Below are positions 1 through 64,000 of a stretch of DNA of 64,000 nt, one piece after another (the stretch's first letter is position 1; every line of letters starts with the position of its first letter). The position numbers were made by a program, and so were the translations under genes. The stretch is from Acidobacteriota bacterium. Its GTDB lineage: Bacteria > Acidobacteriota > Vicinamibacteria > Vicinamibacterales > CAVVIG01. Below the pieces are notes generated by a model. That model was not told the origin of the DNA, made no database searches, and worked only from the letters and a program-made list of their open reading frames with translations. The stretch spans positions 16,201 through 80,200 of the forward strand of contig JBDTVS010000004.1 in assembly GCA_040007095.1 (NCBI GenBank). Reading direction: 5' to 3'.

Positions 1-1801
1 TCACCAGGGTTCCGGCGTTGCCGGACTGACCGGTTCGCGGGATGGTGAGGCCTTTGAGCGCCGGATGGTTCTTGATGTTATCCGGCGTTTCACCGTGGGC
101 GATCTGCCAGACGATATCGCCCTTGTTCAGATCGATGGCCGTGATCCGCCCATAAGGCGGTTTGATGAACGGCAGACCCTGGACCGTCAGTCCGCCGCCG
201 CCCTCGCCTCCTTCGGCCGCGGGTGCAGCGGCAGTCGCCCCGCCACGTCCTGCCGCCCCGCCACGTCCTGCCGCGGCGCCACGCCCGGCCGGCGGCGTCG
301 CCCTGGCCACCCCGCCCACCCAGCCTTCGTCGTTACCCTCCGGTGCGGGCACGAGGCCAAGTGACCCGGGCGCGCTTTGCGAGAACACGTAAAACGTGTG
401 CGTCTCCGGATCGTACGAGCCCCCCGGCCAATTCGAGCCTCCGCCGGCGAGCGGCATGTGCAGCGTCGCCAGCGGCCCCTCGACCTTGCTCACGACCCCG
501 GGCGTAAACAAGGGACCGAGCTTGTAGCGTGACACGAACTTCAGCGCCTCCGCGTGGAGCTCCGGAGTGAAATCGAGCAGGTCGTCCACCGAGACTCCTT
601 GACGGTCGTACGCCGGCGGTTTGGTGACAAACGGCTGGGTCGGCGAGTACCACTCGCCCGGCACGTCGCCTTTTGGTACCGGCCGCTCCACGATCGGCCA
701 CACCGGTTGGCCGTTGGTGCGATCGAAGACGTAGAGCCACGCCTGCTTGGTCGGCTGCGCGATGGCTTTAATCGCCCGACCGTTCACCGTGATGTCGGCC
801 AGGATGGGTGGGGCCGCCATGTCGAAATCCCAGATGCCGTGATGCACGAACTGGAAATGCCACTTTCGCACGCCCGTCTTCAGGTCAACCGCCACGAGCG
901 TCTCGCTGAACAGGTTCGCGCCCGGGCGCGGCCCTCCGTAATAGTCGCCGGTGGCAAGCTCGATGGGGAGGTAGGCAAGGTTGAGCTCCTCGTCGATCGC
1001 GACCTGGCCCCACGCCCCGGTGTTGCCCGTATATTTCCAGGAGTCCTTCTCCCACGTGTCGTTCCCGAATTCGCCGAGGTTCGGAATCGTGTGGAAAATC
1101 CACAACCGCTTGCCGCTCCGGACGTCGAACCCGCGGATGTACCCCTTGACGTTCGTCTTTCCTCGCGGCACGCCGCCCGGACGATGGGCAGCGCCGATCA
1201 CGACGACGTCGTTGCCGATCATGGGCGTCGAATGGAGTCCGACTTCCCCGGTGACCAGATCGATGTCCTGGTCGTTATCCATCTTCAGGTCGACCATGCC
1301 GTCTTTGCCGAATCCGGGAACTTTCGCGCCGGTCTTGGCGTCGAGCGCGACGAGGCGGTAGCCGGGGGTCACATACAGGATTCGCTCTTCGCGGCCGTCG
1401 GTCCAGTAGGCCAGGCCGCGGCCGGAGAGCAGTCGGGGGGCGTTCTGGCCGCGCGGCCCCTCATTTTCGCTGTGCATCCAGAGCATTTCACCGGTGGCCG
1501 CGTCGATGGCGACGGCAGCACGGCGGGTGCCCGCCGTCGAGTACATCACGCCCTTCACGATCAGCGGCGTCGATTCGAATTGAAATTCCTTGCGCGGGCC
1601 CAGGTTCTCGGTCTTGAACCGCCAGGCGATTTCGAGGTTCTTGAAGTTGCTTCCATTGATCTGATCGAGTGGGGCGTACCGATGGTTCGCGAGGTTGTTG
1701 CCGTAGCTGCGCCAGTCGGTGTTGGCGGCATTCTGGCCGAGCGCTGGCAGGGTTACCCAGGCGATCAGTCCGGCGATCGGGGCAATGCGCAGCAGCGACA
1801 T
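1..1801 (-). CDS. PQQ-dependent dehydrogenase, soluble quinoprotein beta-propeller (3' end cut by window edge)
   Basis: Absent from the ORF track because it runs off the window. My reverse-strand translation from ATG 1801 gives [50 protein letters not shown]... An in-frame GTG at 1819 sits 4 nt after GGAGGA. The protein is collinear with the 53286..55307 paralog ([27 protein letters not shown] vs [27 protein letters not shown]). Track ORF 554..1837 (+) is its antisense shadow. Confidence 0.85.
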   Translation of the reverse strand, partial: [600 protein letters not shown]

Positions 1802-1910
1802 CTGGAAAGTCCGGCTCACGTTTCCTCCTCGTTGTGACTAGTGTGTCGCCGAGTGGCGGCCGGCGCATTGTAGCAGCCGCCGGGCGGCGCCGACGACCCG
1901 AAAGCACGAA

Positions 1911-1939
1911 GGGCGCCGAACCCGAACGGTCCGGCGCCC
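1911..1939 (-). terminator. GC-rich hairpin downstream of the peroxiredoxin gene (candidate intrinsic terminator)
   Basis: On the minus strand GGGCGCCG-loop-CGGCGCCC is followed by TTCGTGCTTTCGG. It lies about 40 nt after the stop at 1978. The U-tract is weak. Confidence 0.35.
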
Positions 1940-1977
1940 CAGATGTGCGTCGACTGACAACGAATTCTTTGTTGACG

Positions 1978-2529
1978 CTATTTCTTCTTGAGTTCGGTCC
2001 CGAGCTGCTTCAGCGTCGCGGCCATGTCCTCGGCCGATGTGGCAGGCTTCACGGTCTTGTCGATGGCCGTGATCTTCCCATCCTTGCCGATGTAGAACGT
2101 CCAGCGGTTCGCAAATCCGCGTTCGGTGTTGAGCACGCCGTACGCGTTCGCGGTTTCCTTGGCCGGATCGCTCAGGAGCGGGAAATCGGCCTTCTGCGAC
2201 TCGGCAAATGCCTTGTTGCCCTTTTCACCCTCGAGCGGATCGACGCTGATCATGAAGTACTGTGCGTTGTAGGCCTTGATCATGTCGCCGTGCTCGGCCA
2301 GCGACTTGCACTCGATCGTACAGCCCTGGGTGAACGCCTTCGGGAACCACGCGAGCACCACTGATTCCTTGCCCTTGAAATCGGTGAGCTGGTAGGTTTT
2401 ACCGTCGGTCGCCTGCAGTTTGAAGTTCGGCGCCTGATCGCCGACTTTGAGGTCGCCGGCCGCGGCGGGTACCACCGTCATCCCGAACCCCGTGAGGGTC
2501 AACACCATCAATACGAGAACAGCTTTCAT
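1978..2529 (-). CDS. Exported peroxiredoxin, AhpC/TSA-Bcp type
   Basis: 183 aa. Signal peptide MKAVLVLMVLTLTGFGMTVVPAAAG. Motif FPKAFTQGCTIEC has the peroxidatic Cys and a second Cys four residues on. GGAGGTGAT precedes the ATG. Confidence 0.9.
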   Translation of the reverse strand: MKAVLVLMVLTLTGFGMTVVPAAAGDLKVGDQAPNFKLQATDGKTYQLTDFKGKESVVLAWFPKAFTQGCTIECKSLAEHGDMIKAYNAQYFMISVDPLEGEKGNKAFAESQKADFPLLSDPAKETANAYGVLNTERGFANRWTFYIGKDGKITAIDKTVKPATSAEDMAATLKQLGTELKKK

Positions 2530-2610
2530 ATCACCTCCGGCGAATTTAGACGCCTCGAGATTCTATTGCGTTTCCGCCGAATCACAAAGGGAGGGTAAGG
2601 AGCGGCCTTT

Positions 2611-4035
2611 TCAGCGCGACTGTTCGGCGGCTGCTCGAATCGTGTCGACGAGCGCGTCGAGATCCGATTCCCTGGTCCTGAAGTTGACGATGCAGGCGCG
2701 AAGAGCCAGACGGCCTTGCAGCTCGGTGCCGGTCAGATACACATGGCCGTCGCGCTGCACGATATCGAGTGCCTGCCGGTTGAGGCGATCCAGTTCGGCG
2801 TCGCGCCCGAGCAGATGTGCGGGTGCGTATCTGAAGCAGGTGACGCTGAGCGGGCCCGCGCTCACCAACTCGAAGTCCTCGGCGTCTCGCAGCCGCTGCT
2901 GCAGCCCGCGCGCCATGGCGATGTCGTGCGCGATGGCTTTCCGATAGCCGTCGAGGCCGGCGTGCCGCAGCGCCATCCACAGCTTGAGTGCCTTGAATCC
3001 GCGACTCTGCTGAATCCCGAACTCGGAGAACCACGGCAGCGCTGCGTCGTCACGCAGATATGGCGGGACGAGCGAGAACGCATCGCGCATGGCCCGTTGG
3101 TCGCGCACCAACGCGCAGCCGCATTCGACCGGAATGTACATCCACTTGTGCGGATCGACGGCGACGCTGTCGGCGCATTCGAGGCCATCGTACAGATGTG
3201 CCACGCTCTCAACCAGCACCGCGGGACCGCCATACGCTGCGTCGACGTGCAGCCACAGCGCTTCACGCCTGCACACCTCGCCGATCTGAGCGAGCGGGTC
3301 GATCGATCCGGTATTCACCGTGCCGGCACTGGCCGCCACGCATGCCGGCGTGAGGCCGGCTGCCCGGTCGGTGCTGATCTGGCGTTCCAGCGCGGCGACG
3401 TCCATCCGCCACTCGGCGTCCACCGGAATCCGCCGCAGATTGGTATGGCCGATACCGAGGAGCTCGATCGCTTTCTGGAGGCAGCTGTGGCCTTCACTCG
3501 AGGTGTAGACGACGAGGGCAGGCTGGTCGCTGTCCATGCCATGGACGCGGACCCGACCGGCCGTCTTCACGTGGCGCATGACCGCCAGCCCGATCAGATT
3601 CGCCACAGAGCCGCCGCTGGTCAGGATGGCGCCGCTGTTCCTGGAAAAGCCGACAATGTCCCGCATCCAGCCAAGGACCGCATGCTCGACATAGGTTCCC
3701 GCGTGGTCGCCGCCCGCCACGCTCGGGTTGACGCCCGCGGCCAGTAACTCCGCGAGGATCGCCAACGGCGCCGCCGACGAGTTGACCCACGCGAAGAACC
3801 GCGGGCTGCTGTTTCCCATCGGGTATCGGAGAATCGTCGCAGCGACATCGTCCAGCAGGGCGTCGGGGTCGGCGCCGCCGAGCGGCAACGGCCGGTCCAT
3901 CAGGGTGAGGCGGTCGACGTCCGCGACCGGCGTGCGGCAGGGTCCATCCGCCAGCGCCGCGAGGTGGTCCGCGACCAGGTCGACGGCACGGTAGCCCAGC
4001 CGCCGGAATTCTTCGGGGGACAGATCGATCGGCAT
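2611..4035 (-). CDS. PLP-dependent (group II, aromatic-amino-acid-type) decarboxylase
   Basis: 474 aa. Family hallmarks are SGGSVANLIGL and the PLP-lysine context VAVDPHKWMYIPVECG. The start codon (4033-4035) directly abuts the stop of the ABC ATPase (4036-4038). Confidence 0.9.
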   Translation of the reverse strand: MPIDLSPEEFRRLGYRAVDLVADHLAALADGPCRTPVADVDRLTLMDRPLPLGGADPDALLDDVAATILRYPMGNSSPRFFAWVNSSAAPLAILAELLAAGVNPSVAGGDHAGTYVEHAVLGWMRDIVGFSRNSGAILTSGGSVANLIGLAVMRHVKTAGRVRVHGMDSDQPALVVYTSSEGHSCLQKAIELLGIGHTNLRRIPVDAEWRMDVAALERQISTDRAAGLTPACVAASAGTVNTGSIDPLAQIGEVCRREALWLHVDAAYGGPAVLVESVAHLYDGLECADSVAVDPHKWMYIPVECGCALVRDQRAMRDAFSLVPPYLRDDAALPWFSEFGIQQSRGFKALKLWMALRHAGLDGYRKAIAHDIAMARGLQQRLRDAEDFELVSAGPLSVTCFRYAPAHLLGRDAELDRLNRQALDIVQRDGHVYLTGTELQGRLALRACIVNFRTRESDLDALVDTIRAAAEQSR

Positions 4036-4716
4036 TCAGCGCTCCTTCACGACCCCTCGTTCGAGGCGCACGATGCGGGTGGCGAAACGGCGGGCGAACT
4101 CTTCGTCGTGGGTCGAGATGAGCAGCGTCCGACCCTGCGCGAGCAGGCGCTGCAGCAGCGCGCCGAGCTCTTCGCGGCGCTCCGGATCGAGCGACGCGGT
4201 GGGCTCGTCCATCAGCAGGATCGGCGGATTGACGGCCAGGGCTCGCGCGATGGCCACGCGCTGCGCTTCGCCGCCGGACAACTCGCGAGGCAGGGCGGAG
4301 GCGCGGTGTTCCACACCGAACGAGGCGAGCAGTTCGCCGGCGCGGGCGCGCGCGTCGGCCGCAGAAACGCCGTGAGCATGAATCGGTGCCAGACAGACAT
4401 TGTCGAGCGCCGACAGATGTTCGAACAGACAGTGAAACTGGAAGACCATGCCGACGGCCCGGCGCAGCCGCCGCACGGTATCGCGCGTCGCCTTTGCGCC
4501 GCCTTCGAGGACGACGTCTCCCAGCACGATCCGTCCCGCGTCGAACGGCTCCAACGCGGCGATGGCGCGAAGGATGGTGGTCTTGCCAGAACCGGAGGGG
4601 CCCATGAGGGCGATCAGCTCGCCCCGGTGGGCCTCGAGCGTCACCCCGGTCAGAATGTGCCGGGCGCCGCGCTGCAAGTGAACGTCGGTCAAACTGAGCA
4701 CCACGGGGGCGGTCAT
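4036..4716 (-). CDS. Polar amino acid ABC transporter, ATP-binding protein
   Basis: Walker A GPSGSGKTT, signature LSGGEAQRVAIARAL, Walker B ILLMDEPTASLD. I trimmed track ORF 4036..5292 to the internal ATG at 4716 (MTAPVVLSLTDVHL...). That ATG overlaps the upstream stop as ATGA. The longer N-terminus is Arg/Ala-rich nonsense overlapping the permease gene. Confidence 0.9.
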   Translation of the reverse strand: MTAPVVLSLTDVHLQRGARHILTGVTLEAHRGELIALMGPSGSGKTTILRAIAALEPFDAGRIVLGDVVLEGGAKATRDTVRRLRRAVGMVFQFHCLFEHLSALDNVCLAPIHAHGVSAADARARAGELLASFGVEHRASALPRELSGGEAQRVAIARALAVNPPILLMDEPTASLDPERREELGALLQRLLAQGRTLLISTHDEEFARRFATRIVRLERGVVKER

Positions 4717-6305
4717 GCGGTCGGCGTTCTCCAGCGCCGTTCGAGCCGCCTCGCCAGGGCCGACAGCGGCAGCGACATCAACAGATACAAGCCGGCGCAG
4801 ATCGAGCCTGGAATCACCCAGCTGCCCAGATTGGTCGCGAAGATCTGCGTCTGCTTCGTCAGCTCCAGGACGGTGAGCACCGAGACCAGCGAGGAGTCCT
4901 TCAGCAGCGCGACGAAATCGTTCGTCATCGGCGCCAGCGCCAGACGAAACGCCTGCGGACCGCGAACGAGCGTGAGGACCTGGCGTTCCGTCAACCCGAG
5001 CGTCCGCGCCGCTTCGAGCTGCCCGACGGAAATCGCCTCGAGTGCCGAGCGGTAGATCTCGCTTTCGTAGGCGGCATAGTTCAGCGCCAGCCCGAGCAGC
5101 GCGGCGACAAACGCCGGCAGCCGAATCGCCTCGGCGATTCCGTAATAGAGGACGAACAGCTGCAGGAGAATCGGCGTGCCGCGGATCAGCTCGACATATG
5201 CGGTCAGTGCGATGCGAACCACCCGCGAGCCGTAGACACGGCCGGTCGCGATCAGCACGCCAACAACCACCGCCAGCCCCATCGACAGACACGACAGCAG
5301 GATGGTGACCATCGATGCCTGAAGCAGTGACGGGAGGTACCGGCGCGCCGCTTCAACTCCCGACATCGTTGCTGCGGCGACGGCGTCGGAGCCGACCGTC
5401 GGCGGGATGGTCTCGCCGGCCAGCACCTGCTGGTGGAGCGCCGGTTGATCGTCGTTCCAGAGACTCCATTTGCGAAGGATACGCTCGAGGGAGCCGTCGC
5501 GCATCGCCCCGCGTACCAGATCGTCGATGCGCGCTCGAAGCGCCGTGTTCCCAGGCGCCAGCACGCCGATGTAGTGGCCAACGGCGACGCTGTCTGGCTG
5601 GACGGCGAACCCGCGGACCTTCTTCAGCATGCGCTCGGCGAGTACGTTGTCCAGGAGCACCGCGTCGACGCGTCCCACGACGAGGTCGGTGTACGGATGG
5701 GTATCGTCGTCGAAGGAGACCGGCACCACGCCGTGCTCTCGGCCAGCAGCGAGCAGAATCTCGTAGGCGACCGTGCCGCCGAGCGTTGCGACGCGGCGGC
5801 CCCGTAAATCGGCGAGCGACCGGTACCGCTGCGTGTCCGCGCTGCGGACGCTCAGCACTTCGCGGAATCGGTAGTACGGGACCGTGGCTGCGAGAGCGGC
5901 GCGGTTGGCGGGCGTATCTTCGAGGCCGTTGAGGCCGAGATCCGCGTCGCCCCTGGCGATCGACTGGGTGATGGACGCAAAGGTGATGTTGATGAATCGC
6001 GGCGTGCGTCCGAGACCGCGGGCCAGTAAGTCGGCAATCTCGACCTCGAAGCCCACCATCCGATCGGGGCGAGCTGGATCGGCTTCGACAAACGGTGCGC
6101 CGCCTTCCGAGTCTCCGGCCCAGACCAGTTCCTGCGGCGTCTGGGCGCGGACAACGGGAGCCCCTGCCGCCACCAGCAGCGCGACCAGCGCCAGGCAGAC
6201 GCCGAATGCCGCGCGGACCGCGGCTCCCGCGGCAGGCTCGCTGCTCAACTGTCCTCTGGCGTCGGACACCGCTCTAGGGCTCTGGAACACGTGGGGACAT
6301 GGCAC
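4713..6305 (-). CDS. Amino acid ABC transporter, fused periplasmic binding domain and permease
   Basis: 530 aa. A hydrophobic signal-like segment AAFGVCLALVALLVAAGAPVVRAQ comes first. Then a family-3 solute-binding domain (GFEVEIADLLARGLG). Then a permease domain (ELIRGTPILLQLFVLYYG, EAA-type LEAARTLGLTERQV). The codon at 6305 is GTG, so the exact start is uncertain. Confidence 0.85.
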   Translation of the reverse strand: MPCPHVFQSPRAVSDARGQLSSEPAAGAAVRAAFGVCLALVALLVAAGAPVVRAQTPQELVWAGDSEGGAPFVEADPARPDRMVGFEVEIADLLARGLGRTPRFINITFASITQSIARGDADLGLNGLEDTPANRAALAATVPYYRFREVLSVRSADTQRYRSLADLRGRRVATLGGTVAYEILLAAGREHGVVPVSFDDDTHPYTDLVVGRVDAVLLDNVLAERMLKKVRGFAVQPDSVAVGHYIGVLAPGNTALRARIDDLVRGAMRDGSLERILRKWSLWNDDQPALHQQVLAGETIPPTVGSDAVAAATMSGVEAARRYLPSLLQASMVTILLSCLSMGLAVVVGVLIATGRVYGSRVVRIALTAYVELIRGTPILLQLFVLYYGIAEAIRLPAFVAALLGLALNYAAYESEIYRSALEAISVGQLEAARTLGLTERQVLTLVRGPQAFRLALAPMTNDFVALLKDSSLVSVLTVLELTKQTQIFATNLGSWVIPGSICAGLYLLMSLPLSALARRLERRWRTPTA

Positions 6306-6308
6306 CGC

Positions 6309-7157
6309 TCAATGCGTCATCGCGTACAGGACGATGTTCACGCCGAGCGCATAGCCTGCGGGCGAGAACGTCCGGAAATACTCCTTGTCTTCTCCTTCCC
6401 GCTCCCACGTGTCGGCAATATCGGTGTTGTGCGTCATCACTACCATCAGCCGGCCGTGATCGTCGGCGATGCCGCGAAAGTTGGCGATCGGGCTGTCGGG
6501 TCCGCGCTCGGACGTGCTGCCGCCGTTTCTCTGCCAGAAATTGATCGACGAGACTTGCGGCACCGCCTTCACGTCATAGAGGGAGTGCAGGATTGGATGC
6601 CCGGCTGGAATGTCGAAAATCGGATACTCGTCCGGCGGCAGGACACGGCCGATCTCGAGCGCCCACTGCTGCCACGCGCTGGTCCCCCAGAAATCGTCCA
6701 CGTAGAGGAATCCGCCCTTCAGGAAGTAGTCCCGCAGGCTCTCGACTTCACGCGCGGTGAAACGCAGCGTGCCGGTGTCTTCCATGAACAGGATCGGACA
6801 CTTGTAGAGCAGCGGATCGGTCAGCCGGACCACCACGGTGTCGGGCTGCCGCTCGCGATCGAGCTGAACATGCGTGAAGGTCAGCTCCATCAGCCGCACC
6901 GAAAAATTGTTGTCGGCCGCGGGATAGTCCGTCGACCAGCCGGTGCCGCCGGCTTCGCGACGCACGCTGTTGTAGTAGCCACGGCAGTAGATGAACGATC
7001 CGTCGAAATCCTGGCTGGTGGCCCATTTGGGCGCCACCCTGAGCACGCGCCCCGGCGCGACCATGATTCGCTGCGCGGCGGCGATCGTCGCGGTCGCCAG
7101 CAGTGACGCCACCAGCAGGGCCCCGGCGCATCGGCGCCGCCCGAAGGATTGTCTCAT
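6309..7157 (-). CDS. DUF4159 domain-containing exported protein
   Basis: 282 aa with a signal peptide. WSTDYPAADNNFSVRLMELT, PILFMEDTGTLRFTAREVESLRDYFLKGGFLYVDDFWG and THNTDIADTWE match my memory of the DUF4159 family. The ATG at 7157 overlaps the upstream stop (ATGA 7154-7157). Confidence 0.8.
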   Translation of the reverse strand: MRQSFGRRRCAGALLVASLLATATIAAAQRIMVAPGRVLRVAPKWATSQDFDGSFIYCRGYYNSVRREAGGTGWSTDYPAADNNFSVRLMELTFTHVQLDRERQPDTVVVRLTDPLLYKCPILFMEDTGTLRFTAREVESLRDYFLKGGFLYVDDFWGTSAWQQWALEIGRVLPPDEYPIFDIPAGHPILHSLYDVKAVPQVSSINFWQRNGGSTSERGPDSPIANFRGIADDHGRLMVVMTHNTDIADTWEREGEDKEYFRTFSPAGYALGVNIVLYAMTH

Positions 7158-8221
7158 CGGTTGATCGCCAGGAACTCGTTGATTGGCTGAATGCTCGACG
7201 AGCTCACCGATGCCTGGAACGTCGAACGGATGATGACGCTGCGTCCGTCATGCGGCAGTCGGGCGACGTTCTTGGCGAATTGCGACGAGGCGTTGCCGAA
7301 CAGATAGGTCTCGATGTTCGAGATGTAGAACGCCGATACTTTGGTGCCGCGGGCGAGCAGCAGGTCGCCGATGGCGGCCAGCGCGTGCGTGCCGCCGAGA
7401 TCGCCGACGACAGGGACGATCAGATCCTGGGCTTCGAGCGACTTGACGAACTGAAAATCCGCCTCCGCCGCCAGGAAGCTCCAGGGGTGACCGGCGCGGT
7501 CGGTGGCCGTGACCAGATCGCGATACGTCGGATAGACCGCCTGCGGCCGACGTCCCCGGCTTTCGAATTTCAACGACAGGCCGCTTGCGATGAACGTGTG
7601 GTGAAAACGCTGAATCGTGGCGAAATCGGCAGCGGACAGCGGCACGCCGAACGCCGCCACCGCATCGTGCACTCGATGGTCGAGCTGCTGCAGCGCGTCG
7701 GTTCCTTCGGGCTTGGCGCCGTCGATGTAGCCGACGAGCCGTTCGAGGCTCGCCTCGCGCCATGTGTCCAGACGCTCCGGCGCCGGTCGCCCCGTCAGCA
7801 GCGCCGCGTATTCGACGCGGTTGTGCGCCAGTGCGAACAGCGACTTGAAGAGGAGGTGCACCAGCAGGTTGTCGCGCCGGATGTCGATGATGAACGCGAT
7901 CGACGGACGTACCTGTGCAATGTAGGAAAAATTCTGGTCCGGGCCGACGCCGATATACGCACCGCCCGAGACCCCCGCGGTCTTCAGCGCGGGGATCACG
8001 TGCAGAAACGACCGCTCGTTCGAGATGAGGTTGTCCGTATCGAAATCGCCCCCCTCTTCCGACAATCGCTGGACGAGGGACGGGAGCGACTGGCTCCCCG
8101 GTTGCGCGACCTCCAGCAGGGCCCCAGGTTCGACCGCCAGGGCCATCAGGACGGGGAGGACGGCGTAGCGAATCAAAGCGCTCAACCACATGGTTTTTGG
8201 ATTATAGTGCCGGCCCGACAT
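7154..8221 (-). CDS. Hypothetical exported protein, paralog of 8732..9880 (no family recognised)
   Basis: Frame of track ORF 7154..8335. I prefer ATG 8221 or 8191 (MWLSALIRYAVLPVLMALAV as signal or anchor). Blocks shared with 8732..9880: DNLISNERSFLHVIP/DNFLSNENAFQTVIP, YIGVGPDQNFSYI/YLGVGPEQNFTYV, AFIIDIRRDNLL/AFIVDIRRGNLL, VPVVGDLGG/VPVVGDFGG, VSAFYISNIETYLF/VSAFYTSNVEQYLF. Confidence 0.7.
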   Translation of the reverse strand: MSGRHYNPKTMWLSALIRYAVLPVLMALAVEPGALLEVAQPGSQSLPSLVQRLSEEGGDFDTDNLISNERSFLHVIPALKTAGVSGGAYIGVGPDQNFSYIAQVRPSIAFIIDIRRDNLLVHLLFKSLFALAHNRVEYAALLTGRPAPERLDTWREASLERLVGYIDGAKPEGTDALQQLDHRVHDAVAAFGVPLSAADFATIQRFHHTFIASGLSLKFESRGRRPQAVYPTYRDLVTATDRAGHPWSFLAAEADFQFVKSLEAQDLIVPVVGDLGGTHALAAIGDLLLARGTKVSAFYISNIETYLFGNASSQFAKNVARLPHDGRSVIIRSTFQASVSSSSIQPINEFLAINR

Positions 8222-8327
8222 CGCGCGCGGCCCGGACAAAAAGCTCTTTTCTCGAAAGGTGCTTGCGGCCAACAATAGCGGGGACCGGTGCGGCCGATGG
8301 GCCTGCCGGATCGACGTTGAAAAACAC

Positions 8328-8549
8328 ATGGCCACTTGCCCGAAATGTGGCGACTATCTCGGCCGGAACCATCATTGCTGGGGTGGACGCCGAATCGTCG
8401 TCGGGACCGGACTCTTGCTCCTGGGTGCGTTGACCGGGTACTTCGCCCCGTGGCTCCTGGTCGACGGTCCCTCTGAGCCGTTGTTGTTGGTGACGGCGGC
8501 CCTCGGTTCAGTACTGACATTCGCCGTGGGCCGGTATACGCGGTTTTGA
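8328..8549 (+). CDS. Tentative small membrane protein with N-terminal zinc-ribbon-like motif
   Basis: 73 aa from ATG 8328 inside track ORF 8259..8549. MATCPKCGDYLGRNHHC is followed by two hydrophobic helices (IVVGTGLLLLGALTGYF, LLLVTAALGSVLTFAVG). Third-position GC is high. No clear Shine-Dalgarno. Confidence 0.35.
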   Translation: MATCPKCGDYLGRNHHCWGGRRIVVGTGLLLLGALTGYFAPWLLVDGPSEPLLLVTAALGSVLTFAVGRYTRF

Positions 8550-8731
8550 GGGTGCGTCCATGCCGCGACGCCTCGAGGCCGAGCGCGCCAAGAGCTCCGT
8601 GGCGTCTCTCCTGGTCCCCCGGCTGAGCCGCCTGCTGTTGCGTTGCACCACAGTCGTGATGAGGGGGGCCGCGAAGAGGTTCCCCCGTAGTGTCAGCCGG
8701 CCCTTCGGGACCCGGTAAACAGGAGTTGACG

Positions 8732-9880
8732 ATGGTTCCACGGCGCCGAATGTTGATCGCGATTCTCACGGTGGCTGCCAGCGTGGCGGTGGGGCCGTTG
8801 GTCCCGCTTGCGAGGGCGGCCGACGACCTGCCGTCGCGATTGAGCGACAAAGCGTTCTGGCAGCTGGTCAACGATTTGTCGGAGGCCGGCGGATCGTTTC
8901 GATCCGACAACTTTCTGTCCAACGAAAACGCCTTTCAAACGGTGATTCCGGATCTGAAGGCGATCGTGCCGGCCGGCGGCGTGTACCTTGGCGTCGGTCC
9001 CGAGCAGAACTTCACGTATGTCGTGAACCTGCGGCCGAAGCTCGCTTTTATCGTCGACATCCGGCGCGGGAACCTTCTGGAGCAGCTCCTCTACAAGGCA
9101 TTCGTCGAGATGTCGTCGAGCCGGGCGGAATTCCTGTCGCGTCTCTTCGCCCGCAAGCGGCCCACCGACTTGCCGGCCAATGCGCCGGTGGATGCGCTGT
9201 TCGCGGCGCTCGAGAACGCAGTGCCGAGCGAGGAACTGTTCAAGGAGAATCTCCAGGCGGCCAAGGACAAGCTCCTCAAGGATCACAGGTTCGCGTTGTC
9301 CGACGACGATGTGAAGGGGATCGAGTACGTGTACTCGGCGTTCTTCCAGGGCGGGATCGACGTGAACTATTCGTTCTCACCCAACGGCGGCAGCGGCTTC
9401 GGGGGAGGATTTCCGAGCTACCGCGAACTGATGAGCGAGACCGACGGCCAGGGCCAGAACCGCAGCTATCTGGCGACCGAAGAGAATTTCCGCATCCTGC
9501 GGGAGTATCAGCGGAACAACGCGATTGTTCCGGTGGTGGGCGATTTCGGCGGCGACAAGGCGCTGCGCGCCGTGGGCGACTACCTCCGGCAGCACAATGC
9601 CACGGTGAGCGCGTTCTACACGTCGAACGTCGAGCAGTACTTGTTTCAGGAGGCGTATGCCTGGCGACGCTTCCTGCAGAACGTGGCGACGTTTCCGATC
9701 GACTCGAAGAGTACGTTCATCCGATCGATCTCCAATCGCGGGTTTCCCTTTTCGCAGTTCCGGCGGATCTCTCCGGCGGCTCGCGCCTCCACGGCGCTCT
9801 GTCCGATCAATGAGCTGGTCAAGGCCTTCAACGCGGGTCAGGTTCACCGCTACGAGGACGTAGTGGCGATGTCGAAGTAA
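8732..9880 (+). CDS. Hypothetical exported protein, paralog of 7154..8221
   Basis: ATG 8732 sits 6 nt after AGGAG. Signal peptide MVPRRRMLIAILTVAASVAVGPLVPLARA. Shared blocks are listed under 7154..8221. The pattern G-x-G-P-x-Q-N, then D-I-R-R, then V-V-G-D gives a Rossmann-like look (inference). Confidence 0.75.
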   Translation: MVPRRRMLIAILTVAASVAVGPLVPLARAADDLPSRLSDKAFWQLVNDLSEAGGSFRSDNFLSNENAFQTVIPDLKAIVPAGGVYLGVGPEQNFTYVVNLRPKLAFIVDIRRGNLLEQLLYKAFVEMSSSRAEFLSRLFARKRPTDLPANAPVDALFAALENAVPSEELFKENLQAAKDKLLKDHRFALSDDDVKGIEYVYSAFFQGGIDVNYSFSPNGGSGFGGGFPSYRELMSETDGQGQNRSYLATEENFRILREYQRNNAIVPVVGDFGGDKALRAVGDYLRQHNATVSAFYTSNVEQYLFQEAYAWRRFLQNVATFPIDSKSTFIRSISNRGFPFSQFRRISPAARASTALCPINELVKAFNAGQVHRYEDVVAMSK

Positions 9881-11801
9881 ACCGGCGCGCTCTCTCCAGA
9901 TTGGCGCGCGCCTGCGGGTCGTTCGGCGCGAGCCGCAGCGCTTCCTGGAAATGCGTGATGGCTTCTTCCAGGCGGCCGCTCGACGCCAGCGCTGCTCCCC
10001 AGAGATTGTGGGCCGCCGGATCGGTCGGCGTCAGCTGGACGGCTTCCCTCGCGTACGGCTCTCCGCCCACCCCGTCCCCCTGACGCAAGCGGGTCTCCGC
10101 TTGAACCAGAAGCGTGCGGGCCAGTTGCGCGCGCGCGCCGGGATCGGACGGTGCGATGGAGACGATGGCCCGCCACTCGCGGGCCGCGCCCTCAAGGTCC
10201 TTCTGCCCCGTGAGGGTCTCCCCGAGCAGCGCGTACGCCGGGATGCGGTTGACGTTCGACGGATCGGCCGCGATGAACTCGCGCAGAACCGCCATCCCTT
10301 CCTCGATCTGCCGTTGCAGCACGAGCTCCGTGCCGAGCGCCGCGCGTGCGTCTGGAAAATCGGGCACCGCCTGGCGCAGGATCGCGATCGCCTGCGCATG
10401 CCGGCCGAGATCGATGAGCTCGGTCGCGAGCGCCATCCGGGCGCGGCCGTGCGGAAAGCGATCCACCACCGTCGTCCACAGCGTGACGGGGTCGGCATAT
10501 TCCGCATTGCGAGCCACGGTCCGAATCGCCAGCGCCGCGATCACCATCGTCGTCAACCCGGCTGCGGCGTAGGTCATCGCCGCGCTCGATCGCCGGAGAC
10601 TCAGCGCGTAGCGGCCGCCGACCACCACGAGCGTGGCGAGCGCCGCAAGGGGCAAGTACATGCGACGCTCGGCGCCGACCTCGCTGAGGATTGGCACGAT
10701 GCTCGAAGTCGGCGCCAGGGTCAGGAAGAACGCCGCCGCCAGAAACCCCGCCCGCGGCCAGCGTACGAGCGCCAGGCCGGCGCCGGCCAGCAGCGACATC
10801 ACGACGAGCGCCGCCGGCGCGACGTCTCGTACGGCCAGCGTGCGGGGAAGGCCGTAGTCGAGCACGAGCGCGCCCGGCCACAGACTGAGCGTGAGATACC
10901 GGCCGATCATCTGAAATTGATTCAACAGATAGAGCCACGGTCCGATCGTCAGCGTCGAGCCGACGGTCGATCGTGGCGTCGTCCACGCGAGCGCGGCAAG
11001 GACGATCCACGTCGCGGCCAGACCTGCGTAGAGAGACCGTCGCCGACGCCAGGCCTCGCCAGCCGAGTCGAACTCGAACACCCGGTCGTAGAGCGCAACG
11101 ACGATCGGCGCGACGACCATCGATTCCTTTGAAGCCATCCCGCACGCGCACGCCGCGATCGACAGCGCTTGCCATTTCGTGCTCTCGCGGCCCGCACGGC
11201 CGCGGCCGCCGATCTCGACCTGCGCCCTGGCACGCATCGCGCAGAACATTGTCAGCAGGAAGAAGAAGGCCATCAGGGATTCGCTGCGCTGCGTGACGTA
11301 GTCGACGACTTCGCTGGTCAGCGGATGCACCAGCCAGACCAGCGCGGCGGCCGCGGCGGTGCTGTTTGCCGTGGTGCGAAATCCAACCGGCATCCGGGAA
11401 TTGGCCAGCGTCGAGCCGACGATGGCGAAGAGCAGGAGGGCGCAGGCGATGTGAATCGCGATGTTGACGGCGTGGTACGACGGTTGTGCGAGACCGCCGA
11501 AGGCGTAGTTGAATGCAAACGACAGGTTGACGAGGGGACGGCCCGCCACCGGGGTTTCCCGCGGAGGTGCGAGCGGTTCCGATACAGGCCAGAGGTGCTG
11601 GATCGTCTTATTCGTGACGATGGCGGTCTGGTCGTCCCAAACAAACGGCGCGTTGAGGCTGTTCCAGTAGGTGGCGACGCCAACGACGACGATAAGCAAC
11701 GCCAGAAGCGCGCGAAACCTCGAACCGGGGTCAGCGGCAGGGGCAGTCGGGGCTGCCGACCGGCGCCGACCGGACGCGCGAGTTGGGCTCATCGCGGCCA
11801 T
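9828..11801 (-). CDS. Polytopic membrane protein (GT-C/PMT-like N-terminal domain) with C-terminal TPR repeats
   Basis: Track ORF 9828..11849 trimmed to ATG 11801 (or 11792), because 11805 onward is a repeat element. N-terminal part: YWNSLNAPFVWDDQTAIVTN plus many TM helices. C-terminal TPRs include EAITHFQEALRLAPNDPQARANLERA. The 3' end overlaps the convergent gene by 53 nt. Confidence 0.85.
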   Translation of the reverse strand: MAAMSPTRASGRRRSAAPTAPAADPGSRFRALLALLIVVVGVATYWNSLNAPFVWDDQTAIVTNKTIQHLWPVSEPLAPPRETPVAGRPLVNLSFAFNYAFGGLAQPSYHAVNIAIHIACALLLFAIVGSTLANSRMPVGFRTTANSTAAAAALVWLVHPLTSEVVDYVTQRSESLMAFFFLLTMFCAMRARAQVEIGGRGRAGRESTKWQALSIAACACGMASKESMVVAPIVVALYDRVFEFDSAGEAWRRRRSLYAGLAATWIVLAALAWTTPRSTVGSTLTIGPWLYLLNQFQMIGRYLTLSLWPGALVLDYGLPRTLAVRDVAPAALVVMSLLAGAGLALVRWPRAGFLAAAFFLTLAPTSSIVPILSEVGAERRMYLPLAALATLVVVGGRYALSLRRSSAAMTYAAAGLTTMVIAALAIRTVARNAEYADPVTLWTTVVDRFPHGRARMALATELIDLGRHAQAIAILRQAVPDFPDARAALGTELVLQRQIEEGMAVLREFIAADPSNVNRIPAYALLGETLTGQKDLEGAAREWRAIVSIAPSDPGARAQLARTLLVQAETRLRQGDGVGGEPYAREAVQLTPTDPAAHNLWGAALASSGRLEEAITHFQEALRLAPNDPQARANLERARRFTSTSPLRPRSGEPDPR

Positions 11802-11804
11802 CTT

Positions 11805-11964
11805 AGGACCCGTGGATGAATAACGTGCGCATTCTGGTCGCCGATGCATCCCGCCGGGCTGCGTTGCTCGTCACTTGCATACGCCCGGTATGCGCGCTCC
11901 TCGCGCCTTGCCGGGCGGGCGCCTCGACGCCCAGAATGGCACACGTTATTCATCTACGGGTCCT
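11805..11964 (+). repeat. Hairpin element family 1, copy A (160 bp)
   Basis: Long imperfect palindrome AGGACCCGTGGATGAATAACGTGCGCATTCTGG...CCAGAATGGCACACGTTATTCATCTACGGGTCCT enclosing a conserved core at 11843..11933. It differs from copy D at 3 of 160 positions. Confidence 0.9.
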
Positions 11965-12149
11965 TAGTGTCGTTTGGCCGGAACTTGTCGGTCGCGGTTT
12001 CGGGGCGGGCGGCCGGAGCGCAAGGCGCGGGGCTGGCTCACCGCTCTCGAAAGGGAAAGAATTTATGGAACTCGGGCGGTGGGGGACTGGAGGAAGCGAA
12101 GGGGAGATGCCAGGGAGCGGTTGTTCCACTCCCTGGCATTCGTCGGTCG

Positions 12150-12539
12150 TCAGTCGAACGTGCCGCCCCACTTCCAGCCGTCGGACGGACGAGTAATCGT
12201 CTTCATCCGCAGTCTGTGGTCGGCGGGATTACGGCCGGGGTTGCCGGTGACGATGACATGATCGCCGGGGTGGAGTGTCTCTCGCGTAACGCCCTGACGA
12301 TTCAGCTGTCCGCCCGCACCCCACTCGACCGCGTAGCGCTGGACGGCGCCTTCCTTGTCCTTGGCCTCGACGTGCACGAAGGAGTGCGGATTTCGGAAGA
12401 GGAACTGGACGAGATTGCCCTCGATCGACTCCGTTTGGTCCTCGAAGTAGGTGGCTGCGAACGAATGGTGCGCCTGCACGCGGGCGCTGGCCACCAGCGC
12501 CACTCCTACGCCGAGCAGTACGAACAACGCGCGTTTCAT
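12150..12539 (-). CDS. DUF6152-like small exported protein
   Basis: Track ORF trimmed to ATG 12539, which follows GGAGGA. Signal peptide MKRALFVLLGVGVALVASARVQA, then AHHSFAATYFEDQ. Paralog of 51197..51619 (AHHSFAAEYDGAK). Confidence 0.8.
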   Translation of the reverse strand: MKRALFVLLGVGVALVASARVQAHHSFAATYFEDQTESIEGNLVQFLFRNPHSFVHVEAKDKEGAVQRYAVEWGAGGQLNRQGVTRETLHPGDHVIVTGNPGRNPADHRLRMKTITRPSDGWKWGGTFD

Positions 12540-12905
12540 GTGTCTATCCTCCTGACCGACGGTTTGAGTGTGCGTCCCAGGCAATCTGCTGTTTCGCGAC
12601 CCTTCACGCAGCAGTCTACAGTACGACGACGGACTTCATATCTTAAGAGTTTCTGAATTCATCGTCAGGTTCGCATTGGCCGCCGGGACGCCATAGGTTT
12701 GATGCTGCCAGAGTATAGCGGATGCCGGTCATTCGCCGCCGCTGCAGTTCTCTGAGATACGCGCTTCGCCGATTGGTTCGCCAACGGGTTTCGCGCCAGT
12801 TCCTCGGCGGTTGAGTCGAGGCGCTCCCATTAATCCTATGAATCCAAGCGTACCTGATCCATAAAGAAATTCTAAAGAATTGGCGGCCGTGCGTGACCGT
12901 TGGCT

Positions 12906-13796
12906 CTACCGCAGGTTCTTGTTGAACAGGTCGAGCGTGCGCGTCCACGCGAGCTTGGCCGCGGCTTCGTCGTAGCGCGGGGTCGTGTCGTTGTGGAAAC
13001 CGTGCTGGGCACCCTCGTACATGTACACGTTGTAGGTTTTGTTGTTCGACTTGAGTGCGGCCTCGAACGCCGGGATTCCTGCGTCCACACCCTGGTCGTT
13101 GCCGGCGTAGTGAAGCGCGAGCGGCGCCTTGATCTTGGCGGTGTCCTCGGCGCTCGGCTGACGGCCGTAGAACGGCGCGCCTGCGCCGAGGTCGGAACCG
13201 AGTCGCACGGCCAGTTGGTTCACAATCCCGCCGCCGAAGCAGAAGCCGACCGCACCCAGCTTGCCGTTCGACTCGGGGCGCGCCTTCACCCACTTCGCGG
13301 CGGCGACGAAGTCTTCGGTCATCTTCGGGCCGTTCACTTCCCGGAACTTCGCGGCGCCTTTTTCATCGTCTCCGGGGTAACCGCCGACCGACGTCAGACC
13401 GTCGGGCGCGTACGCGATGAAGTTGGCAATCGCAAATCGGCGCGCGACATCTTCGATGTACGGATTGAGGCCGCGGTTCTCGTGAATCACGAGGACTGCC
13501 GGCAGCTTGCCGCTCGCGCTGGCCGGCCGGGCGAAGTAACCCTTGATCGAGCCGTTTCCCTCAGGCGATTGGACCGTTTCGTAGCCGACCGTGATGCGCT
13601 TGTCGTCCTTCGGGACCTGCTCGGCCCAGGCGTAATTCGGCTTGAGGCTCTCCCACAGCGCCAGGGTCGTGATGCCGCCGACGGCGAACCTCTTCGCGCG
13701 ATCGAGAAAGTCGCGCCGGGTGATGTCGCCGTGCTGGTACTCATGAAACAGATCCAATAGTTCCTGCGGGTAGTCAGAGGCTTTCTTTCGTTCCAT
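12906..13796 (-). CDS. Dienelactone hydrolase family protein (Tat-type signal region)
   Basis: Trimmed to ATG 13796, which follows AAGGAG. ITRRDFLDRAKRFAVGGITTLAL looks like a Tat signal. Alpha/beta hydrolase blocks: VLVIHENRGLNPYIEDVARR, GAVGFCFGGG, HGFHNDTTPRYD. Confidence 0.9.
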   Translation of the reverse strand: MERKKASDYPQELLDLFHEYQHGDITRRDFLDRAKRFAVGGITTLALWESLKPNYAWAEQVPKDDKRITVGYETVQSPEGNGSIKGYFARPASASGKLPAVLVIHENRGLNPYIEDVARRFAIANFIAYAPDGLTSVGGYPGDDEKGAAKFREVNGPKMTEDFVAAAKWVKARPESNGKLGAVGFCFGGGIVNQLAVRLGSDLGAGAPFYGRQPSAEDTAKIKAPLALHYAGNDQGVDAGIPAFEAALKSNNKTYNVYMYEGAQHGFHNDTTPRYDEAAAKLAWTRTLDLFNKNLR

Positions 13797-13813
13797 GGAA
13801 CATCTCCTTGTCG

Positions 13814-13920
13814 AATCACGAAGAGCTTTTTTGAACCACAAAGGTCACGACGTTCACGCGAACCACAACGGTGACGAAGATCACAAGAACCACAACGATC
13901 ACGAAGGTCACAAAGAAGCC
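13814..13920. repeat. CAC-periodic repeat family 2, copy a
   Basis: GAACCACAAAGGTCACGACGTTCACGCGAACCACAACGGTGACGAAGATCACAAGAACCACAACGATCACGAAGGTCACAAAGAAG, with CAC recurring every 6-9 nt. It lies between the PQQ dehydrogenase stop and the dienelactone hydrolase start. Confidence 0.75.
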
Positions 13921-13930
13921 CGTGATTGGC

Positions 13931-15706
13931 CTACTGCTTCAGCGCGAATGCGAACAGCGCGTTCCCGGCGGCGATGGTCACATACTGCTTGCCGTTGACG
14001 GAGTAACTCATCGGGCCGCTGTTGATTTGACCGCCGAGCGCCGCTTTCCAGAGCAGCGCGCCGGTGCGTGCGTCGAGGGCGAAAAAATATCCTTCCTTGC
14101 CGCCGCTGAAGACCAGATCCGACGCCGTCGTGAGCACGCCGCCCCACGTGATGTCGTTCATCTTGAATTCCCATTTTTTCTCGAGCGTCTTCGGGTCGAG
14201 CGCGCGGACGACACCGAAACCGTCCTCGTCTTTCTTGAGGTTGGGCGTGAGCGTGGCCTGACCCATTGGGGTGCCGCCGGTACCGGCCACTCCGGCGCCG
14301 CGCGGAAACTGTCCTTCGACGGCCATCGTGCCGGTGTTTTCCCACGCCGACACGTAGAAGAGCCCGGTTCTCGGGCTGTAGGCGGGCGGTGCCCAGTTGG
14401 TCGCGCCGAGCACGGTCGGCATGATCAGCTCGCCGTCCCTGGTCGGAACCTTCCCGGGGACGCGCTGCGGTCTCCCGTTCTTGTCGAATCCCTCCATCCA
14501 GTTCACGCGGACGTAGGGTTTGCCCAGCAGGAACTCGCCCGTCACGCGGTCCAGGACATAGGCGAGGCCGTTGCGATTGGCCCACAACATCACTTTCCTG
14601 GGACGTCCCTGCCACTCCATGTCGACGAGAATTGGCACCTGCGTCGAGCCGTAGTCGACCTCGTCGTGGGGCGTGAACTGATAATGCCACTTCAGCGTGC
14701 CGGTGTCGGCGTCCAGCGCCACGACGCTGTCGCTATAGAGGTTGTCGCCGAGGCGCGAACGGCCGTCCCAATCAGGGGCGGGATTGCCGGTGCCGAAATA
14801 GACGAGGTTCGCCTCTGCATCGTACGCACCGCTGTTCCAGACGCCGGCGCCGCCTGTCTTCCAGGAATCGCCGGACCATGTGTCGTTGCCTTTTTCGCCG
14901 GCGCCTGGAATCGTGTAGAACCGCCACACCTCCTTGCCGGTCCTGGCGTCGAAGGCGGCAATATAGCCCCGCACGCCCAGATCGCCGCCGGCGAGCCCGA
15001 CGACGATCTTGTCCTTGACGACGGTCGGGGCGTGCGTGATCGCGTACTTCTCAGTGGCTTTCTCGCCCAGCTTGGCGGCTTCGATGTCCCAGACGACTTT
15101 GCCGGTCTTGGCGTCGATCGCGACGAGGTGCGCGTCGATCGTGCCCATGTACAGCGTGTCGCCGAGGATGGCCAGGCCCCGGCTGACGCGGCCGCAGCAC
15201 GGCCGCGCCTCGAGCGCGGGCTTGTATTCGAGCGTCCAGAACGGCCGGCCGGTCGCGGCGTCGAGCGCGACGACCTGATACGTTCCTTGCACCGGTGGAC
15301 CCTGCAGGGTGTACAGGACGCCGTCCACTGCGAGCGCGGTGGCTTCGAATTTCTCGAGCGACTTGGCCTGCCATACCCACTGCAATTCGAGGTTCTTCAC
15401 GTTGGCGGGCGTCACCTGCGTGAGCAGACTGTGCCGCTGGTTGAAGACCGTGCCCGAGTACGAGAGCCAGTTCTGCGGCTCGCGCTCCGCACGAAGCAGG
15501 CGATCGAAGCCGACCTGCTGCGCGAACAACGGAACCACGAAGAGCCAGAATACTGGAACCACCAAGGTCACAAAGGACACAAAGAAAACCACGGATCTGC
15601 CCGACTGTCTTCTTCGTGATCTTAGTGAGCTTTGTGGTTCAAGAAATCGTGCCGGTGCGCCCGGATGTCGCGGGCTTGGTGGTTCGGATGATCGTTGCAG
15701 TTTCAT
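13931..15706 (-). CDS. PQQ-dependent dehydrogenase, methanol/ethanol (alcohol dehydrogenase) family
   Basis: 591 aa in the track. Vicinal Cys pair in EARPCCGRVSRGLAILGD, as in alcohol-type quinoproteins, plus beta-propeller blocks throughout. The N-terminus is uncertain. Residues 39-64 (VVFFVSFVTLVVPVFWLFVVPLFAQQ) are encoded by repeat family 2, with an alternative GTG at 15592. Confidence 0.9.
   Translation of the reverse strand: MKLQRSSEPPSPRHPGAPARFLEPQSSLRSRRRQSGRSVVFFVSFVTLVVPVFWLFVVPLFAQQVGFDRLLRAEREPQNWLSYSGTVFNQRHSLLTQVTPANVKNLELQWVWQAKSLEKFEATALAVDGVLYTLQGPPVQGTYQVVALDAATGRPFWTLEYKPALEARPCCGRVSRGLAILGDTLYMGTIDAHLVAIDAKTGKVVWDIEAAKLGEKATEKYAITHAPTVVKDKIVVGLAGGDLGVRGYIAAFDARTGKEVWRFYTIPGAGEKGNDTWSGDSWKTGGAGVWNSGAYDAEANLVYFGTGNPAPDWDGRSRLGDNLYSDSVVALDADTGTLKWHYQFTPHDEVDYGSTQVPILVDMEWQGRPRKVMLWANRNGLAYVLDRVTGEFLLGKPYVRVNWMEGFDKNGRPQRVPGKVPTRDGELIMPTVLGATNWAPPAYSPRTGLFYVSAWENTGTMAVEGQFPRGAGVAGTGGTPMGQATLTPNLKKDEDGFGVVRALDPKTLEKKWEFKMNDITWGGVLTTASDLVFSGGKEGYFFALDARTGALLWKAALGGQINSGPMSYSVNGKQYVTIAAGNALFAFALKQ
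15531..15640. repeat. CAC-periodic repeat family 2, copy b (imperfect hairpin)
   Basis: Left arm GAACCACCAAGGTCACAAAGGACACAAAGAA pairs with right arm CTTCTTCGTGATCTTAGTGAGCTTTGTGGTTC. A further GGTGGTTCGGATGA motif at about 15678 resembles the end of copy c. Confidence 0.75.
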
Positions 15707-15776
15707 TGGCGGTTCAAACCTGTCTGCGTCGCGTTCCCCGTGACGGGTGGTTCACCTCTTCCGGTGAACATCGTGG

Positions 15777-16562
15777 TCATGGGGTCGCCTTGCTCTTCAA
15801 CGACACGAGATAACCCACGACGTCGGCAAGTTCCTGTGCGCTCAACCGGTCTTTGAACGACGGCATCGGCGACTTCTCGACGAATCCATGATCGCGAACC
15901 TCCGACTTCACGAACGACCGCAGCTGCTCCTTCGAATCCAGGAGTTGCACCTTGAAGGTGTCCAGATTCAGCAGCCGACCGGTCGTGGTCATTCCGTCTT
16001 TGGTCGTGACGCGGTAGAAGCGATTGTTGCCGAGGACTTCCGCGTCCGGGTCGCGGAGCGACGTCTCCAGGTCGGCGGCTTTGCGCAGCTGGCCGACATT
16101 GGTCAGGTCGGGTCCCAATCGCGAGCCGTTGCCGTTCACGCGATGACACGTCGCGCATGTGCCTTTGCCATCAAACAGCGCCTTCCCGCGCACCGCGTCG
16201 CCGCTCGACGATACGCTCCGCCTCGAGGCGGCGACCGATCTGAGATAGGCAACGACGCGCGCGGCCTGCTCTTCTGAAAAGTTGCTGGCCGGCATCGGCG
16301 TGCCCGGAATGCCGCTTCTGATGATCTGGATCAGATCCTGATCCGACATCGTGCGGCGGAACTGGCCGCGTCCGAGGTCGATGCCGGCGATCTGATCGCC
16401 GTCCGGTCCGTGGCAGTTCGCGCACGTATTGCCGAAGACACGGCCACCATCCTCGATGTCGGCCGCGGTCTCGTGCTGAGCGAAAAGCGATGCGCCCTCG
16501 CACGCCACGGCGAGCGTCATCGCCAACGCGACAGCCGACATGTTCTTCCGCATGCTCGGCAT
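15777..16562 (-). CDS. Dihaem c-type cytochrome
   Basis: Two CxxCH sites (CANCHGPDG, CATCHRVNG). Signal peptide MRKNMSAVALAMTLAVACEGASLFAQ. Track ORF trimmed to ATG 16562 (alternatives 16553, 16541) because the upstream gene ends at 16586. Confidence 0.85.
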   Translation of the reverse strand: MPSMRKNMSAVALAMTLAVACEGASLFAQHETAADIEDGGRVFGNTCANCHGPDGDQIAGIDLGRGQFRRTMSDQDLIQIIRSGIPGTPMPASNFSEEQAARVVAYLRSVAASRRSVSSSGDAVRGKALFDGKGTCATCHRVNGNGSRLGPDLTNVGQLRKAADLETSLRDPDAEVLGNNRFYRVTTKDGMTTTGRLLNLDTFKVQLLDSKEQLRSFVKSEVRDHGFVEKSPMPSFKDRLSAQELADVVGYLVSLKSKATP

Positions 16563-16585
16563 CTTAGTGGCGGGAGCGGCCGAGA

Positions 16586-17509
16586 TCAACGGTTTCGGAG
16601 GATCGTTTCGATCTCGGCGTGCTCGATCCCGGACAGGCGCCAGCCGGCGGCCAAGGCGTTGGCCCGGACCTGCTCGGGCGACGTCGCACCGGCGATGACC
16701 GACGCGACGGTGTGCCGCGACGCGAGCCACGACATCGCGAGCTCCAGCATGGTGCGACCGCGGGCGCGAGCCCATGCCGCGAGCGCCTCAACGGTCGCCA
16801 GCCGCTCCTCGCTCAAGAAACGCGAGGCGGCCCAGCTCTGGCTGAGGCGCGACTCCTCCGGCGCAGGAGTCCCCCGGGCGTACTTGCCGGTCAGCAATCC
16901 GCTCGCCAGCGGGAAATACGGCAGAAAGGCCAGACGGAGTCGCTCGCATTCCGGGAGCACCGCCTCTTCCGCCTCGCGGTTGAGCAGGCTGTACTCGTTT
17001 TGCACACTGACCAATGATGCGGCGTTCGCCTTTGTGGCCGCCCGCGCCTCGCGGAGCTGCTCGGCCGAGAAGTTCGAACAGCCGATTTCGCGGACCTTCC
17101 CCGCACGGACGAGATCGTCGAGCGCTCCGATCGTGTCTGCAATCGGCACGGTGGGATCGGGTTGATGCAGCTGGTACAGATCGATGCGGTCGGTGCCCAA
17201 TCGGCGCAGGCTGTCGTCGGCCGCCCGTCGCACGTACTCGGGCCTGGCGCCGTGCCGGTTCGCGTCGACGCGCATGCCGAACTTGGTCGCGATCACGACG
17301 GCGTCGCGACGGCCTGACAGGGCGCGGCCAAGAAAGGCTTCGCTTTTCGTGTCGCCGTAGATGTCCGCCGTGTCGAAGAACGTGATGCCCGCATCGATCG
17401 CCGCGTCGACGACGCGAGCGCTCGCCTCGTCGTCGATCCGCATGCCGAAGTTATTACAGCCTAGGCCGACCAGCGAGACTTCGAGCGAGGCGATTCTTCG
17501 GGTTTCCAT
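16586..17509 (-). CDS. Aldo/keto reductase
   Basis: 307 aa. LGCNNFGMRID, GITFFDTADIYGDTKSEAFLGRAL and IGCSNFSAEQL are typical AKR blocks. Confidence 0.9.
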   Translation of the reverse strand: METRRIASLEVSLVGLGCNNFGMRIDDEASARVVDAAIDAGITFFDTADIYGDTKSEAFLGRALSGRRDAVVIATKFGMRVDANRHGARPEYVRRAADDSLRRLGTDRIDLYQLHQPDPTVPIADTIGALDDLVRAGKVREIGCSNFSAEQLREARAATKANAASLVSVQNEYSLLNREAEEAVLPECERLRLAFLPYFPLASGLLTGKYARGTPAPEESRLSQSWAASRFLSEERLATVEALAAWARARGRTMLELAMSWLASRHTVASVIAGATSPEQVRANALAAGWRLSGIEHAEIETILRNR

Positions 17510-17757
17510 GTCAGGGCTTGCGAGTCACGTCCGCGAAGAGGCCAGGTTGGTCTGGTCCGGCCGGTGGGGCAGGTAGGCCAAGTCGGACATGTGGGTCGGG
17601 TCGGGTAGCGGGATGCGTAGGTTGGGCAGATCGGGCATCGGATGGCCGGGCGGGTGGGTCAATAGAACCCGGCGGACCGGCAGGAGCGATGGGCTGGTGA
17701 GTAATTTCGTGGCGCATCGACGCGCTCCGCTCACGCGATCTACCCACCGCAGCCCAC

Positions 17758-17847
17758 CAGCCCCGCCCGTCCTACCAGCCCCGCCCGTCCTACCAGCCCC
17801 GCCCGTCCTACCAGCCCGACCCGTCCTACCAGCCCGACCCGCCCTCC
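17758..17847. repeat. 18-bp tandem repeat x5 (minisatellite)
   Basis: CAGCCCCGCCCGTCCTAC x3, then CAGCCCGACCCGTCCTAC, then CAGCCCGACCCGCCCTCC. Intergenic, 14 nt downstream of the stop at 17861. Confidence 0.95.
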
Positions 17848-17860
17848 AAAATCGAGTGCG

Positions 17861-18577
17861 CTAGTTGGACGCGAAGCAATACAGCAGGCCGGCTCCGCCG
17901 GTTGCCACGAGATTCGGCTGGCTGCAGCCGCGGCTCGCGTGCGTGGAATTCCAGGAGCCATTGCCGCCGCCCTGCTTGTCCGAGTGTCCGAGTTGGACCG
18001 TGCCTCGGCCGTCGGCGTTGCTCGTGTAGTTGCTGCAGGTATGGTCCATGCCGTCGGTGTAGGCGCGGCCGTCGGTCGTCGATCCCGTCAGGATATCGTG
18101 CTGGTTCGGCATGTCACCCACGCCATTGACGATGGTGTTCTTCTCGGTCAGCGAGATCTGCTTGCCGAGCGCGTTGCCGAGCCGTGCCTGCTCGATGGTG
18201 TCGCCATGGAGCTCCGCGACGCTGCCGCCGATCCGTCCACCGCGCGCGTTGAACCATGGCCCGTTGCCGATGCGGTCGCGGGCGTTCACCGCGCCAGCAC
18301 CCTGCGTGCTCATGTAGGCGTGCCAGACCACCGGGGTGCCACGGCCGGCGGCTGTCCCCAACTGCTGGCAGTACGCATCAGCGCCCGCCAGCCCGCCGTA
18401 GTTGGCGCCGTCGCCTTTGCCGACGCTCGTGATGAAGAATGACATGGGCTGTGGGGGAGCCGCCGCACCCCGGCCCTGCCCGCCGGCTGGCGGCGCCTGC
18501 GCAAACCCGATGTACGAACCGAGAACGAGGGCGACCGTCAGCGCGACAAGAATGGAGCGTAAGTTTCTTATATTCAT
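17861..18577 (-). CDS. Exported endostatin/C-type-lectin-fold-like protein (DUF1554-like)
   Basis: 238 aa. Signal peptide MNIRNLRSILVALTVALVLGSYIGFAQA. Blocks line up with the endostatin fold from memory: GADAYCQQLG (GADFQCFQQA), WHAYMST (FRAFLSS), ILTGSTTDGRAYTDGMDHTCSNY ([20 protein letters not shown]), GAGLLYCFA (AYIVLCIE). Confidence 0.7.
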   Translation of the reverse strand: MNIRNLRSILVALTVALVLGSYIGFAQAPPAGGQGRGAAAPPQPMSFFITSVGKGDGANYGGLAGADAYCQQLGTAAGRGTPVVWHAYMSTQGAGAVNARDRIGNGPWFNARGGRIGGSVAELHGDTIEQARLGNALGKQISLTEKNTIVNGVGDMPNQHDILTGSTTDGRAYTDGMDHTCSNYTSNADGRGTVQLGHSDKQGGGNGSWNSTHASRGCSQPNLVATGGAGLLYCFASN

Positions 18578-18865
18578 AGCCGGGCATCTTACCGCAAAAC
18601 GCCACGCCTCAAACGAAAAACCGGTCGTGGGTTGGACCGCTGTACGGCTCGTTGAGAGAATTTTGGCCCCGTTGTGTCAATACAGGGAGTGCCGCATCGC
18701 GGTCCCCAGGCGCGCGGAGCGCGCCGAAAGAAATCGGAGGGCCAGCCCTTGGTTGGTTTGGATTGGTGGGCCGCCCTGATGCCGCCCCGCTCCGCGAGCC
18801 TGTGACGTCCTGCGTTCGATGATTCCGGTGTCTGACCGCTTGGCGATCGGTTACGCTTTTCCGTC

Positions 18866-19762
18866 ATGCGTGCGTTGGCCATCGCCCTGACCGCCTCGCT
18901 GTCGATCGCCGTTCTGACAGCGGCGCAGTCGCTGGCCCCCTCCCGCAACGTCGGGGACTGGATGGTGCGCGTCGGGGAGCGTATCGAGCAGTACTACGCC
19001 CGAGCGCACAGCATTATCTGCGAAGAGACGGTGCGGCTCGAACCGCTCGGCTACGACCTGCTGCCAAACGGCGATCACATCCGCCAATTGGTGTACGAGC
19101 TGCGGGTATCGTGGGACGGGGCGACCGACGCAGGCTCGGATGCCGGGAAGACGTCCGCGGCGAGCGTGCTCCGCCAGTTGCTGACCGTTGACGGCCGGCC
19201 GCCGCGCGCGGGCGACGAACCCGGCTGCATGGACCCGAAGCCGGTCTCGCCCGAACCCCTTGGACTGCTGCTCCCGCAGCGCCAGAGCGAATTCGTGTTC
19301 ACCTGGCGCGGCCAGGGCCGGGAGCGCGGACGCTCCAGCGTCACCCTGAACTACACGCCGACGCACGTCCTGCCGGCGGCCGTGGTCTGGACGGACAACT
19401 GCGTGAGCGTCGATCTGCCCGGACGCACGCGCGGCCGCGTCTGGCTCGATCAGGCGACCGGCGACGTGCTGCGGCTGGACGAAGAACTGACCAGCCAGTA
19501 CGAGTTTCCCGTCCCGAAGACTCAAGGACGCCGGCCCGGCCTGGCCAGCACATTCATCGTCGAGCGCGCCGATTCGTCGATCGCCTACCGTCTGGTCTCG
19601 TTTCACGAGCCCGAAGAGAGCGTGATGCTGCCGGAATCGATCACGTCGCTGCAGGTGATTCGCAATTCCGGCGTGCCGCGGCTTCGCACCACGCAGAAAT
19701 TTGCCAAGTATCGACGCTTCATCACCGGCGCGCGGATCGTCGAAGACTCCCTCCCACGGTGA
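18866..19762 (+). CDS. Hypothetical exported protein
   Basis: 298 aa. Signal peptide MRALAIALTASLSIAVLTAAQS. Coding-like composition. No family recognised. Confidence 0.65.
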   Translation: MRALAIALTASLSIAVLTAAQSLAPSRNVGDWMVRVGERIEQYYARAHSIICEETVRLEPLGYDLLPNGDHIRQLVYELRVSWDGATDAGSDAGKTSAASVLRQLLTVDGRPPRAGDEPGCMDPKPVSPEPLGLLLPQRQSEFVFTWRGQGRERGRSSVTLNYTPTHVLPAAVVWTDNCVSVDLPGRTRGRVWLDQATGDVLRLDEELTSQYEFPVPKTQGRRPGLASTFIVERADSSIAYRLVSFHEPEESVMLPESITSLQVIRNSGVPRLRTTQKFAKYRRFITGARIVEDSLPR

Positions 19763-19787
19763 CCCAGGACGTCTCGGGGCCAAGTCG

Positions 19788-20636
19788 ATGAAGCGCGCGC
19801 TGCGCGAGCTTCAGAATGCCGTACTCATTCTGGCCGGCGTCCTGTGCGCGGGCATGGGGCTCACGGGATTCCTGCTGTCGAGCAACTTCATCGACGGCGG
19901 CGTGACCGGCATCTCGATGCTGCTGGCGAAGACCACCGGCCTGCCGCTCGCGATCTGGCTGCCGCTCGTCAACGTGCCGTTCATTGCCGTAGGTTATCGC
20001 CACATGGGGCCGGCATTCGCCGCGCGCAGTGTGCTTGGGATCGCCGGGCTCGCCGCCTGTCTGGCCCTGGTGCCGTTCCCGGACGTCACGCATGACCTGG
20101 TGCTGACGGCCGTGTTCGGCGGGCTGTTCATCGGCGCCGGCATCGGCCTCGCCATCCGCGGCGGCGCCGTGCTCGACGGCACGGAGATCGCCGCGCTGCT
20201 GATCAGCAAACGAGCGGACTTGCTCAGGGTAGGCGACGTCATTCTCGGATTCAACGTCGTGCTGTTCCTGGTCGCCATCTCGGTGCTCGGCGTCGACGCC
20301 GCGCTCTATTCGATCCTCACCTACCTGGCCGCGGCGAAAACGCTCGACTTCATCCTGTACGGCATCGACGAGTACACGGCGATCACGATTGTCTCTGACC
20401 AGCATGTCGCCATCCGGGAACGAATCACCCGCGACTTGGGCCGCGGCGTCACGATCTACGCGGGCTACGGGGGATTTCGCCGTACTGAGCAGGATATTCT
20501 GTACTGCGTCGTGACACGCTTGGAGATCGCCAGCGTCAGGGCGATCGTCAGGGAATTCGATCCAGGGGCATTCGTCGTCTTCCACCCGTTGTCCAGCGTC
20601 GAAGGCGGCGTGATGAAGACCAAAGGCTTTCACTGA
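19788..20636 (+). CDS. YitT family membrane protein (with C-terminal DUF2179-like domain)
   Basis: Trimmed to ATG 19788 (MKRALRELQNAVLILAGVLCAGMGLTGFL). FIDGGVTGISMLL, several TM helices and the C-terminal TIVSDQHVAIRERITRDLGRGVTIY block are typical. Confidence 0.85.
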   Translation: MKRALRELQNAVLILAGVLCAGMGLTGFLLSSNFIDGGVTGISMLLAKTTGLPLAIWLPLVNVPFIAVGYRHMGPAFAARSVLGIAGLAACLALVPFPDVTHDLVLTAVFGGLFIGAGIGLAIRGGAVLDGTEIAALLISKRADLLRVGDVILGFNVVLFLVAISVLGVDAALYSILTYLAAAKTLDFILYGIDEYTAITIVSDQHVAIRERITRDLGRGVTIYAGYGGFRRTEQDILYCVVTRLEIASVRAIVREFDPGAFVVFHPLSSVEGGVMKTKGFH

Positions 20637-20710
20637 AGCCGCGACTGAAACCCGATTCATGCCACAATCCCCTTGCGATCTTCGTGATCTTGCCGACCTG
20701 AGGAGCTGAA

Positions 20711-21655
20711 ATGCGCCGACAGAAATATTTGATGGTGGTTCTCGTCGCGGTTGCCGGACTCGCATCTGTACTTCAAGCGGCCGACCGCACGGAAATCGGG
20801 TTCACCGATGGCAGGATTTTTCCCGAAAGCCTGACGTCGACCAAGAATGGCGCCGTCTTCTTTGGCAGCCTCGGCAATGACAGCGTCTACAGAGCGGCGC
20901 CCGGCGCGGCCAAAGCCGAAACCTGGATCCAGCCCAAGACCGCCGGATTGCAGACCGTTCTCGGCGTGCTCGCGGACGAAGGCGCTGGGGTGCTGTGGGT
21001 ATGCGCGTCGGCGACGGGAGGACGAGGCGGTGCGCCACTGGTCGGCGAAACCGCGCTCAAGGCTTTCCGTCTGTCGAACGCCGCCTTGAAAACGAGCTAT
21101 CCGTTTCCGGGAGGCGGACTCTGTAACGACATGGCGGTCGCGAAAGACGGCACGGTCTACGCTACCGACACCACCGGCGCACGGGTCCTGCGTTTGAAAA
21201 AGGGCGCGACTGCGCTCGATGCCTGGGCTGCCGATCCCCTGCTCGGCACGGCCGACGGCATCGCCCTCCTCGCGGACGGCTCGGTCTACGTGAACTCGGT
21301 GGGCTCCGGCACGCTGATGCGCATCCCCGTGAAAGCCGACGGCTCCGCCGGCGCGGTGACGAAGCTCGAGACGTCGCGTCCCCTGCAGTCACCTGACGGC
21401 ATGCGATCGGTCGGCAGCAAGACGATGCTGCTCGTCGAGGGGGCGGGTCGACTCGACGAAGTGACGATCAATGGCGACACGGCGGAGATCAAAGTTCTGA
21501 AGGAAGGCCTTACCGGCCCCACCGCCGTCACGCTGGTCAAGGACGTGGCATTCGTGGCGGAAGCCAGGCTCAACTATCGCAACGATCCCAAGCTCCGCGA
21601 TCAGGACCCTGGACCGTTTCGCGCCGTCGCGATCCCTTACAAAGCGCCGAAGTAG
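20711..21655 (+). CDS. Exported SMP-30/gluconolactonase/LRE-like beta-propeller protein
   Basis: 314 aa. GAGGAG before the ATG. Has a signal peptide. Repeated blade-like segments (PESLTSTKNGAVFFGS, CNDMAVAKDGTVYATD, ADGIALLADGSVYVNS, SPDGMRSVGSKTMLLVE). Confidence 0.7.
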   Translation: MRRQKYLMVVLVAVAGLASVLQAADRTEIGFTDGRIFPESLTSTKNGAVFFGSLGNDSVYRAAPGAAKAETWIQPKTAGLQTVLGVLADEGAGVLWVCASATGGRGGAPLVGETALKAFRLSNAALKTSYPFPGGGLCNDMAVAKDGTVYATDTTGARVLRLKKGATALDAWAADPLLGTADGIALLADGSVYVNSVGSGTLMRIPVKADGSAGAVTKLETSRPLQSPDGMRSVGSKTMLLVEGAGRLDEVTINGDTAEIKVLKEGLTGPTAVTLVKDVAFVAEARLNYRNDPKLRDQDPGPFRAVAIPYKAPK

Positions 21656-21657
21656 CG

Positions 21658-22386
21658 TTACCCGGACCTCGCCACGAGTCGCACCATGCCGCTGCGGCCG
21701 CCTTCAATCGTGGTCACCAGGCCGAGGCGATTCAGCCTGGCGCGGGCCCAATCGGGACTGAGGCGAAGCTTGAGATAGCTGCTCACGCGCAGCGCCCATC
21801 CGGTCGCGGTTCGCTCGTGCAGGATGTCGTAAACAGTGACGTGTGTCTCTTCATATTCCAGAAAGCAGGTCAGAATCCGACTGTCGTCCTGCCGGACCGG
21901 AATGAAGCGGGCGGCGTGTTCGGGCGTCCGGGTCGCATAGTCGCGGAAGGTCGCGACGAATGTGCCGCCCGGCCTCAGCGTTTCGGAGATCGCCGTGAAC
22001 AATCGTTCCACTGATTGCAGGGAGTCGATGTGGGTCAGCGTGTCTCCCATGCACACGATCACGGCGGCTGCGCCGTCGCAGTGGCCGCGTAGATTCAATA
22101 GGTCATCGTCGATACAGGTGATGACATTCCCGCTGTGCGCGCGAAGCCCGGCGAGGAGCGCCGCACACGTATCGATGGCCGTGACCGCGTACCCCGCCTC
22201 CGCCAGCGCTACTGCGTGAGCACCGGGGCCCGAGCCCAGATCGATGGCCACACCTCCGCCGCAGTCGAACAGGCCAACGTCCCGCAATTCGGACCGGGCC
22301 GTCTCTTTCGCGACGTCGAAGTCTCCCATCATCCACCCATAGACCGGACCAAGATGGCGATCGTAGTGTTCCTGGACAGAAGCCAT
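21658..22386 (-). CDS. Class I SAM-dependent methyltransferase
   Basis: 242 aa. Motif I VAIDLGSGPGAHAVALAEAGYAVTAID. Motif post-I/II region AAVIVCMGDTLTHI. Confidence 0.85.
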   Translation of the reverse strand: MASVQEHYDRHLGPVYGWMMGDFDVAKETARSELRDVGLFDCGGGVAIDLGSGPGAHAVALAEAGYAVTAIDTCAALLAGLRAHSGNVITCIDDDLLNLRGHCDGAAAVIVCMGDTLTHIDSLQSVERLFTAISETLRPGGTFVATFRDYATRTPEHAARFIPVRQDDSRILTCFLEYEETHVTVYDILHERTATGWALRVSSYLKLRLSPDWARARLNRLGLVTTIEGGRSGMVRLVARSG

Positions 22387-22613
22387 GTCAACCTCGGGTG
22401 TGTGGCGCTTGGAGTGTGCGGGCTCGTCCCCATGCCGGTCCCGATCTCAATCTTCACCGTCGGTCGGTTTGCGCTGATTTCGAACTGGCCCGTTCTCCGG
22501 CGCCCAGTGGGTCGGCGGCCTCAGCTGCGGCCCTCGCACACGGCACGATGCCCGGCGTGGCACCCTGCACGAATGCGCGGACCGTCAGCGTCGACCCTGT
22601 TGTGTAATGCACG

Positions 22614-23141
22614 TTACCGTTTCAGCGCCCTCCGGATGATGCCGAGGTGGTGATAGCTATGCCGCACGGCGTGGTCCTCGAGCAGGAACTGGCACGTGAG
22701 CGGAGCATCGAAGTTGAGCGACACCGACGCGGCCTGCGCAAGTTCCTGGTCGCTGAGCGCCCGGATTGCGTCCGCGGCTGCGGTGCTGTTGCGCCGGAGC
22801 AGATCCAGCGCCTCCTCCTTCGTGACGGCGTCGAACTCCTTGGCGTGGCCGGCATTGATCTCGTTGACGGCTTCCGCGGTGACGCCCTCGATGGGCTTGC
22901 CGCCGGCAAGTATTTGAGCCAAGTGGATCTCGAGTGGGTACATGGTGGCGACGTGATGGACCACGACGCCAATCTTGCGGCCGTCCTTGGGGAGCCGGGT
23001 TTGCCACTCGGCGTCCGTCAGGCTGCTGGCGAGATCGGCCAGCGCGCGGGCGCCCTGTTCGAGCCGCTCGGCAAGGGCCTCGGCCCGATGGATCGAACCT
23101 GCCGACGTGACCGCGGGTTCTTGCGATACAGCACTCGTCAT
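22614..23141 (-). CDS. DinB family protein
   Basis: 175 aa. Four-helix DinB-like pattern with His residues (GVVVHHVATMYP, EDHAVRHSYHHLGIIRRA). AAGGA before the ATG. Confidence 0.8.
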   Translation of the reverse strand: MTSAVSQEPAVTSAGSIHRAEALAERLEQGARALADLASSLTDAEWQTRLPKDGRKIGVVVHHVATMYPLEIHLAQILAGGKPIEGVTAEAVNEINAGHAKEFDAVTKEEALDLLRRNSTAAADAIRALSDQELAQAASVSLNFDAPLTCQFLLEDHAVRHSYHHLGIIRRALKR

Positions 23142-23321
23142 ACACTTATCCTTTCGAGAGTCGCCGGCGCTTCATCGCCCGGCGTGTCCCTACCGTACGG
23201 CGTCGTCGTGTGTGAGAGCCATGAGCCAACGTCCGAATTGCTTAGCCGCTCGTCTGCAAGTGACGCCGATCTGCTCCGGCGTCCGAATCGGATGCCCGTT
23301 CGTCCGGCTCCCTGAACTGTC

Positions 23322-24305
23322 GTGAAGGCCGACGTCCTTTCCGACGTGCTTCGGGCGGTGCGCCTGACCGGTGCGGTGTACTTCGACCTGGAGCTCAGCT
23401 CTCCGTGGATCGCCGCGGCACCGCTCTCACGCGATATCGCCGGGAAAGTCATGCCGGGCGCGCAGCGCGTCATCGAATTCCATTTGATTGCGCGAGGCAC
23501 CTGCTGGGGACAAGCGGCTGGCCACGACCCCATCTGCCTGCGAGCGGGAGACCTCATCGTGTTTCCGCAGGGCGACGCGCACATCCTCTCGAGCGCGCCT
23601 GGGATGCGGGCGGAGCCTGACATGTCGATTTTCGCCCGCCCGTCGACGTCATTGCCGCTGGTCTACGAAATGGGTGGCGGCGGCCCCGATGGCGCGCACG
23701 TCGTGTGCGGCTTCCTCGGCTGCGACGAACGCCCGTTCAATCCTCTGCTCACCGCCTTACCGACGGTGATCCACCTTGCCGCATCGGGCTCTCAGTCTAC
23801 GACCGGCTGGCTCGGAACGCTGCTGAGCATGGCCGTGAAGGAAGCGGCCAGCTCGCGGGCGGGAGGCGAGAACGTGCTGGCGCGCCTCTCGGAGCTGATG
23901 TTTGTCGAGGCGATCCGCCGCTATCTCGAGACACTGCCGCCCGCCCAGACAGGCTGGCTTGCGGGATTGCGAGATCCCGTGGTGGGACAGGCGTTGGCTG
24001 CGCTGCACGGCGACGCCGGCGAGGCCTGGACGGTGGAGCGCCTGGCGCGGCTCGTCGGTCTGTCCCGGTCGGTTCTCGCCGAGCGGTTCACGGACATGGT
24101 CGGCCAGCCCCCGATGCAGTATCTCGCGCTGTGGCGGATGCAACTCGCCTCCCGCCTGCTGGTCGAAGGGGAGCACGTGGCGGCGGTCGCCGGTGCGGTT
24201 GGCTACGAATCGGAAGCGGCGTTCAGCCGCGCGTTCAAGAAGCTCGTGGGCCAGGCTCCGGCGACGTGGCGGCGAACCACGGCGCCCTTGGCTGTCGGCC
24301 CTTAG
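23322..24305 (+). CDS. AraC family transcriptional regulator with N-terminal cupin domain
   Basis: 327 aa with a GTG start. Cupin part VIEFHLIARGTCWG...GDLIVFPQGDAHIL. C-terminal AraC HTH (WTVERLARLVGLSRSVLAERFTDMVGQPPMQYLALWRMQLA...GYESEAAFSRAFKK). Confidence 0.9.
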   Translation: MKADVLSDVLRAVRLTGAVYFDLELSSPWIAAAPLSRDIAGKVMPGAQRVIEFHLIARGTCWGQAAGHDPICLRAGDLIVFPQGDAHILSSAPGMRAEPDMSIFARPSTSLPLVYEMGGGGPDGAHVVCGFLGCDERPFNPLLTALPTVIHLAASGSQSTTGWLGTLLSMAVKEAASSRAGGENVLARLSELMFVEAIRRYLETLPPAQTGWLAGLRDPVVGQALAALHGDAGEAWTVERLARLVGLSRSVLAERFTDMVGQPPMQYLALWRMQLASRLLVEGEHVAAVAGAVGYESEAAFSRAFKKLVGQAPATWRRTTAPLAVGP

Positions 24306-24329
24306 AACGCGCTGCAGAATCGAAATTCT

Positions 24330-24396
24330 GAACCACCAGGACTCGAAGAACACAAAGACGAGGGTTCCTTTGTGGCCTCTGTGCTCCTGGTGGTTC
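24330..24396. terminator. CAC-periodic repeat family 2, copy c: hairpin between convergent genes (likely bidirectional terminator)
   Basis: GAACCACCAGGACTCGAAGAACACAAAG-loop-CTTTGTGGCCTCTGTGCTCCTGGTGGTTC. It lies between the AraC stop (24305) and the outer-membrane factor stop (24447). Confidence 0.55.
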
Positions 24397-24446
24397 GGAT
24401 AACCGTCGTGGCTCGATAGCAGTTACGCAGCTGGTGGTTTGGTTCG

Positions 24447-25877
24447 CTACGACTGCCAGCCACCGCCTAACGCGCGATAGAGCTCGACCAGCGCTGAAAG
24501 CTCACTCAGTTCTGACTGGGCCAGCGCGAGCTCGGCGTCGAACAGACGAGTATCGGCATCGAGCACTTCGAGATAGCTGGTCACGCCCCCTTGATAGCGG
24601 ATCTCGGCGAGCCGCCTGCCGTCCTGCGCGGCGCCCAGCAGTTGCTGTTGCTGTTCGCGGAACTCACGCAGCTTGTGATAGCCGACGAGCGCGTCTGACA
24701 CTTCACGAAACGCCCGTCGAATCGTCTGTTGGTAGGCGATCGTCGCTTCCTCCCTGCGCGCCTCGGCGATGGCCACCTGGGATCGCGTGCGGCCGGCCGT
24801 GAAGACCGGCTGTGCCGCGCTGGCCGCTGCAGTCCAGATGAAATTCGTGCCGGTGAACAATGCGGCGAGCGCCGTGCTCTCGAATCCGCCGGAACCAGTC
24901 AGCGCGATTTGCGGAAAGTATGCCGACCTGGCGACGCCGATGTGCGCGTTCGCGGCCATCAGTTGCCGCTCGGACTGCTGAATGTCGGGGCGGCGCTCGA
25001 TCAGCGATGACGGCAGACCCGTGGGAAGAACGGGCTCGTGGGGCTGATCGGTCAATGCGCGGCCGCGCGCGATCGGTCCGGGATTGCCGCCGAGCAGCAC
25101 GCTGATGAAGTTTTCCTGCTGCGCAATCTCGCGCTCGAGCGTGGTGATTTCACCGGCCGCGCCATAGACCAGCTGCTCGGCCTGCCGAACGTCGACCAGC
25201 GAGGTGACGCCGCCCTGCTCGCGTACCCGCGTCAGTTGCAACGACTCTTGCCGCGACGTCAGCGTGCGGCGCGAGATGTCCAGCTCCAGATCCAGCGCCC
25301 GCAACCCGAAGTACGCGTTGGCGACCTGACTCACGAGCGTCGTAAGTACCGCCCGGCGCCCCCACTGGCTGGCGACCAACTGCGCCCGCGCGGCTTCGGT
25401 CGCGCGGCGGTATCTTCCCCAGAAGTCCAGCTCCCACGCGGCCGAGGCCTGCGCCTCGATGGCGCCGACGTTCTTGGCCGGAAACCCCAGCGCCGCGCTC
25501 GGGCGCTCGCCGATCACGTTGACACCGGCGGTCACGGTGGGGAATTGATCCGCGCGCGTGAGCCCCAGCTGCGCCTGCGCTTCGAGGATTCTGGCCGCCG
25601 CGATTCGGACGTCGTCGTTATGGCTCAACGCCGTGCGAATCAACACCTGCAACGAGTCGTCTTGAAACAGTTGCCACCAGCGCTCGTCGCCAAGTGAGGA
25701 CTCCGAGGCCGCCGACGATTCGTCCGGCACCTGGCCGCGGAACGCATCCGGCGCGTCGACCGGAGGGCGCTTGTAGTCAGGCCCGACGGTGACGCAGCCG
25801 CCGGTGGCGCAGAGCATCAGAAACGGCACCGTGGCGCAAGCGAGGCGGCGCATGAAACGACGACAGCACGACGTCAC
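24447..25877 (-). CDS. RND efflux outer membrane factor lipoprotein (NodT family)
   Basis: 476 aa. Lipobox-like LMLCATGGC followed by VTVGPDYKRPP. Has the two TolC-type repeats. Confidence 0.9.
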   Translation of the reverse strand: MTSCCRRFMRRLACATVPFLMLCATGGCVTVGPDYKRPPVDAPDAFRGQVPDESSAASESSLGDERWWQLFQDDSLQVLIRTALSHNDDVRIAAARILEAQAQLGLTRADQFPTVTAGVNVIGERPSAALGFPAKNVGAIEAQASAAWELDFWGRYRRATEAARAQLVASQWGRRAVLTTLVSQVANAYFGLRALDLELDISRRTLTSRQESLQLTRVREQGGVTSLVDVRQAEQLVYGAAGEITTLEREIAQQENFISVLLGGNPGPIARGRALTDQPHEPVLPTGLPSSLIERRPDIQQSERQLMAANAHIGVARSAYFPQIALTGSGGFESTALAALFTGTNFIWTAAASAAQPVFTAGRTRSQVAIAEARREEATIAYQQTIRRAFREVSDALVGYHKLREFREQQQQLLGAAQDGRRLAEIRYQGGVTSYLEVLDADTRLFDAELALAQSELSELSALVELYRALGGGWQS

Positions 25878-25910
25878 GAAGGCACCAGAATATTGGTTCT
25901 GAACATGTCA

Positions 25911-28900
25911 TTACGGCGCGCTTTCGCCGGGCATGAGCTCGCCAGGTCGCTGTTGGACGACCGCCCGTCGGGTAGAGAGCCGCTCGATCAGCACGAACAG
26001 CAGCGGGATGATGAAGATCGCGATCAAGGTGGCTGCGAGCATGCCGGTGACGACGACCGTTCCCAGAATCCGTCGCGAGGCGGCGCCCGAGCCGCTGGCG
26101 ATCCACAACGGCACGCACCCGAGGATGAACGCGAACGAGGTCATCAAAATCGGGCGTAGCCGGAGCCGCGCCCCCTCGAGGGCGGCGTCCACGAGATCCC
26201 TGCCCTCATCGAGCCGCGCCTTGGCGAATTCCACGATCAGGATGGCGTTCTTTGCCGCCAGCCCGATCAGCATCACGACGCCAATCTGCGCGTAGACGTC
26301 GAAATCGAAGCGGCGGATGAACAGACCGAAGAACGCGCCGAAGACCGCAATCGGCACCGAAAGCAGGACCGAGAAGGGGAGCGACCAGCTCTCATAGAGA
26401 GCGGCCAGGATCAGGAAGACGAACGCGATCGACAACGCGAACAGGCCACTCGAGCCGCCGGCGTTCTTTTCCTGGTACGACAGCTCCGACCAGTCATAGC
26501 CCATCTCCGGAGGAAGGCTCGCACGCGCGGCCTGTTCCAGAGCATCCAGCGCCTGACCCGAGCTGTAGCCGGGAGCGGGCGCACCGGTCACCTGGGCGGC
26601 GCGGTAGACGTTGAACCGGTTGGTGTACTGCGGGCCGAACGCCGGCCTGGTCGCTTCGAGTGCGGAGAGCGGGACCATGGCGCCGTCGTTGTTGCGCACG
26701 TAGAACCTCGCGATGGCCTCCGGGCTTGTCCGTTCGGACCCTTCCGCCTGCAGGAATACCCGCCACTGGCGGCCGAACCGGTTGAACTGGTTCACGAACA
26801 GTCCGCCGAGAAACGCCTGCATCGTTTGATAGACGTCGCCGAGCGCGATCCCCTGCTTGAGGACCTTGTCGCGATCGACCTCGGCGAAGATTTGCGGCAC
26901 CGCCGCGGTGAACTGCGACGTCACGCCGGCAAGCTCCGGACGCTTGCGGGCCGCCGCGAGAAAGGTCTGCAGGTGCTGGTTCAGGAGATCGAGGCTGCCG
27001 CCGCTGCGATCCTGCAGCCAGAACGAAAAGCCGCCTTGCGTGCCGAGCCCCGGGATCGACGGCGGCATCACCGCGAACGCGATCGCCTCTGGAACGATCT
27101 GACGCAGCTGTCCGTTGATGCGGTTCACAATCGCGCGCGCGTCGAGGTCGGGACCGGTTCGCTCCGCCCAGGGCTTGAGGCCGATGAAGTAGAACGCGTA
27201 ATTGCCCGCGGTGACGCGCGACAGCAGGCTGAAGCCGGCAATCGTGTTGAAATTGCCGATCCCGGCGGTGCCAAGCAGCAGCCGATCGATCTTGCGGCAG
27301 ACCGCGTCGGTACGCTCGAGCGACGCCGCCGCCGGCAACTGGACGTTGAGAAGGAAGTAACCGTAGTCTTCTTCGGGAACGAAGCTGGTGGGGAGCCGCC
27401 GCCCAAGCGCGCCGGCCGCGACCGTGAAACCGACCAGCAGCGCGACGCCGATCACCGCCTTGCGCACGATCCGATGACTGAGGCTCACGTACCCGCGCGT
27501 CGCCTTGTCGAACCAACGGTTGAAGACGGCGAAGAAGCGCCCGAGCATGTGTTTCGACGGTGTTCTTGGCTTCAGCAGCATCGCCGACAACGCCGGCGAC
27601 AGGGTCAGCGCGTTGAACGCCGAAATCAGCACGGAGATCGCGATCGTGATCGCGAATTGCTTGTTCAATCGGCCTTGAATACCGGCCATGAAGCCGACCG
27701 GGATGAACACCGACGCCAGAATCAGCGCGATGCTGACGACCGGACCGGACACTTCCTCCATGGCCTTCAGCGTCGCCTCGCGCGGCGGCATGCCCTCTTC
27801 GATGTGATGCTCCACCGCCTCGACCACGACAATCGCATCGTCGACGACCAGACCGATGGCGAGCACGAGCCCGAACAGCGACAGCGTGTTGATCGAGAAG
27901 CCAAGTAACGGGAACACCGCGAAGGTCCCGATCAGCGAGACCGGGACCGCGATCATGGGAATGAGCGTCGCCCGCCAATTCTGCAGGAACAGATACACGA
28001 CGAACACGACCAGGAGCATGGCTTCGGAGAGGGTGATGAGGATCTCGCGGATGCCCTCGGAGACCGGCAGCGTCGTGTCGATTGAATAGCGGTACTGCAG
28101 ATCCTGCGGAAATCTCGTACTGAGGTCCGTCATCGTCTTCTTCACGCCGGCGGCGACGGCCAGCGCGTTCGAGCCCGGAGTTTGAAAGATGGCCACCGCA
28201 CAGCCCGGCTGTCCGTTGACGCGCCCGATCTGCTGGTAGTTGAGGGCCCCGAGCTCGACGCGAGCGACGTCCTTCAGTCGCACCACCGATCCGTCCGGAT
28301 TCGAACGTACGGCGATGGCGGCGAACTCCTCCGCCGTCTGGAGGCGACCCTGGGCGCGCACCGTGTAGGTCATTTCCTGGCCGGGCGGCGCGGGCTGTGC
28401 GCCGATCTGGCCGGCCGGATTGACCGTGCTCTGCTGCTGCACGGCCCGAACCAGGTCGGGCACCGTCAGTCCGAGCTTGGCGAGCACATCCGGCTTGACC
28501 CAGATCCGCATCGCGTAGTCGCCGGCGCCGAACAGCCGCACGTCGCCGACGCCGGGCACGCGGTACAGCGCGTCGATGATGTTGATGTTCGCGTAGTTGG
28601 CGAGAAACAGCGCGTCGTAGGTATCTTTCGGCGACGAGAGCGAGACGATCAACATCGGAAATCCGGTCGCCTTGCGCATCGTCAGTCCGAAGGCGTTGAC
28701 GTCGGGCGGCAGGTTCGCCGCGGCCTGCGCCACCCGGTTCTGGACGTTGACCTGATCGATGTTCGGGTCGGTCGACACGTCGAAGGTGACCGTCAGCTGC
28801 ATCGTGCCGTCGTTCGAGTTCGTCGACTGCATGTACAGCATGTTCTCGACGCCGTTGGTCTGCTGTTCGAGCGGGGTCGCCACCGCCTGTTCGATGGTGA

Positions 28901-29063
28901 GGGCATCGGCCCCGTTGTAGTTGGCCGTCACGCTGATCTGCGGTGGGATGATGTCGGGGAACTGCGCGATTGGCAGCGACTGCATCGCGACCAGACCTGC
29001 CAACACGGTGATGATCGCGATGACGATGGCGACGATGGGACGGCCGATGAAGAATCGGGACAT
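25911..29063 (-). CDS. RND efflux permease (AcrB/HAE1 family)
   Basis: 1050 aa. MSRFFIGRPIVAIVIAIITVLAGL... plus 12-TM architecture with two large periplasmic loops. The stop of the adaptor gene lies 2 nt upstream. Confidence 0.95.
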   Translation of the reverse strand: MSRFFIGRPIVAIVIAIITVLAGLVAMQSLPIAQFPDIIPPQISVTANYNGADALTIEQAVATPLEQQTNGVENMLYMQSTNSNDGTMQLTVTFDVSTDPNIDQVNVQNRVAQAAANLPPDVNAFGLTMRKATGFPMLIVSLSSPKDTYDALFLANYANINIIDALYRVPGVGDVRLFGAGDYAMRIWVKPDVLAKLGLTVPDLVRAVQQQSTVNPAGQIGAQPAPPGQEMTYTVRAQGRLQTAEEFAAIAVRSNPDGSVVRLKDVARVELGALNYQQIGRVNGQPGCAVAIFQTPGSNALAVAAGVKKTMTDLSTRFPQDLQYRYSIDTTLPVSEGIREILITLSEAMLLVVFVVYLFLQNWRATLIPMIAVPVSLIGTFAVFPLLGFSINTLSLFGLVLAIGLVVDDAIVVVEAVEHHIEEGMPPREATLKAMEEVSGPVVSIALILASVFIPVGFMAGIQGRLNKQFAITIAISVLISAFNALTLSPALSAMLLKPRTPSKHMLGRFFAVFNRWFDKATRGYVSLSHRIVRKAVIGVALLVGFTVAAGALGRRLPTSFVPEEDYGYFLLNVQLPAAASLERTDAVCRKIDRLLLGTAGIGNFNTIAGFSLLSRVTAGNYAFYFIGLKPWAERTGPDLDARAIVNRINGQLRQIVPEAIAFAVMPPSIPGLGTQGGFSFWLQDRSGGSLDLLNQHLQTFLAAARKRPELAGVTSQFTAAVPQIFAEVDRDKVLKQGIALGDVYQTMQAFLGGLFVNQFNRFGRQWRVFLQAEGSERTSPEAIARFYVRNNDGAMVPLSALEATRPAFGPQYTNRFNVYRAAQVTGAPAPGYSSGQALDALEQAARASLPPEMGYDWSELSYQEKNAGGSSGLFALSIAFVFLILAALYESWSLPFSVLLSVPIAVFGAFFGLFIRRFDFDVYAQIGVVMLIGLAAKNAILIVEFAKARLDEGRDLVDAALEGARLRLRPILMTSFAFILGCVPLWIASGSGAASRRILGTVVVTGMLAATLIAIFIIPLLFVLIERLSTRRAVVQQRPGELMPGESAP

Positions 29064-29065
29064 CC

Positions 29066-30454
29066 TCAGTGCCCTTCAGCGGCCGCCGTGAACGGCTTGG
29101 GGTTCACGATCGCGCCATCGACCGAGGGCGCGCCCTCCACCACCACTCGCGCGCCGGGTTCGAGGCCGCGCTCGATGATCCAGCGGCTGAGGACGCGATC
29201 GCCTGCCCGCACCGTGCGCGTGCTCACTTTGTTGTCCCAATCGACGACGCGCACCTGAAACGCGCCCTGCAGCTCGTTCACCGCGCGCTGCGGCACCAGC
29301 AGCGCGTCGGTTCGCACCCGGGTCTCCGCCCGGACGCGGCCGTACTGGCCCGGGCGAAGCGTGCGGTCTGGATTCGGAAACGTGGCGCTGATGCGGATGG
29401 TTCCGGTCTTCGCGTCGATTTCGCGATCGGCCGCGAGAAACGTGCCGCGTCGCGGATAGATGCTGCCGTCGGCGAGCACCAACGTCAGCAGGCTGCCGCC
29501 TTCCCACGGCCCCTTCGCGTTGCGGCTGTTGATTCGGCCGGCCACCTGCAGGTACTCCTGCTCGCTCAAGGGAAAGTACGCCTTGATCGGATCGATTTGC
29601 GAGACCGTCGTCAGCAGCGTCGAAGGTCCGACCAGATCGCCGATCTGGGCGGTAGCGATCGCGGCGACGCCGTCGATGAGCGATGTGACCGACGTGAAGC
29701 CGACATTCAGCTGCGCCGTTTCGACGGCGGCGGTGGCGGACTGGACGGCCGCCTGCGCGGCGAGACTGGCCTGCACGTCGTTGTCGAACTGGCCTTGCGC
29801 GATGGCGCGCTGTTCGGCCAGGGGGCGATCGCGCGCGACGTCCCGCTCGGCCTTGCCCAGTTGCGCCTGCGCTTCGGCGAGCTGACCGCGTGCCTGCGCG
29901 AGCGCGGATTGGACCGGTCTCGCATCGATCTCAAACAGCACCTGCCCCTTTCGGATCCCGGCGCCTTCCTCGTAGTGGCGGGCCAGCAGGTAGCCCGTGA
30001 CCTGGGGTCGAATCTGCGCGTTGACGTAGCCGTCGAGCGTGGCGATCCATTCGCTGGTCAGCGCGACACGTTCCGGCATCACCGTCACGACGCTCACGTC
30101 TGGCGGCCGCGGAGGCGGCGGAGAGGCGTGGCCATTGCTGCATCCCTGGAACAGCACCGGCGCCAGAAAGAGCAGGGCACACACCGTTCCGGCCGAGTCG
30201 ACAAGCCGCTGGCGCGAGGAGGGAGCGGTGTCCTGCGCGTACTTTGACCGGCGCCGCCAGCGATTCGCGGACGGGTTGGGGGTTAGCAGCCCGTGGTGAA
30301 AGTCCGTCGTCGCACCGAGGCGGGTGATGCGCCCGGATCGCCAGGCGCGAAACGCGAGAATACCGGGAGTATTTGAGCGTTGAGCAACGCCGCGAGGCGG
30401 GATGCAGCGCTCGCCGAATGCAGACGGACTTTTGCCACGGGTTGTTAGGGTCAT
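29066..30454 (-). CDS. RND efflux periplasmic adaptor (membrane fusion protein)
   Basis: Adaptor blocks: VALTSEWIATLDGYVNAQIRPQVTGYL, the coiled-coil LAEAQAQLGKAERDVARDRPL, and VVEGAPSVDGAIVNP. The start is uncertain. ATG 30454 overlaps the stop of the small ORF (ATGA) but leaves about 100 aa before the hydrophobic LLFLAPVLFQGC segment. The track start is 30514. Confidence 0.85.
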   Translation of the reverse strand: MTLTTRGKSPSAFGERCIPPRGVAQRSNTPGILAFRAWRSGRITRLGATTDFHHGLLTPNPSANRWRRRSKYAQDTAPSSRQRLVDSAGTVCALLFLAPVLFQGCSNGHASPPPPRPPDVSVVTVMPERVALTSEWIATLDGYVNAQIRPQVTGYLLARHYEEGAGIRKGQVLFEIDARPVQSALAQARGQLAEAQAQLGKAERDVARDRPLAEQRAIAQGQFDNDVQASLAAQAAVQSATAAVETAQLNVGFTSVTSLIDGVAAIATAQIGDLVGPSTLLTTVSQIDPIKAYFPLSEQEYLQVAGRINSRNAKGPWEGGSLLTLVLADGSIYPRRGTFLAADREIDAKTGTIRISATFPNPDRTLRPGQYGRVRAETRVRTDALLVPQRAVNELQGAFQVRVVDWDNKVSTRTVRAGDRVLSRWIIERGLEPGARVVVEGAPSVDGAIVNPKPFTAAAEGH

Positions 30455-30681
30455 TCCGGGTGCAGAGTGCATCGTTGCAGGCTGGGGTGAATGTGATGGG
30501 CAGTCCGCGGCCACAGCGTGGGGTCGGTGGAGACCAGGGCGTTGATCTCGCTTCGGCTCAGCTCGTATCCCAGGTCGCAGAGACCGGTCAGCGTCTGAAC
30601 AGGGTTCTCCCCAAAGCGATGCCGCAGATCTTCATCCGTCAACAGGCGTCCGATGATGAGCTCGACGGTTCGTTGTGACAT
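30451..30681 (-). CDS. Tentative small protein with NHLP/Nif11-leader-like helical N-terminus
   Basis: 76 aa from ATG 30681: MSQRTVELIIGRLLTDEDLRHRFGENPVQTLTGLCDLGYELSRSEINALVSTDPTLWPRTAHHIHPSLQRCTLHPE. Codon usage is coding-like. A sigma-54 promoter match lies immediately upstream. No Shine-Dalgarno, and the predicted leader is short. Confidence 0.5.
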   Translation of the reverse strand: MSQRTVELIIGRLLTDEDLRHRFGENPVQTLTGLCDLGYELSRSEINALVSTDPTLWPRTAHHIHPSLQRCTLHPE

Positions 30682-30701
30682 GTCTGAACGACCGTAGTAA
30701 G

Positions 30702-30716
30702 GCAACACACGTACCA
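30702..30716 (-). promoter_or_regulatory. Sigma-54 (-24/-12) promoter candidate
   Basis: The minus strand reads TGGTACGTGTGTTGC against consensus TGGCACG-N4-TTGC, with correct GG-N10-GC spacing. It ends 20 nt before ATG 30681. It faces away from the sigma-54 activator gene at 31195. Confidence 0.55.
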
Positions 30717-30803
30717 GGCGGGTGCGGACTTCAATGAACGCACGAATCGAGATTCGTTGGGCTTTCAGACACTGGCCTCACCGGCGCAGAGGCGGCCGCT
30801 GAA

Positions 30804-30825
30804 TGTAGATGCGCAGGAATCTACA
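30804..30825. promoter_or_regulatory. Inverted repeat TGTAGAT-N8-ATCTACA (candidate enhancer-binding-protein site)
   Basis: Perfect 7-bp arms, about 100 bp upstream of the sigma-54 promoter candidate. A second palindrome ACGAATC-GA-GATTCGT lies at 30742..30757. Confidence 0.35.
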
Positions 30826-31194
30826 GACTGACGGCTGATGTGCACTTGTGGCAACGCGGTCGCGTCAATCTGCCGCGAGCGTTCTATACTGAGTTTGCCG
30901 CTGCTTTCTTATGCCAATGCCGAGCCGCCCGACCCTCGACCTTCGCAAACAGGAGATCGCACGGGCAGGTTGTTTCGACAGCGGCACACGCATCGGCTCT
31001 TCATGCGACGCGTCGAATCCCGCACGCGATAGCGCGCCTGCGCCCGCCGGTGGCTGACTCGATACGGACGCCGTCGCACCCCAAGCCCGGTCGCCGGAAG
31101 GGCAGGCGAGACTGTCTGCAGCGGCGAGGACACTGGTCTAGCTGAGGATCCATGTTTGCTCGCCAAGTGTTAGGGCCAGTCGGGAAATAAGTGA

Positions 31195-33240
31195 ATGATG
31201 CAGTTATTTCCTGACAGGCCCTTAGGCCGCGAGATTGTCGATCGCCTCGAGGCGATTCATCACCTGTTGCCAGATCTCGCGACCGCGGTGGACGTGCGAG
31301 ACGTCCTGGCCCAGTTGACCGTCGCCGCGTCCCAGGTCATCCCCCACGACGAGGCGCGTTTGACAATCGTGACGCCAGCGGGCAGACAGTCCTGGCGAGT
31401 CGCCCGATCGTCGGTGGACGGCGCCGGCATCCCCGTCCCGGCCGCGAACGATTTCGTGAGCGATGAGGCCGCGGCGTCTGACGTGCTCGATGGCCTCTCC
31501 GGACAGTCCCGTGGCATGCAGAGCGGCGTGCGCGCGCCGGTTCGGATCGGCCAGGATTTCATGGGCACGATCGGCTTTCTGTCGAAGACGGCCGGGAGCT
31601 ACACGGAGGCGGATCTGGTGGTGGTGCAACGGATGGCCGACTTCGTGGCGATCGCGCTGACGCACCACCGCCTCGTGGACGAAGCGCGCCGGGGGGCGGC
31701 CGAACGGGAGCGCGCGGCGGCCCTGGCTGCTTCCGAAGATCTGTTGCGGACCTTGTCCAAGACGCTCGACATCCGCGACGTGTTCGTCCGGGTCTCCGAC
31801 ATCGTGGCGCGCGTGCTGCCGCATGACCGTATGAGCATGACGCTCTACGACGACACCACGGGAGAGATCCTGCGGCATGCCGTCTCGAACGATCGCGGCC
31901 CGGCGCTCATGCGCATCCGCCCGACGCCGTCTGGCGCGCTGAAAGCGGATGGGTCGTTCCGGATCATTGCGGATTTGACCCAGGAACTGATTCCGGTAAC
32001 GGATCCTCCAGGTCTCCGGGATCAGTGGCTGGCGGCTGGCTACCGATCGATGCTGGCGATTCGGCTGGACGCGCGGGGCCAATCCTTCGGCCTGCAATTC
32101 TGGTCGCTGCGGCCCGGCGCCTTCAGCCCTGATGACGTGACGGTTGCGCGCCGGATCGGGGATCACGTGGCGCTGGCGGTGTCCCACGAGCGACTCGCCG
32201 AAATTGCCCAGCAGGTGGCGGAGGCGCGGGCCCACGCGGAACGGCTCGAACTGCGCGTCAAATCGCTCTCAGAGGCTCTCGACTCGAGGGCGGGCTACGG
32301 ACGCGTGGTGGGACAGTCCGAGCCCTGGCAGGCGATTCTGAAGCAGGCGGCGCAGGTCGCGGCCACCGACACCACCGTGCTCCTGACCGGTGAGTCGGGC
32401 ACTGGCAAGGAAGTCGTGGCGCGGTTCATCTACCGCGCTTCTGCCCGAAGCACCGGCCCCTTCGTGGCGATCAACTGCGCAGCGCTTCCCGAGCAACTGC
32501 TCGAGTCGGAGCTGTTCGGGCATGAGCGCGGCGCGTTCACTGGCGCGCATCAGGCCCGCCCCGGACAGCTCGAGATGGCCGCCGGCGGCGTCTTGTTCCT
32601 CGACGAGGTCGCCGAAATGAGCCCGTCCGCGCAGGCGAAGTTTCTCCGTGTCCTGCAGGAGCGCGAGTTTCAGCGGCTCGGCAGCACGCGGGTGCTGAAA
32701 GCCAATGTTCGCGTGATTGCCGCGACCAATCGCGACCTGAAGAAGGCGATGGCGCGCGCGGACTTTCGCGAGGACCTGTACTACCGCCTGAATGTCTTCA
32801 ATATCCTGGTGCCGCCGTTGCGCGAGCACCGCGACGACATCCTGCCGCTCAGCCAGGCCTTTCTGGATGAAATCGGCCGATCGTTCGGGCGTCCGCCTGC
32901 CGGCCTCACCCATGACGCGAAAGACGCCCTGCTCAATTCGCGCTGGCCCGGCAACGTGCGCGAGTTGCGCAACGCCCTCGAGCGTGCCGCCATCGTTTGC
33001 GAAGGGGGCCTGATCACCGCTGCCCATCTGTCGCTTCCGCGCGCCCCGGTCGAGCTCGCGGCGGCGAGTTCCCCCGAGCCTCCGGCGGCGGGTTCGACGA
33101 CCGACCTGACAATCGTGGAACGCGATCTGGTCCGTCAGGTCATGCAGGAGTGCGGCGGAAACAAGTCGCGGGCCGCGCAGCGGCTCGGCCTGACGCGCGC
33201 GCAACTGTACGTGCGGCTTCGCAAGTATCAACTCGAATAG
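31195..33240 (+). CDS. Sigma-54-dependent transcriptional activator, GAF-GAF-AAA+-Fis HTH
   Basis: 681 aa. Two N-terminal GAF-like domains. AAA+ core with GESGTGKE, the GAFTGA loop ([14 protein letters not shown]) and [11 protein letters not shown]-terminal [22 protein letters not shown]. Confidence 0.92.
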
Positions 33241-33347
33241 ACCGACGGGCCCGGTCCGGCTGAAGCCGCAAACTACGGACGGGTCGACAACGCGTTAGAC
33301 ATCCAGTCACGCGAGGCGGCAGGTGCGCCATGGCGGCCCGGCGGCAA

Positions 33348-34466
33348 TCAGTGCTGGACTGCCGGAGACGTCGGGTTTGCCGGTGACGCCAAACTCTTCG
33401 AGAAGAACGGGAGCACGTTCCTTTCGATCCGCTCGCCGACCCTGTTGGTGTGATCGCCGTCGTACTCCTCGTAGCTGTGGGGAATCTTCAAACGCGTCAG
33501 GGCCTGGTTCAACTGGCGATTCGTCGTGATCAGATTGTCCTTGGTGCCGATGTCGATCGCGATCGCATAAAACGCGTTGAGACCGGGTACGTAGCCTTCG
33601 ATCATCGTCAGCGGCGCGTTGGCCGCCCACTTGGCGACGATGTCGGGCCGGACCTTGCCATCTTTGACCGGCAAATCGAGATAGAGCGGCGGGTTGTTGG
33701 GATTCGGCGACCACGCCGCGGCCGACGCGAGATTCACGGAAGGTCCAAACCCGGGAGCTCGCGCCGCTTCCTCCGCTTGCTCGCGCGTCTTGATTGCCTC
33801 CGCGGGAGCCATTGCCTCCGGCCGTGGCGTGTTCGCCGCCAGGCAGCACGCGCTCATGACGTAGAGGCTCGAGAATACCTCCGGCCGCTTCATGCCGATC
33901 CGAATCGCGCCGTATCCGCCCATCGAGTGACCGGCCAGACCGCGGCTGATGCGTGCCGCGATCGTGCGGTAGTGGCCATCGACGTAGGCCACGAGATCCT
34001 GGGCGACGAAGTTCTCCCAGTTGCCCGAGGTGACCGAATCCGAATACATGCTGCCTTTGTGCAGCGTGAAGGCATTGGGGGTGACGACAATCAGCTCGCT
34101 GAAGCCCTGCGTGGCGGCAAGCCGATCGGCGCTCTCGGGCAGCTTGGCGAGCCGGCTGTTGAAGGTGTCGTCGCGTCCGCCGTAGCCATGCAGCAGATAC
34201 ACCACCGGATAGCGGCGGGTCTGCTCCGCGGCGTAGCTCGGGGGCAGATAGACACTGACCTCGCGATCAGGGGAATCGCCTTCGAGATTGCCTTCGAGCG
34301 ACTTGCCGTGCACCGTGATGTGCTCGACAGTCCCCGTGCGGGCGCCTGCTGCCGTTCCGCCTCCCGCCGGCCCGCCTCCTCGCCTGCCCTGAGCATCCAG
34401 AGTCGGCAACATACAGACGGCGAGCGCCGCCACGCAGGCGATGGACCGTCCAGCGTTCAGCAACAT
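33348..34466 (-). CDS. Exported alpha/beta hydrolase, putative esterase (esterase D/enterochelin-esterase-like) family
   Basis: 372 aa with a signal peptide. YPVVYLLHGYGG and the nucleophile elbow LAGHSMGGYGA. GGAGA before the ATG. Confidence 0.85.
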   Translation of the reverse strand: MLLNAGRSIACVAALAVCMLPTLDAQGRRGGGPAGGGTAAGARTGTVEHITVHGKSLEGNLEGDSPDREVSVYLPPSYAAEQTRRYPVVYLLHGYGGRDDTFNSRLAKLPESADRLAATQGFSELIVVTPNAFTLHKGSMYSDSVTSGNWENFVAQDLVAYVDGHYRTIAARISRGLAGHSMGGYGAIRIGMKRPEVFSSLYVMSACCLAANTPRPEAMAPAEAIKTREQAEEAARAPGFGPSVNLASAAAWSPNPNNPPLYLDLPVKDGKVRPDIVAKWAANAPLTMIEGYVPGLNAFYAIAIDIGTKDNLITTNRQLNQALTRLKIPHSYEEYDGDHTNRVGERIERNVLPFFSKSLASPANPTSPAVQH

Positions 34467-34580
34467 CTCAATCTCCAGTCTCGCTTACGGATCTCCGCGC
34501 CGCGAATCTTCCGTCCACGACCGCTCCAGCGCCATAGTAGTACCCGGTTTTTCTCTCGGACGCCAGTCGACGCCACTTAG

Positions 34581-34734
34581 AACCCTGGCGGAAATTAGGC
34601 TGCCACCTTCGCCGTCGATGCATCCCGCCGGGCTGCGTTGCTCGTCGCTTGCATACTCCCGGTATGCGCGCTCCTCACGCCTTGCCGGGCGGGCGCCTCG
34701 ACGCCCAAGCTGACAGCTTAATTCCCGCCAGGGT
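34581..34734 (+). repeat. Hairpin element family 1, copy B (154 bp)
   Basis: The core differs from copy A at 3 positions. The arms AACCCTGGCGGAAATTAGGCTGCC...CAGCTTAATTCCCGCCAGGGT differ in sequence from A/D but are mutually complementary. Confidence 0.9.
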
Positions 34735-34924
34735 CGTTAGGACCTCAGGCTTCGGGCGGCTCTCGCTGTCGGGCCAACGCTGCTCGCAACAAGCAGCGCA
34801 AGGTCGGGGCGGCAGCCGAATCGATGGGCGACAGGGAATCACATGGGGAATAATGTGCACGGTCAGGCACGTCGCCGCACGTGATTGCCTCGACATTTTG
34901 CGAAGGACCACCAGGAGACGCCAG

Positions 34925-35605
34925 ATGATGATCATGCACCGACAGTTGAATTGGGGCGCCGCCTTTCTGCTGCTGGCCTCGGGAGCGCTTGTGGCCGCGG
35001 CGCAATCGACGGCGAAGCTTCCGGCCGATCTCGATTCCGATTCCCACGCGCGTATTCCCTACCTGCAGCGCAAGGATCTGGATGCGCGCGGCCAGAAAAT
35101 CTACGACACGCTGCCTGGCCGCAGCGCCGAAGGCGTGCTGCGCGGCCCGCTCGCCTTTGCCGCGTACAACCCAGCCGTGGCGCAGGCCCTGTTCGATCTT
35201 CACAATGCGGCCGTGCAGGAAGGCACGCTGGATCCACACGTGCGGGAACTGGCCATCCTGGTCGCGTGCCGGGAAACCAACTACAGCCTCGAATGGAATG
35301 CGCACGAGCCGAGCGCGTTGAAAGCCGGCGTGGATCCCAAGGTGATCGACGCAGTGCGCCACAGCCGCGCCCTCAGCGGTGTCGACGACAAGGATGCGCT
35401 GGTGATCCGCTTTGGCCGCCAGATGCTCCGCGACAAGAACATGGACTCGGCCACCTTCGCGAAAGCCGTGGAGTTGTTCGGCCGGCGCGGCGCCATGGAC
35501 ATGGTGGCGGTCATGAGCACGTACGCGGTCAGTGGGCTGTTTGCGATTGCCGTCGACGAGCACATGCCGGCAGGACGGCCGGAACTGGAGCGTGTCGCGA
35601 AGTGA
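34925..35605 (+). CDS. Carboxymuconolactone decarboxylase (AhpD-like) family protein, exported
   Basis: Trimmed to ATG 34925, 6 nt after AGGAGA. Signal peptide MMIMHRQLNWGAAFLLLASGALVAAAQS. CMD-type block VRELAILVACRETNYSLEWNAHEPSALKAGVD. Confidence 0.8.
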   Translation: MMIMHRQLNWGAAFLLLASGALVAAAQSTAKLPADLDSDSHARIPYLQRKDLDARGQKIYDTLPGRSAEGVLRGPLAFAAYNPAVAQALFDLHNAAVQEGTLDPHVRELAILVACRETNYSLEWNAHEPSALKAGVDPKVIDAVRHSRALSGVDDKDALVIRFGRQMLRDKNMDSATFAKAVELFGRRGAMDMVAVMSTYAVSGLFAIAVDEHMPAGRPELERVAK

Positions 35606-35686
35606 TTGATCAGTTCTCGGTCGTCGGGCGCCTACGGGGCGTCTCGCCCGTCTCGGTGCGATGCCAGATTTTCACGACGGGCTACT

Positions 35687-35845
35687 CAGGGCCTGCGGCA
35701 AAATAAGGTGCACATTGTGGCCGCCGATGCATCCCGCCGGGCTGCGTTGCTCGTCGGTCACATGCACCCGCATGCTCCCTCCTCGCGCCTTGCGATCCGG
35801 GCGCCTCGGCGCCCAGCTTGGCACCCTTATTTTCTGTCCGGGCTG
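35687..35845 (+). repeat. Hairpin element family 1, copy C (about 159 bp, most diverged)
   Basis: Shares GATGCATCCCGCCGGGCTGCGTTGCTCGTC, CCTCGCGCCTTGC and GGGCGCCTCG with the other copies. The arms GGCAAAATAAGGTGCACATTGTGG...CCAGCTTGGCACCCTTATTTTCTG are complementary. The inner hairpin is changed to CATGC-ACCC-GCATG. Confidence 0.85.
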
Positions 35846-35938
35846 CTAAGGTCGAGCCGGCCGGCAGCCCGGGCTCGACGTCAAAAAAACACTCGGTAGA
35901 TCCGACCATCGTTGATATCCTCCTGTGGAGTAATTCAT

Positions 35939-37576
35939 ATGGAGAGCGGCTTGGACGACGCTGGACCAGTGGAGTCGGGTCAGCTTTCCGATTCCATCGT
36001 CTCGCTCGCCGACATGTTGGCGAGGGATGTGCACTTCGAGTGGTACGAGGCCCTCGCAACCGCACTGCAGCTGTGCCACGGCATCACCCAGTCGACTGAG
36101 CAGACCGGGCCCGCGACCGTTCAACTGGGCAATGTGTTTGTCGCCCCAGTGGGTGACGTGGTCGCTCTCACGCGCCCGCAGCATCCCGCGACCGCCGTGC
36201 CGCGAGTCGCCGAGCTGCTCAGTGAGATGCTCCCGGATTTTCATCGCCGTACCACGTTCCGTGCGGTGATTGCTCAGGCCACCTCCGATCCACCAGGCTA
36301 CGCATCGCTCGAAGAATTTGCGGAGGCCCTGGCGCCGTTCGAGCGGCCGGATCGGGTCGAGATCGTTCGAGGGGTGTACCAGCGCTGGCGGGTGATCTCG
36401 GCCACGGCTCTGCTCCCTGAATCCGACGCACTCGACATTTTCCTTTCCGAGGGGCCTGGCGTCGATCCGATCTCCCCTGAGCCGATCGTGGCGCCGACCC
36501 TGACGCCGGTCGTGGCGCCGAGTCCGGCGCCGACCCTGACGTCGAGTCTGACGCCGAGTCTGGCGTCGAGTCTGACGCCGAGTCCGGTGTCGAGCCTGAC
36601 ACCGAGTCTGGCGTCGAGTCTAGCGCCGGTCGAGATACCGAGTCTGACGCCCACTCTGGGGCCGAACCTGGCGCCGTACACGCCGTCGTTCACGGCGCCA
36701 GTCAAACCACGGGCACGACAGTCCTTCTGGCTGGGACAGTCCGAGTTCCTGCTGCACGCAGCGGCTTTGGCGGCGGTTGCCGTGGTGATTGCAGGTCTGG
36801 CCATCTGGGCGCTCGGATTGAGGCGTCCGGCCGCGGTGGTCAGCAGTCCTGCGAAGCAAACCGAACCGATTCCCGACAGAATAGAAACGCAGGGCCCTCC
36901 CGCCACGCCCGAGACTTCTCCCGCGGCACGCGCGGGAGCGTCGCCCGCCTCGTCCCGGCGGCCTGCGACGACGACCGCAGAAGCGCCACGCCTGCCGGCG
37001 CCTCCGGCCCCGCGCGAAATCGCGATCCCGGCCCCGCCGGCGTTGTCGGTGAGGGCGTCAACGGCGTCAACCAACAAGCCGATCGTGTCCGAGCAACCAG
37101 TCCAACCACTACGCGCGGCGCCGTCGGCGCCAAGACATTCACCAGAGACGCCGCTCGCCGCCTCGGAGCCGGTTATCGAGACCCCGTCGCGGCCGGCTGT
37201 TGTCGATGGGTCCTCAATCTCGGTTCCGAGTGCGCTCGCGCCATTGACCGTGGCACGGCCGAACCGTTTCGACGTCACGTCGACAACCTTCAGCGAAGCC
37301 GATGTGGACGTCGTACCACCTGTTCCTGATTCCTCGCAGCAACTCTGGCTCATGCCGGCGAGCCCGCGGCGTTCGGATCAGATCAGGATCGAAATCGTCG
37401 TGGACGAACGCGGTTCCGTGCAAGCCGTCAAGGCGAGGGACCGTACCGATAGCCTGAGCGACGCGGCCGCTTTGACGATGAGTCTCAGCGCCGTCAAATC
37501 GTGGCACTTCACCCCGGCACTGAAGGATGGCCGTCCGGTCAAGTTCCGGCTGAACCTGACGCTGACGATACACTGA
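35939..37576 (+). CDS. Membrane protein with C-terminal TonB-like domain and Pro/Ser/Thr-rich linker
   Basis: ATG 35939 sits 8 nt after GGAG. One TM helix (LLHAAALAAVAVVIAGLAIWAL). The C-terminal IRIEIVVDERGSVQAVKA...VKSWHFTPALKDGRPVKFRLNLTLTI resembles TonB_C. The N-terminal 170 aa are unassigned. Confidence 0.75.
   Translation: MESGLDDAGPVESGQLSDSIVSLADMLARDVHFEWYEALATALQLCHGITQSTEQTGPATVQLGNVFVAPVGDVVALTRPQHPATAVPRVAELLSEMLPDFHRRTTFRAVIAQATSDPPGYASLEEFAEALAPFERPDRVEIVRGVYQRWRVISATALLPESDALDIFLSEGPGVDPISPEPIVAPTLTPVVAPSPAPTLTSSLTPSLASSLTPSPVSSLTPSLASSLAPVEIPSLTPTLGPNLAPYTPSFTAPVKPRARQSFWLGQSEFLLHAAALAAVAVVIAGLAIWALGLRRPAAVVSSPAKQTEPIPDRIETQGPPATPETSPAARAGASPASSRRPATTTAEAPRLPAPPAPREIAIPAPPALSVRASTASTNKPIVSEQPVQPLRAAPSAPRHSPETPLAASEPVIETPSRPAVVDGSSISVPSALAPLTVARPNRFDVTSTTFSEADVDVVPPVPDSSQQLWLMPASPRRSDQIRIEIVVDERGSVQAVKARDRTDSLSDAAALTMSLSAVKSWHFTPALKDGRPVKFRLNLTLTIH
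36544..36627 (+). repeat. In-frame 12-bp tandem repeat x7 inside 35939..37576
   Basis: Seven 12-bp units GAG-YC-YRR-YGY-C, five of them GAGTCTG[AG]CG[CT]C. They encode the S-L-[TA]-[PS]-type tetrapeptides in ...SSLTPSLASSLTPSPVSSLTPSLASSLAP.... Confidence 0.9.
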
Positions 37577-37744
37577 CGCGCTCGGTGCAGCGCTCCCCCC
37601 GGCGTCTGGCAACTTCAAAAGGTCAGAGCTTCGCAGGGCGAATTCCCGAAGACAGGGACATTAGGCGAGGTGAAGATCTGGCTGTGGTCAGCCTGCACCA
37701 CAGTTCTGCGAGGTGACACTCGGTGACACCCGGTAACGACGCGG

Positions 37745-38881
37745 CTACACCTTCGGCTTGATCCCTTTGAACATGAATCGCTGCACGCGGCTTCCTCCCT
37801 GCACTTCCACCGTATAGATGTTCCCCTTCGAGTCGGTCGCCAGATGGTGAACGGCGTGGAAGTCGCCTGGCCCTTTTCCTTCCTCGCCGAAATAGCCCAC
37901 CTCCTCGAGGGTCTGCCGGTTGACGATGTGGACGTGCCCGTTGCCCTGATCCGCCGAGTATATGAAGTGCTGCTGCGGGTCGGGCGAGAACGCCAGCCCG
38001 CCGGTCGTTGACGAGCTCTTCGCGGTCCGGGTGACGAATCCCTGCTTGATGTACTTCCCGTCGAGTGTGAACACCTGGATGCGGCTGTTGCCGCGGTCGC
38101 CGACATAGACCAGGGCATCGTTGGAGATCTTGATGGAGTGCACCGTTCCAAACTGCTGCGGACCGGGGCCGTCCATCGTGCGAGTGGGCGCGGGCGTCTC
38201 TTTCATCGGCACGTTGCCGAACGCGCCCCACAGGCGTTTGAACGCGAGCGTATCCGCATCGAGGACAATCACTCGCTGGTTGCCGTATCCGTCGGCGATG
38301 AACATCTCGTTGGTCTTCTGATACACCACCATCTCGGCCGGGCCATTCAGGTTCGCGGTGTCGGTGTTGCCCTTGCTCGAATCGCGATGACCGAATTGCC
38401 GGACGAATTTTCCGTCGGTCGAGAACTGCAGCAGCATGTCATCCGAACGCGGCGTCTCCTTGACCTGCGCGGACGGATTGTTTCCCGCGATCCAGACACG
38501 GTCTTTGTAGTCGACGTAAATCAAGTGCTCGTTGTCGGGCCAGTCGTACGCGACGGACGGCCCGCCCCATGCCCGCAAGAACTTGCCCTGCTTGTCGAAC
38601 TCCAGCACCGGCGGCGCCACATGCTCCCGCTTCTCGAGCGGCAGGGTCCGCGGGCGTTGAATGACCCACACGTTGTCGTGGCTGTCGACGGTGACTGACG
38701 CCGGGTCTCCCATGATCCAGCTGTTCGGGAGCTTCGGCCATTCGGGATCCACCTGAAACGTGGGCACGCCGCCCACGGTCGTTGCGCTGCTGGCCGCCTG
38801 CATCAGCACTGCCCGGCTCACGCCAACACCGACGACCATCGAAACCACCGCGACGCCTGTCAGCTTCATGTTTCTTGTCAT
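37745..38881 (-). CDS. Exported NHL-repeat beta-propeller protein
   Basis: Trimmed to ATG 38881, 8 nt after GGGAG. Has a signal or anchor segment. NHL-like blades: HDNVWVIQRP, MFIADGYGNQRVIVLD, LVYVGDRGNSRIQVFTLDGKY, GNIYTVEVQGGSRVQRF. Confidence 0.8.
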   Translation of the reverse strand: MTRNMKLTGVAVVSMVVGVGVSRAVLMQAASSATTVGGVPTFQVDPEWPKLPNSWIMGDPASVTVDSHDNVWVIQRPRTLPLEKREHVAPPVLEFDKQGKFLRAWGGPSVAYDWPDNEHLIYVDYKDRVWIAGNNPSAQVKETPRSDDMLLQFSTDGKFVRQFGHRDSSKGNTDTANLNGPAEMVVYQKTNEMFIADGYGNQRVIVLDADTLAFKRLWGAFGNVPMKETPAPTRTMDGPGPQQFGTVHSIKISNDALVYVGDRGNSRIQVFTLDGKYIKQGFVTRTAKSSSTTGGLAFSPDPQQHFIYSADQGNGHVHIVNRQTLEEVGYFGEEGKGPGDFHAVHHLATDSKGNIYTVEVQGGSRVQRFMFKGIKPKV

Positions 38882-39114
38882 ATGTTTCACTCCCGTCACT
38901 ACCGAGCACGACCGGCGAGAAGCCATGTGCGGGCCCGCGCCCGCCGGGTCTCCCGCCGATCGGCGCGTCGTATTTTTCGTACCACTGCCTTCCAAGTTCC
39001 CACTTCCGAGTGTTCAGTTCGGGCTGCGTTTGCCGCAGCCCAGCCCGCGAGAACCCTTGAGAACCCGAAGCTTGACCGGACGGGTCGAGTTTCGGGGCTC
39101 GCAAGTGACCTATA

Positions 39115-39148
39115 GCGGGCCGAGGCCCCAGAGGGGCCGGAGGCCCGC
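39115..39148 (-). terminator. Nested GC hairpin at the stop of the TonB-dependent receptor gene
   Basis: GCGGGCC-GA-GGCCCC-AGA-GGGGCC-GGA-GGCCCGC. It lies directly after (and shares one base with) stop codon 39148-39150. No U-tract. Confidence 0.35.
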
Positions 39149-42063
39149 TAGAACTCGATCCGAACCCCGAGCTGACCCTGGCGCGGGACGTAGGCGTTGC
39201 CAGAGGTCGCGACCGGCTGTCCGAAATTAGCCGAGGTGAGCAGGGTCGTGTAGTTGCCGTAGTTCTTCCAGTTGAATACGTTGAACAATTCGGCGAGCAG
39301 CTCGATGCGGACGTTGTTGACGAGCGTCACGCGCTTGGTGATGCGCATATCAACCTTCTCCAGCGGGAGACCCCGCAGCGCGTTGCGCGGCCAGACGGTG
39401 CCGGTGGCGATGACCGCAGGTCCCTCCCACCGATCCAGCATCGCGGCCGGAATCACGATCGGCGCCCCCAGGTTCAGGCGGTTCGCACCCGGTTTGCTGT
39501 ACGGCTTCTGCGACGTGGTGCCGTTGTAGTAGTTGCCCGACCCGTAGAAGTACGAGCCGGCCACGGTCATTTGCCACGGCAGGTTGACGATGCCATTCGC
39601 CCGGAGTGTGTCGCGCTGGAAATCTGACGATCGCGACCAGTCGGCATCCGGGTTGAACTGGTTATCGGCCATGTAGCCGAAGCTGGTCGTGTCATCGTTC
39701 TTCGCGAACGTCCGCGTATAGGTCACGCCGCCCTGGACGTTGTTCTTGAACCGACGGGTGAACGAGCTCGAAAGCAGCACGGTCTCGGTCTCGCCATGGC
39801 TGTTCAGCAACTGGACCGGGCCGTATGCCGGATTGGGCCGTCCGTAGATGGTGGGATCCAGGTTGTAGCCCGTGGCTGGGTTGTAGAAGAGGTTCACGTC
39901 ACGCTGACGCGTCTGATTGTTCTCCTCCAGCGCCGTCAAGTCGACGTCGACGCCCATCGACGATCCCAGCTGCTTCTGGAATCCGATCGAACTCTGCCAG
40001 CTATACGGGTTCTTGAAGTCAGTGGCGAAGGGGTACGCCAGCTGCACCGGCGCCGGCGCGCGCCCCGAGAGAAAGTCCTCCGCCGACACACCTCGGGTGG
40101 GATCCTCCATGAATCCCGGTCCGTTGGGGAGGAAGACGCCCGCGACCGACCGGTTGTAGAACTGCTGGCTGTAGGTCGCGTTCGAGACCGGCGTCGCGTA
40201 ATAGATGCCGCTGCCGCCGCGAATGACCAGGTCGTTCTTTCCGCCGACGTTGTAGGCGAAGCCGAGGCGCGGCTCGACGTTGGTGAGGTCGCGAATGCCC
40301 GTCTTATAACCGAAGTCGCCCGACTCGAGGCCGTTGTTGATCTGGATGACCGTCGGCGTGACCCAGGGCGGGTTGCTCGCTCCCCAGTCCGCGTCATAGC
40401 GGACGCCGAGCGTGATGGAAAGGTTGCTGGCCACCCGCCAGTTGTCGCCGAACCACAGCGCCAGGGTCGGCCGCGGTGTATTGACCAGATAATCCGGGTT
40501 GAAGTTGATATCGAACTCCTGCAGGTAGGGCTCGAGACCGGTGATGTTCCAGGCCGTCGGGTTGTTCCACTCCGCAGGCGGGAAGCGGGCCTCGAGTTCG
40601 GCGGTTGACGGTACCTTGTTGAACACATAGGTACCGCGCCGGTTCAAGTCCCATATCTTCGTGTCTTTGACCCGCAGGTACTCGGCGCCGAATTTGGTCT
40701 CGTGCTTCCCAAGATGCCAGTTCACCTCTGCCCGGCCGCTATAGGTGTCCTGCCACGTGTAATTGGGATAGTTGTAGATCCCGCCGAGGGTCAATCCGGG
40801 AAATTGAAATCTCGGGACGAAGAACGGCGTGTTGTGAAATGGCACGTCATTCGACGCCAGCGAATCGTAGAACCACGCGAACTTGTTGATGCCGCCGGTA
40901 ACCTGCATGGTCATGTTGGTGCCGACCAGATGGTTCCACGTGCCGATCGCGTTATTCGCATTCGACGTGTAGACCTCCGCCGTTGACGGGTGCTGTGTGC
41001 CGCTCGCGATCTGTGACGGGTTCGACACCGACCAGCGCTGCCCGCGGACCGAGAGGTTGTCCGTCGATGAGATTTGATAGTCGACGCGGCCGAGATAGTT
41101 CTTGTTAATCGCCTTCGACGGCATCTGCCAGGTCTGGTTGGGGAGCAGCGTCGGCGCCAGGGCCGCGGTGTCCGGCTGCCGCTCGTACTCATACGCGCCG
41201 AAGAAGTGCATCCTGTTCACGACAATCGGGCCGCCAAGGGTTGCGCCCGCCTGCTGGTTCTGGAACGGCAGCACCGTCCCGGTCACTGGGTCTGGCGCGT
41301 TGAAGTTGTCACTGCGGAAGAACCCATAGGTCGAACCCTTCAGATCGTTGGTGCCCGACCGAGAAATGGCCTGCACCTGCATCCCGGTCGACCGGCCCTG
41401 CGCGATGTCGAACATGTTCGTCACGATTTGGAACTCGGCGATCGCCTCGCGGCTGACTTTGGGCTGCCCGAAGCCCGAACCGGCGACTCGCTGCGTGATC
41501 TGCTGGCCATCGAGATTCAACTGAAACTGACCATCGTTCGCACCGGGCGTGTTGGTGATGTTGTTGGCCGTCACCCCCTTGACCATCAAGGACAGTTCCT
41601 GCCAGTTCCGTCCCTGGAGCGGCAGTTCCGCCATCTGTCGGCGATCGATGTTCCCGGCCACCTGCGACGAGGTGGTATTGACGAGCGGCGCTTGCGAGGT
41701 CACGGTAATCGTCTCCTGCAGCGCCGCCACTTTCAGGGAGATTCGAGGCACCGTCACACTCTGGCCAACCAGCAGTTCGACGTTGGTGATCTCCGTGGTG
41801 GCAAAGCCCGATAGCTCGACCCGGAATTTGTACTGGCCGGGCGGCATATTGGTGAACCGGTAACGGCCGTCCGCCTCGGCAACGGCGAGTGACTGGACGC
41901 CGGTGCTCATCTCGGTGGCGGTCACCGTGGTTCCGGGCAGTACCGCCTGCGATTCATCGACGACGATGCCCTGCACCGTCGCATTCTGCTGGGCGGCAAG
42001 GTGAGGCGGCGGCAGTAGCAGCAGCAGCGCACACGCGATTAAGAAGCGGATGTAACGGGACAT
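39148..42063 (-). CDS. TonB-dependent receptor with N-terminal carboxypeptidase-regulatory-like domain
   Basis: Trimmed to ATG 42063, which follows AAGGAGGA. Signal peptide MSRYIRFLIACALLLLLPPPHLAAQ. CarboxypepD_reg block TVQGIVVDESQAVLPGTTVTATEMSTGVQSLAVAEADGRYRFTNMPPGQYKF. A long beta-barrel ends in ...GQLGVRIEF. Confidence 0.9.
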   Translation of the reverse strand: MSRYIRFLIACALLLLLPPPHLAAQQNATVQGIVVDESQAVLPGTTVTATEMSTGVQSLAVAEADGRYRFTNMPPGQYKFRVELSGFATTEITNVELLVGQSVTVPRISLKVAALQETITVTSQAPLVNTTSSQVAGNIDRRQMAELPLQGRNWQELSLMVKGVTANNITNTPGANDGQFQLNLDGQQITQRVAGSGFGQPKVSREAIAEFQIVTNMFDIAQGRSTGMQVQAISRSGTNDLKGSTYGFFRSDNFNAPDPVTGTVLPFQNQQAGATLGGPIVVNRMHFFGAYEYERQPDTAALAPTLLPNQTWQMPSKAINKNYLGRVDYQISSTDNLSVRGQRWSVSNPSQIASGTQHPSTAEVYTSNANNAIGTWNHLVGTNMTMQVTGGINKFAWFYDSLASNDVPFHNTPFFVPRFQFPGLTLGGIYNYPNYTWQDTYSGRAEVNWHLGKHETKFGAEYLRVKDTKIWDLNRRGTYVFNKVPSTAELEARFPPAEWNNPTAWNITGLEPYLQEFDINFNPDYLVNTPRPTLALWFGDNWRVASNLSITLGVRYDADWGASNPPWVTPTVIQINNGLESGDFGYKTGIRDLTNVEPRLGFAYNVGGKNDLVIRGGSGIYYATPVSNATYSQQFYNRSVAGVFLPNGPGFMEDPTRGVSAEDFLSGRAPAPVQLAYPFATDFKNPYSWQSSIGFQKQLGSSMGVDVDLTALEENNQTRQRDVNLFYNPATGYNLDPTIYGRPNPAYGPVQLLNSHGETETVLLSSSFTRRFKNNVQGGVTYTRTFAKNDDTTSFGYMADNQFNPDADWSRSSDFQRDTLRANGIVNLPWQMTVAGSYFYGSGNYYNGTTSQKPYSKPGANRLNLGAPIVIPAAMLDRWEGPAVIATGTVWPRNALRGLPLEKVDMRITKRVTLVNNVRIELLAELFNVFNWKNYGNYTTLLTSANFGQPVATSGNAYVPRQGQLGVRIEF

Positions 42064-42518
42064 CGGATCCTCCTTCACGAGATGGCAATGACCGAATGAG
42101 TGGTGAGGAAAGCGATCGATCACGGTCCGAACGCCGATGCGGCTCTCTCGATTCTTCAATCGCGCGATCGCGAATCGATCGCTCAGTCTCGAATCGCTTT
42201 CCGATGTCGAACCACGATCTCGATCGACGCAGGCGAACTCGGCGCGTGCAGAAGCGCTGTAGCAAGCGCATTGCCATGGTCGCGGTGCACACGCCTTTCC
42301 GAAGGAAACCGCGCTGTACCAGGAGGGCGAGGCGCATCAAGCCGTTCGCGGCGGGCCGGCGAAATCGACAATGTCGTGGAACCGCGCTCTTCGCTCTCGA
42401 CCAAAATGTCGAGACGCCGCAGGCGGGGCCATGTGAACGCCGAGACGCGTCAGCCGGAACACGCGGAGGGCGCCTCGTCCGCGGCGCGACGTTCAATTCG
42501 TGTCAATTCACGCGGCAG

Positions 42519-42537
42519 ATCAACAGAACCGTTGACG
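42519..42537. promoter_or_regulatory. ATCAACAGAACCGTTGACG (TCAAC-N6-GTTGA palindrome), copy 1
   Basis: First of three near-identical sites in the 1-kb intergenic region between 42063 and 43062. Confidence 0.35.
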
Positions 42538-42637
42538 TATGGTGGGCTCTATTGCTGACCGGTCATTCTCCGTGCCGGTGCGCAATGACTCGCCGGCGGG
42601 CCGCGCGAACATGCTTGGAGTAGTTCTCAGTGGACCG

Positions 42638-42656
42638 ATCAACAGAACTGTTGACG
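42638..42656. promoter_or_regulatory. ATCAACAGAACTGTTGACG, copy 2
   Basis: Preceded by GCGCGAACATGCTTGG, which recurs before copy 3 as GCGCGAACATTCTTGG. Confidence 0.35.
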
Positions 42657-42869
42657 GACGAGCGCGCGGCGGCTGCGATCTCAGTAACACCCGCGGGAGC
42701 GCGGCGGGCAGCAGGTGGCTGTCGATTCTTCTTGAGTCCCTATCTGTATGGCTCTGACCTGTAACTCCGCTATGCCAACGTTCACGCGTTCGCATTCCCG
42801 TAATTCGATCGCGTGAATGCTCGTCGCAGAAATGCGCGCGAACATTCTTGGCGCAGGTTCGAGCGGCAA

Positions 42870-42888
42870 ATCAACACAACTGTTGACG
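42870..42888. promoter_or_regulatory. ATCAACACAACTGTTGACG, copy 3
   Basis: Lies 174 bp upstream of ATG 43062. Followed by AGCGCGGCGGC, as is copy 2. Confidence 0.35.
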
Positions 42889-43061
42889 CGTGCATGTGCG
42901 AGCGCCGTGAGCGCGGCGGCGTGCAGGTCGCGACATCGCGCAAGTGCGCTCCATTCATGCAGTTACTCATCGCGGCTGCGGTGCCGCACCGATCAGGGAC
43001 ATGCTGGCCGGCGATTTGCTTTGCACCACTGCGCAGCCGAAAACCGAGAGGTGGAGATCGC

Positions 43062-45599
43062 ATGAAGATCAGTGCGGGACATGTGTTCCTCGCCGCATGG
43101 AGTGTTGTGGCTTCGACGGCGGTCAGTACTGCTCCGGCAGGGCCATCGCGGCCGGCACCCCGATCGCAGGGCGTACCGGCTGCCGGGCCGACCGCGTCGG
43201 TGGCGCCGCGGGCGCACCCGCTCGAGTCATCGCCTCCCGGCGTGCCGTCCAAGGCGTTCGTCGACAGCTACTGCGTGACCTGTCACAACCGGCGCCTCAA
43301 GACCGCCGGTCTGGCTATCGACACCCTCGACGTGACCAACGTCTCGGCCGACTCGCCGGCGTGGGAAAAAGTTGTCGTCAAGTTGCGCGCCGGACTGATG
43401 CCTCCCGCTGGGATGCCGCGGCCCCAGCCGGCGGCAATCGAGTCGTTCACGTCAGCACTCGAGACGGCGCTCGATCGCGCCGCCGACGCCCATCCCGATC
43501 CGGGACGCACGGAGACGTTCCACCGACTCAATCGCGCCGAGTATCAGAATGCGATCCGCGATCTGCTGGCGCTCGACGTCAATCTGACGACGCTGCTGCC
43601 GGCCGACGAGATCAGCTACGGGTTCGACAACATCGCGGGCGTCTTGAAGTTGTCGCCGCTGCTCATCGAGCGCTATCTGGGCGCTGCCCGGAAGGTGTCA
43701 CGCCTCGCGTTGGGGACTCCAGGCCCACCCAACGCAGACGTCTACCGCGTGCCCGACCAGCTCGATCAGGATGTGCGCCTCGAGGGAATGCCGATGGGGA
43801 CCCGCGGCGGCACCCGCGTCGACTACGTCGCTCCCCGGGACGGCGAGTATGTGATCAAGGCGCGGTTGGGCCGCGGCGTTGACTACGACGTGCCGCATTT
43901 CCTCGGCGCGCAGCAACTCGAGATCAGCGTGGACGGCGCACAGGTACAGGTCTTCACCGTGCCGGCCACCCCGGGGGTGACACTGAATCCGGAGCGCGCC
44001 GTGGATCAAGGGCGGGCGGCGGCACCGGTCGACCGGGCGGCGCGTACCGCGGCGCAGACCCCGCGAGACATCGACGCCAACTGGGTGGTGACGATTCCGC
44101 TCAAGGCCGGCGTGCACGAGATTCGCGCCACCTTCCCCGTGAAAACGGGCGCGCTCTCCGAGGGCTTCCGGCGCCCATATCTGAAGCCGTACCTGGGCAC
44201 CGGCACGAGCGACCAACGGGAGACACGCGAAGGCGCGGCGTTGCGGGAGCTCGAGATCATGGGTCCCCTCAATCCCGGCGGCGCCGAAGAATCGCCCAGC
44301 CATCGTCGCATCTTTGTGTGCCATCCGACCCGGCCCGCCGACGAAGCCGCGTGCGCGAAAACGATCCTCTCGACGCTGGCGCGCCGAGCCTACCGCCGTC
44401 CGGTCACGGACGCGGACGTCAAGGTGCTGCTCGATTTCTATTCCGACGGCCGCGCCGGCGGCAGCTTCGACGCGGGCATCGACGCGGCGCTTCAGCGTGT
44501 GCTCATCAGCCCGTCCTTCCTGCTGCGCACGGAGTTCACACCTCCCGATGCACCGCACGCCAGCGTCTATCGCATCAGTGACATCGAACTGGCGTCGCGT
44601 CTGTCGTTCTTCCTCTGGAGCAGCATTCCCGACGACGAGTTGCTGACGGTGGCCACCCAGGGCAAGCTGCACGATCCGGCCGTCCTCGAGCGCCAGACCC
44701 GACGCATGCTCGCCGACCCGCGGTCGCAGGCGTTTACCACCAACTTTGCCGGCCAGTGGCTGTCGCTTCGCCGCCTGAAGGAGATTGTCCCCGATTCGTA
44801 TCTGTTCCCCGACTATGGCGACACGCTGGCCCTGGCGTTTCAGAAGGAGGCCGAGCTGTTCTTCGACAGCATCCTGCGCGAGGATCGGCCCGCGCTCGAT
44901 TTGTTGACCGCGAACTATACCTTCGTCAACGAACCGCTGGCGCAGCACTACGACCTCCCCGAAGTGAAGGGCGTCAATTTCCGCCGCGTCACGCTGGCCG
45001 ACGACAGCCCCCGTCGCGGTCTGCTGGGGAAAGGCGCCATCCTGGCGGCGACCGCGCTGCCGAACCGGACGTCTCCGGTGGTGCGGGGCAAGTGGGTGCT
45101 GCAGAACATCCTCGGGGCGCCACCGCCCGAGCCGCCGCCCAACGTACCGTCGTTGCAGGAGAACGGCGAAAGGGTCACCAAGGTCAGCACGCTGCGGGAG
45201 CGTCTCGAGCAGCACCGCGCCAATCCCACCTGTGCGTCGTGCCACAAGTTGATGGACCCGATCGGATTCGCGCTCGAGCGCTTCGATGTCGTCGGACGGT
45301 ACCGGACCTTCGACGAGAATTTCGTGCCGATCGACAGCTCCGGCGTCTATGTCGATGGCACCCGCATCGACGGCCCGGCCGGGCTCCGGCAGGTGCTGGT
45401 CAATCACGCGCCGCAATTTCTGTCGAATGTGACCGGCAAGCTGCTGACCTACGCGCTGGGACGCGGCGTCGAGTCCTACGACGCGCCGGCGGTACGCGCG
45501 ATCCTGCGGGACGCGGCGCCCGCGAATTACCGTCTCTCGTCACTCGTGCTCGGCATCGTCAAGAGCCGCCCATTCCAACTGAGGAGATCCGAATCATGA
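43062..45599 (+). CDS. DUF1592/DUF1588/DUF1587/DUF1585/DUF1595-type haem-binding exported protein
   Basis: Trimmed to ATG 43062, which follows GGAG. Two CxxCH sites (YCVTCHNRRLK, CASCHKLMDPIGF). HRLNRAEYQNAIRDLL is a typical DUF1587 block. The stop overlaps the next start (ATGA 45596-45599). Confidence 0.9.
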   Translation: MKISAGHVFLAAWSVVASTAVSTAPAGPSRPAPRSQGVPAAGPTASVAPRAHPLESSPPGVPSKAFVDSYCVTCHNRRLKTAGLAIDTLDVTNVSADSPAWEKVVVKLRAGLMPPAGMPRPQPAAIESFTSALETALDRAADAHPDPGRTETFHRLNRAEYQNAIRDLLALDVNLTTLLPADEISYGFDNIAGVLKLSPLLIERYLGAARKVSRLALGTPGPPNADVYRVPDQLDQDVRLEGMPMGTRGGTRVDYVAPRDGEYVIKARLGRGVDYDVPHFLGAQQLEISVDGAQVQVFTVPATPGVTLNPERAVDQGRAAAPVDRAARTAAQTPRDIDANWVVTIPLKAGVHEIRATFPVKTGALSEGFRRPYLKPYLGTGTSDQRETREGAALRELEIMGPLNPGGAEESPSHRRIFVCHPTRPADEAACAKTILSTLARRAYRRPVTDADVKVLLDFYSDGRAGGSFDAGIDAALQRVLISPSFLLRTEFTPPDAPHASVYRISDIELASRLSFFLWSSIPDDELLTVATQGKLHDPAVLERQTRRMLADPRSQAFTTNFAGQWLSLRRLKEIVPDSYLFPDYGDTLALAFQKEAELFFDSILREDRPALDLLTANYTFVNEPLAQHYDLPEVKGVNFRRVTLADDSPRRGLLGKGAILAATALPNRTSPVVRGKWVLQNILGAPPPEPPPNVPSLQENGERVTKVSTLRERLEQHRANPTCASCHKLMDPIGFALERFDVVGRYRTFDENFVPIDSSGVYVDGTRIDGPAGLRQVLVNHAPQFLSNVTGKLLTYALGRGVESYDAPAVRAILRDAAPANYRLSSLVLGIVKSRPFQLRRSES

Positions 45600-47011
45600 T
45601 CATCACCAAGAAAGCCCTGCCGCGTCGCACGTTCCTGCGCGGCGCCGGCGTCACACTGGCGTTGCCGTTGCTCGACGCGATGGTGCCTGCGCTGACGGCG
45701 CTGGCCGAGACCCCCGCGAAGCCGGTCTATCGGTATGGCTTCTACTACCTGCCCAACGGCGTGGCGATGACGCACACCGACGTGAACTATTGGAAACCCA
45801 CGACCGTGGGCGCGAACTTCGAGTTCTCTCCGATCTTGAAACCGCTCGAGCCCTTCCGCGATCAGCTGACCGTGGTCAGCGGGCTGCATCATCGGTCGTC
45901 AGAAAGCCTTGGCGACGGGAATGGCGACCACACGCGCAGTACCGGCACCTGGCTGACCGGCGTGCACATCAAGCGGACCGAAGGCTCCGACCTGCGGGCC
46001 GGCACCTCGATCGATCAGGTGATCGCGTCGCAGTTCCGGAAATCGACGCCCCTGCCGTCGCTCGAGCTCGCGATTCTTCCCGACGATGTGACCAACGGTG
46101 GCGGCTGCGACGCCGGGTACAGTTGCGCCTATCAGACCACCCTCGCCTGGGCGTCACCGACCACGCCGCTGCCGACACAGAGCAGTCCGCGTCTGGTGTT
46201 CGAGCAGTTGTTCGGCGACGGCGGCTCGGCGGCGGAGCAGCGGGCCGCGCTGCGCGCGAAGAGCAGCATTCTCGATTCCGCGACCGAAGAGATGGCCCGG
46301 CTGCGGGCGAAAGTGGGCGCGTCGGACCGCGCCGTGCTCGCCGACTATCTGGATGTGCTGCGGGAGGTCGAGCGCCGCATTCAGCAGGCCGAGATACAGA
46401 GCGCGCTCTCTCCGCTGCCCGAATACGCGCGGCCCGGACTCGGCGTGCCCCAGCGATTCGACGATCACACCAAGCTGATGTTCGATTTGCAGTGCCTCGC
46501 GTTCCAGGGCGACATCACGAGGGTCACGACGTTCATGTATGGCGCCGAGCAGCGTGGGCGGATGTACCCGGAAATCGGGTTGAACGAATCGCATCACTCC
46601 ATGTCGCACCACGGCGACAATCCCGAGAACCTGGCGAAGTACGCGAAGTTGAACACCTGGCACGTGAGCCTGCTCGGCTATCTTCTGGAAAAAATGCGCA
46701 ACACCCCGGATGGGGACGGCACGCTGCTCGATCACTCGATGATGATGATCGGCGCCGGGATGAGCAATGCGAACATTCATTCGCACATGGACCTGCCGCT
46801 CGCGCTGATCGGCGGCGCCAGCGGGCTCAAGGGCAACCGCCACATCGCGACGCCGATGGGCACGCCGTCCTCCAATCTGCTGGTGCATCTCGCGAACCGG
46901 GCGGGCGTCCCGATCGAGAGCTTCGGCGACAGCACCGCCGTGCTCGACCTCGATACCGTGCCGACTGGCGGACCGGCGAGCGGGGCTCCGAAGGCGGCCA
47001 CGAGCGCCTGA
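45596..47011 (+). CDS. DUF1552 domain-containing protein (Tat signal)
   Basis: ATG 45596 follows GAGGAG. MIITKKALPRRTFLRGAGVTLALPLLDAM. This is the usual partner of DUF1592 proteins. The track ORF 44756..47011 is an over-extension of this frame. Confidence 0.9.
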   Translation: MIITKKALPRRTFLRGAGVTLALPLLDAMVPALTALAETPAKPVYRYGFYYLPNGVAMTHTDVNYWKPTTVGANFEFSPILKPLEPFRDQLTVVSGLHHRSSESLGDGNGDHTRSTGTWLTGVHIKRTEGSDLRAGTSIDQVIASQFRKSTPLPSLELAILPDDVTNGGGCDAGYSCAYQTTLAWASPTTPLPTQSSPRLVFEQLFGDGGSAAEQRAALRAKSSILDSATEEMARLRAKVGASDRAVLADYLDVLREVERRIQQAEIQSALSPLPEYARPGLGVPQRFDDHTKLMFDLQCLAFQGDITRVTTFMYGAEQRGRMYPEIGLNESHHSMSHHGDNPENLAKYAKLNTWHVSLLGYLLEKMRNTPDGDGTLLDHSMMMIGAGMSNANIHSHMDLPLALIGGASGLKGNRHIATPMGTPSSNLLVHLANRAGVPIESFGDSTAVLDLDTVPTGGPASGAPKAATSA

Positions 47012-47090
47012 CAGCCGAGACGGGGCGATGGCGGCGCCTGCCCGACGGACGAACCCCGCGCCGCCATCGTCAGGTATGAGGTTGACGTTT

Positions 47091-47250
47091 AGGACCCGTA
47101 GATGAATAACGTGCGCATTCTGGCCGCCGATGCATCCCGCCGGGCTGCGTTGCTCGTCACTTGCATACGCCCGGTATGCGCGCTCCTCGCGCCTTGCCGG
47201 GCGGGCGCCTCGACGCCCAGAATTGCACACGTTATTCATCTACGGGTCCT
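47091..47250 (+). repeat. Hairpin element family 1, copy D (160 bp)
   Basis: 157 of 160 positions are identical to copy A. Intergenic, between the DUF1552 stop and the ankyrin gene. Confidence 0.9.
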
Positions 47251-47437
47251 TCCCCCCGAGTCGTCATGAGCGGGGCACACTCCGTGGAACGAAATCACAA
47301 CGTTTGAACGTCCTGTTTTCTCAACAGGCACTTTGAGACTTTGCATGTCACTTTCTAATCGGCACACCGAGAAGCACATTGGGCTGTTTCTCGGTGATCT
47401 CGGTGGTTGACCTTGAAACCGAGACACGACCGACGCC

Positions 47438-47458
47438 ATCAACACGTTGACATCAACG
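47438..47458. promoter_or_regulatory. ATCAACACGTTGACATCAACG (three TCAAC/GTTGA half-sites)
   Basis: Uses the same half-sites as the 42.5-42.9 kb palindromes but with different spacing. It lies 29 nt upstream of ATG 47487. Confidence 0.3.
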
Positions 47459-47486
47459 ACGAACCAGGCCGACGGAGAAATCAACC

Positions 47487-49109
47487 ATGGAGACATCGAG
47501 TATGCCGGTGAGACGGATGGCCGAATGCGCGCTGGTCGCGCTGCTCGCGGTCGTGCCTGCGGGGCAGGCGAGTGCTGCGGGCGGCGCGGCTTCGCTCGTG
47601 GAAGCCGCCAAGCAAGGGGATGCCGCGGCGGTTCGCGCATTCCTGAAAAATCAGCCCAGCTCGGTCAATGTTGCCGAAGGCGACGGGACGACCGCCTTGC
47701 ACTGGGCGGCGGACCACAACGATGCGGCCACGTCCGAGTTGCTCATTCGAGCGGGAGCCAATGTCAAGGCGGTGAACCGCTACGGCGCGACGCCGCTGTA
47801 TCCGGCGGCCGTCAATGGCAATGCGGCAATCATCGAGCAACTGATCAAGGCCGGTGCGGATGCCAATGCGGCGCTGCCCGAAGGCGAGACGACGCTGATG
47901 ACGGCCGCCCGCACCGGGAACGTGGACGCGGTGAAGCTGCTCCTGGAGTGCGGCGCAGACGTCAACGCCAGGGAAGGATGGAAACGGCAGACGGCGCTGA
48001 TGTGGGCCGCGCACGAAGGCAACACGTCGGCCGCGAAACTGCTGATCGGGGCGGGTGCACAGATCCAGGACCGGTCGCTGTTCGGCTGGACGCCGCTGCT
48101 GTTCGCGGTGCGTCAGGGACACATCGACACCATCAAGGCGCTGCTCGCCAGCGGTGCCAGCGTGCACGATACCCTGCCGGATGGCACCGGAGCCCTGGTC
48201 ACCGCCATCCATAGCCTCAATTTCGAGGTCGCCGGCGTGCTGCTCGACCACGGGATCGATCCCAACGCCGCCGGCCAGGGCTGGACCGCACTCCATCAGA
48301 TCATGTGGGCGCGCCGGCCGCAGCACGGCTGGAGAAATCCCAATCAGACTCCGAAAGGCAACTTGAGCAGTCTCGACCTGGTCAAGAAGCTCGTGGTGGA
48401 GTACGGCGCCGACATCAACGCCCGTGAGACGAAAGAGCCGAGTGGAGACTTCGAAGGGCGGAACAACTTCAACCGCTATGGCGCCACCCCGTTCCTGTTG
48501 GCCGCGAAAAACGTCGACGTCCCGGCGATGCAGGCCCTGCTGGATCTCGGCGCCGATCCGTTTCTCGGCAATGTCGAGGGCGCCACGCCGTTGATGGTGG
48601 CGGCCGGCGTCGGCATCTATTCGCAGGGCGAGAATCCAGGACAGCCCGAGGAATCCGCCGAGGCGGTGAAGTTCCTGCTGGATCTGGGAGCCAAAGCCAC
48701 CGACGTCGACAACAACGGCGACACCGCGCTCCACGGCAACTCCTATCGAGGGTCGAACGAGTCGGTGATGCTGCTGGTGAATGCCGGCGCGAAGCTCGAT
48801 GCCAGGAACAAGTACGGCTGGACGCCACTGACAATCGCCACCGGCGTCTACTTCAACTGCCGCGTCGTGATGAACAAGCACACCGCGAAACTGCTGACGG
48901 ACCTCATGGTCGCGCGTGGCATGGACACGAGTCAGGCAGGCATCAACACCAACGGTCAACGCCCCGATCAAAGCGGCGCCGTGCAATGCGCCGCCGTCGC
49001 CGACGACCTCGTCGATGCGCAGAGTCCCGCCGAGGTTCAGCAAAGACTCCTCGGGGAGCAGATGAAGCGGGAAGAGGCGTTGAAGCGGCTCCAGAGTCAG
49101 GGGAAGTAG
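47487..49109 (+). CDS. Exported ankyrin-repeat protein
   Basis: 540 aa with a signal peptide. Many ANK units (GTTALHWAADHNDAATSELLIRAGANVKA, GATPLYPAAVNGNAAIIEQLIKAGADANA, and others). Confidence 0.9.
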   Translation: METSSMPVRRMAECALVALLAVVPAGQASAAGGAASLVEAAKQGDAAAVRAFLKNQPSSVNVAEGDGTTALHWAADHNDAATSELLIRAGANVKAVNRYGATPLYPAAVNGNAAIIEQLIKAGADANAALPEGETTLMTAARTGNVDAVKLLLECGADVNAREGWKRQTALMWAAHEGNTSAAKLLIGAGAQIQDRSLFGWTPLLFAVRQGHIDTIKALLASGASVHDTLPDGTGALVTAIHSLNFEVAGVLLDHGIDPNAAGQGWTALHQIMWARRPQHGWRNPNQTPKGNLSSLDLVKKLVVEYGADINARETKEPSGDFEGRNNFNRYGATPFLLAAKNVDVPAMQALLDLGADPFLGNVEGATPLMVAAGVGIYSQGENPGQPEESAEAVKFLLDLGAKATDVDNNGDTALHGNSYRGSNESVMLLVNAGAKLDARNKYGWTPLTIATGVYFNCRVVMNKHTAKLLTDLMVARGMDTSQAGINTNGQRPDQSGAVQCAAVADDLVDAQSPAEVQQRLLGEQMKREEALKRLQSQGK

Positions 49110-49113
49110 GCCC

Positions 49114-50043
49114 ATGACAGAGAATCAGAATCGTCCCTGCCGCTCCCGGATGGGTGGCGGTACGCGATACAAATGGTTCAGCACGACTGGCGGCGCGTAC
49201 CTCGCGGTGGCCGGGTCGATTCTGATCGCGACCATGGCCGCACCCGGCGCTCAGAGAACGCGCCCCGACAACGACGGCCAGGGCGCGCCGGTGGCGACCA
49301 ACAGGATCGCGCAGAATCCGGACGCGTACTACGGGAAACTGATCACCGTGTCGGCCGGCGTCGAGCAGATTCTGTCGAGGACCGCGTTTCTCGTCGATCA
49401 ACAACGCAAGGTCGTCGGCAGCATGGACGTGCAGGCCATCGGCAAGCCGGTGCTGGTGATCGCGCCTTACCTGAGCGGCCGCCTCGATCAAAAGAGTTAT
49501 CTGTGGGTGCGTGGCGAGCTCGTGAAGTTCGACGCGACGGCGATTGCCCGGGTCGCGCCCGACTACAGGATCGATCTGCCCCCCGAGGTGGCCGCCAAGT
49601 ACCAGGGCCAGCCGGTGCTGCTGGCGAACTCCGTGATGAACTCCACCCATGCCGAGTTGGGGAAGAAGCCGTACCCGCCGCCCACTGCGGCGGAGCTGTC
49701 GCTCAGCGTGGCCATGAAGACCATCGGACCTGCGTTTGCCGAACTGCAGGCGGCGGCCAGGGACTCGAAGGGGGATATGGTCTCGGAGAACGCGGCGAAG
49801 CTGCTGCCGGCGTTCACCCGGACGGAAGAGATCTGGGAAGACCTCGGTCAGATCGCCGCGTCGGAGTGGGCACGCACGGCGCGCGACCACGCGGACGCGA
49901 TCGCGCGCGCCGCGGCAAACGGCAACTGGGACTCGGTCAAGATCTCGGCCGTCGCCCTCAATCGACTGTGCCAGAACTGCCACGGCGCCTACCGCGATCG
50001 CCAGGAGGATGGCGCGTTCCGTATCAGGCCCGGTTCATTCTAG
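49114..50043 (+). CDS. Exported protein with C-terminal cytochrome c-prime-like (class II) haem domain
   Basis: 309 aa. The C-terminal ~120 aa are helical and end in LCQNCHGAYRDR, a CxxCH near the C-terminus as in cytochrome c-prime/c556. The start may be ATG 49150. It begins 4 nt after the ankyrin stop. Confidence 0.7.
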   Translation: MTENQNRPCRSRMGGGTRYKWFSTTGGAYLAVAGSILIATMAAPGAQRTRPDNDGQGAPVATNRIAQNPDAYYGKLITVSAGVEQILSRTAFLVDQQRKVVGSMDVQAIGKPVLVIAPYLSGRLDQKSYLWVRGELVKFDATAIARVAPDYRIDLPPEVAAKYQGQPVLLANSVMNSTHAELGKKPYPPPTAAELSLSVAMKTIGPAFAELQAAARDSKGDMVSENAAKLLPAFTRTEEIWEDLGQIAASEWARTARDHADAIARAAANGNWDSVKISAVALNRLCQNCHGAYRDRQEDGAFRIRPGSF

Positions 50044-50089
50044 AACCGCCAGGGCGTTGTCGTTTGTTGCTCAGAGAGTCGCGAATGTT

Positions 50090-50160
50090 GAAACCACAAA
50101 GAGCACGAAGAACACAAAGAATCTCTCGGTCTTTCTTCGGCTCCGCCGCGCCTTCGTCTT
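50090..50160. repeat. CAC-periodic repeat family 2, copy d
   Basis: AACCACAAAGAGCACGAAGAACACAAAGAATCTCTCGGTCTTTCTTCGG...CCTTCGTCTT, between convergent genes (stops at 50043 and 50159). Confidence 0.7.
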
Positions 50161-50629
50161 ACCGTTCGGATACTTCGCATTCTCCGTAGTACTGCTCCGG
50201 GCTGGACGTGAACCCCGGCACGCTGACATCCGTGTACTCGTGCCGGGTGTGCACGGCTTTCAGCTTCCCAGGACGACTCTCGGCACTGAACACCGTCGTC
50301 ATGTAGACCGGTCCATCTCTGAAGCTTTCGATCAGGTGAAGGATGTTGCCGGAGAGCTTCGCGATGATGTCGGAGCGGCCAAACTGCCCGACCGATCCAG
50401 CGGTCCCCTCGTCGGTGTTGATCGCATTGAACACCACCCGCAGCTGCGACGGTTTTACTTCGGCGTGCGCCGATCCGCTGCTCCAGGTTCCGGTCGCCAC
50501 GAGTTGAAATACACACGTGAGCCCCTTCGCACCCGCCACCCTGTTGACGCCCGCCTCTTGAGCGAGCCCTCCTCGTGAGCCGAGCAGCAAGAGCAAGGCG
50601 AGAGCCGCGAAACCGTTTCTAGTCGACAT
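50159..50629 (-). CDS. Hypothetical exported protein
   Basis: Trimmed to ATG 50629, 7 nt after GGAG. Signal peptide MSTRNGFAALALLLLLGSRGGLAQ. No family recognised. Confidence 0.6.
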   Translation of the reverse strand: MSTRNGFAALALLLLLGSRGGLAQEAGVNRVAGAKGLTCVFQLVATGTWSSGSAHAEVKPSQLRVVFNAINTDEGTAGSVGQFGRSDIIAKLSGNILHLIESFRDGPVYMTTVFSAESRPGKLKAVHTRHEYTDVSVPGFTSSPEQYYGECEVSER

Positions 50630-51022
50630 CTTTGACTCCGTGTGCGCTCCGTGTGAGAACGAATGGAGCAAGCGCCGGGCCATCAGCCTCTCAACACAGC
50701 CACAAGGTTCTAGCGCAGAGATCGCAGAGATTCCTCTATACGAAGTGCTGTTCGGACAGCGCGCGCGGCCCGGTTGCGTTCGTTGGTGCTCGACCGGCGG
50801 TACACGCGAATCGACAAAACTGGCCGTCGGTCGTGTCGTCTATCCCTCGAAGCCTCGGGGCCGTTGTTTGCTCCATTAAGTGTCTCGTCTCGCTGGTGTT
50901 ATGCGCGGACGCCATCGCCTCGTGAGCCGACGGGTCGCACGATGATGATTGACGATTCGAGGCGAATCGACAAATCCGCACCAAATGGGAGCCGGACGCG
51001 CGGATGGCGTGGCGATCGCCGG

Positions 51023-51046
51023 CGCCGGGATCTCCGGCCCTTTTTT
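51023..51046 (+). terminator. Short GC hairpin plus T6 tract in the leader region of the DUF6152 operon
   Basis: GCCGG-GATCT-CCGGC followed by CCTTTTTTG. A T6 run is very unusual in this GC-rich window. It lies 150 nt upstream of start 51197. Confidence 0.3.
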
Positions 51047-51196
51047 GAAATGTCGGAGGTATTCCTTCACGCGCGACTGATTCAACGCGGGCGCGCAGCG
51101 GCGCACGGCAGGTGAAGAGCCATGGACCCCGCCTTGCATGGGCAGCCCTCGGTCGGCCGAGTCATCGGTTGTGATCCGCATTCAAGGAGGTCGTTC

Positions 51197-51619
51197 GTGA
51201 TCGGGTGGAAATCGAGAACCGTGTTGTCAGCGATCGGTCTTGTTCTGCTCCTGGCGGGGCGGCCGGTCAGTGCGCATCACTCGTTCGCCGCGGAGTACGA
51301 CGGCGCCAAGCCGATCACGCTCACCGGCACGCTGACGAGGATGCTCTGGTCCAATCCCCACGCATGGGTCTACGTGGACGTGAAGGGCAGCGATGGCAAG
51401 ACCGTCGGTTGGGCGTTCGAGACCGGCGGGGCGAACGCGCTGTATCGGCGGGGCTGGAAGAAGGTGGATCTCCCCGCGGGCGTCGTGGTCACCATCGAAG
51501 GGTTCATGGCCAAAGACGGGTCGCCGACCGTCAATGCGACGACCATCAAGCTGCCCGATGGGCGTCAACTGTTCGCCGGATCATCCGGAACCGGATCGCC
51601 CGGAAAGCCTGCGTCATAG
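51197..51619 (+). CDS. DUF6152-like small exported protein
   Basis: GTG 51197 sits 6 nt after GGAGG. Signal peptide (V)IGWKSRTVLSAIGLVLLLAGRPVSA, then AHHSFAAEYDGAKPITLTGTLTRMLWSNPHAWVYVDV. Paralog of 12150..12539. Confidence 0.8.
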   Translation: MIGWKSRTVLSAIGLVLLLAGRPVSAHHSFAAEYDGAKPITLTGTLTRMLWSNPHAWVYVDVKGSDGKTVGWAFETGGANALYRRGWKKVDLPAGVVVTIEGFMAKDGSPTVNATTIKLPDGRQLFAGSSGTGSPGKPAS

Positions 51620-51637
51620 TTCGGAGAAGCGCTTCAC

Positions 51638-53224
51638 ATGCCTACGCGCCTCCTGCTCCTTCCGATACCAGCTGTGGCGTTCACGATCGCGCTGTCGTTC
51701 ACGCCGATTTCCCTCTCGGCTCAGGAACGCGGCGCGGCGGAACGCTCGAGGCTGCCGCGAACCGCGGACGGAAAACCAGACCTGAGCGGCATCTGGCAGG
51801 TTCGAAACACCGCCGCGGCCGATCTGCAGGATCATGTCGCGAAGCTCGGCATGCCCGCCGGCAAAGGCGTCGTCGTCGGCAACGATATTCCGTATCAGGC
51901 ATGGGCGGCCGCCAAAAGGACGCAGAATTTCCAGAACCGCCGGACGTCGGATCCCGTGGCCCAGTGCTACATGCCCGGCGTGCCGCGCATCATGTACCTG
52001 AACTTTCCTTTTCAGATCTTTCAGACGTCAGCCGCCATCGCCATGACCTTCGAGTGGTCCCACATCCATCGGATGATTTACACAGATGGCAGTCCGCATC
52101 CCGACGACCTTGAATTCTGGATGGGAGACTCGCGAGGCCATTGGGAAGGCGACACCCTGGTCGTCGATGTCACGAACCACAACGACAGGACGTGGCTGGA
52201 CATGGCTGGGAACTTCCACACCGACGCGCTCCGCGTGGTCGAGAAATACGGGATGCGCGACCCCGACAGCATCCAATACGAAGCCACGATCGAGGACGCG
52301 AAGGCCTTCACCACGCCGTGGACCATCAGCATGCCGTTGTATCGGCAGCGCGATGCGATCGGGCTGCTCGAATATGCGTGCCAGGCCGAAGTCGAGGAAG
52401 AGAATGGCGCCTTTCCACGCGAGGATCGCACGTGGTACCCCGGCCCAGGAACTGCTGCGCCCGCGGCCCGACCGGCGCGCAGCGTGCCCCAGGCTCCAGC
52501 GTCCGCGACCGCCGCGCACGGGATTCGCCGAATGCCGGACGGCAAGCCGGATCTGCAGGGCATCTATCAGTCAGATGGCGGCGGGGGCAATCAGGGGTTG
52601 GAGCGCCACGACCGCGACATGCTCACGCCAGCCGGGCGAGGGCTGATCGTCGATCCGCCCGACGGGAAGCTTCCCGCACAGCCCTGGGCGCGGGCCGAAG
52701 AGGCCAGCCGGGTTGCCGCCGAGCGCGGCTACGACGATCCCACCGCGCACTGTTTTGCCGCGGGTGTCCCACGATCCATGTACGTGCCCCAGCCGTACCA
52801 GATCGTTCAGACGGCCGACTCCGTTGTCTTTCTCTTCGAGCGCATGTCGTGGAGGATTGTGTCGCTCGACGGACGTCCCCATCTCCCGGATCACATGCGG
52901 TTGTGGCAGGGCGATTCGATCGGACGATGGGAAGGCGATACGCTGGTGGTCGAGACGACCAATCTGAACGGCAAGACCTGGTTGAACGAGGTGGGGCAGG
53001 TCGTCAGCCACGCCGAGCGCGTGGTCGAACGCTTCACGCCGGTGGATGCGAACACGATCAACTACGAGGCGACGGTCACCGACCCGATCGTGTACACGCG
53101 TCCGTGGACTCTCGCCTTTCCGATCAAACGGCAGAAAGGCGAGCTGCTCGAAGTGGCCTGCCTCGAAGACGATCAGGACCTCGCCCATCTGAAGGCAATC
53201 AAGGACGCAGCCGCCAAGAAATAG
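51638..53224 (+). CDS. Exported protein made of two tandem copies of an unassigned ~250-aa domain
   Basis: 528 aa. The halves align: DGKPDLSGIWQ/DGKPDLQGIYQ, CYMPGVPRIMY/CFAAGVPRSMY, GDSRGHWEGDTLVVDVTN/GDSIGRWEGDTLVVETTN, YEATIEDAKAFTTPWT/YEATVTDPIVYTRPWT. Confidence 0.8.
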   Translation: MPTRLLLLPIPAVAFTIALSFTPISLSAQERGAAERSRLPRTADGKPDLSGIWQVRNTAAADLQDHVAKLGMPAGKGVVVGNDIPYQAWAAAKRTQNFQNRRTSDPVAQCYMPGVPRIMYLNFPFQIFQTSAAIAMTFEWSHIHRMIYTDGSPHPDDLEFWMGDSRGHWEGDTLVVDVTNHNDRTWLDMAGNFHTDALRVVEKYGMRDPDSIQYEATIEDAKAFTTPWTISMPLYRQRDAIGLLEYACQAEVEEENGAFPREDRTWYPGPGTAAPAARPARSVPQAPASATAAHGIRRMPDGKPDLQGIYQSDGGGGNQGLERHDRDMLTPAGRGLIVDPPDGKLPAQPWARAEEASRVAAERGYDDPTAHCFAAGVPRSMYVPQPYQIVQTADSVVFLFERMSWRIVSLDGRPHLPDHMRLWQGDSIGRWEGDTLVVETTNLNGKTWLNEVGQVVSHAERVVERFTPVDANTINYEATVTDPIVYTRPWTLAFPIKRQKGELLEVACLEDDQDLAHLKAIKDAAAKK

Positions 53225-53285
53225 ATGGTCATCTCCAGACCGATGTTCCGAGCTGATATAAGATCTCAGCCCGGGAGGGCGTGCC

Positions 53286-55307
53286 ATGCCGCGTCTGGTT
53301 CGATGTCTGGTCTGCGCGTTATCGACGGCACTTGCGGTCACCGCGTCCACAGGGATGGCCCAACAGGGCGCCAAGGGCGGCGAATGGCGGTCGTATGCGG
53401 GTGACGCCGGCAGCTCCCGCTACGCGCCGTACGACCAGATCAATCGCGACAACGTGAAGAATCTCCAGGTCGCGTGGAGCTGGCGGTTCGACAATTTCGG
53501 AGGCGGCACCAGCGAGACGACGCCGCTCATGGCGAATGGCGTGCTCTACTTCACGGTCGGTCCGCGCCGGAACGTGATTGCCGTCAATCCAGGCACTGGC
53601 GAAACGCTGTGGACGTGGAGGATCGACGAGGGCGTGCGATTCGATCGAGCGCCTCGAAAGGTCGGGCGCGGGGTTGCCTACTGGACGGACGGCACGGACG
53701 CCAGGATCATCACCGTCACACCCGGGTTCCAATTGGTCGCGCTCGACGCGCGGACGGGCGTGCCGGTCCGTGATTTCGGCAAGGATGGCTCGGTCGATCT
53801 TTTTACGCAGCTGGATCTCACCGGCCCCATCGATCCGATCGGCAAGATCGGGAACAGTTCGGCGCCGGTCGTCTCCAACAATGTCATCGTCATCGGTCCG
53901 GCGTTGACGCAGGGGGGCACCAGTCCGAACAAGGAAAACGTCAAGGGCGACGTCATGGCCTTTGACGTGCGCACCGGCAAGAAGCTCTGGGTCTTTCACA
54001 CAATCCCTCGCAAAGGCGAGCCGGGCTACGAGACCTGGCTGAACGGATCCGCCGAGTACACGGGCAACGTGGGGATGTGGGGCCCGTTCTCGGCCGACGA
54101 CGAGTTGGGCTACGTATACCTGGCGACGGAATCCCCGACCAACGACGGTTACGGTGGACATCGTCCGGGCGCCAACCTGTATTCCGACTCACTGGTCTGT
54201 CTCGATATCAAGACCGGCAAGATGATCTGGTACAAGCAGCTGATCCACCACGACATCTGGGACTACGACATGCCGGTTCATCCGATCCTGCTCGACATTC
54301 GCGTCGACGGACGGCCGATCAAGGCGGTGGTCCAGATGGGGAAGATGGCGCTCGCCTACGTGTTCGACCGCACGAATGGTCGACCGGTCTGGCCGATTCC
54401 CGATGTTCCTGTTCCTCAGACCGATGTGCCGACCGAATGGACGTCGCCAACCCAGCCCATTCCCAGCAAGCCTCCGGCTTTCGACGTCGTCGGCGTCAAG
54501 GAAGACGACCTGATCAGCTTCAACGCGGCGCTCCGCGAGGAAGCACTGCGCGCCGTCGAGGGATATCGGATGGGAGCGATATTTGCCCCGCCGTCGCAGG
54601 TGATGCCGAACGGGAACAAGGGCACGATCGTGGCGCCTGGCTTCGGCGGCGGTGCCAACTGGCAATCAGGCGCGGCGGATCCGGAAACCGGCTTCGTGTA
54701 CGTCGGATCGGTCACCAGGCCCTTCGTGGCCGGCGTCGTGAAAACCGAAGGGTCCGACCCCAACCGGGCGGATTACACCTCCGGTCGCGGCGGTCCTGTT
54801 CCGAGCGTTCAAGGCTTGCCGCTGTTGAAGCCCCCCTACGGCCGAATCACGGCGTATGACATGAACAAAGGAGAAATCGCCTGGCAGGTGCCCAACGGTG
54901 GGACGCCGCCGAATATCAAGGAGGCTCTCGCCAAGCTCGGTTTGACCGATGTTCCGGCCACCGGCTTCCCTGCGCAGGCTGGATTGCTGGTGACCAAGAC
55001 GCTGCTCTTCGGCGGAGAGGGCTCGGGCGGTCGTCCCCTGCTCCATGCGTACGACAAGAAGACCGGCGAAAACATCGCTGAGCTGCCAATGCCAGGCAAT
55101 CAGACGGGTGTGCCGATGACGTATGTCTACCAGAACCGGCAGTTCGTCCTCATGGCCGTGGGAGGACAAGGACAGCCGGCCGGGCAGTTGGTCGCCTTCG
55201 CGTTGCCCGCTCCAGCTGGCCCTGCCGGGGGTCGCGGCGGTCGCGGTGGGACGCCTCCTCCAGTTCCCGGCGGGGGGCAAGGCACGGCCGCACCCGGCGG
55301 CCGGTGA
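53286..55307 (+). CDS. PQQ-dependent dehydrogenase, soluble quinoprotein beta-propeller
   Basis: 673 aa. GGGAGGG before the ATG. Has a signal peptide. WRSYAGDAGSSRYAPYDQINRDNVKNLQVAW and RGVAYWTDG are family blocks. Paralog of 1..1801. The C-terminal tail AGPAGGRGGRGGTPPPVPGGGQG is Gly/Arg/Pro-rich. Confidence 0.9.
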   Translation: MPRLVRCLVCALSTALAVTASTGMAQQGAKGGEWRSYAGDAGSSRYAPYDQINRDNVKNLQVAWSWRFDNFGGGTSETTPLMANGVLYFTVGPRRNVIAVNPGTGETLWTWRIDEGVRFDRAPRKVGRGVAYWTDGTDARIITVTPGFQLVALDARTGVPVRDFGKDGSVDLFTQLDLTGPIDPIGKIGNSSAPVVSNNVIVIGPALTQGGTSPNKENVKGDVMAFDVRTGKKLWVFHTIPRKGEPGYETWLNGSAEYTGNVGMWGPFSADDELGYVYLATESPTNDGYGGHRPGANLYSDSLVCLDIKTGKMIWYKQLIHHDIWDYDMPVHPILLDIRVDGRPIKAVVQMGKMALAYVFDRTNGRPVWPIPDVPVPQTDVPTEWTSPTQPIPSKPPAFDVVGVKEDDLISFNAALREEALRAVEGYRMGAIFAPPSQVMPNGNKGTIVAPGFGGGANWQSGAADPETGFVYVGSVTRPFVAGVVKTEGSDPNRADYTSGRGGPVPSVQGLPLLKPPYGRITAYDMNKGEIAWQVPNGGTPPNIKEALAKLGLTDVPATGFPAQAGLLVTKTLLFGGEGSGGRPLLHAYDKKTGENIAELPMPGNQTGVPMTYVYQNRQFVLMAVGGQGQPAGQLVAFALPAPAGPAGGRGGRGGTPPPVPGGGQGTAAPGGR

Positions 55308-55363
55308 GCGATCCGATGTAAGGCCCTAAGCGTCCACGGTAACAGGGACATCAGCCGGCCGCC

Positions 55364-56254
55364 ATGCCGCGAATCGACGCCGCACTTGATCCTGATTTCA
55401 GGTCTCCGCCCTTTGATCAGTTCAAAGGCATTCAGCGGCTCGCCAAAGAACGTCGAGGACACGTCTCAGTCGAATATGCCAGGCACCAGCTCTACGTCGG
55501 CATCGACAAGCAGAGCCGTGCGGGCGTTCTGATCAAAATCACTTCCCGGCCGGGGATCACCTACCAGGACAATCTCGAAAACGAGATCGCCAGCCTGCTG
55601 AAGATAAATCGGTCGATTCCCGAGTCGCCGTATTTTCCCGAGATCAGGGACCACGGAAAGCTGCGCGACGGCAGGGTCTACATGGCCTCGTCGTTCTTTT
55701 ACGAATTTCCGCTGGCCAACGCCATCGACACCGAGCCGAATCCCGGCAAGACGGTCGCGTACATCCGAGCGGGATTGGAGATCGCGCGAGCGTTGGGGGA
55801 ACTCCACAGGCTCAAAATCTACCATGTGGATTTGAATCCCATGAACGTGCTGCTCCGGCTGGAGCAGCGCCGCCCAATCATCCGGATTATTGATTTCGAG
55901 TCTTCGTATGACTCGGAGCGGCACGCCGCGGGTGTCTTTTACAATCCTCCCAACACCCCGGGATATTCCGCCCCCGAGATCTCGCGCCAGCCGCCAGATG
56001 CCCGTGCCGACGTGTTTTCCCTGGGCGCCGTGCTGTACACGATGCTGGCGGGTTATAAATGGAGGAGGGACGTCGAAGCGGGGAAGTGGCCGGGCGGGGA
56101 TCGCCCTCTCGATCCGGATCTCGAGGGAATCCTTCAGAAGGCCATCGATCAGGAACCGGCGCATCGCTATCCGTCAATCGAAGAATTCCATGCGAGTCTC
56201 GCCGCCTATCTGGAAGGGATCTGGCCCGGAAGGAAAAATGCAGGTTGGATCTGA
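55364..56254 (+). CDS. Atypical protein-kinase-like protein (degenerate catalytic motifs)
   Basis: 296 aa. Kinase fold landmarks: VLIKI (VAIK Lys), YHVDLNPMNVLL (HRDLKPxN with R to V and K to N), IIDFESS (DFG to DFE), GYSAPE (APE), DVFSLGAVLYTML. There is no Gly-rich loop. Confidence 0.75.
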   Translation: MPRIDAALDPDFRSPPFDQFKGIQRLAKERRGHVSVEYARHQLYVGIDKQSRAGVLIKITSRPGITYQDNLENEIASLLKINRSIPESPYFPEIRDHGKLRDGRVYMASSFFYEFPLANAIDTEPNPGKTVAYIRAGLEIARALGELHRLKIYHVDLNPMNVLLRLEQRRPIIRIIDFESSYDSERHAAGVFYNPPNTPGYSAPEISRQPPDARADVFSLGAVLYTMLAGYKWRRDVEAGKWPGGDRPLDPDLEGILQKAIDQEPAHRYPSIEEFHASLAAYLEGIWPGRKNAGWI

Positions 56255-56264
56255 GGAGAATGAT

Positions 56265-56951
56265 ATGTCGATCATGAAGCGCGTCTGCTTGTTCATCATC
56301 GCGAGCTGGCTGATCGTTGCGGGGACAGGTGTCGATCCGCTCGCCGCCCAGCGCCAACGCCGATGGGGCAATGAACCGATGCCGCGAGCCGGCGTGTGCT
56401 TTTTTAGCGACACCAACTTCCGGGGCCGGTACTTCTGCGTCGGCCCCAGGGATGACATGCCCGAGCTGCCGCGGGGCACGAATGACGAGATCTCGTCGTT
56501 TCGAGTGATCGGCAACCTCGAGGTGGATGTGTTCAGAGACGTGCGGTTCAGGGGCCCTGAGGGGCGCTTCTTCCACGATGTCCGCGATCTGCGCAGGGAA
56601 GGCTGGAACGACGCGATTTCATCGATCCGCGTCGTCAACCGATCCGTGGCGTGGGATCGAGACCGCCTGCCGGTGTGGGGGCGGGCGGGCATGCCGAGGG
56701 AGGGCGCCTGCTTTTACCGCGACGTCAATTTCGGCGGCGACTACTTCTGCGCGCCACGCGGCGCCAGCTTCGTGATGTTGCCGCCAGGGTTCGAGGACCA
56801 GATCTCATCGATCCGTCTGGTCCGCGCGGCCGGCGTGCTGATTTTCCGCGACCGTGATTTCGATGGCCGCCTCGCCCGTGTCACCTCCGACGTCAGCGAC
56901 CTTCGGCGCGGCGTGTGGAACGACAGAATCGCGTCGATACGCGTGTTTTGA
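56265..56951 (+). CDS. Exported beta-gamma-crystallin (peptidase inhibitor I36-like) two-domain protein
   Basis: ATG 56265 sits 6 nt after GAGGAG. Has a signal peptide. Four Greek-key signatures [YF]xxxx[YF]xG...S: FSDTNFRG..ISSFRV, FRDVRFRG..ISSIRV, YRDVNFGG..ISSIRL, FRDRDFDG..IASIRV. Confidence 0.8.
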   Translation: MSIMKRVCLFIIASWLIVAGTGVDPLAAQRQRRWGNEPMPRAGVCFFSDTNFRGRYFCVGPRDDMPELPRGTNDEISSFRVIGNLEVDVFRDVRFRGPEGRFFHDVRDLRREGWNDAISSIRVVNRSVAWDRDRLPVWGRAGMPREGACFYRDVNFGGDYFCAPRGASFVMLPPGFEDQISSIRLVRAAGVLIFRDRDFDGRLARVTSDVSDLRRGVWNDRIASIRVF

Positions 56952-56985
56952 AACCTACGAATTGCCCTGGAGATCGGTGGTTCGT

Positions 56986-57750
56986 TCAGTCGTCGTCCCA
57001 CAATCGCAGGTGCTTGAAGAGACCCAGGAAGCTTTTGAGTTTGTCCTGCAAGCCGCCGCCAGATGGGTCCTTCGAGATCGTCGGCCCCTTCACGCGGCCC
57101 TTGCGGTCCATGCTCGACAGGTTGGCGAAGACGCTCCCCACATACGCGAGCGTTTCCTTGTAGCGCCAGTTCGGTACGCGTGGGGCCACTTTTTCGATCG
57201 TGGGCCAGCGTCGGTGGTTGAGCTTTTCCGAGACCGCAATCTTTTGTGCGCGAATCAGGGTGCCGCGGCCTGCGTTGTAGCTCCCGAGCATGAATTGCTT
57301 GCGGAACTTTTTCTCCGCATCGCTCTCCCACGCGGTCCACTGCTCGTGCGCATACCAGATCCCCGCCGCGATGTTCCATTCAGGGTTGTTGATGTCGCCG
57401 AACTCTTTGTTGCGCCGTCGTGCCTCGGCGTAAGTCGGCGACATGATCTGCATGACCCCTCGCGCGCCGCTCGCGTTCACGGCGTTGGGTCTGAGGTTGC
57501 TTTCGACGATGGCTTGCGCCTTGAAGAGCTTCCAGTCGACGCTGTCGTCGAAGAAGCGTTCTGAGTACTTCTTGAAATACTCGTCGTATTTCTCGTAGCC
57601 GGAGGCAACGGGTGGCTCGTCTTTGACGGCTGCGGCCGCAACGACGCCGAGTCCCGCGAAGGCTACCATTAACAACACCAGGCACGGCGGGCGGCGAAGC
57701 CCGACCGAGGCCTTATGCCATTGACGTACTTTGGCGTCTTTTGTGAGCAA
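56986..57750 (-). CDS. Lytic transglycosylase (SLT domain) protein
   Basis: SLT catalytic region AIVESNLRPNAVNASGARGVMQIM...NIAAGIWY. The codon at 57750 is TTG, so the start is uncertain (ATG at 57669 is possible). Confidence 0.85.
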   Translation of the reverse strand: MLTKDAKVRQWHKASVGLRRPPCLVLLMVAFAGLGVVAAAAVKDEPPVASGYEKYDEYFKKYSERFFDDSVDWKLFKAQAIVESNLRPNAVNASGARGVMQIMSPTYAEARRRNKEFGDINNPEWNIAAGIWYAHEQWTAWESDAEKKFRKQFMLGSYNAGRGTLIRAQKIAVSEKLNHRRWPTIEKVAPRVPNWRYKETLAYVGSVFANLSSMDRKGRVKGPTISKDPSGGGLQDKLKSFLGLFKHLRLWDDD

Positions 57751-57795
57751 TGGTGAAAAGTAGCAGGGTTTGTGACGACACGCAACAAAAAATAG

Positions 57796-58665
57796 CTATT
57801 TTTTCTTGAATATACCGACGACGCCGCCGACACCCGACCCGACTTTCTTCACGCCCTTGAGAATGTTCTGCGGGATCTCTTTGAGCGTACAGCGCTTGAA
57901 CGCGGACATGTTGGAGCCTTTGGTGATCTCTCCGATCGAGTAGTGGACCAGGTCCTCCTCGATGCCGTAGCAGCCGCCAACGAATCCCGCTTCGATCATG
58001 AACTTCTGGGCGTCCCGCCAGTTCTGTATATCCATCGCCATGCCGGTTTCGTGGAACGATCCGCCGGGCGGCGCGACTCTCCCGACCCCGCTCAATTTCT
58101 TGAACAGGTCCCGTTGGAGCGCATTCGAGCGAAAGCCGTAGTTGATGACGATGTGCTGCTGCTTCTTGGCAAACATCGCTGCGTCGGCCAGCAGCACCTT
58201 GTCGCGAATCGACTGACGAAGGAAGATGGTCTGGCCTTTCAAATCCTTCACATACTTGCCGTCGATCTGCACCGGCACCAGGTTCTGGTCGAGCGTTCTC
58301 GCCAGCACTTTCGGCGACAGGTAGTTGCCGGACTTGAGGTCGCGCTTGTAGTTCTCGCGCTCGAATTCCTTCTGCAGGTCGCCCGGCGCATTGTCCGGCT
58401 TGTAGACGGGAGCTTCGGGGCCGGCAGCGCCGGCCGCGGCGCCAAAGCGGGGAAGGCTAGGGACGCCGCGACGGGGCCGTTCGCCCTCACCGACACGCCC
58501 GAGGTCGTTTCGCACGTCGGTTCCCCGCACTCCCTGGGCGGAAACCGGCCAGCCAAGCACAACCACCGCGAGAACCGGCGCCAGTGGCCATGCGAGACGC
58601 CGCGGCACGCTGACTCGAGCCGTCTGGAACGACCGAGACACAGACAGGCCACTCGTCATTTGCAT
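57796..58665 (-). CDS. M15-family (VanY/D-Ala-D-Ala carboxypeptidase-like) peptidoglycan peptidase
   Basis: Trimmed to ATG 58665 (or 58659). Zinc and active-site pattern SFHETGMAMDI with a downstream DLVHYS. Has a signal segment. Confidence 0.75.
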   Translation of the reverse strand: MQMTSGLSVSRSFQTARVSVPRRLAWPLAPVLAVVVLGWPVSAQGVRGTDVRNDLGRVGEGERPRRGVPSLPRFGAAAGAAGPEAPVYKPDNAPGDLQKEFERENYKRDLKSGNYLSPKVLARTLDQNLVPVQIDGKYVKDLKGQTIFLRQSIRDKVLLADAAMFAKKQQHIVINYGFRSNALQRDLFKKLSGVGRVAPPGGSFHETGMAMDIQNWRDAQKFMIEAGFVGGCYGIEEDLVHYSIGEITKGSNMSAFKRCTLKEIPQNILKGVKKVGSGVGGVVGIFKKK

Positions 58666-59050
58666 CAATTCTCTCTGACGAAACGTCTTTCTCGAGGGTG
58701 ACAAAGTGTATCTCAAAACGCCACTTTGGAGCCCAAGAAGAAGCCCCCGATCGGGTCAGTTTCACCTGATCGGGTTGAGGCGCCACCGGGAACCAGGGCG
58801 CTCGGCGAGCCGCGCAGCGTGTGCGACGCCGCGTGCCCCGCGCTGGTCGTTGAATTTTTCGAATGAAAGAGCATTTCTCGTCCCATGAGACCCTAGCGCC
58901 GGGCAGTTGTTCGACCTATTCGACCCGCGCCCCGCTCTCACCGCCTCTCGGTGAATCGTTGGTGCGGCCGTGTTGTCGGGACCATCGCTGGGAGGTGTAG
59001 TGCAAGGAGGTTGCCGAAACTGTCGGCCAGTGGTGTGGGAGCGGCCAGCG

Positions 59051-60775
59051 TCAGAGGGGAGGTCCGATCACTTCAAACGCTTCGAGCCCCGATTCGCGCC
59101 CGCGCAGCGTCACGACTCCCAGCGACCGTAGCTCGAACGCCGGTCCAATCTGCGCGCGTGTCGCCTCGGAGATGACGATCTGACCGGGCTCGGCGACCGA
59201 CGCCTCGAGCCGCGCCGCCGTGTTCACGACGTCACCGAGCACCGTGAACTCGCGGCGCTTGGGCGAGCCGATGTCGCCGGTGAGTGCCCGGCCGCTGTTG
59301 ATCGCGATTCGCATCCGCAGGGTTCGTTCCGGATGTTCCGCATTGGCGCGCGCCAACTCGGCACGCATGCCGAGCGCCGCCGCTACCGCGCGCGTCGCGT
59401 GGTCCGGCTGATCGAGCGGCGCGCCGAACACCGCCAGAATGGCATCGCCGATGAACTTGTCCAGCGTCCCCTCGTACTCGAAGATCACCTCGCCCATCCG
59501 CGCGAAGAAGTCATTGAGCAGATCGCCGATCGACGTCGGCGACATCCGCTCGCACAACGTGGTGAAGCCGACGATGTCGCAGAACATCACCGTGATGTCG
59601 CGCTCCTGGGTGACGAAGCGGCCCTCGGCGCCCCCTTCGGCGTGCAGGATCCGGTTGATGACGCTCGGCGAGTGGTACCGCTGCAGCCGCTCGCGGCGCT
59701 TCGTCTCGGCGAAGAGGAGCTGGGAGACCCGCGCCTGCTCGATCGCGACGGCGGCATAGTTGCACAACGCCACGAACACCTCGAGATCCTCGGCCGTGAA
59801 CTTCTTGCTTCGCGGGTTGTCGCAGTACAACACTCCAATCACGTCGTTCTGGTTCCAGAGCGGCGCGCACATGAACGACCGGATGCTCATGGCCTGGATG
59901 CTGCCGGAGGCATCGAGGCGGGGATCGTAGAGCGCGTCGGTGGCGAGCATCGCCACGCGCTCGCGCATCACGCGGTTGATGATCGTGCGGCTCAGCGACA
60001 CCTTCTCCGGCACCGAGCCGTCGCGGCGGCGCCACACCCGCGCGGTGAGGGGTTGATCCATCGAATCGCGCAACAGGAGGAACGCCCGCTCGGCCGGGAC
60101 GGTGTCGAACAGGAGATCCACGACCCGGGCCAGCACCTGCTCGAGCGGCTGCACCGTTACCAGCGTCTTGCTGATTTCCGTCAGAAGGTTGAGGAAGCGG
60201 CCGTGTCGACGATCGCGCCCGGATCGGCGGTTGTCGCCGACGCGGACGGTATCGGTTTGGCGGCGGTCGTCGACTCGGGACCGCCGATCGACCTCGGCCG
60301 GCGTCGGCACGGTGGCGTGGGTCGTCGCTGTCGCTGTCAGCGACCCTCTGGGGACACCAGCATGAGGCGTTGACGAGGGCTCACTGACCGCGGACCCTGG
60401 CGACGCCTGCCTCTGATCGACGCGGCGCAGCAGCGTACCCGGCTCGTCGATGACGTGGTGCGCGTCCGAGAGAACTTCCCCTTCCTCGAGGTCCTGCACG
60501 AGCCTGACTTGAAGTCCCCCGAGGTAGAACGTGTCGCCCGCGGCGATCTGCCGCTCGCCGACGACCGGCGTACCGTTCAGCGTGCAACCGTGGGTGCTGC
60601 CGGCGTCGCGCAGGAACACGCGCCCGTCCGCCACGCGGACGCGCGCATGGCGCCGAGACAGCGTTGGCGCGTTGATGACGAGGTCGCAGGCCGGGGCGCG
60701 GCCGATGAGCGTTTCACCCTCACGCAGCGGATACGCTGCAGACTTGCCGCCGTCGACGAACCATAGCGTGTACAA
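59051..60775 (-). CDS. FHA-GAF-class III adenylate/guanylate cyclase
   Basis: 574 aa with a TTG start 2 nt after the kinase stop. FHA: LIGRAPACDLVINAPTLSRRHARV...GSTHGCTLNG. Central GAF-like domain. Cyclase: ITVMFCDIVGFTTL, KFIGDAILAVFGAP, TVLGDVVNTAARLE. Confidence 0.9.
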   Translation of the reverse strand: MYTLWFVDGGKSAAYPLREGETLIGRAPACDLVINAPTLSRRHARVRVADGRVFLRDAGSTHGCTLNGTPVVGERQIAAGDTFYLGGLQVRLVQDLEEGEVLSDAHHVIDEPGTLLRRVDQRQASPGSAVSEPSSTPHAGVPRGSLTATATTHATVPTPAEVDRRSRVDDRRQTDTVRVGDNRRSGRDRRHGRFLNLLTEISKTLVTVQPLEQVLARVVDLLFDTVPAERAFLLLRDSMDQPLTARVWRRRDGSVPEKVSLSRTIINRVMRERVAMLATDALYDPRLDASGSIQAMSIRSFMCAPLWNQNDVIGVLYCDNPRSKKFTAEDLEVFVALCNYAAVAIEQARVSQLLFAETKRRERLQRYHSPSVINRILHAEGGAEGRFVTQERDITVMFCDIVGFTTLCERMSPTSIGDLLNDFFARMGEVIFEYEGTLDKFIGDAILAVFGAPLDQPDHATRAVAAALGMRAELARANAEHPERTLRMRIAINSGRALTGDIGSPKRREFTVLGDVVNTAARLEASVAEPGQIVISEATRAQIGPAFELRSLGVVTLRGRESGLEAFEVIGPPL

Positions 60776-60777
60776 GC

Positions 60778-62571
60778 CTACTTGTTGTCCTTCCGGTCGA
60801 CCAGGCGCTCGACGGCCCGTCCGGTTCGCTCCTCGAGTGCCCCCACGACGCTATTGACATCGTCGCCGTCGATGCGCAGCACGATGAACGCGTCATTCGT
60901 CCGCAGCGACAGCCAGTGCCGATCGCCTTTGAAGAACCCCAGCCCGGTGTCCAGGCGGAAGACCTGTCTTGGTCCCGACGGCGTGGTCCACATCGGCTGC
61001 TTCGACTTCGAGTAGCTGAGCGAGAGCACGCTGCCAAACGGAATCGAGCTGACCACGGACTCGGAGGTTCGGTCCAGGCGGACGGTGACCGTGACGATGC
61101 CCTCGGAGAGGAGCACTTTCGCGTCGTGCTCTTTCTCTTTGTCGTTTTCCTTGACGAACGCCTTGGCCTCGAAGGCAAACGGCGGCAGGTTCGCCGCTGC
61201 CGCAGGTCGCCCGGGAGATGCACCGGCCGGCGCGCCGCTGACCGGCGCAACGTTGCGCGCGGCCAGCGCCGGCGGGGTTCCGGCTGGCGCCGCTGCCGCG
61301 GGCGGCGGCTGCGTGACGACGCCTGGCCGCTTGAGCTCGTATGCCCCGCCTGCAGGTTTGCCTGCCGGCACCGAGACCTGCCTCGACGCGGCAGCCTGGG
61401 TGCCCGGAGAGGTTGGCAGATCCACGACGCCGGCTGACGCCGGGGGTGGATCCACGGGCGCGGAGGTGCCTGGCCGCAGCGCCAGCGCCGCCAGCAACAC
61501 GACAGCGATCAACGCCAGCAGCGCGCCGCCGCTCGCCAATGGGTTCGCCTTCAGGAGGGCCAACACGCTGGCGGCCGAGAGCGCGCCGGACGGCATCACG
61601 GAGCGGTCCGGCGGCGCTGCGACGCTTGGCGGTGCGATGGACGGCGCCACAGCTGCGACGGTCGACGGTGCGATCGGCGGCGCCACAGCAGCGACCTGAC
61701 GCGTCGGAGCGGGCCGAGGCGTCGGCTGGCTGCCAAGCGGCATCGTCCGCTCCATCACCGCGGAGTTCAGCGGCTCGAGCAACGCCTGACGGAATTCCTC
61801 GGCGGTTTGAAAGCGCTCAGCAGGAAGCTTCGCCAGCGCGCGCGTGAGCACCGCCTCGCACCAGTCGGGAATGTCGGCGCGATGCGCGCGGGCGGGCGTG
61901 GGCTGGTCGGACACCTGCTTCTGCACCATGCCCATGACCGTGTCGGAGCGGAACGGAAGGGCACCCGTGAGCAGACGGTAGAACACCACACCGACTGAAT
62001 AGAGATCGGCGCGAGGGTCCACTTCCTGTCCCAGCACCTGCTCGGGCGCCATGTACGCCGGCGTGCCCATCATGAAGCCGTCCATGGTCGTGTGCGCGGC
62101 GCCAAGGACGCGGGCGATGCCGAAATCCATCACCTTGACATGACCCTGGTCGTTCACCATCACGTTCGCCGGCTTGAGGTCGCGATGGACAATGCCGGAC
62201 CGGTGCGCGTAGTCCAGCGCGCCGAGCACTTGTGCGGCCAGATAGGCGGCCCGCTCGGGCGGCAGCGGCCCGCTGCGATGGGACAACTTCTCGAGCGTCT
62301 CGCCCCTCACATACTCCATCACCATCAGCAGGTCGGATTCCCACCGGTACAGCTCGTAGATCGTCGCGATTTCCGGATGATTCAGCTTGGCGAGTGTCGT
62401 CGCTTCCGTACGAAAGCGCGTCACGACGTCTTGCTCGTCCAAATCGGCGCTGAAGACCTTGATCGCGACTTCGCGGTCGAGCGTCTCGTCCACCGCCTTG
62501 TACACGACACCCATACCGCCGCGCCCGAGGGTTTCGACGATTCGATATTTGCCGAGCGTTTTTCCTACCAT
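60778..62571 (-). CDS. Ser/Thr protein kinase with TM segment and extracytoplasmic C-terminal domain
   Basis: 597 aa. GRGGMGVVYKA, VAIKVF, HRDLKPANVMV, DFGIA and PAYMAPE are canonical. The TM helix GGALLALIAVVLLAALAL is followed by a ~130-aa unassigned C-terminal domain. Confidence 0.92.
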   Translation of the reverse strand: MVGKTLGKYRIVETLGRGGMGVVYKAVDETLDREVAIKVFSADLDEQDVVTRFRTEATTLAKLNHPEIATIYELYRWESDLLMVMEYVRGETLEKLSHRSGPLPPERAAYLAAQVLGALDYAHRSGIVHRDLKPANVMVNDQGHVKVMDFGIARVLGAAHTTMDGFMMGTPAYMAPEQVLGQEVDPRADLYSVGVVFYRLLTGALPFRSDTVMGMVQKQVSDQPTPARAHRADIPDWCEAVLTRALAKLPAERFQTAEEFRQALLEPLNSAVMERTMPLGSQPTPRPAPTRQVAAVAPPIAPSTVAAVAPSIAPPSVAAPPDRSVMPSGALSAASVLALLKANPLASGGALLALIAVVLLAALALRPGTSAPVDPPPASAGVVDLPTSPGTQAAASRQVSVPAGKPAGGAYELKRPGVVTQPPPAAAAPAGTPPALAARNVAPVSGAPAGASPGRPAAAANLPPFAFEAKAFVKENDKEKEHDAKVLLSEGIVTVTVRLDRTSESVVSSIPFGSVLSLSYSKSKQPMWTTPSGPRQVFRLDTGLGFFKGDRHWLSLRTNDAFIVLRIDGDDVNSVVGALEERTGRAVERLVDRKDNK

Positions 62572-62841
62572 GATGGCCGCGCGGATACCTGGCTGAGCGT
62601 GGGTTTCACAATGTAAGCTGCGACTGCGGAGCTGTCAACGTCAACCAGATGGGTGGCCGGGCCAGGGCGGGCATCACCGGGCTCGCCGGGTGTCCGAGCG
62701 AAACAGACGCTTTTCGCGCCGAAAGACGCAGTGCCGACTTCGCAAGAGCGCCGGCGGCCGTGATATTTTCCAGTGTCCCCGTCGATATCGGGCGCCTGGT
62801 CACAGTTCATTCAGGCAAAAGTACCCCACTGAGCGGGTGCT

Positions 62842-63939
62842 TTGAAGAACACCCTCAAGTACCGATCGGAGTCACAGGTGTCCGAATCAGCGAATCAGCC
62901 GCCGGCCGGGATCTCGAGAACCTCCATCTACGTCGCGGCCGCCCGCGCGGTGGGTGCGCGCGAACCGGATCCCTCCGCGCGGAATCCCGACTACCTGGCC
63001 GAGAAGCTCCTCGGCGATCGGTCGACTCTCGTCCTGGACCACCCGGCCGTCCGCGCGCTGAGCCTCGGCTACGACGACGCGATGAAAGACCTCGAAGTCG
63101 TCAACATCGTGCGGACGATGACCGTTCGCACGCGCTTCATCGATGAAGCACTGGGTCGGGCGATCGTTGGCGGCGCGACTCAAGTCGTGATTCTTGGCGC
63201 GGGGTTCGACTCCCACGCGTACCGATTGCAGGAGCTCCTGGCATCGGTCCGTGTCTTCGAGGTCGATCGCCCCGCGACGCAGGCGCTGAAGAAGCAGCGG
63301 GTGCACGACGTGCTGGGCGGGCCGCCGGCGAATCTCACCTACGTGTCGATCGACTTCCAGCGCGAGCAGCTCCCGGACGTCTTGACCCGGCATGGGTACG
63401 ATCCGGCGCAGCGGACGTTCTTCATCCTGGAAGGCGTGACGATGTATCTGCCGGAAGAAGCGGTGCGCGCCACGTTTCGGTTCGTGGCGGCGCATCCGTC
63501 AGGCAGCGGCATCGTGTTCGACTACGTCTATCGCGCAATGGTCGAGATGATCGCCCGGATCGACATGGCCACTGTGCCAGAGGTGGCGAGGCCGTTCCTG
63601 CAACGCTTTCTGGATCTGATCAAGGACGAGCCGTGGGTCTTCGGTCTTCCTGTGGGAGGCGAGCGCGAGTTTCTGGGCGAATTCGGTCTCGAGCTCCGCG
63701 AGGCCTTCATGATCGGCGGCGAAGAATCCCTCAAACGATATCTGACCAGGGCCGACGGGACGCAGGTCGGCGCCCAGGCGCTCGCAGAAGGAATGGCTCG
63801 GATGGCTCGGATGGCCGAACGTGCACAGGCTGAAGGCCAGCAGATGCCCCCGCAGCGGACGCCGGAGCAACAGCGGCTGATGGCCTATCAGCTGGCGGAG
63901 GCGGTGGTCGCTCCACCGGGACGATCTGCGCGGGCTTGA
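62842..63939 (+). CDS. SAM-dependent methyltransferase (leucine-carboxyl/O-methyltransferase-like family)
   Basis: 365 aa with a TTG at 62842 (start uncertain). Family blocks: TSIYVAAARAVG, TRFIDEAL, QVVILGAGFDSHAYRL, FEVDRPATQALK, FILEGVTMYL. Confidence 0.85.
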   Translation: MKNTLKYRSESQVSESANQPPAGISRTSIYVAAARAVGAREPDPSARNPDYLAEKLLGDRSTLVLDHPAVRALSLGYDDAMKDLEVVNIVRTMTVRTRFIDEALGRAIVGGATQVVILGAGFDSHAYRLQELLASVRVFEVDRPATQALKKQRVHDVLGGPPANLTYVSIDFQREQLPDVLTRHGYDPAQRTFFILEGVTMYLPEEAVRATFRFVAAHPSGSGIVFDYVYRAMVEMIARIDMATVPEVARPFLQRFLDLIKDEPWVFGLPVGGEREFLGEFGLELREAFMIGGEESLKRYLTRADGTQVGAQALAEGMARMARMAERAQAEGQQMPPQRTPEQQRLMAYQLAEAVVAPPGRSARA

Positions 63940-64000
63940 GGCTCGTCGAGTGAGGTCGTCGGGTCGTGGGTCTGTTTCATGTTAACCAGCACCCCGAGGC

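Follow-up and report, generated by a model that had tools for sequence, protein, structure and literature searches.

Copies of the Repeat and Their Neighbors

The window, that is, the whole 64-kb stretch of DNA analyzed here, contains five copies of a repeat of 157-158 nt in which inverted arms of about 40 nt enclose a conserved core. All five lie between genes, as had been claimed in the original prediction for the four copies that it reported. These four (A to D) were found at the places given for them, in the same orientation and all on the + strand. A 30-nt string of the core, GATGCATCCCGCCGGGCTGCGTTGCTCGTC, occurs exactly four times in the window and in none of 100 shuffles, a second conserved block, CTCCTCGCGCCTTGC, is present in all four of copies A to D, and alignment of copies A and D gave the three differing positions inside the element that had been described. 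The copy number itself was one short: a fifth, diverged copy on the minus strand (E) had been overlooked and was detected with nhmmer and with a covariance model, which returned exactly five cores (A to E) when run with filters off over the whole window. The true ends of the copies lie slightly wider than had been proposed, reaching out to GGACCC.../...GGGTCC. The features are as follows.

11806..11963, + strand: copy A, type 1, 158 nt (sequence and alignment); the predicted folding strand is the complement
Terminal inverted repeat of copy A: GGACCCGTGGATGAATAACGTG / CACGTTATTCATCTACGGGTCC
11803..11805 (left) and 11964-11966 (right): target-site duplication TTA of copy A
11848..11921, + strand: core of copy A, 74 nt (covariance model R1, 86.7 bits, E = 2e-19)
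34580..34736, + strand: copy B, type 1, 157 nt, with TTA at 34577-34579 and 34737-34739; absent from the orthologous site of contig L210
34622..34695, + strand: core of copy B (R1, 86.5 bits)
About 35689..35846, + strand: copy C, type 1, with degenerate ends and a variant apical hairpin; TCA on the left, TAA on the right
35731..35803, + strand: core of copy C (R1, 71.6 bits)
47092..47249, + strand: copy D, type 1, with 3 differences from A; TTA at 47089-47091, the TTC on the right being a decayed repeat
47134..47207, + strand: core of copy D (R1, 86.7 bits)
30287..30444, - strand: copy E, type 2, with ends CAACCCGTGGCAAAAGTCC...GGACTTTCACCACGGGCTG (nhmmer and sequence)
30445-30448 and 30283-30286: CTAA direct repeats flanking copy E
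30330..30403, - strand: core of copy E (R1, 78 bits, E = 3e-17)

The genes beside the five copies encode a TPR protein, a DUF6152 protein, an esterase, a CMD-family enzyme, a DUF1552 protein, an ankyrin-repeat protein, an efflux membrane-fusion protein and a sigma-54 activator, which are mutually unrelated and have nothing in common. No transposase is among the ten proteins that flank the copies, a tblastn search with one IS1380-like transposase was also negative, and a scan for tRNA and tmRNA genes found none.

Two further repeats of other kinds were seen in the window. About 19 tandem units of 12 nt (TGACGCCGAGTC-like) occupy positions 36465-36692 within an open reading frame of 554 aa (35912-37576) without a Pfam match. 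The syntenic genes on two related contigs encode 572 aa (L210) and 593 aa (L211), so the number of these units may vary. At 61616-61687 a pair of adjoining 36-nt units is 86% identical (GCTGCGACGCTTGGCGGTGCGATGGACGGCGCCACA).

Anatomy and Mobility of the Elements

The repeats are non-coding MITEs by short length, lack of coding capacity, terminal inverted repeats, target duplication, dispersed copies and absence from an orthologous site. The original prediction had regarded their conserved center and variable arms as the opposite of a MITE; this view fails on the terminal inverted repeats, the target duplication, an empty site for copy B and one class that shares its ends with an IS. The terminal inverted repeats have semi-conserved bases at their extreme ends (GGGCCC/GGACCC) and a semi-conserved GAATAA box, and the arms of about 40 nt are paired in an alignment of 42 non-redundant copies. 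Inter-block lengths in the core run from 29 to 39 nt and differ among copies by numbers that are not multiples of three; the element has no coding potential.

The flanks of 60 complete copies are TTA/TTA in 15 and TAA/TAA in another 15, with discordant TWA pairs in 7, and these 30 concordant against 7 discordant pairs establish a 3-bp TWA target-site duplication. For type 1, duplication of only the 2-bp TA was rejected, as the base beside the TA agrees on both sides in 30 of the 37 informative copies. The target duplication differs by class, being TWA in type 1, CTAA in copy E of type 2 and ATTAA/ATGAA in a copy from Polaromonas.

Orthologous presence and absence were checked with the help of the gene for the CMD-family enzyme, which lies between copies B and C and through which syntenic contigs were retrieved. 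The closest of these, L210, encodes a CMD-family protein that is 95% identical, keeps the order of esterase, CMD-family gene and next gene, and carries no core anywhere on the contig. At site B it lacks exactly the element and one TTA, and is thus an exact empty site: the elements are mobile. At site C (L210 2207-2384) there is no clean empty site, and about 45 nt of unrelated sequence lie between TCAGGG... and ...CAAGG; this stretch may be the remnant of an older element.

Copies are numerous, with five in 64 kb and dozens of loci from single metagenome-assembled genomes (MAGs), and they frequently adjoin the stop codon of a neighboring gene, a position that is expected because the target is TAA or TTA in a genome of 65% G+C. 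DDE transposases of the IS4/IS5/IS1380 kind would move the elements in trans, and insertion would take place at short TA-centered targets, which in such a genome would mostly be stop codons and gene ends. Three half copies (L063, L064, and L066) were examined as candidate ends of a larger element. Downstream of each lies neither a second half nor a transposase, just ordinary genes, and the half copies are therefore deletions.

Spread of the Core and Classes of Arms

The core of about 74 nt was retrieved from more than 200 loci. Their sources are Acidobacteriota, Planctomycetota, Proteobacteria and other phyla, and AT-rich genomes are among them. A scan for an exact 22-mer of the core, which sampled one genome per species, listed at least 82 genome loci, mostly from MAGs of Vicinamibacterales (Acidobacteriota) and many from the same genome. 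Within diverged arms, the core was found in bins of Planctomycetota, Omnitrophota, Rhodocyclaceae, Desulfobacteraceae, and Verrucomicrobia, and diverged relatives of the core were also recovered by nhmmer. When non-redundant type 1 copies are compared across genomes, some 90 nt stay nearly constant as a block, while the arms vary freely yet remain paired. A pattern scan of metagenomes that excluded type 1 gave at least 120 matches. The metagenome loci fall into at least six unrelated classes of arms, flanked mostly by CTAG and in some cases by TTA/TAA, and the core remains G+C-rich and conserved even in loci of only 41-45% G+C.

Viral contigs did not contain the exact 22-mer; a loose pattern matched five loci in them, three of which were judged real. 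The predicted viral contig IMGVR_UViG_3300022695_000189 has two copies (L205 3172-3223 and L206 5286-5337), and just upstream of these are fragments that resemble the reverse complement of core motifs (AAGGCGCG, AGGCGCAACGCC).

Three loci (L091, L121, and L176) are chimeric, with the left arm of one class and the right arm of another, and a fourth (L094 86-227) has two head-to-head cores with one common arm. These arrangements suggest that classes have recombined through the core that they have in common. In L179, the core is directly followed downstream by GGTGCTA heptamer repeats (about 7395-7455).

No family in Rfam 15 matches the core in any class, in agreement with the original prediction, which had recognized no known RNA family in it. 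At the gathering threshold the window gave no matches; in E-value mode, copy A gave matches at chance level only, the best at 18.9 bits against a cutoff of 51, and 15 diverse metagenome loci gave nothing on the core. The core sequence had no match on either strand in the searchable literature, and no description of the element was found in publications on MITEs in Acidobacteria or with IS1380 or in surveys of structured RNAs. To our knowledge, no bacterial MITE superfamily has been described in which a single internal module crosses phyla and the terminal repeats are exchanged.

Transposase Partner

A sister class with different arms was first seen in a Rhodocyclaceae bin (L010) and also occurs at several metagenome loci, and a BLAST search against plasmids revealed relatives of this betaproteobacterial-looking class on plasmids of Polaromonas and Caballeronia. 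On the plasmid of Polaromonas sp. P1-6 (CP087967), the core-bearing element has the ends CCTAGAAAC[A/G]GCAGTTGA and the 5-bp duplication ATTAA/ATGAA. About 360 bp away lies an IS1380-like IS (L203 3515-5147) with the ends CCTAGAAACGGCAGTTAGC / CCTATTTTCGGCAGTTAGC and a TTTAA duplication. Its transposase of 510 aa matches DDE_Tnp_1_4, and its best NCBIfam match is the IS1380 model at 155 bits, which is below the curated cutoff of 180. The IS itself is without the core. The two stand in the usual relation of a MITE and its master, for that class only. The IS directly adjoins a tyrosine-integrase gene (5128-5943).

For the type 1 and type 2 copies of the window, no partner transposase was found in the DNA searched. 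Repeats of more than 300 bp common to the loci contained no IS, clustering of 2673 open reading frames within 3 kb of cores gave no recurrent neighbor, terminal repeats away from cores belonged to other MITE copies only, and BLAST searches of plasmids with a type 1 copy and with the consensus core returned nothing real. With no transposase nearby, no recurring protein family and no longer common repeat, the elements are non-autonomous. By analogy, the TWA and CTAA duplications together with the GG...GAATAA ends suggest that types 1 and 2 are moved by IS5-type transposases: the type 1 ends have a GG start, a GAATAA-like box and a 3-bp TWA/TNA duplication, a combination that we take to resemble the IS5 family and PIF/Harbinger.

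Structure and Covariation of the Core

A conserved core with covarying stems had been described from the four reported copies, and this holds among relatives from other genomes. In 42 non-redundant relatives, 30 of the 47 predicted pairs of the arms and apical hairpin show compensatory double changes, and single positions of the type 1 alignment take up to five types of pair. Copy A folds far better than its shuffles (z = -8.3 for the + strand and -9.6 for the - strand).

The core was tested separately, with a model consisting of a 10-bp closing stem, an apical hairpin of 5-6 bp, a 2-bp helix and an isolated pair, on a gap-free alignment of 35 non-redundant cores of 74 nt. Paired cells amount to 88%, compared to 71% in column shuffles and 37-47% in controls with slid partners, and the covariation score of 0.41 (0.12 in shuffles) was reached in none of 500 shuffles. 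C-G and G-C interchange freely in the 2-bp helix, and the isolated pair (23,53) is C-G in 24 cores, A-U in 5, G-C in 4, and U-A in 1. In 108 metagenome cores 85% of the cells are paired against 59% in shuffles, a figure favored by an alignment that was fitted to the model. The apical hairpin occurs in dozens of sequences and several lengths. Six TC dinucleotides (on the reported strand) are invariant and lie among covarying pairs, and some 20 further positions are invariant as well. The support from covariation covers the 10-bp stem, the variable hairpin and the isolated pairs between the six dinucleotides.

One Verrucomicrobia locus (L043 955-1126) has its apical hairpin replaced by a 9-bp hairpin, in which the conserved block TTGCTCGTC itself pairs with the downstream GACGAGCAA. 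This is an alternative fold of the conserved strand.

Which Strand Folds

The strand on which the repeat was originally reported is probably not the one that folds, as both the types of mismatch and the folding energies indicate. An A·C mismatch corresponds to a G·U wobble when the complementary strand is read. Among the non-Watson-Crick cells of the core, the reported strand has 122 A·C against 15 G·U and 105 Y·Y against 48 R·R, counts that are not phylogenetically independent and come from an alignment (A5) fitted to the model; A·C still exceeds G·U by 58 to 15 when one mostly-A·C position is dropped. The outer arms of 65 elements other than type 1 are asymmetric in the same way (A·C 119 against G·U 37, Y·Y 141 against R·R 50); in type 1 arms there is no such asymmetry (G·U 35, A·C 44). 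The asymmetry runs opposite to the bias of the aligning model, and all counts agree in direction. Furthermore, in 120 of 153 cores the complement is predicted to fold at a lower energy than the reported strand (p = 2e-15).

Read on the reported strand, the six dinucleotides form tandem pyrimidine·pyrimidine mismatches and the isolated pair is stranded between two 2x2 loops. On the complement they become GA/GA in the arrangement of tandem sheared G·A pairs, and the core is predicted to form one continuous rod. RNAalifold, run on the complement, predicted unprompted a rod with three 2x2 GA/GA loops. Along this rod follow a 10-bp stem, AAGGCGC, the series GA-N-GA-NN-GA facing GA-NN-GA-N-GA, and, at its tip, the variable hairpin. 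Covarying Watson-Crick pairs would thus hold three tandem G·A blocks; we have not seen a motif of three such blocks clamped by single covarying pairs described. With mismatch counts, energies and RNAalifold all pointing the same way, the sequence comparisons indicate that the complement of the reported strand is under structural selection.

The original prediction had seen in the repeat either selection on a folded RNA or the hairpin DNA substrate of a recombinase. Selection on a folded single strand is supported by the mismatches and the isolated covarying pairs. The elements are not attC sites, REPINs or IS200/IS605-derived palindromes. The ends GGGCCC.../CAGCCC... are not the GTTRRRY R''/R' sites of integron attC, TWA or CTAA is duplicated, and the neighbors are housekeeping genes. 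REP/REPIN sequences with RAYT are palindromes of 20-40 nt with a GTAG head and no duplication, as opposed to an element of about 157 nt with a target duplication. Palindromes derived from IS200/IS605 have subterminal hairpins, no terminal inverted repeats and no duplication, while full-length inverted arms and a duplication are present here. All three were rejected because each fails on target duplication and type of end.

Proposed Nature of the Passenger and Possible Constraint After Insertion

We read the elements as MITEs that are moved by DDE transposases and carry a conserved structured passenger, probably an RNA, and we put the probability of this reading at roughly 0.6. The passenger, a 74-nt module almost invariant across phyla, is carried between many unrelated pairs of terminal repeats, and the module, and in most classes the whole element as well, would be selected to fold single-stranded. 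The folded form would be an RNA transcribed through the element, which would bind a broadly conserved cellular factor or undergo processing. In such an RNA, the arms of about 40 bp would make a dsRNA-like substrate or a double-stranded handle. Mobility, target duplication, covariation and strand asymmetry are demonstrated by the sequences. We infer both the nature of the folded molecule, as RNA and not single-stranded DNA, and its role; RNA is favored because the pattern of conservation is that of functional RNAs and because double-strand transposition needs no folded DNA.

Several observations speak against simple expression by read-through. Neither a sigma-70-like promoter nor an intrinsic terminator was found in or beside copy A. 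The orientation of type 1 copies shows no bias relative to the neighboring genes (44 against 58) or to the local GC skew (41 of 71), and, judged by this skew, no bias in replication strand. In the non-type-1 set, the neighboring genes favor the strand that places the weaker-folding version in the mRNA (73 against 37), which is a poor fit to simple read-through expression of the folding strand. Several known signals were considered by eye as the content of the core: an anti-Shine-Dalgarno loop and sigma-54 and sigma-70 promoters were rejected on spacing, poor conservation or frame, and a CsrA-type GGA hairpin loop was rejected, as the loop is unconserved across classes.

One orthologous insertion is shared by two related genomes (L070 2532-2688 and L081 511-667), and in this one pair of loci 2 of 157 positions of the element differ, compared to about 10% in the coding DNA beside it. 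Among copies of the same genome, changes number 8 in 756 positions for the 3' half of the core and 38 in 1407 for the arms. Both findings could be due either to purifying selection after insertion or to gene conversion between copies. The shared element fills the entire gap from the stop codon of the upstream gene to the start of ndk, and in L081 the duplicated TAA overlaps the ATG (TAATG); as the element fills this gap, its end would have to supply the ribosome-binding region.

A stronger version of the RNA reading, which we offer tentatively and consider somewhat more doubtful than probable, would make the 74-nt core a structured RNA of a new class that has its own function and has repeatedly been repackaged between the ends of different IS families. 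In effect it would be an RNA gene spreading among bacterial phyla as a MITE passenger, and the run of three tandem G·A pairs, with single covarying base pairs as clamps, would be its recognition surface. It could, for example, serve a universally conserved protein as decoy or scaffold, act as a processing signal, or contain a catalytic motif.

The main rival to the RNA account, to which we would give a modest chance, is a fold of single-stranded DNA: one strand would extrude as a hairpin in replication, repair or transposition and be recognized by a recombinase, a transposase or a host enzyme. G·T and sheared G·A pairs are stable in DNA too, and the strand-specific spectrum of mismatches and the tandem G·A blocks suit DNA as well as RNA. 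The missing promoter at copy A, the orientation relative to genes, which varies between classes, and the association of the core with transposon ends of several kinds also count in its favor. However, target duplications and terminal inverted repeats indicate double-strand DDE transposition, for which no folded strand is needed. The lack of any orientation bias with respect to GC skew, the absence of a recombinase or HUH/Y1 gene that recurs near copies, and an IS that shares its ends with one class and does not carry the core likewise weigh against it.

Weaker, and in our opinion improbable, is the explanation that these are purely selfish palindromic MITEs with a functionless core, the conservation of which reflects recent horizontal spread, while pairing and mismatches arise from hairpin-templated repair or gene conversion and not from selection. 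The near-identity of copies inside one genome is consistent with recent bursts, and recombination between elements is evident from the chimeric arms and the head-to-head arrangement. Mismatch repair recognizes pyrimidine·pyrimidine mismatches least well, and these are also the commonest on the reported strand. Yet the core is nearly constant although its arms have been swapped among at least six unrelated classes in hosts of 41% to 81% G+C, the invariant dinucleotides and the roughly 20 other invariant positions stand beside covarying pairs, and within genomes changes are rarer in the 3' half of the core than in the arms.

Very improbable is a role of the conserved blocks as duplex DNA, in which the element would spread a promoter or the binding sites of a regulator or nucleoid protein. 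Two conserved blocks do have a common TTGC motif (GCGTTGCTC, CGCCTTGCC) at a roughly fixed spacing, but covarying unconserved pairs, an isolated pair and the large excess of A·C over G·U are meaningless for duplex DNA, the inter-block spacing ranges from 29 to 39 nt, no sigma-70-like promoter was found, and on reading the sequence the spacing is unfit for a sigma-54 -24/-12 element. We give hardly any credence to a short peptide encoded on the complementary strand (ARR[ED][ED]R.YR.Y...EQR), for although several classes are open in one frame there with seemingly conservative replacements, inter-block lengths shift by 1-2 nt among classes (29, 30, 31, 32, 33 ... nt), start and stop are unconserved, and the variable positions behave as base pairs and not as codons.

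Comparison With Known Systems

The elements have much in common with bacterial MITEs derived from IS4, IS5, and IS1380 and with the eukaryotic Tourist elements (PIF/Harbinger), all being short and non-coding with terminal inverted repeats and many copies. They also have in common with them TA-centered targets, the 3-bp TWA duplication (4-5 bp in other classes) and empty sites. In ordinary MITEs, however, the ends are conserved and the interior drifts, whereas here the interior is the most conserved part, recurs in classes whose ends are unrelated, and covaries like an RNA, with asymmetry between the strands.

ERIC/IRU sequences of enterobacteria and the Correia/NEMIS sequences of Neisseria are likewise imperfect palindromes of 100-160 bp that lie between genes and often at gene ends. 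Transcripts of ERIC and Correia elements form long hairpins; for ERIC, effects on mRNA processing that depend on orientation have been reported, and for Correia, cleavage by RNase III. Each of the two is restricted to a single bacterial group, in contrast to the present core with its range over several phyla. Neither is known to have a block of three tandem G·A pairs, and, judged by description, no similarity was recognized. On these likenesses they would be the functionally nearest analogs.

Retrozymes appear to offer a conceptual likeness. These eukaryotic retroelements with hammerhead ribozymes, plant retrozymes among them, are also non-autonomous mobile elements in which the most conserved part is a small structured RNA motif and not the ends. 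Unlike in retrozymes, the vehicle here is a DNA transposon, and the core matches no ribozyme family. Integron attC sites and the ends of IS200/IS605 resemble the present elements in that the structure of the stem is conserved over its sequence and one strand appears to fold. These substrates have no terminal inverted repeats with target duplications and need a nearby integrase or Y1 transposase, whereas the elements described here have such repeats and duplications and no associated recombinase gene.

Significance

MITEs are usually seen as junk that is constrained only at its ends. Here an internal module outlives the ends and is found almost unchanged in Acidobacteriota, Planctomycetota, Proteobacteria, and AT-rich uncultured bacteria. 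In MAGs of Vicinamibacterales, many of the copies that were retrieved are situated where a short contig ends, which fits assembly breaks induced by repeats. Since the elements lie at stop codons and at least one abuts a start codon, they may shape the 3' and 5' untranslated regions of the neighboring genes. These observations are of relevance to research on both bacterial non-coding RNA and transposons. If the module is an RNA, it would be among the more widespread uncharacterized bacterial RNA motifs in soil and groundwater communities, and it would be a bacterial non-coding RNA that uses DNA transposons as its vehicle.
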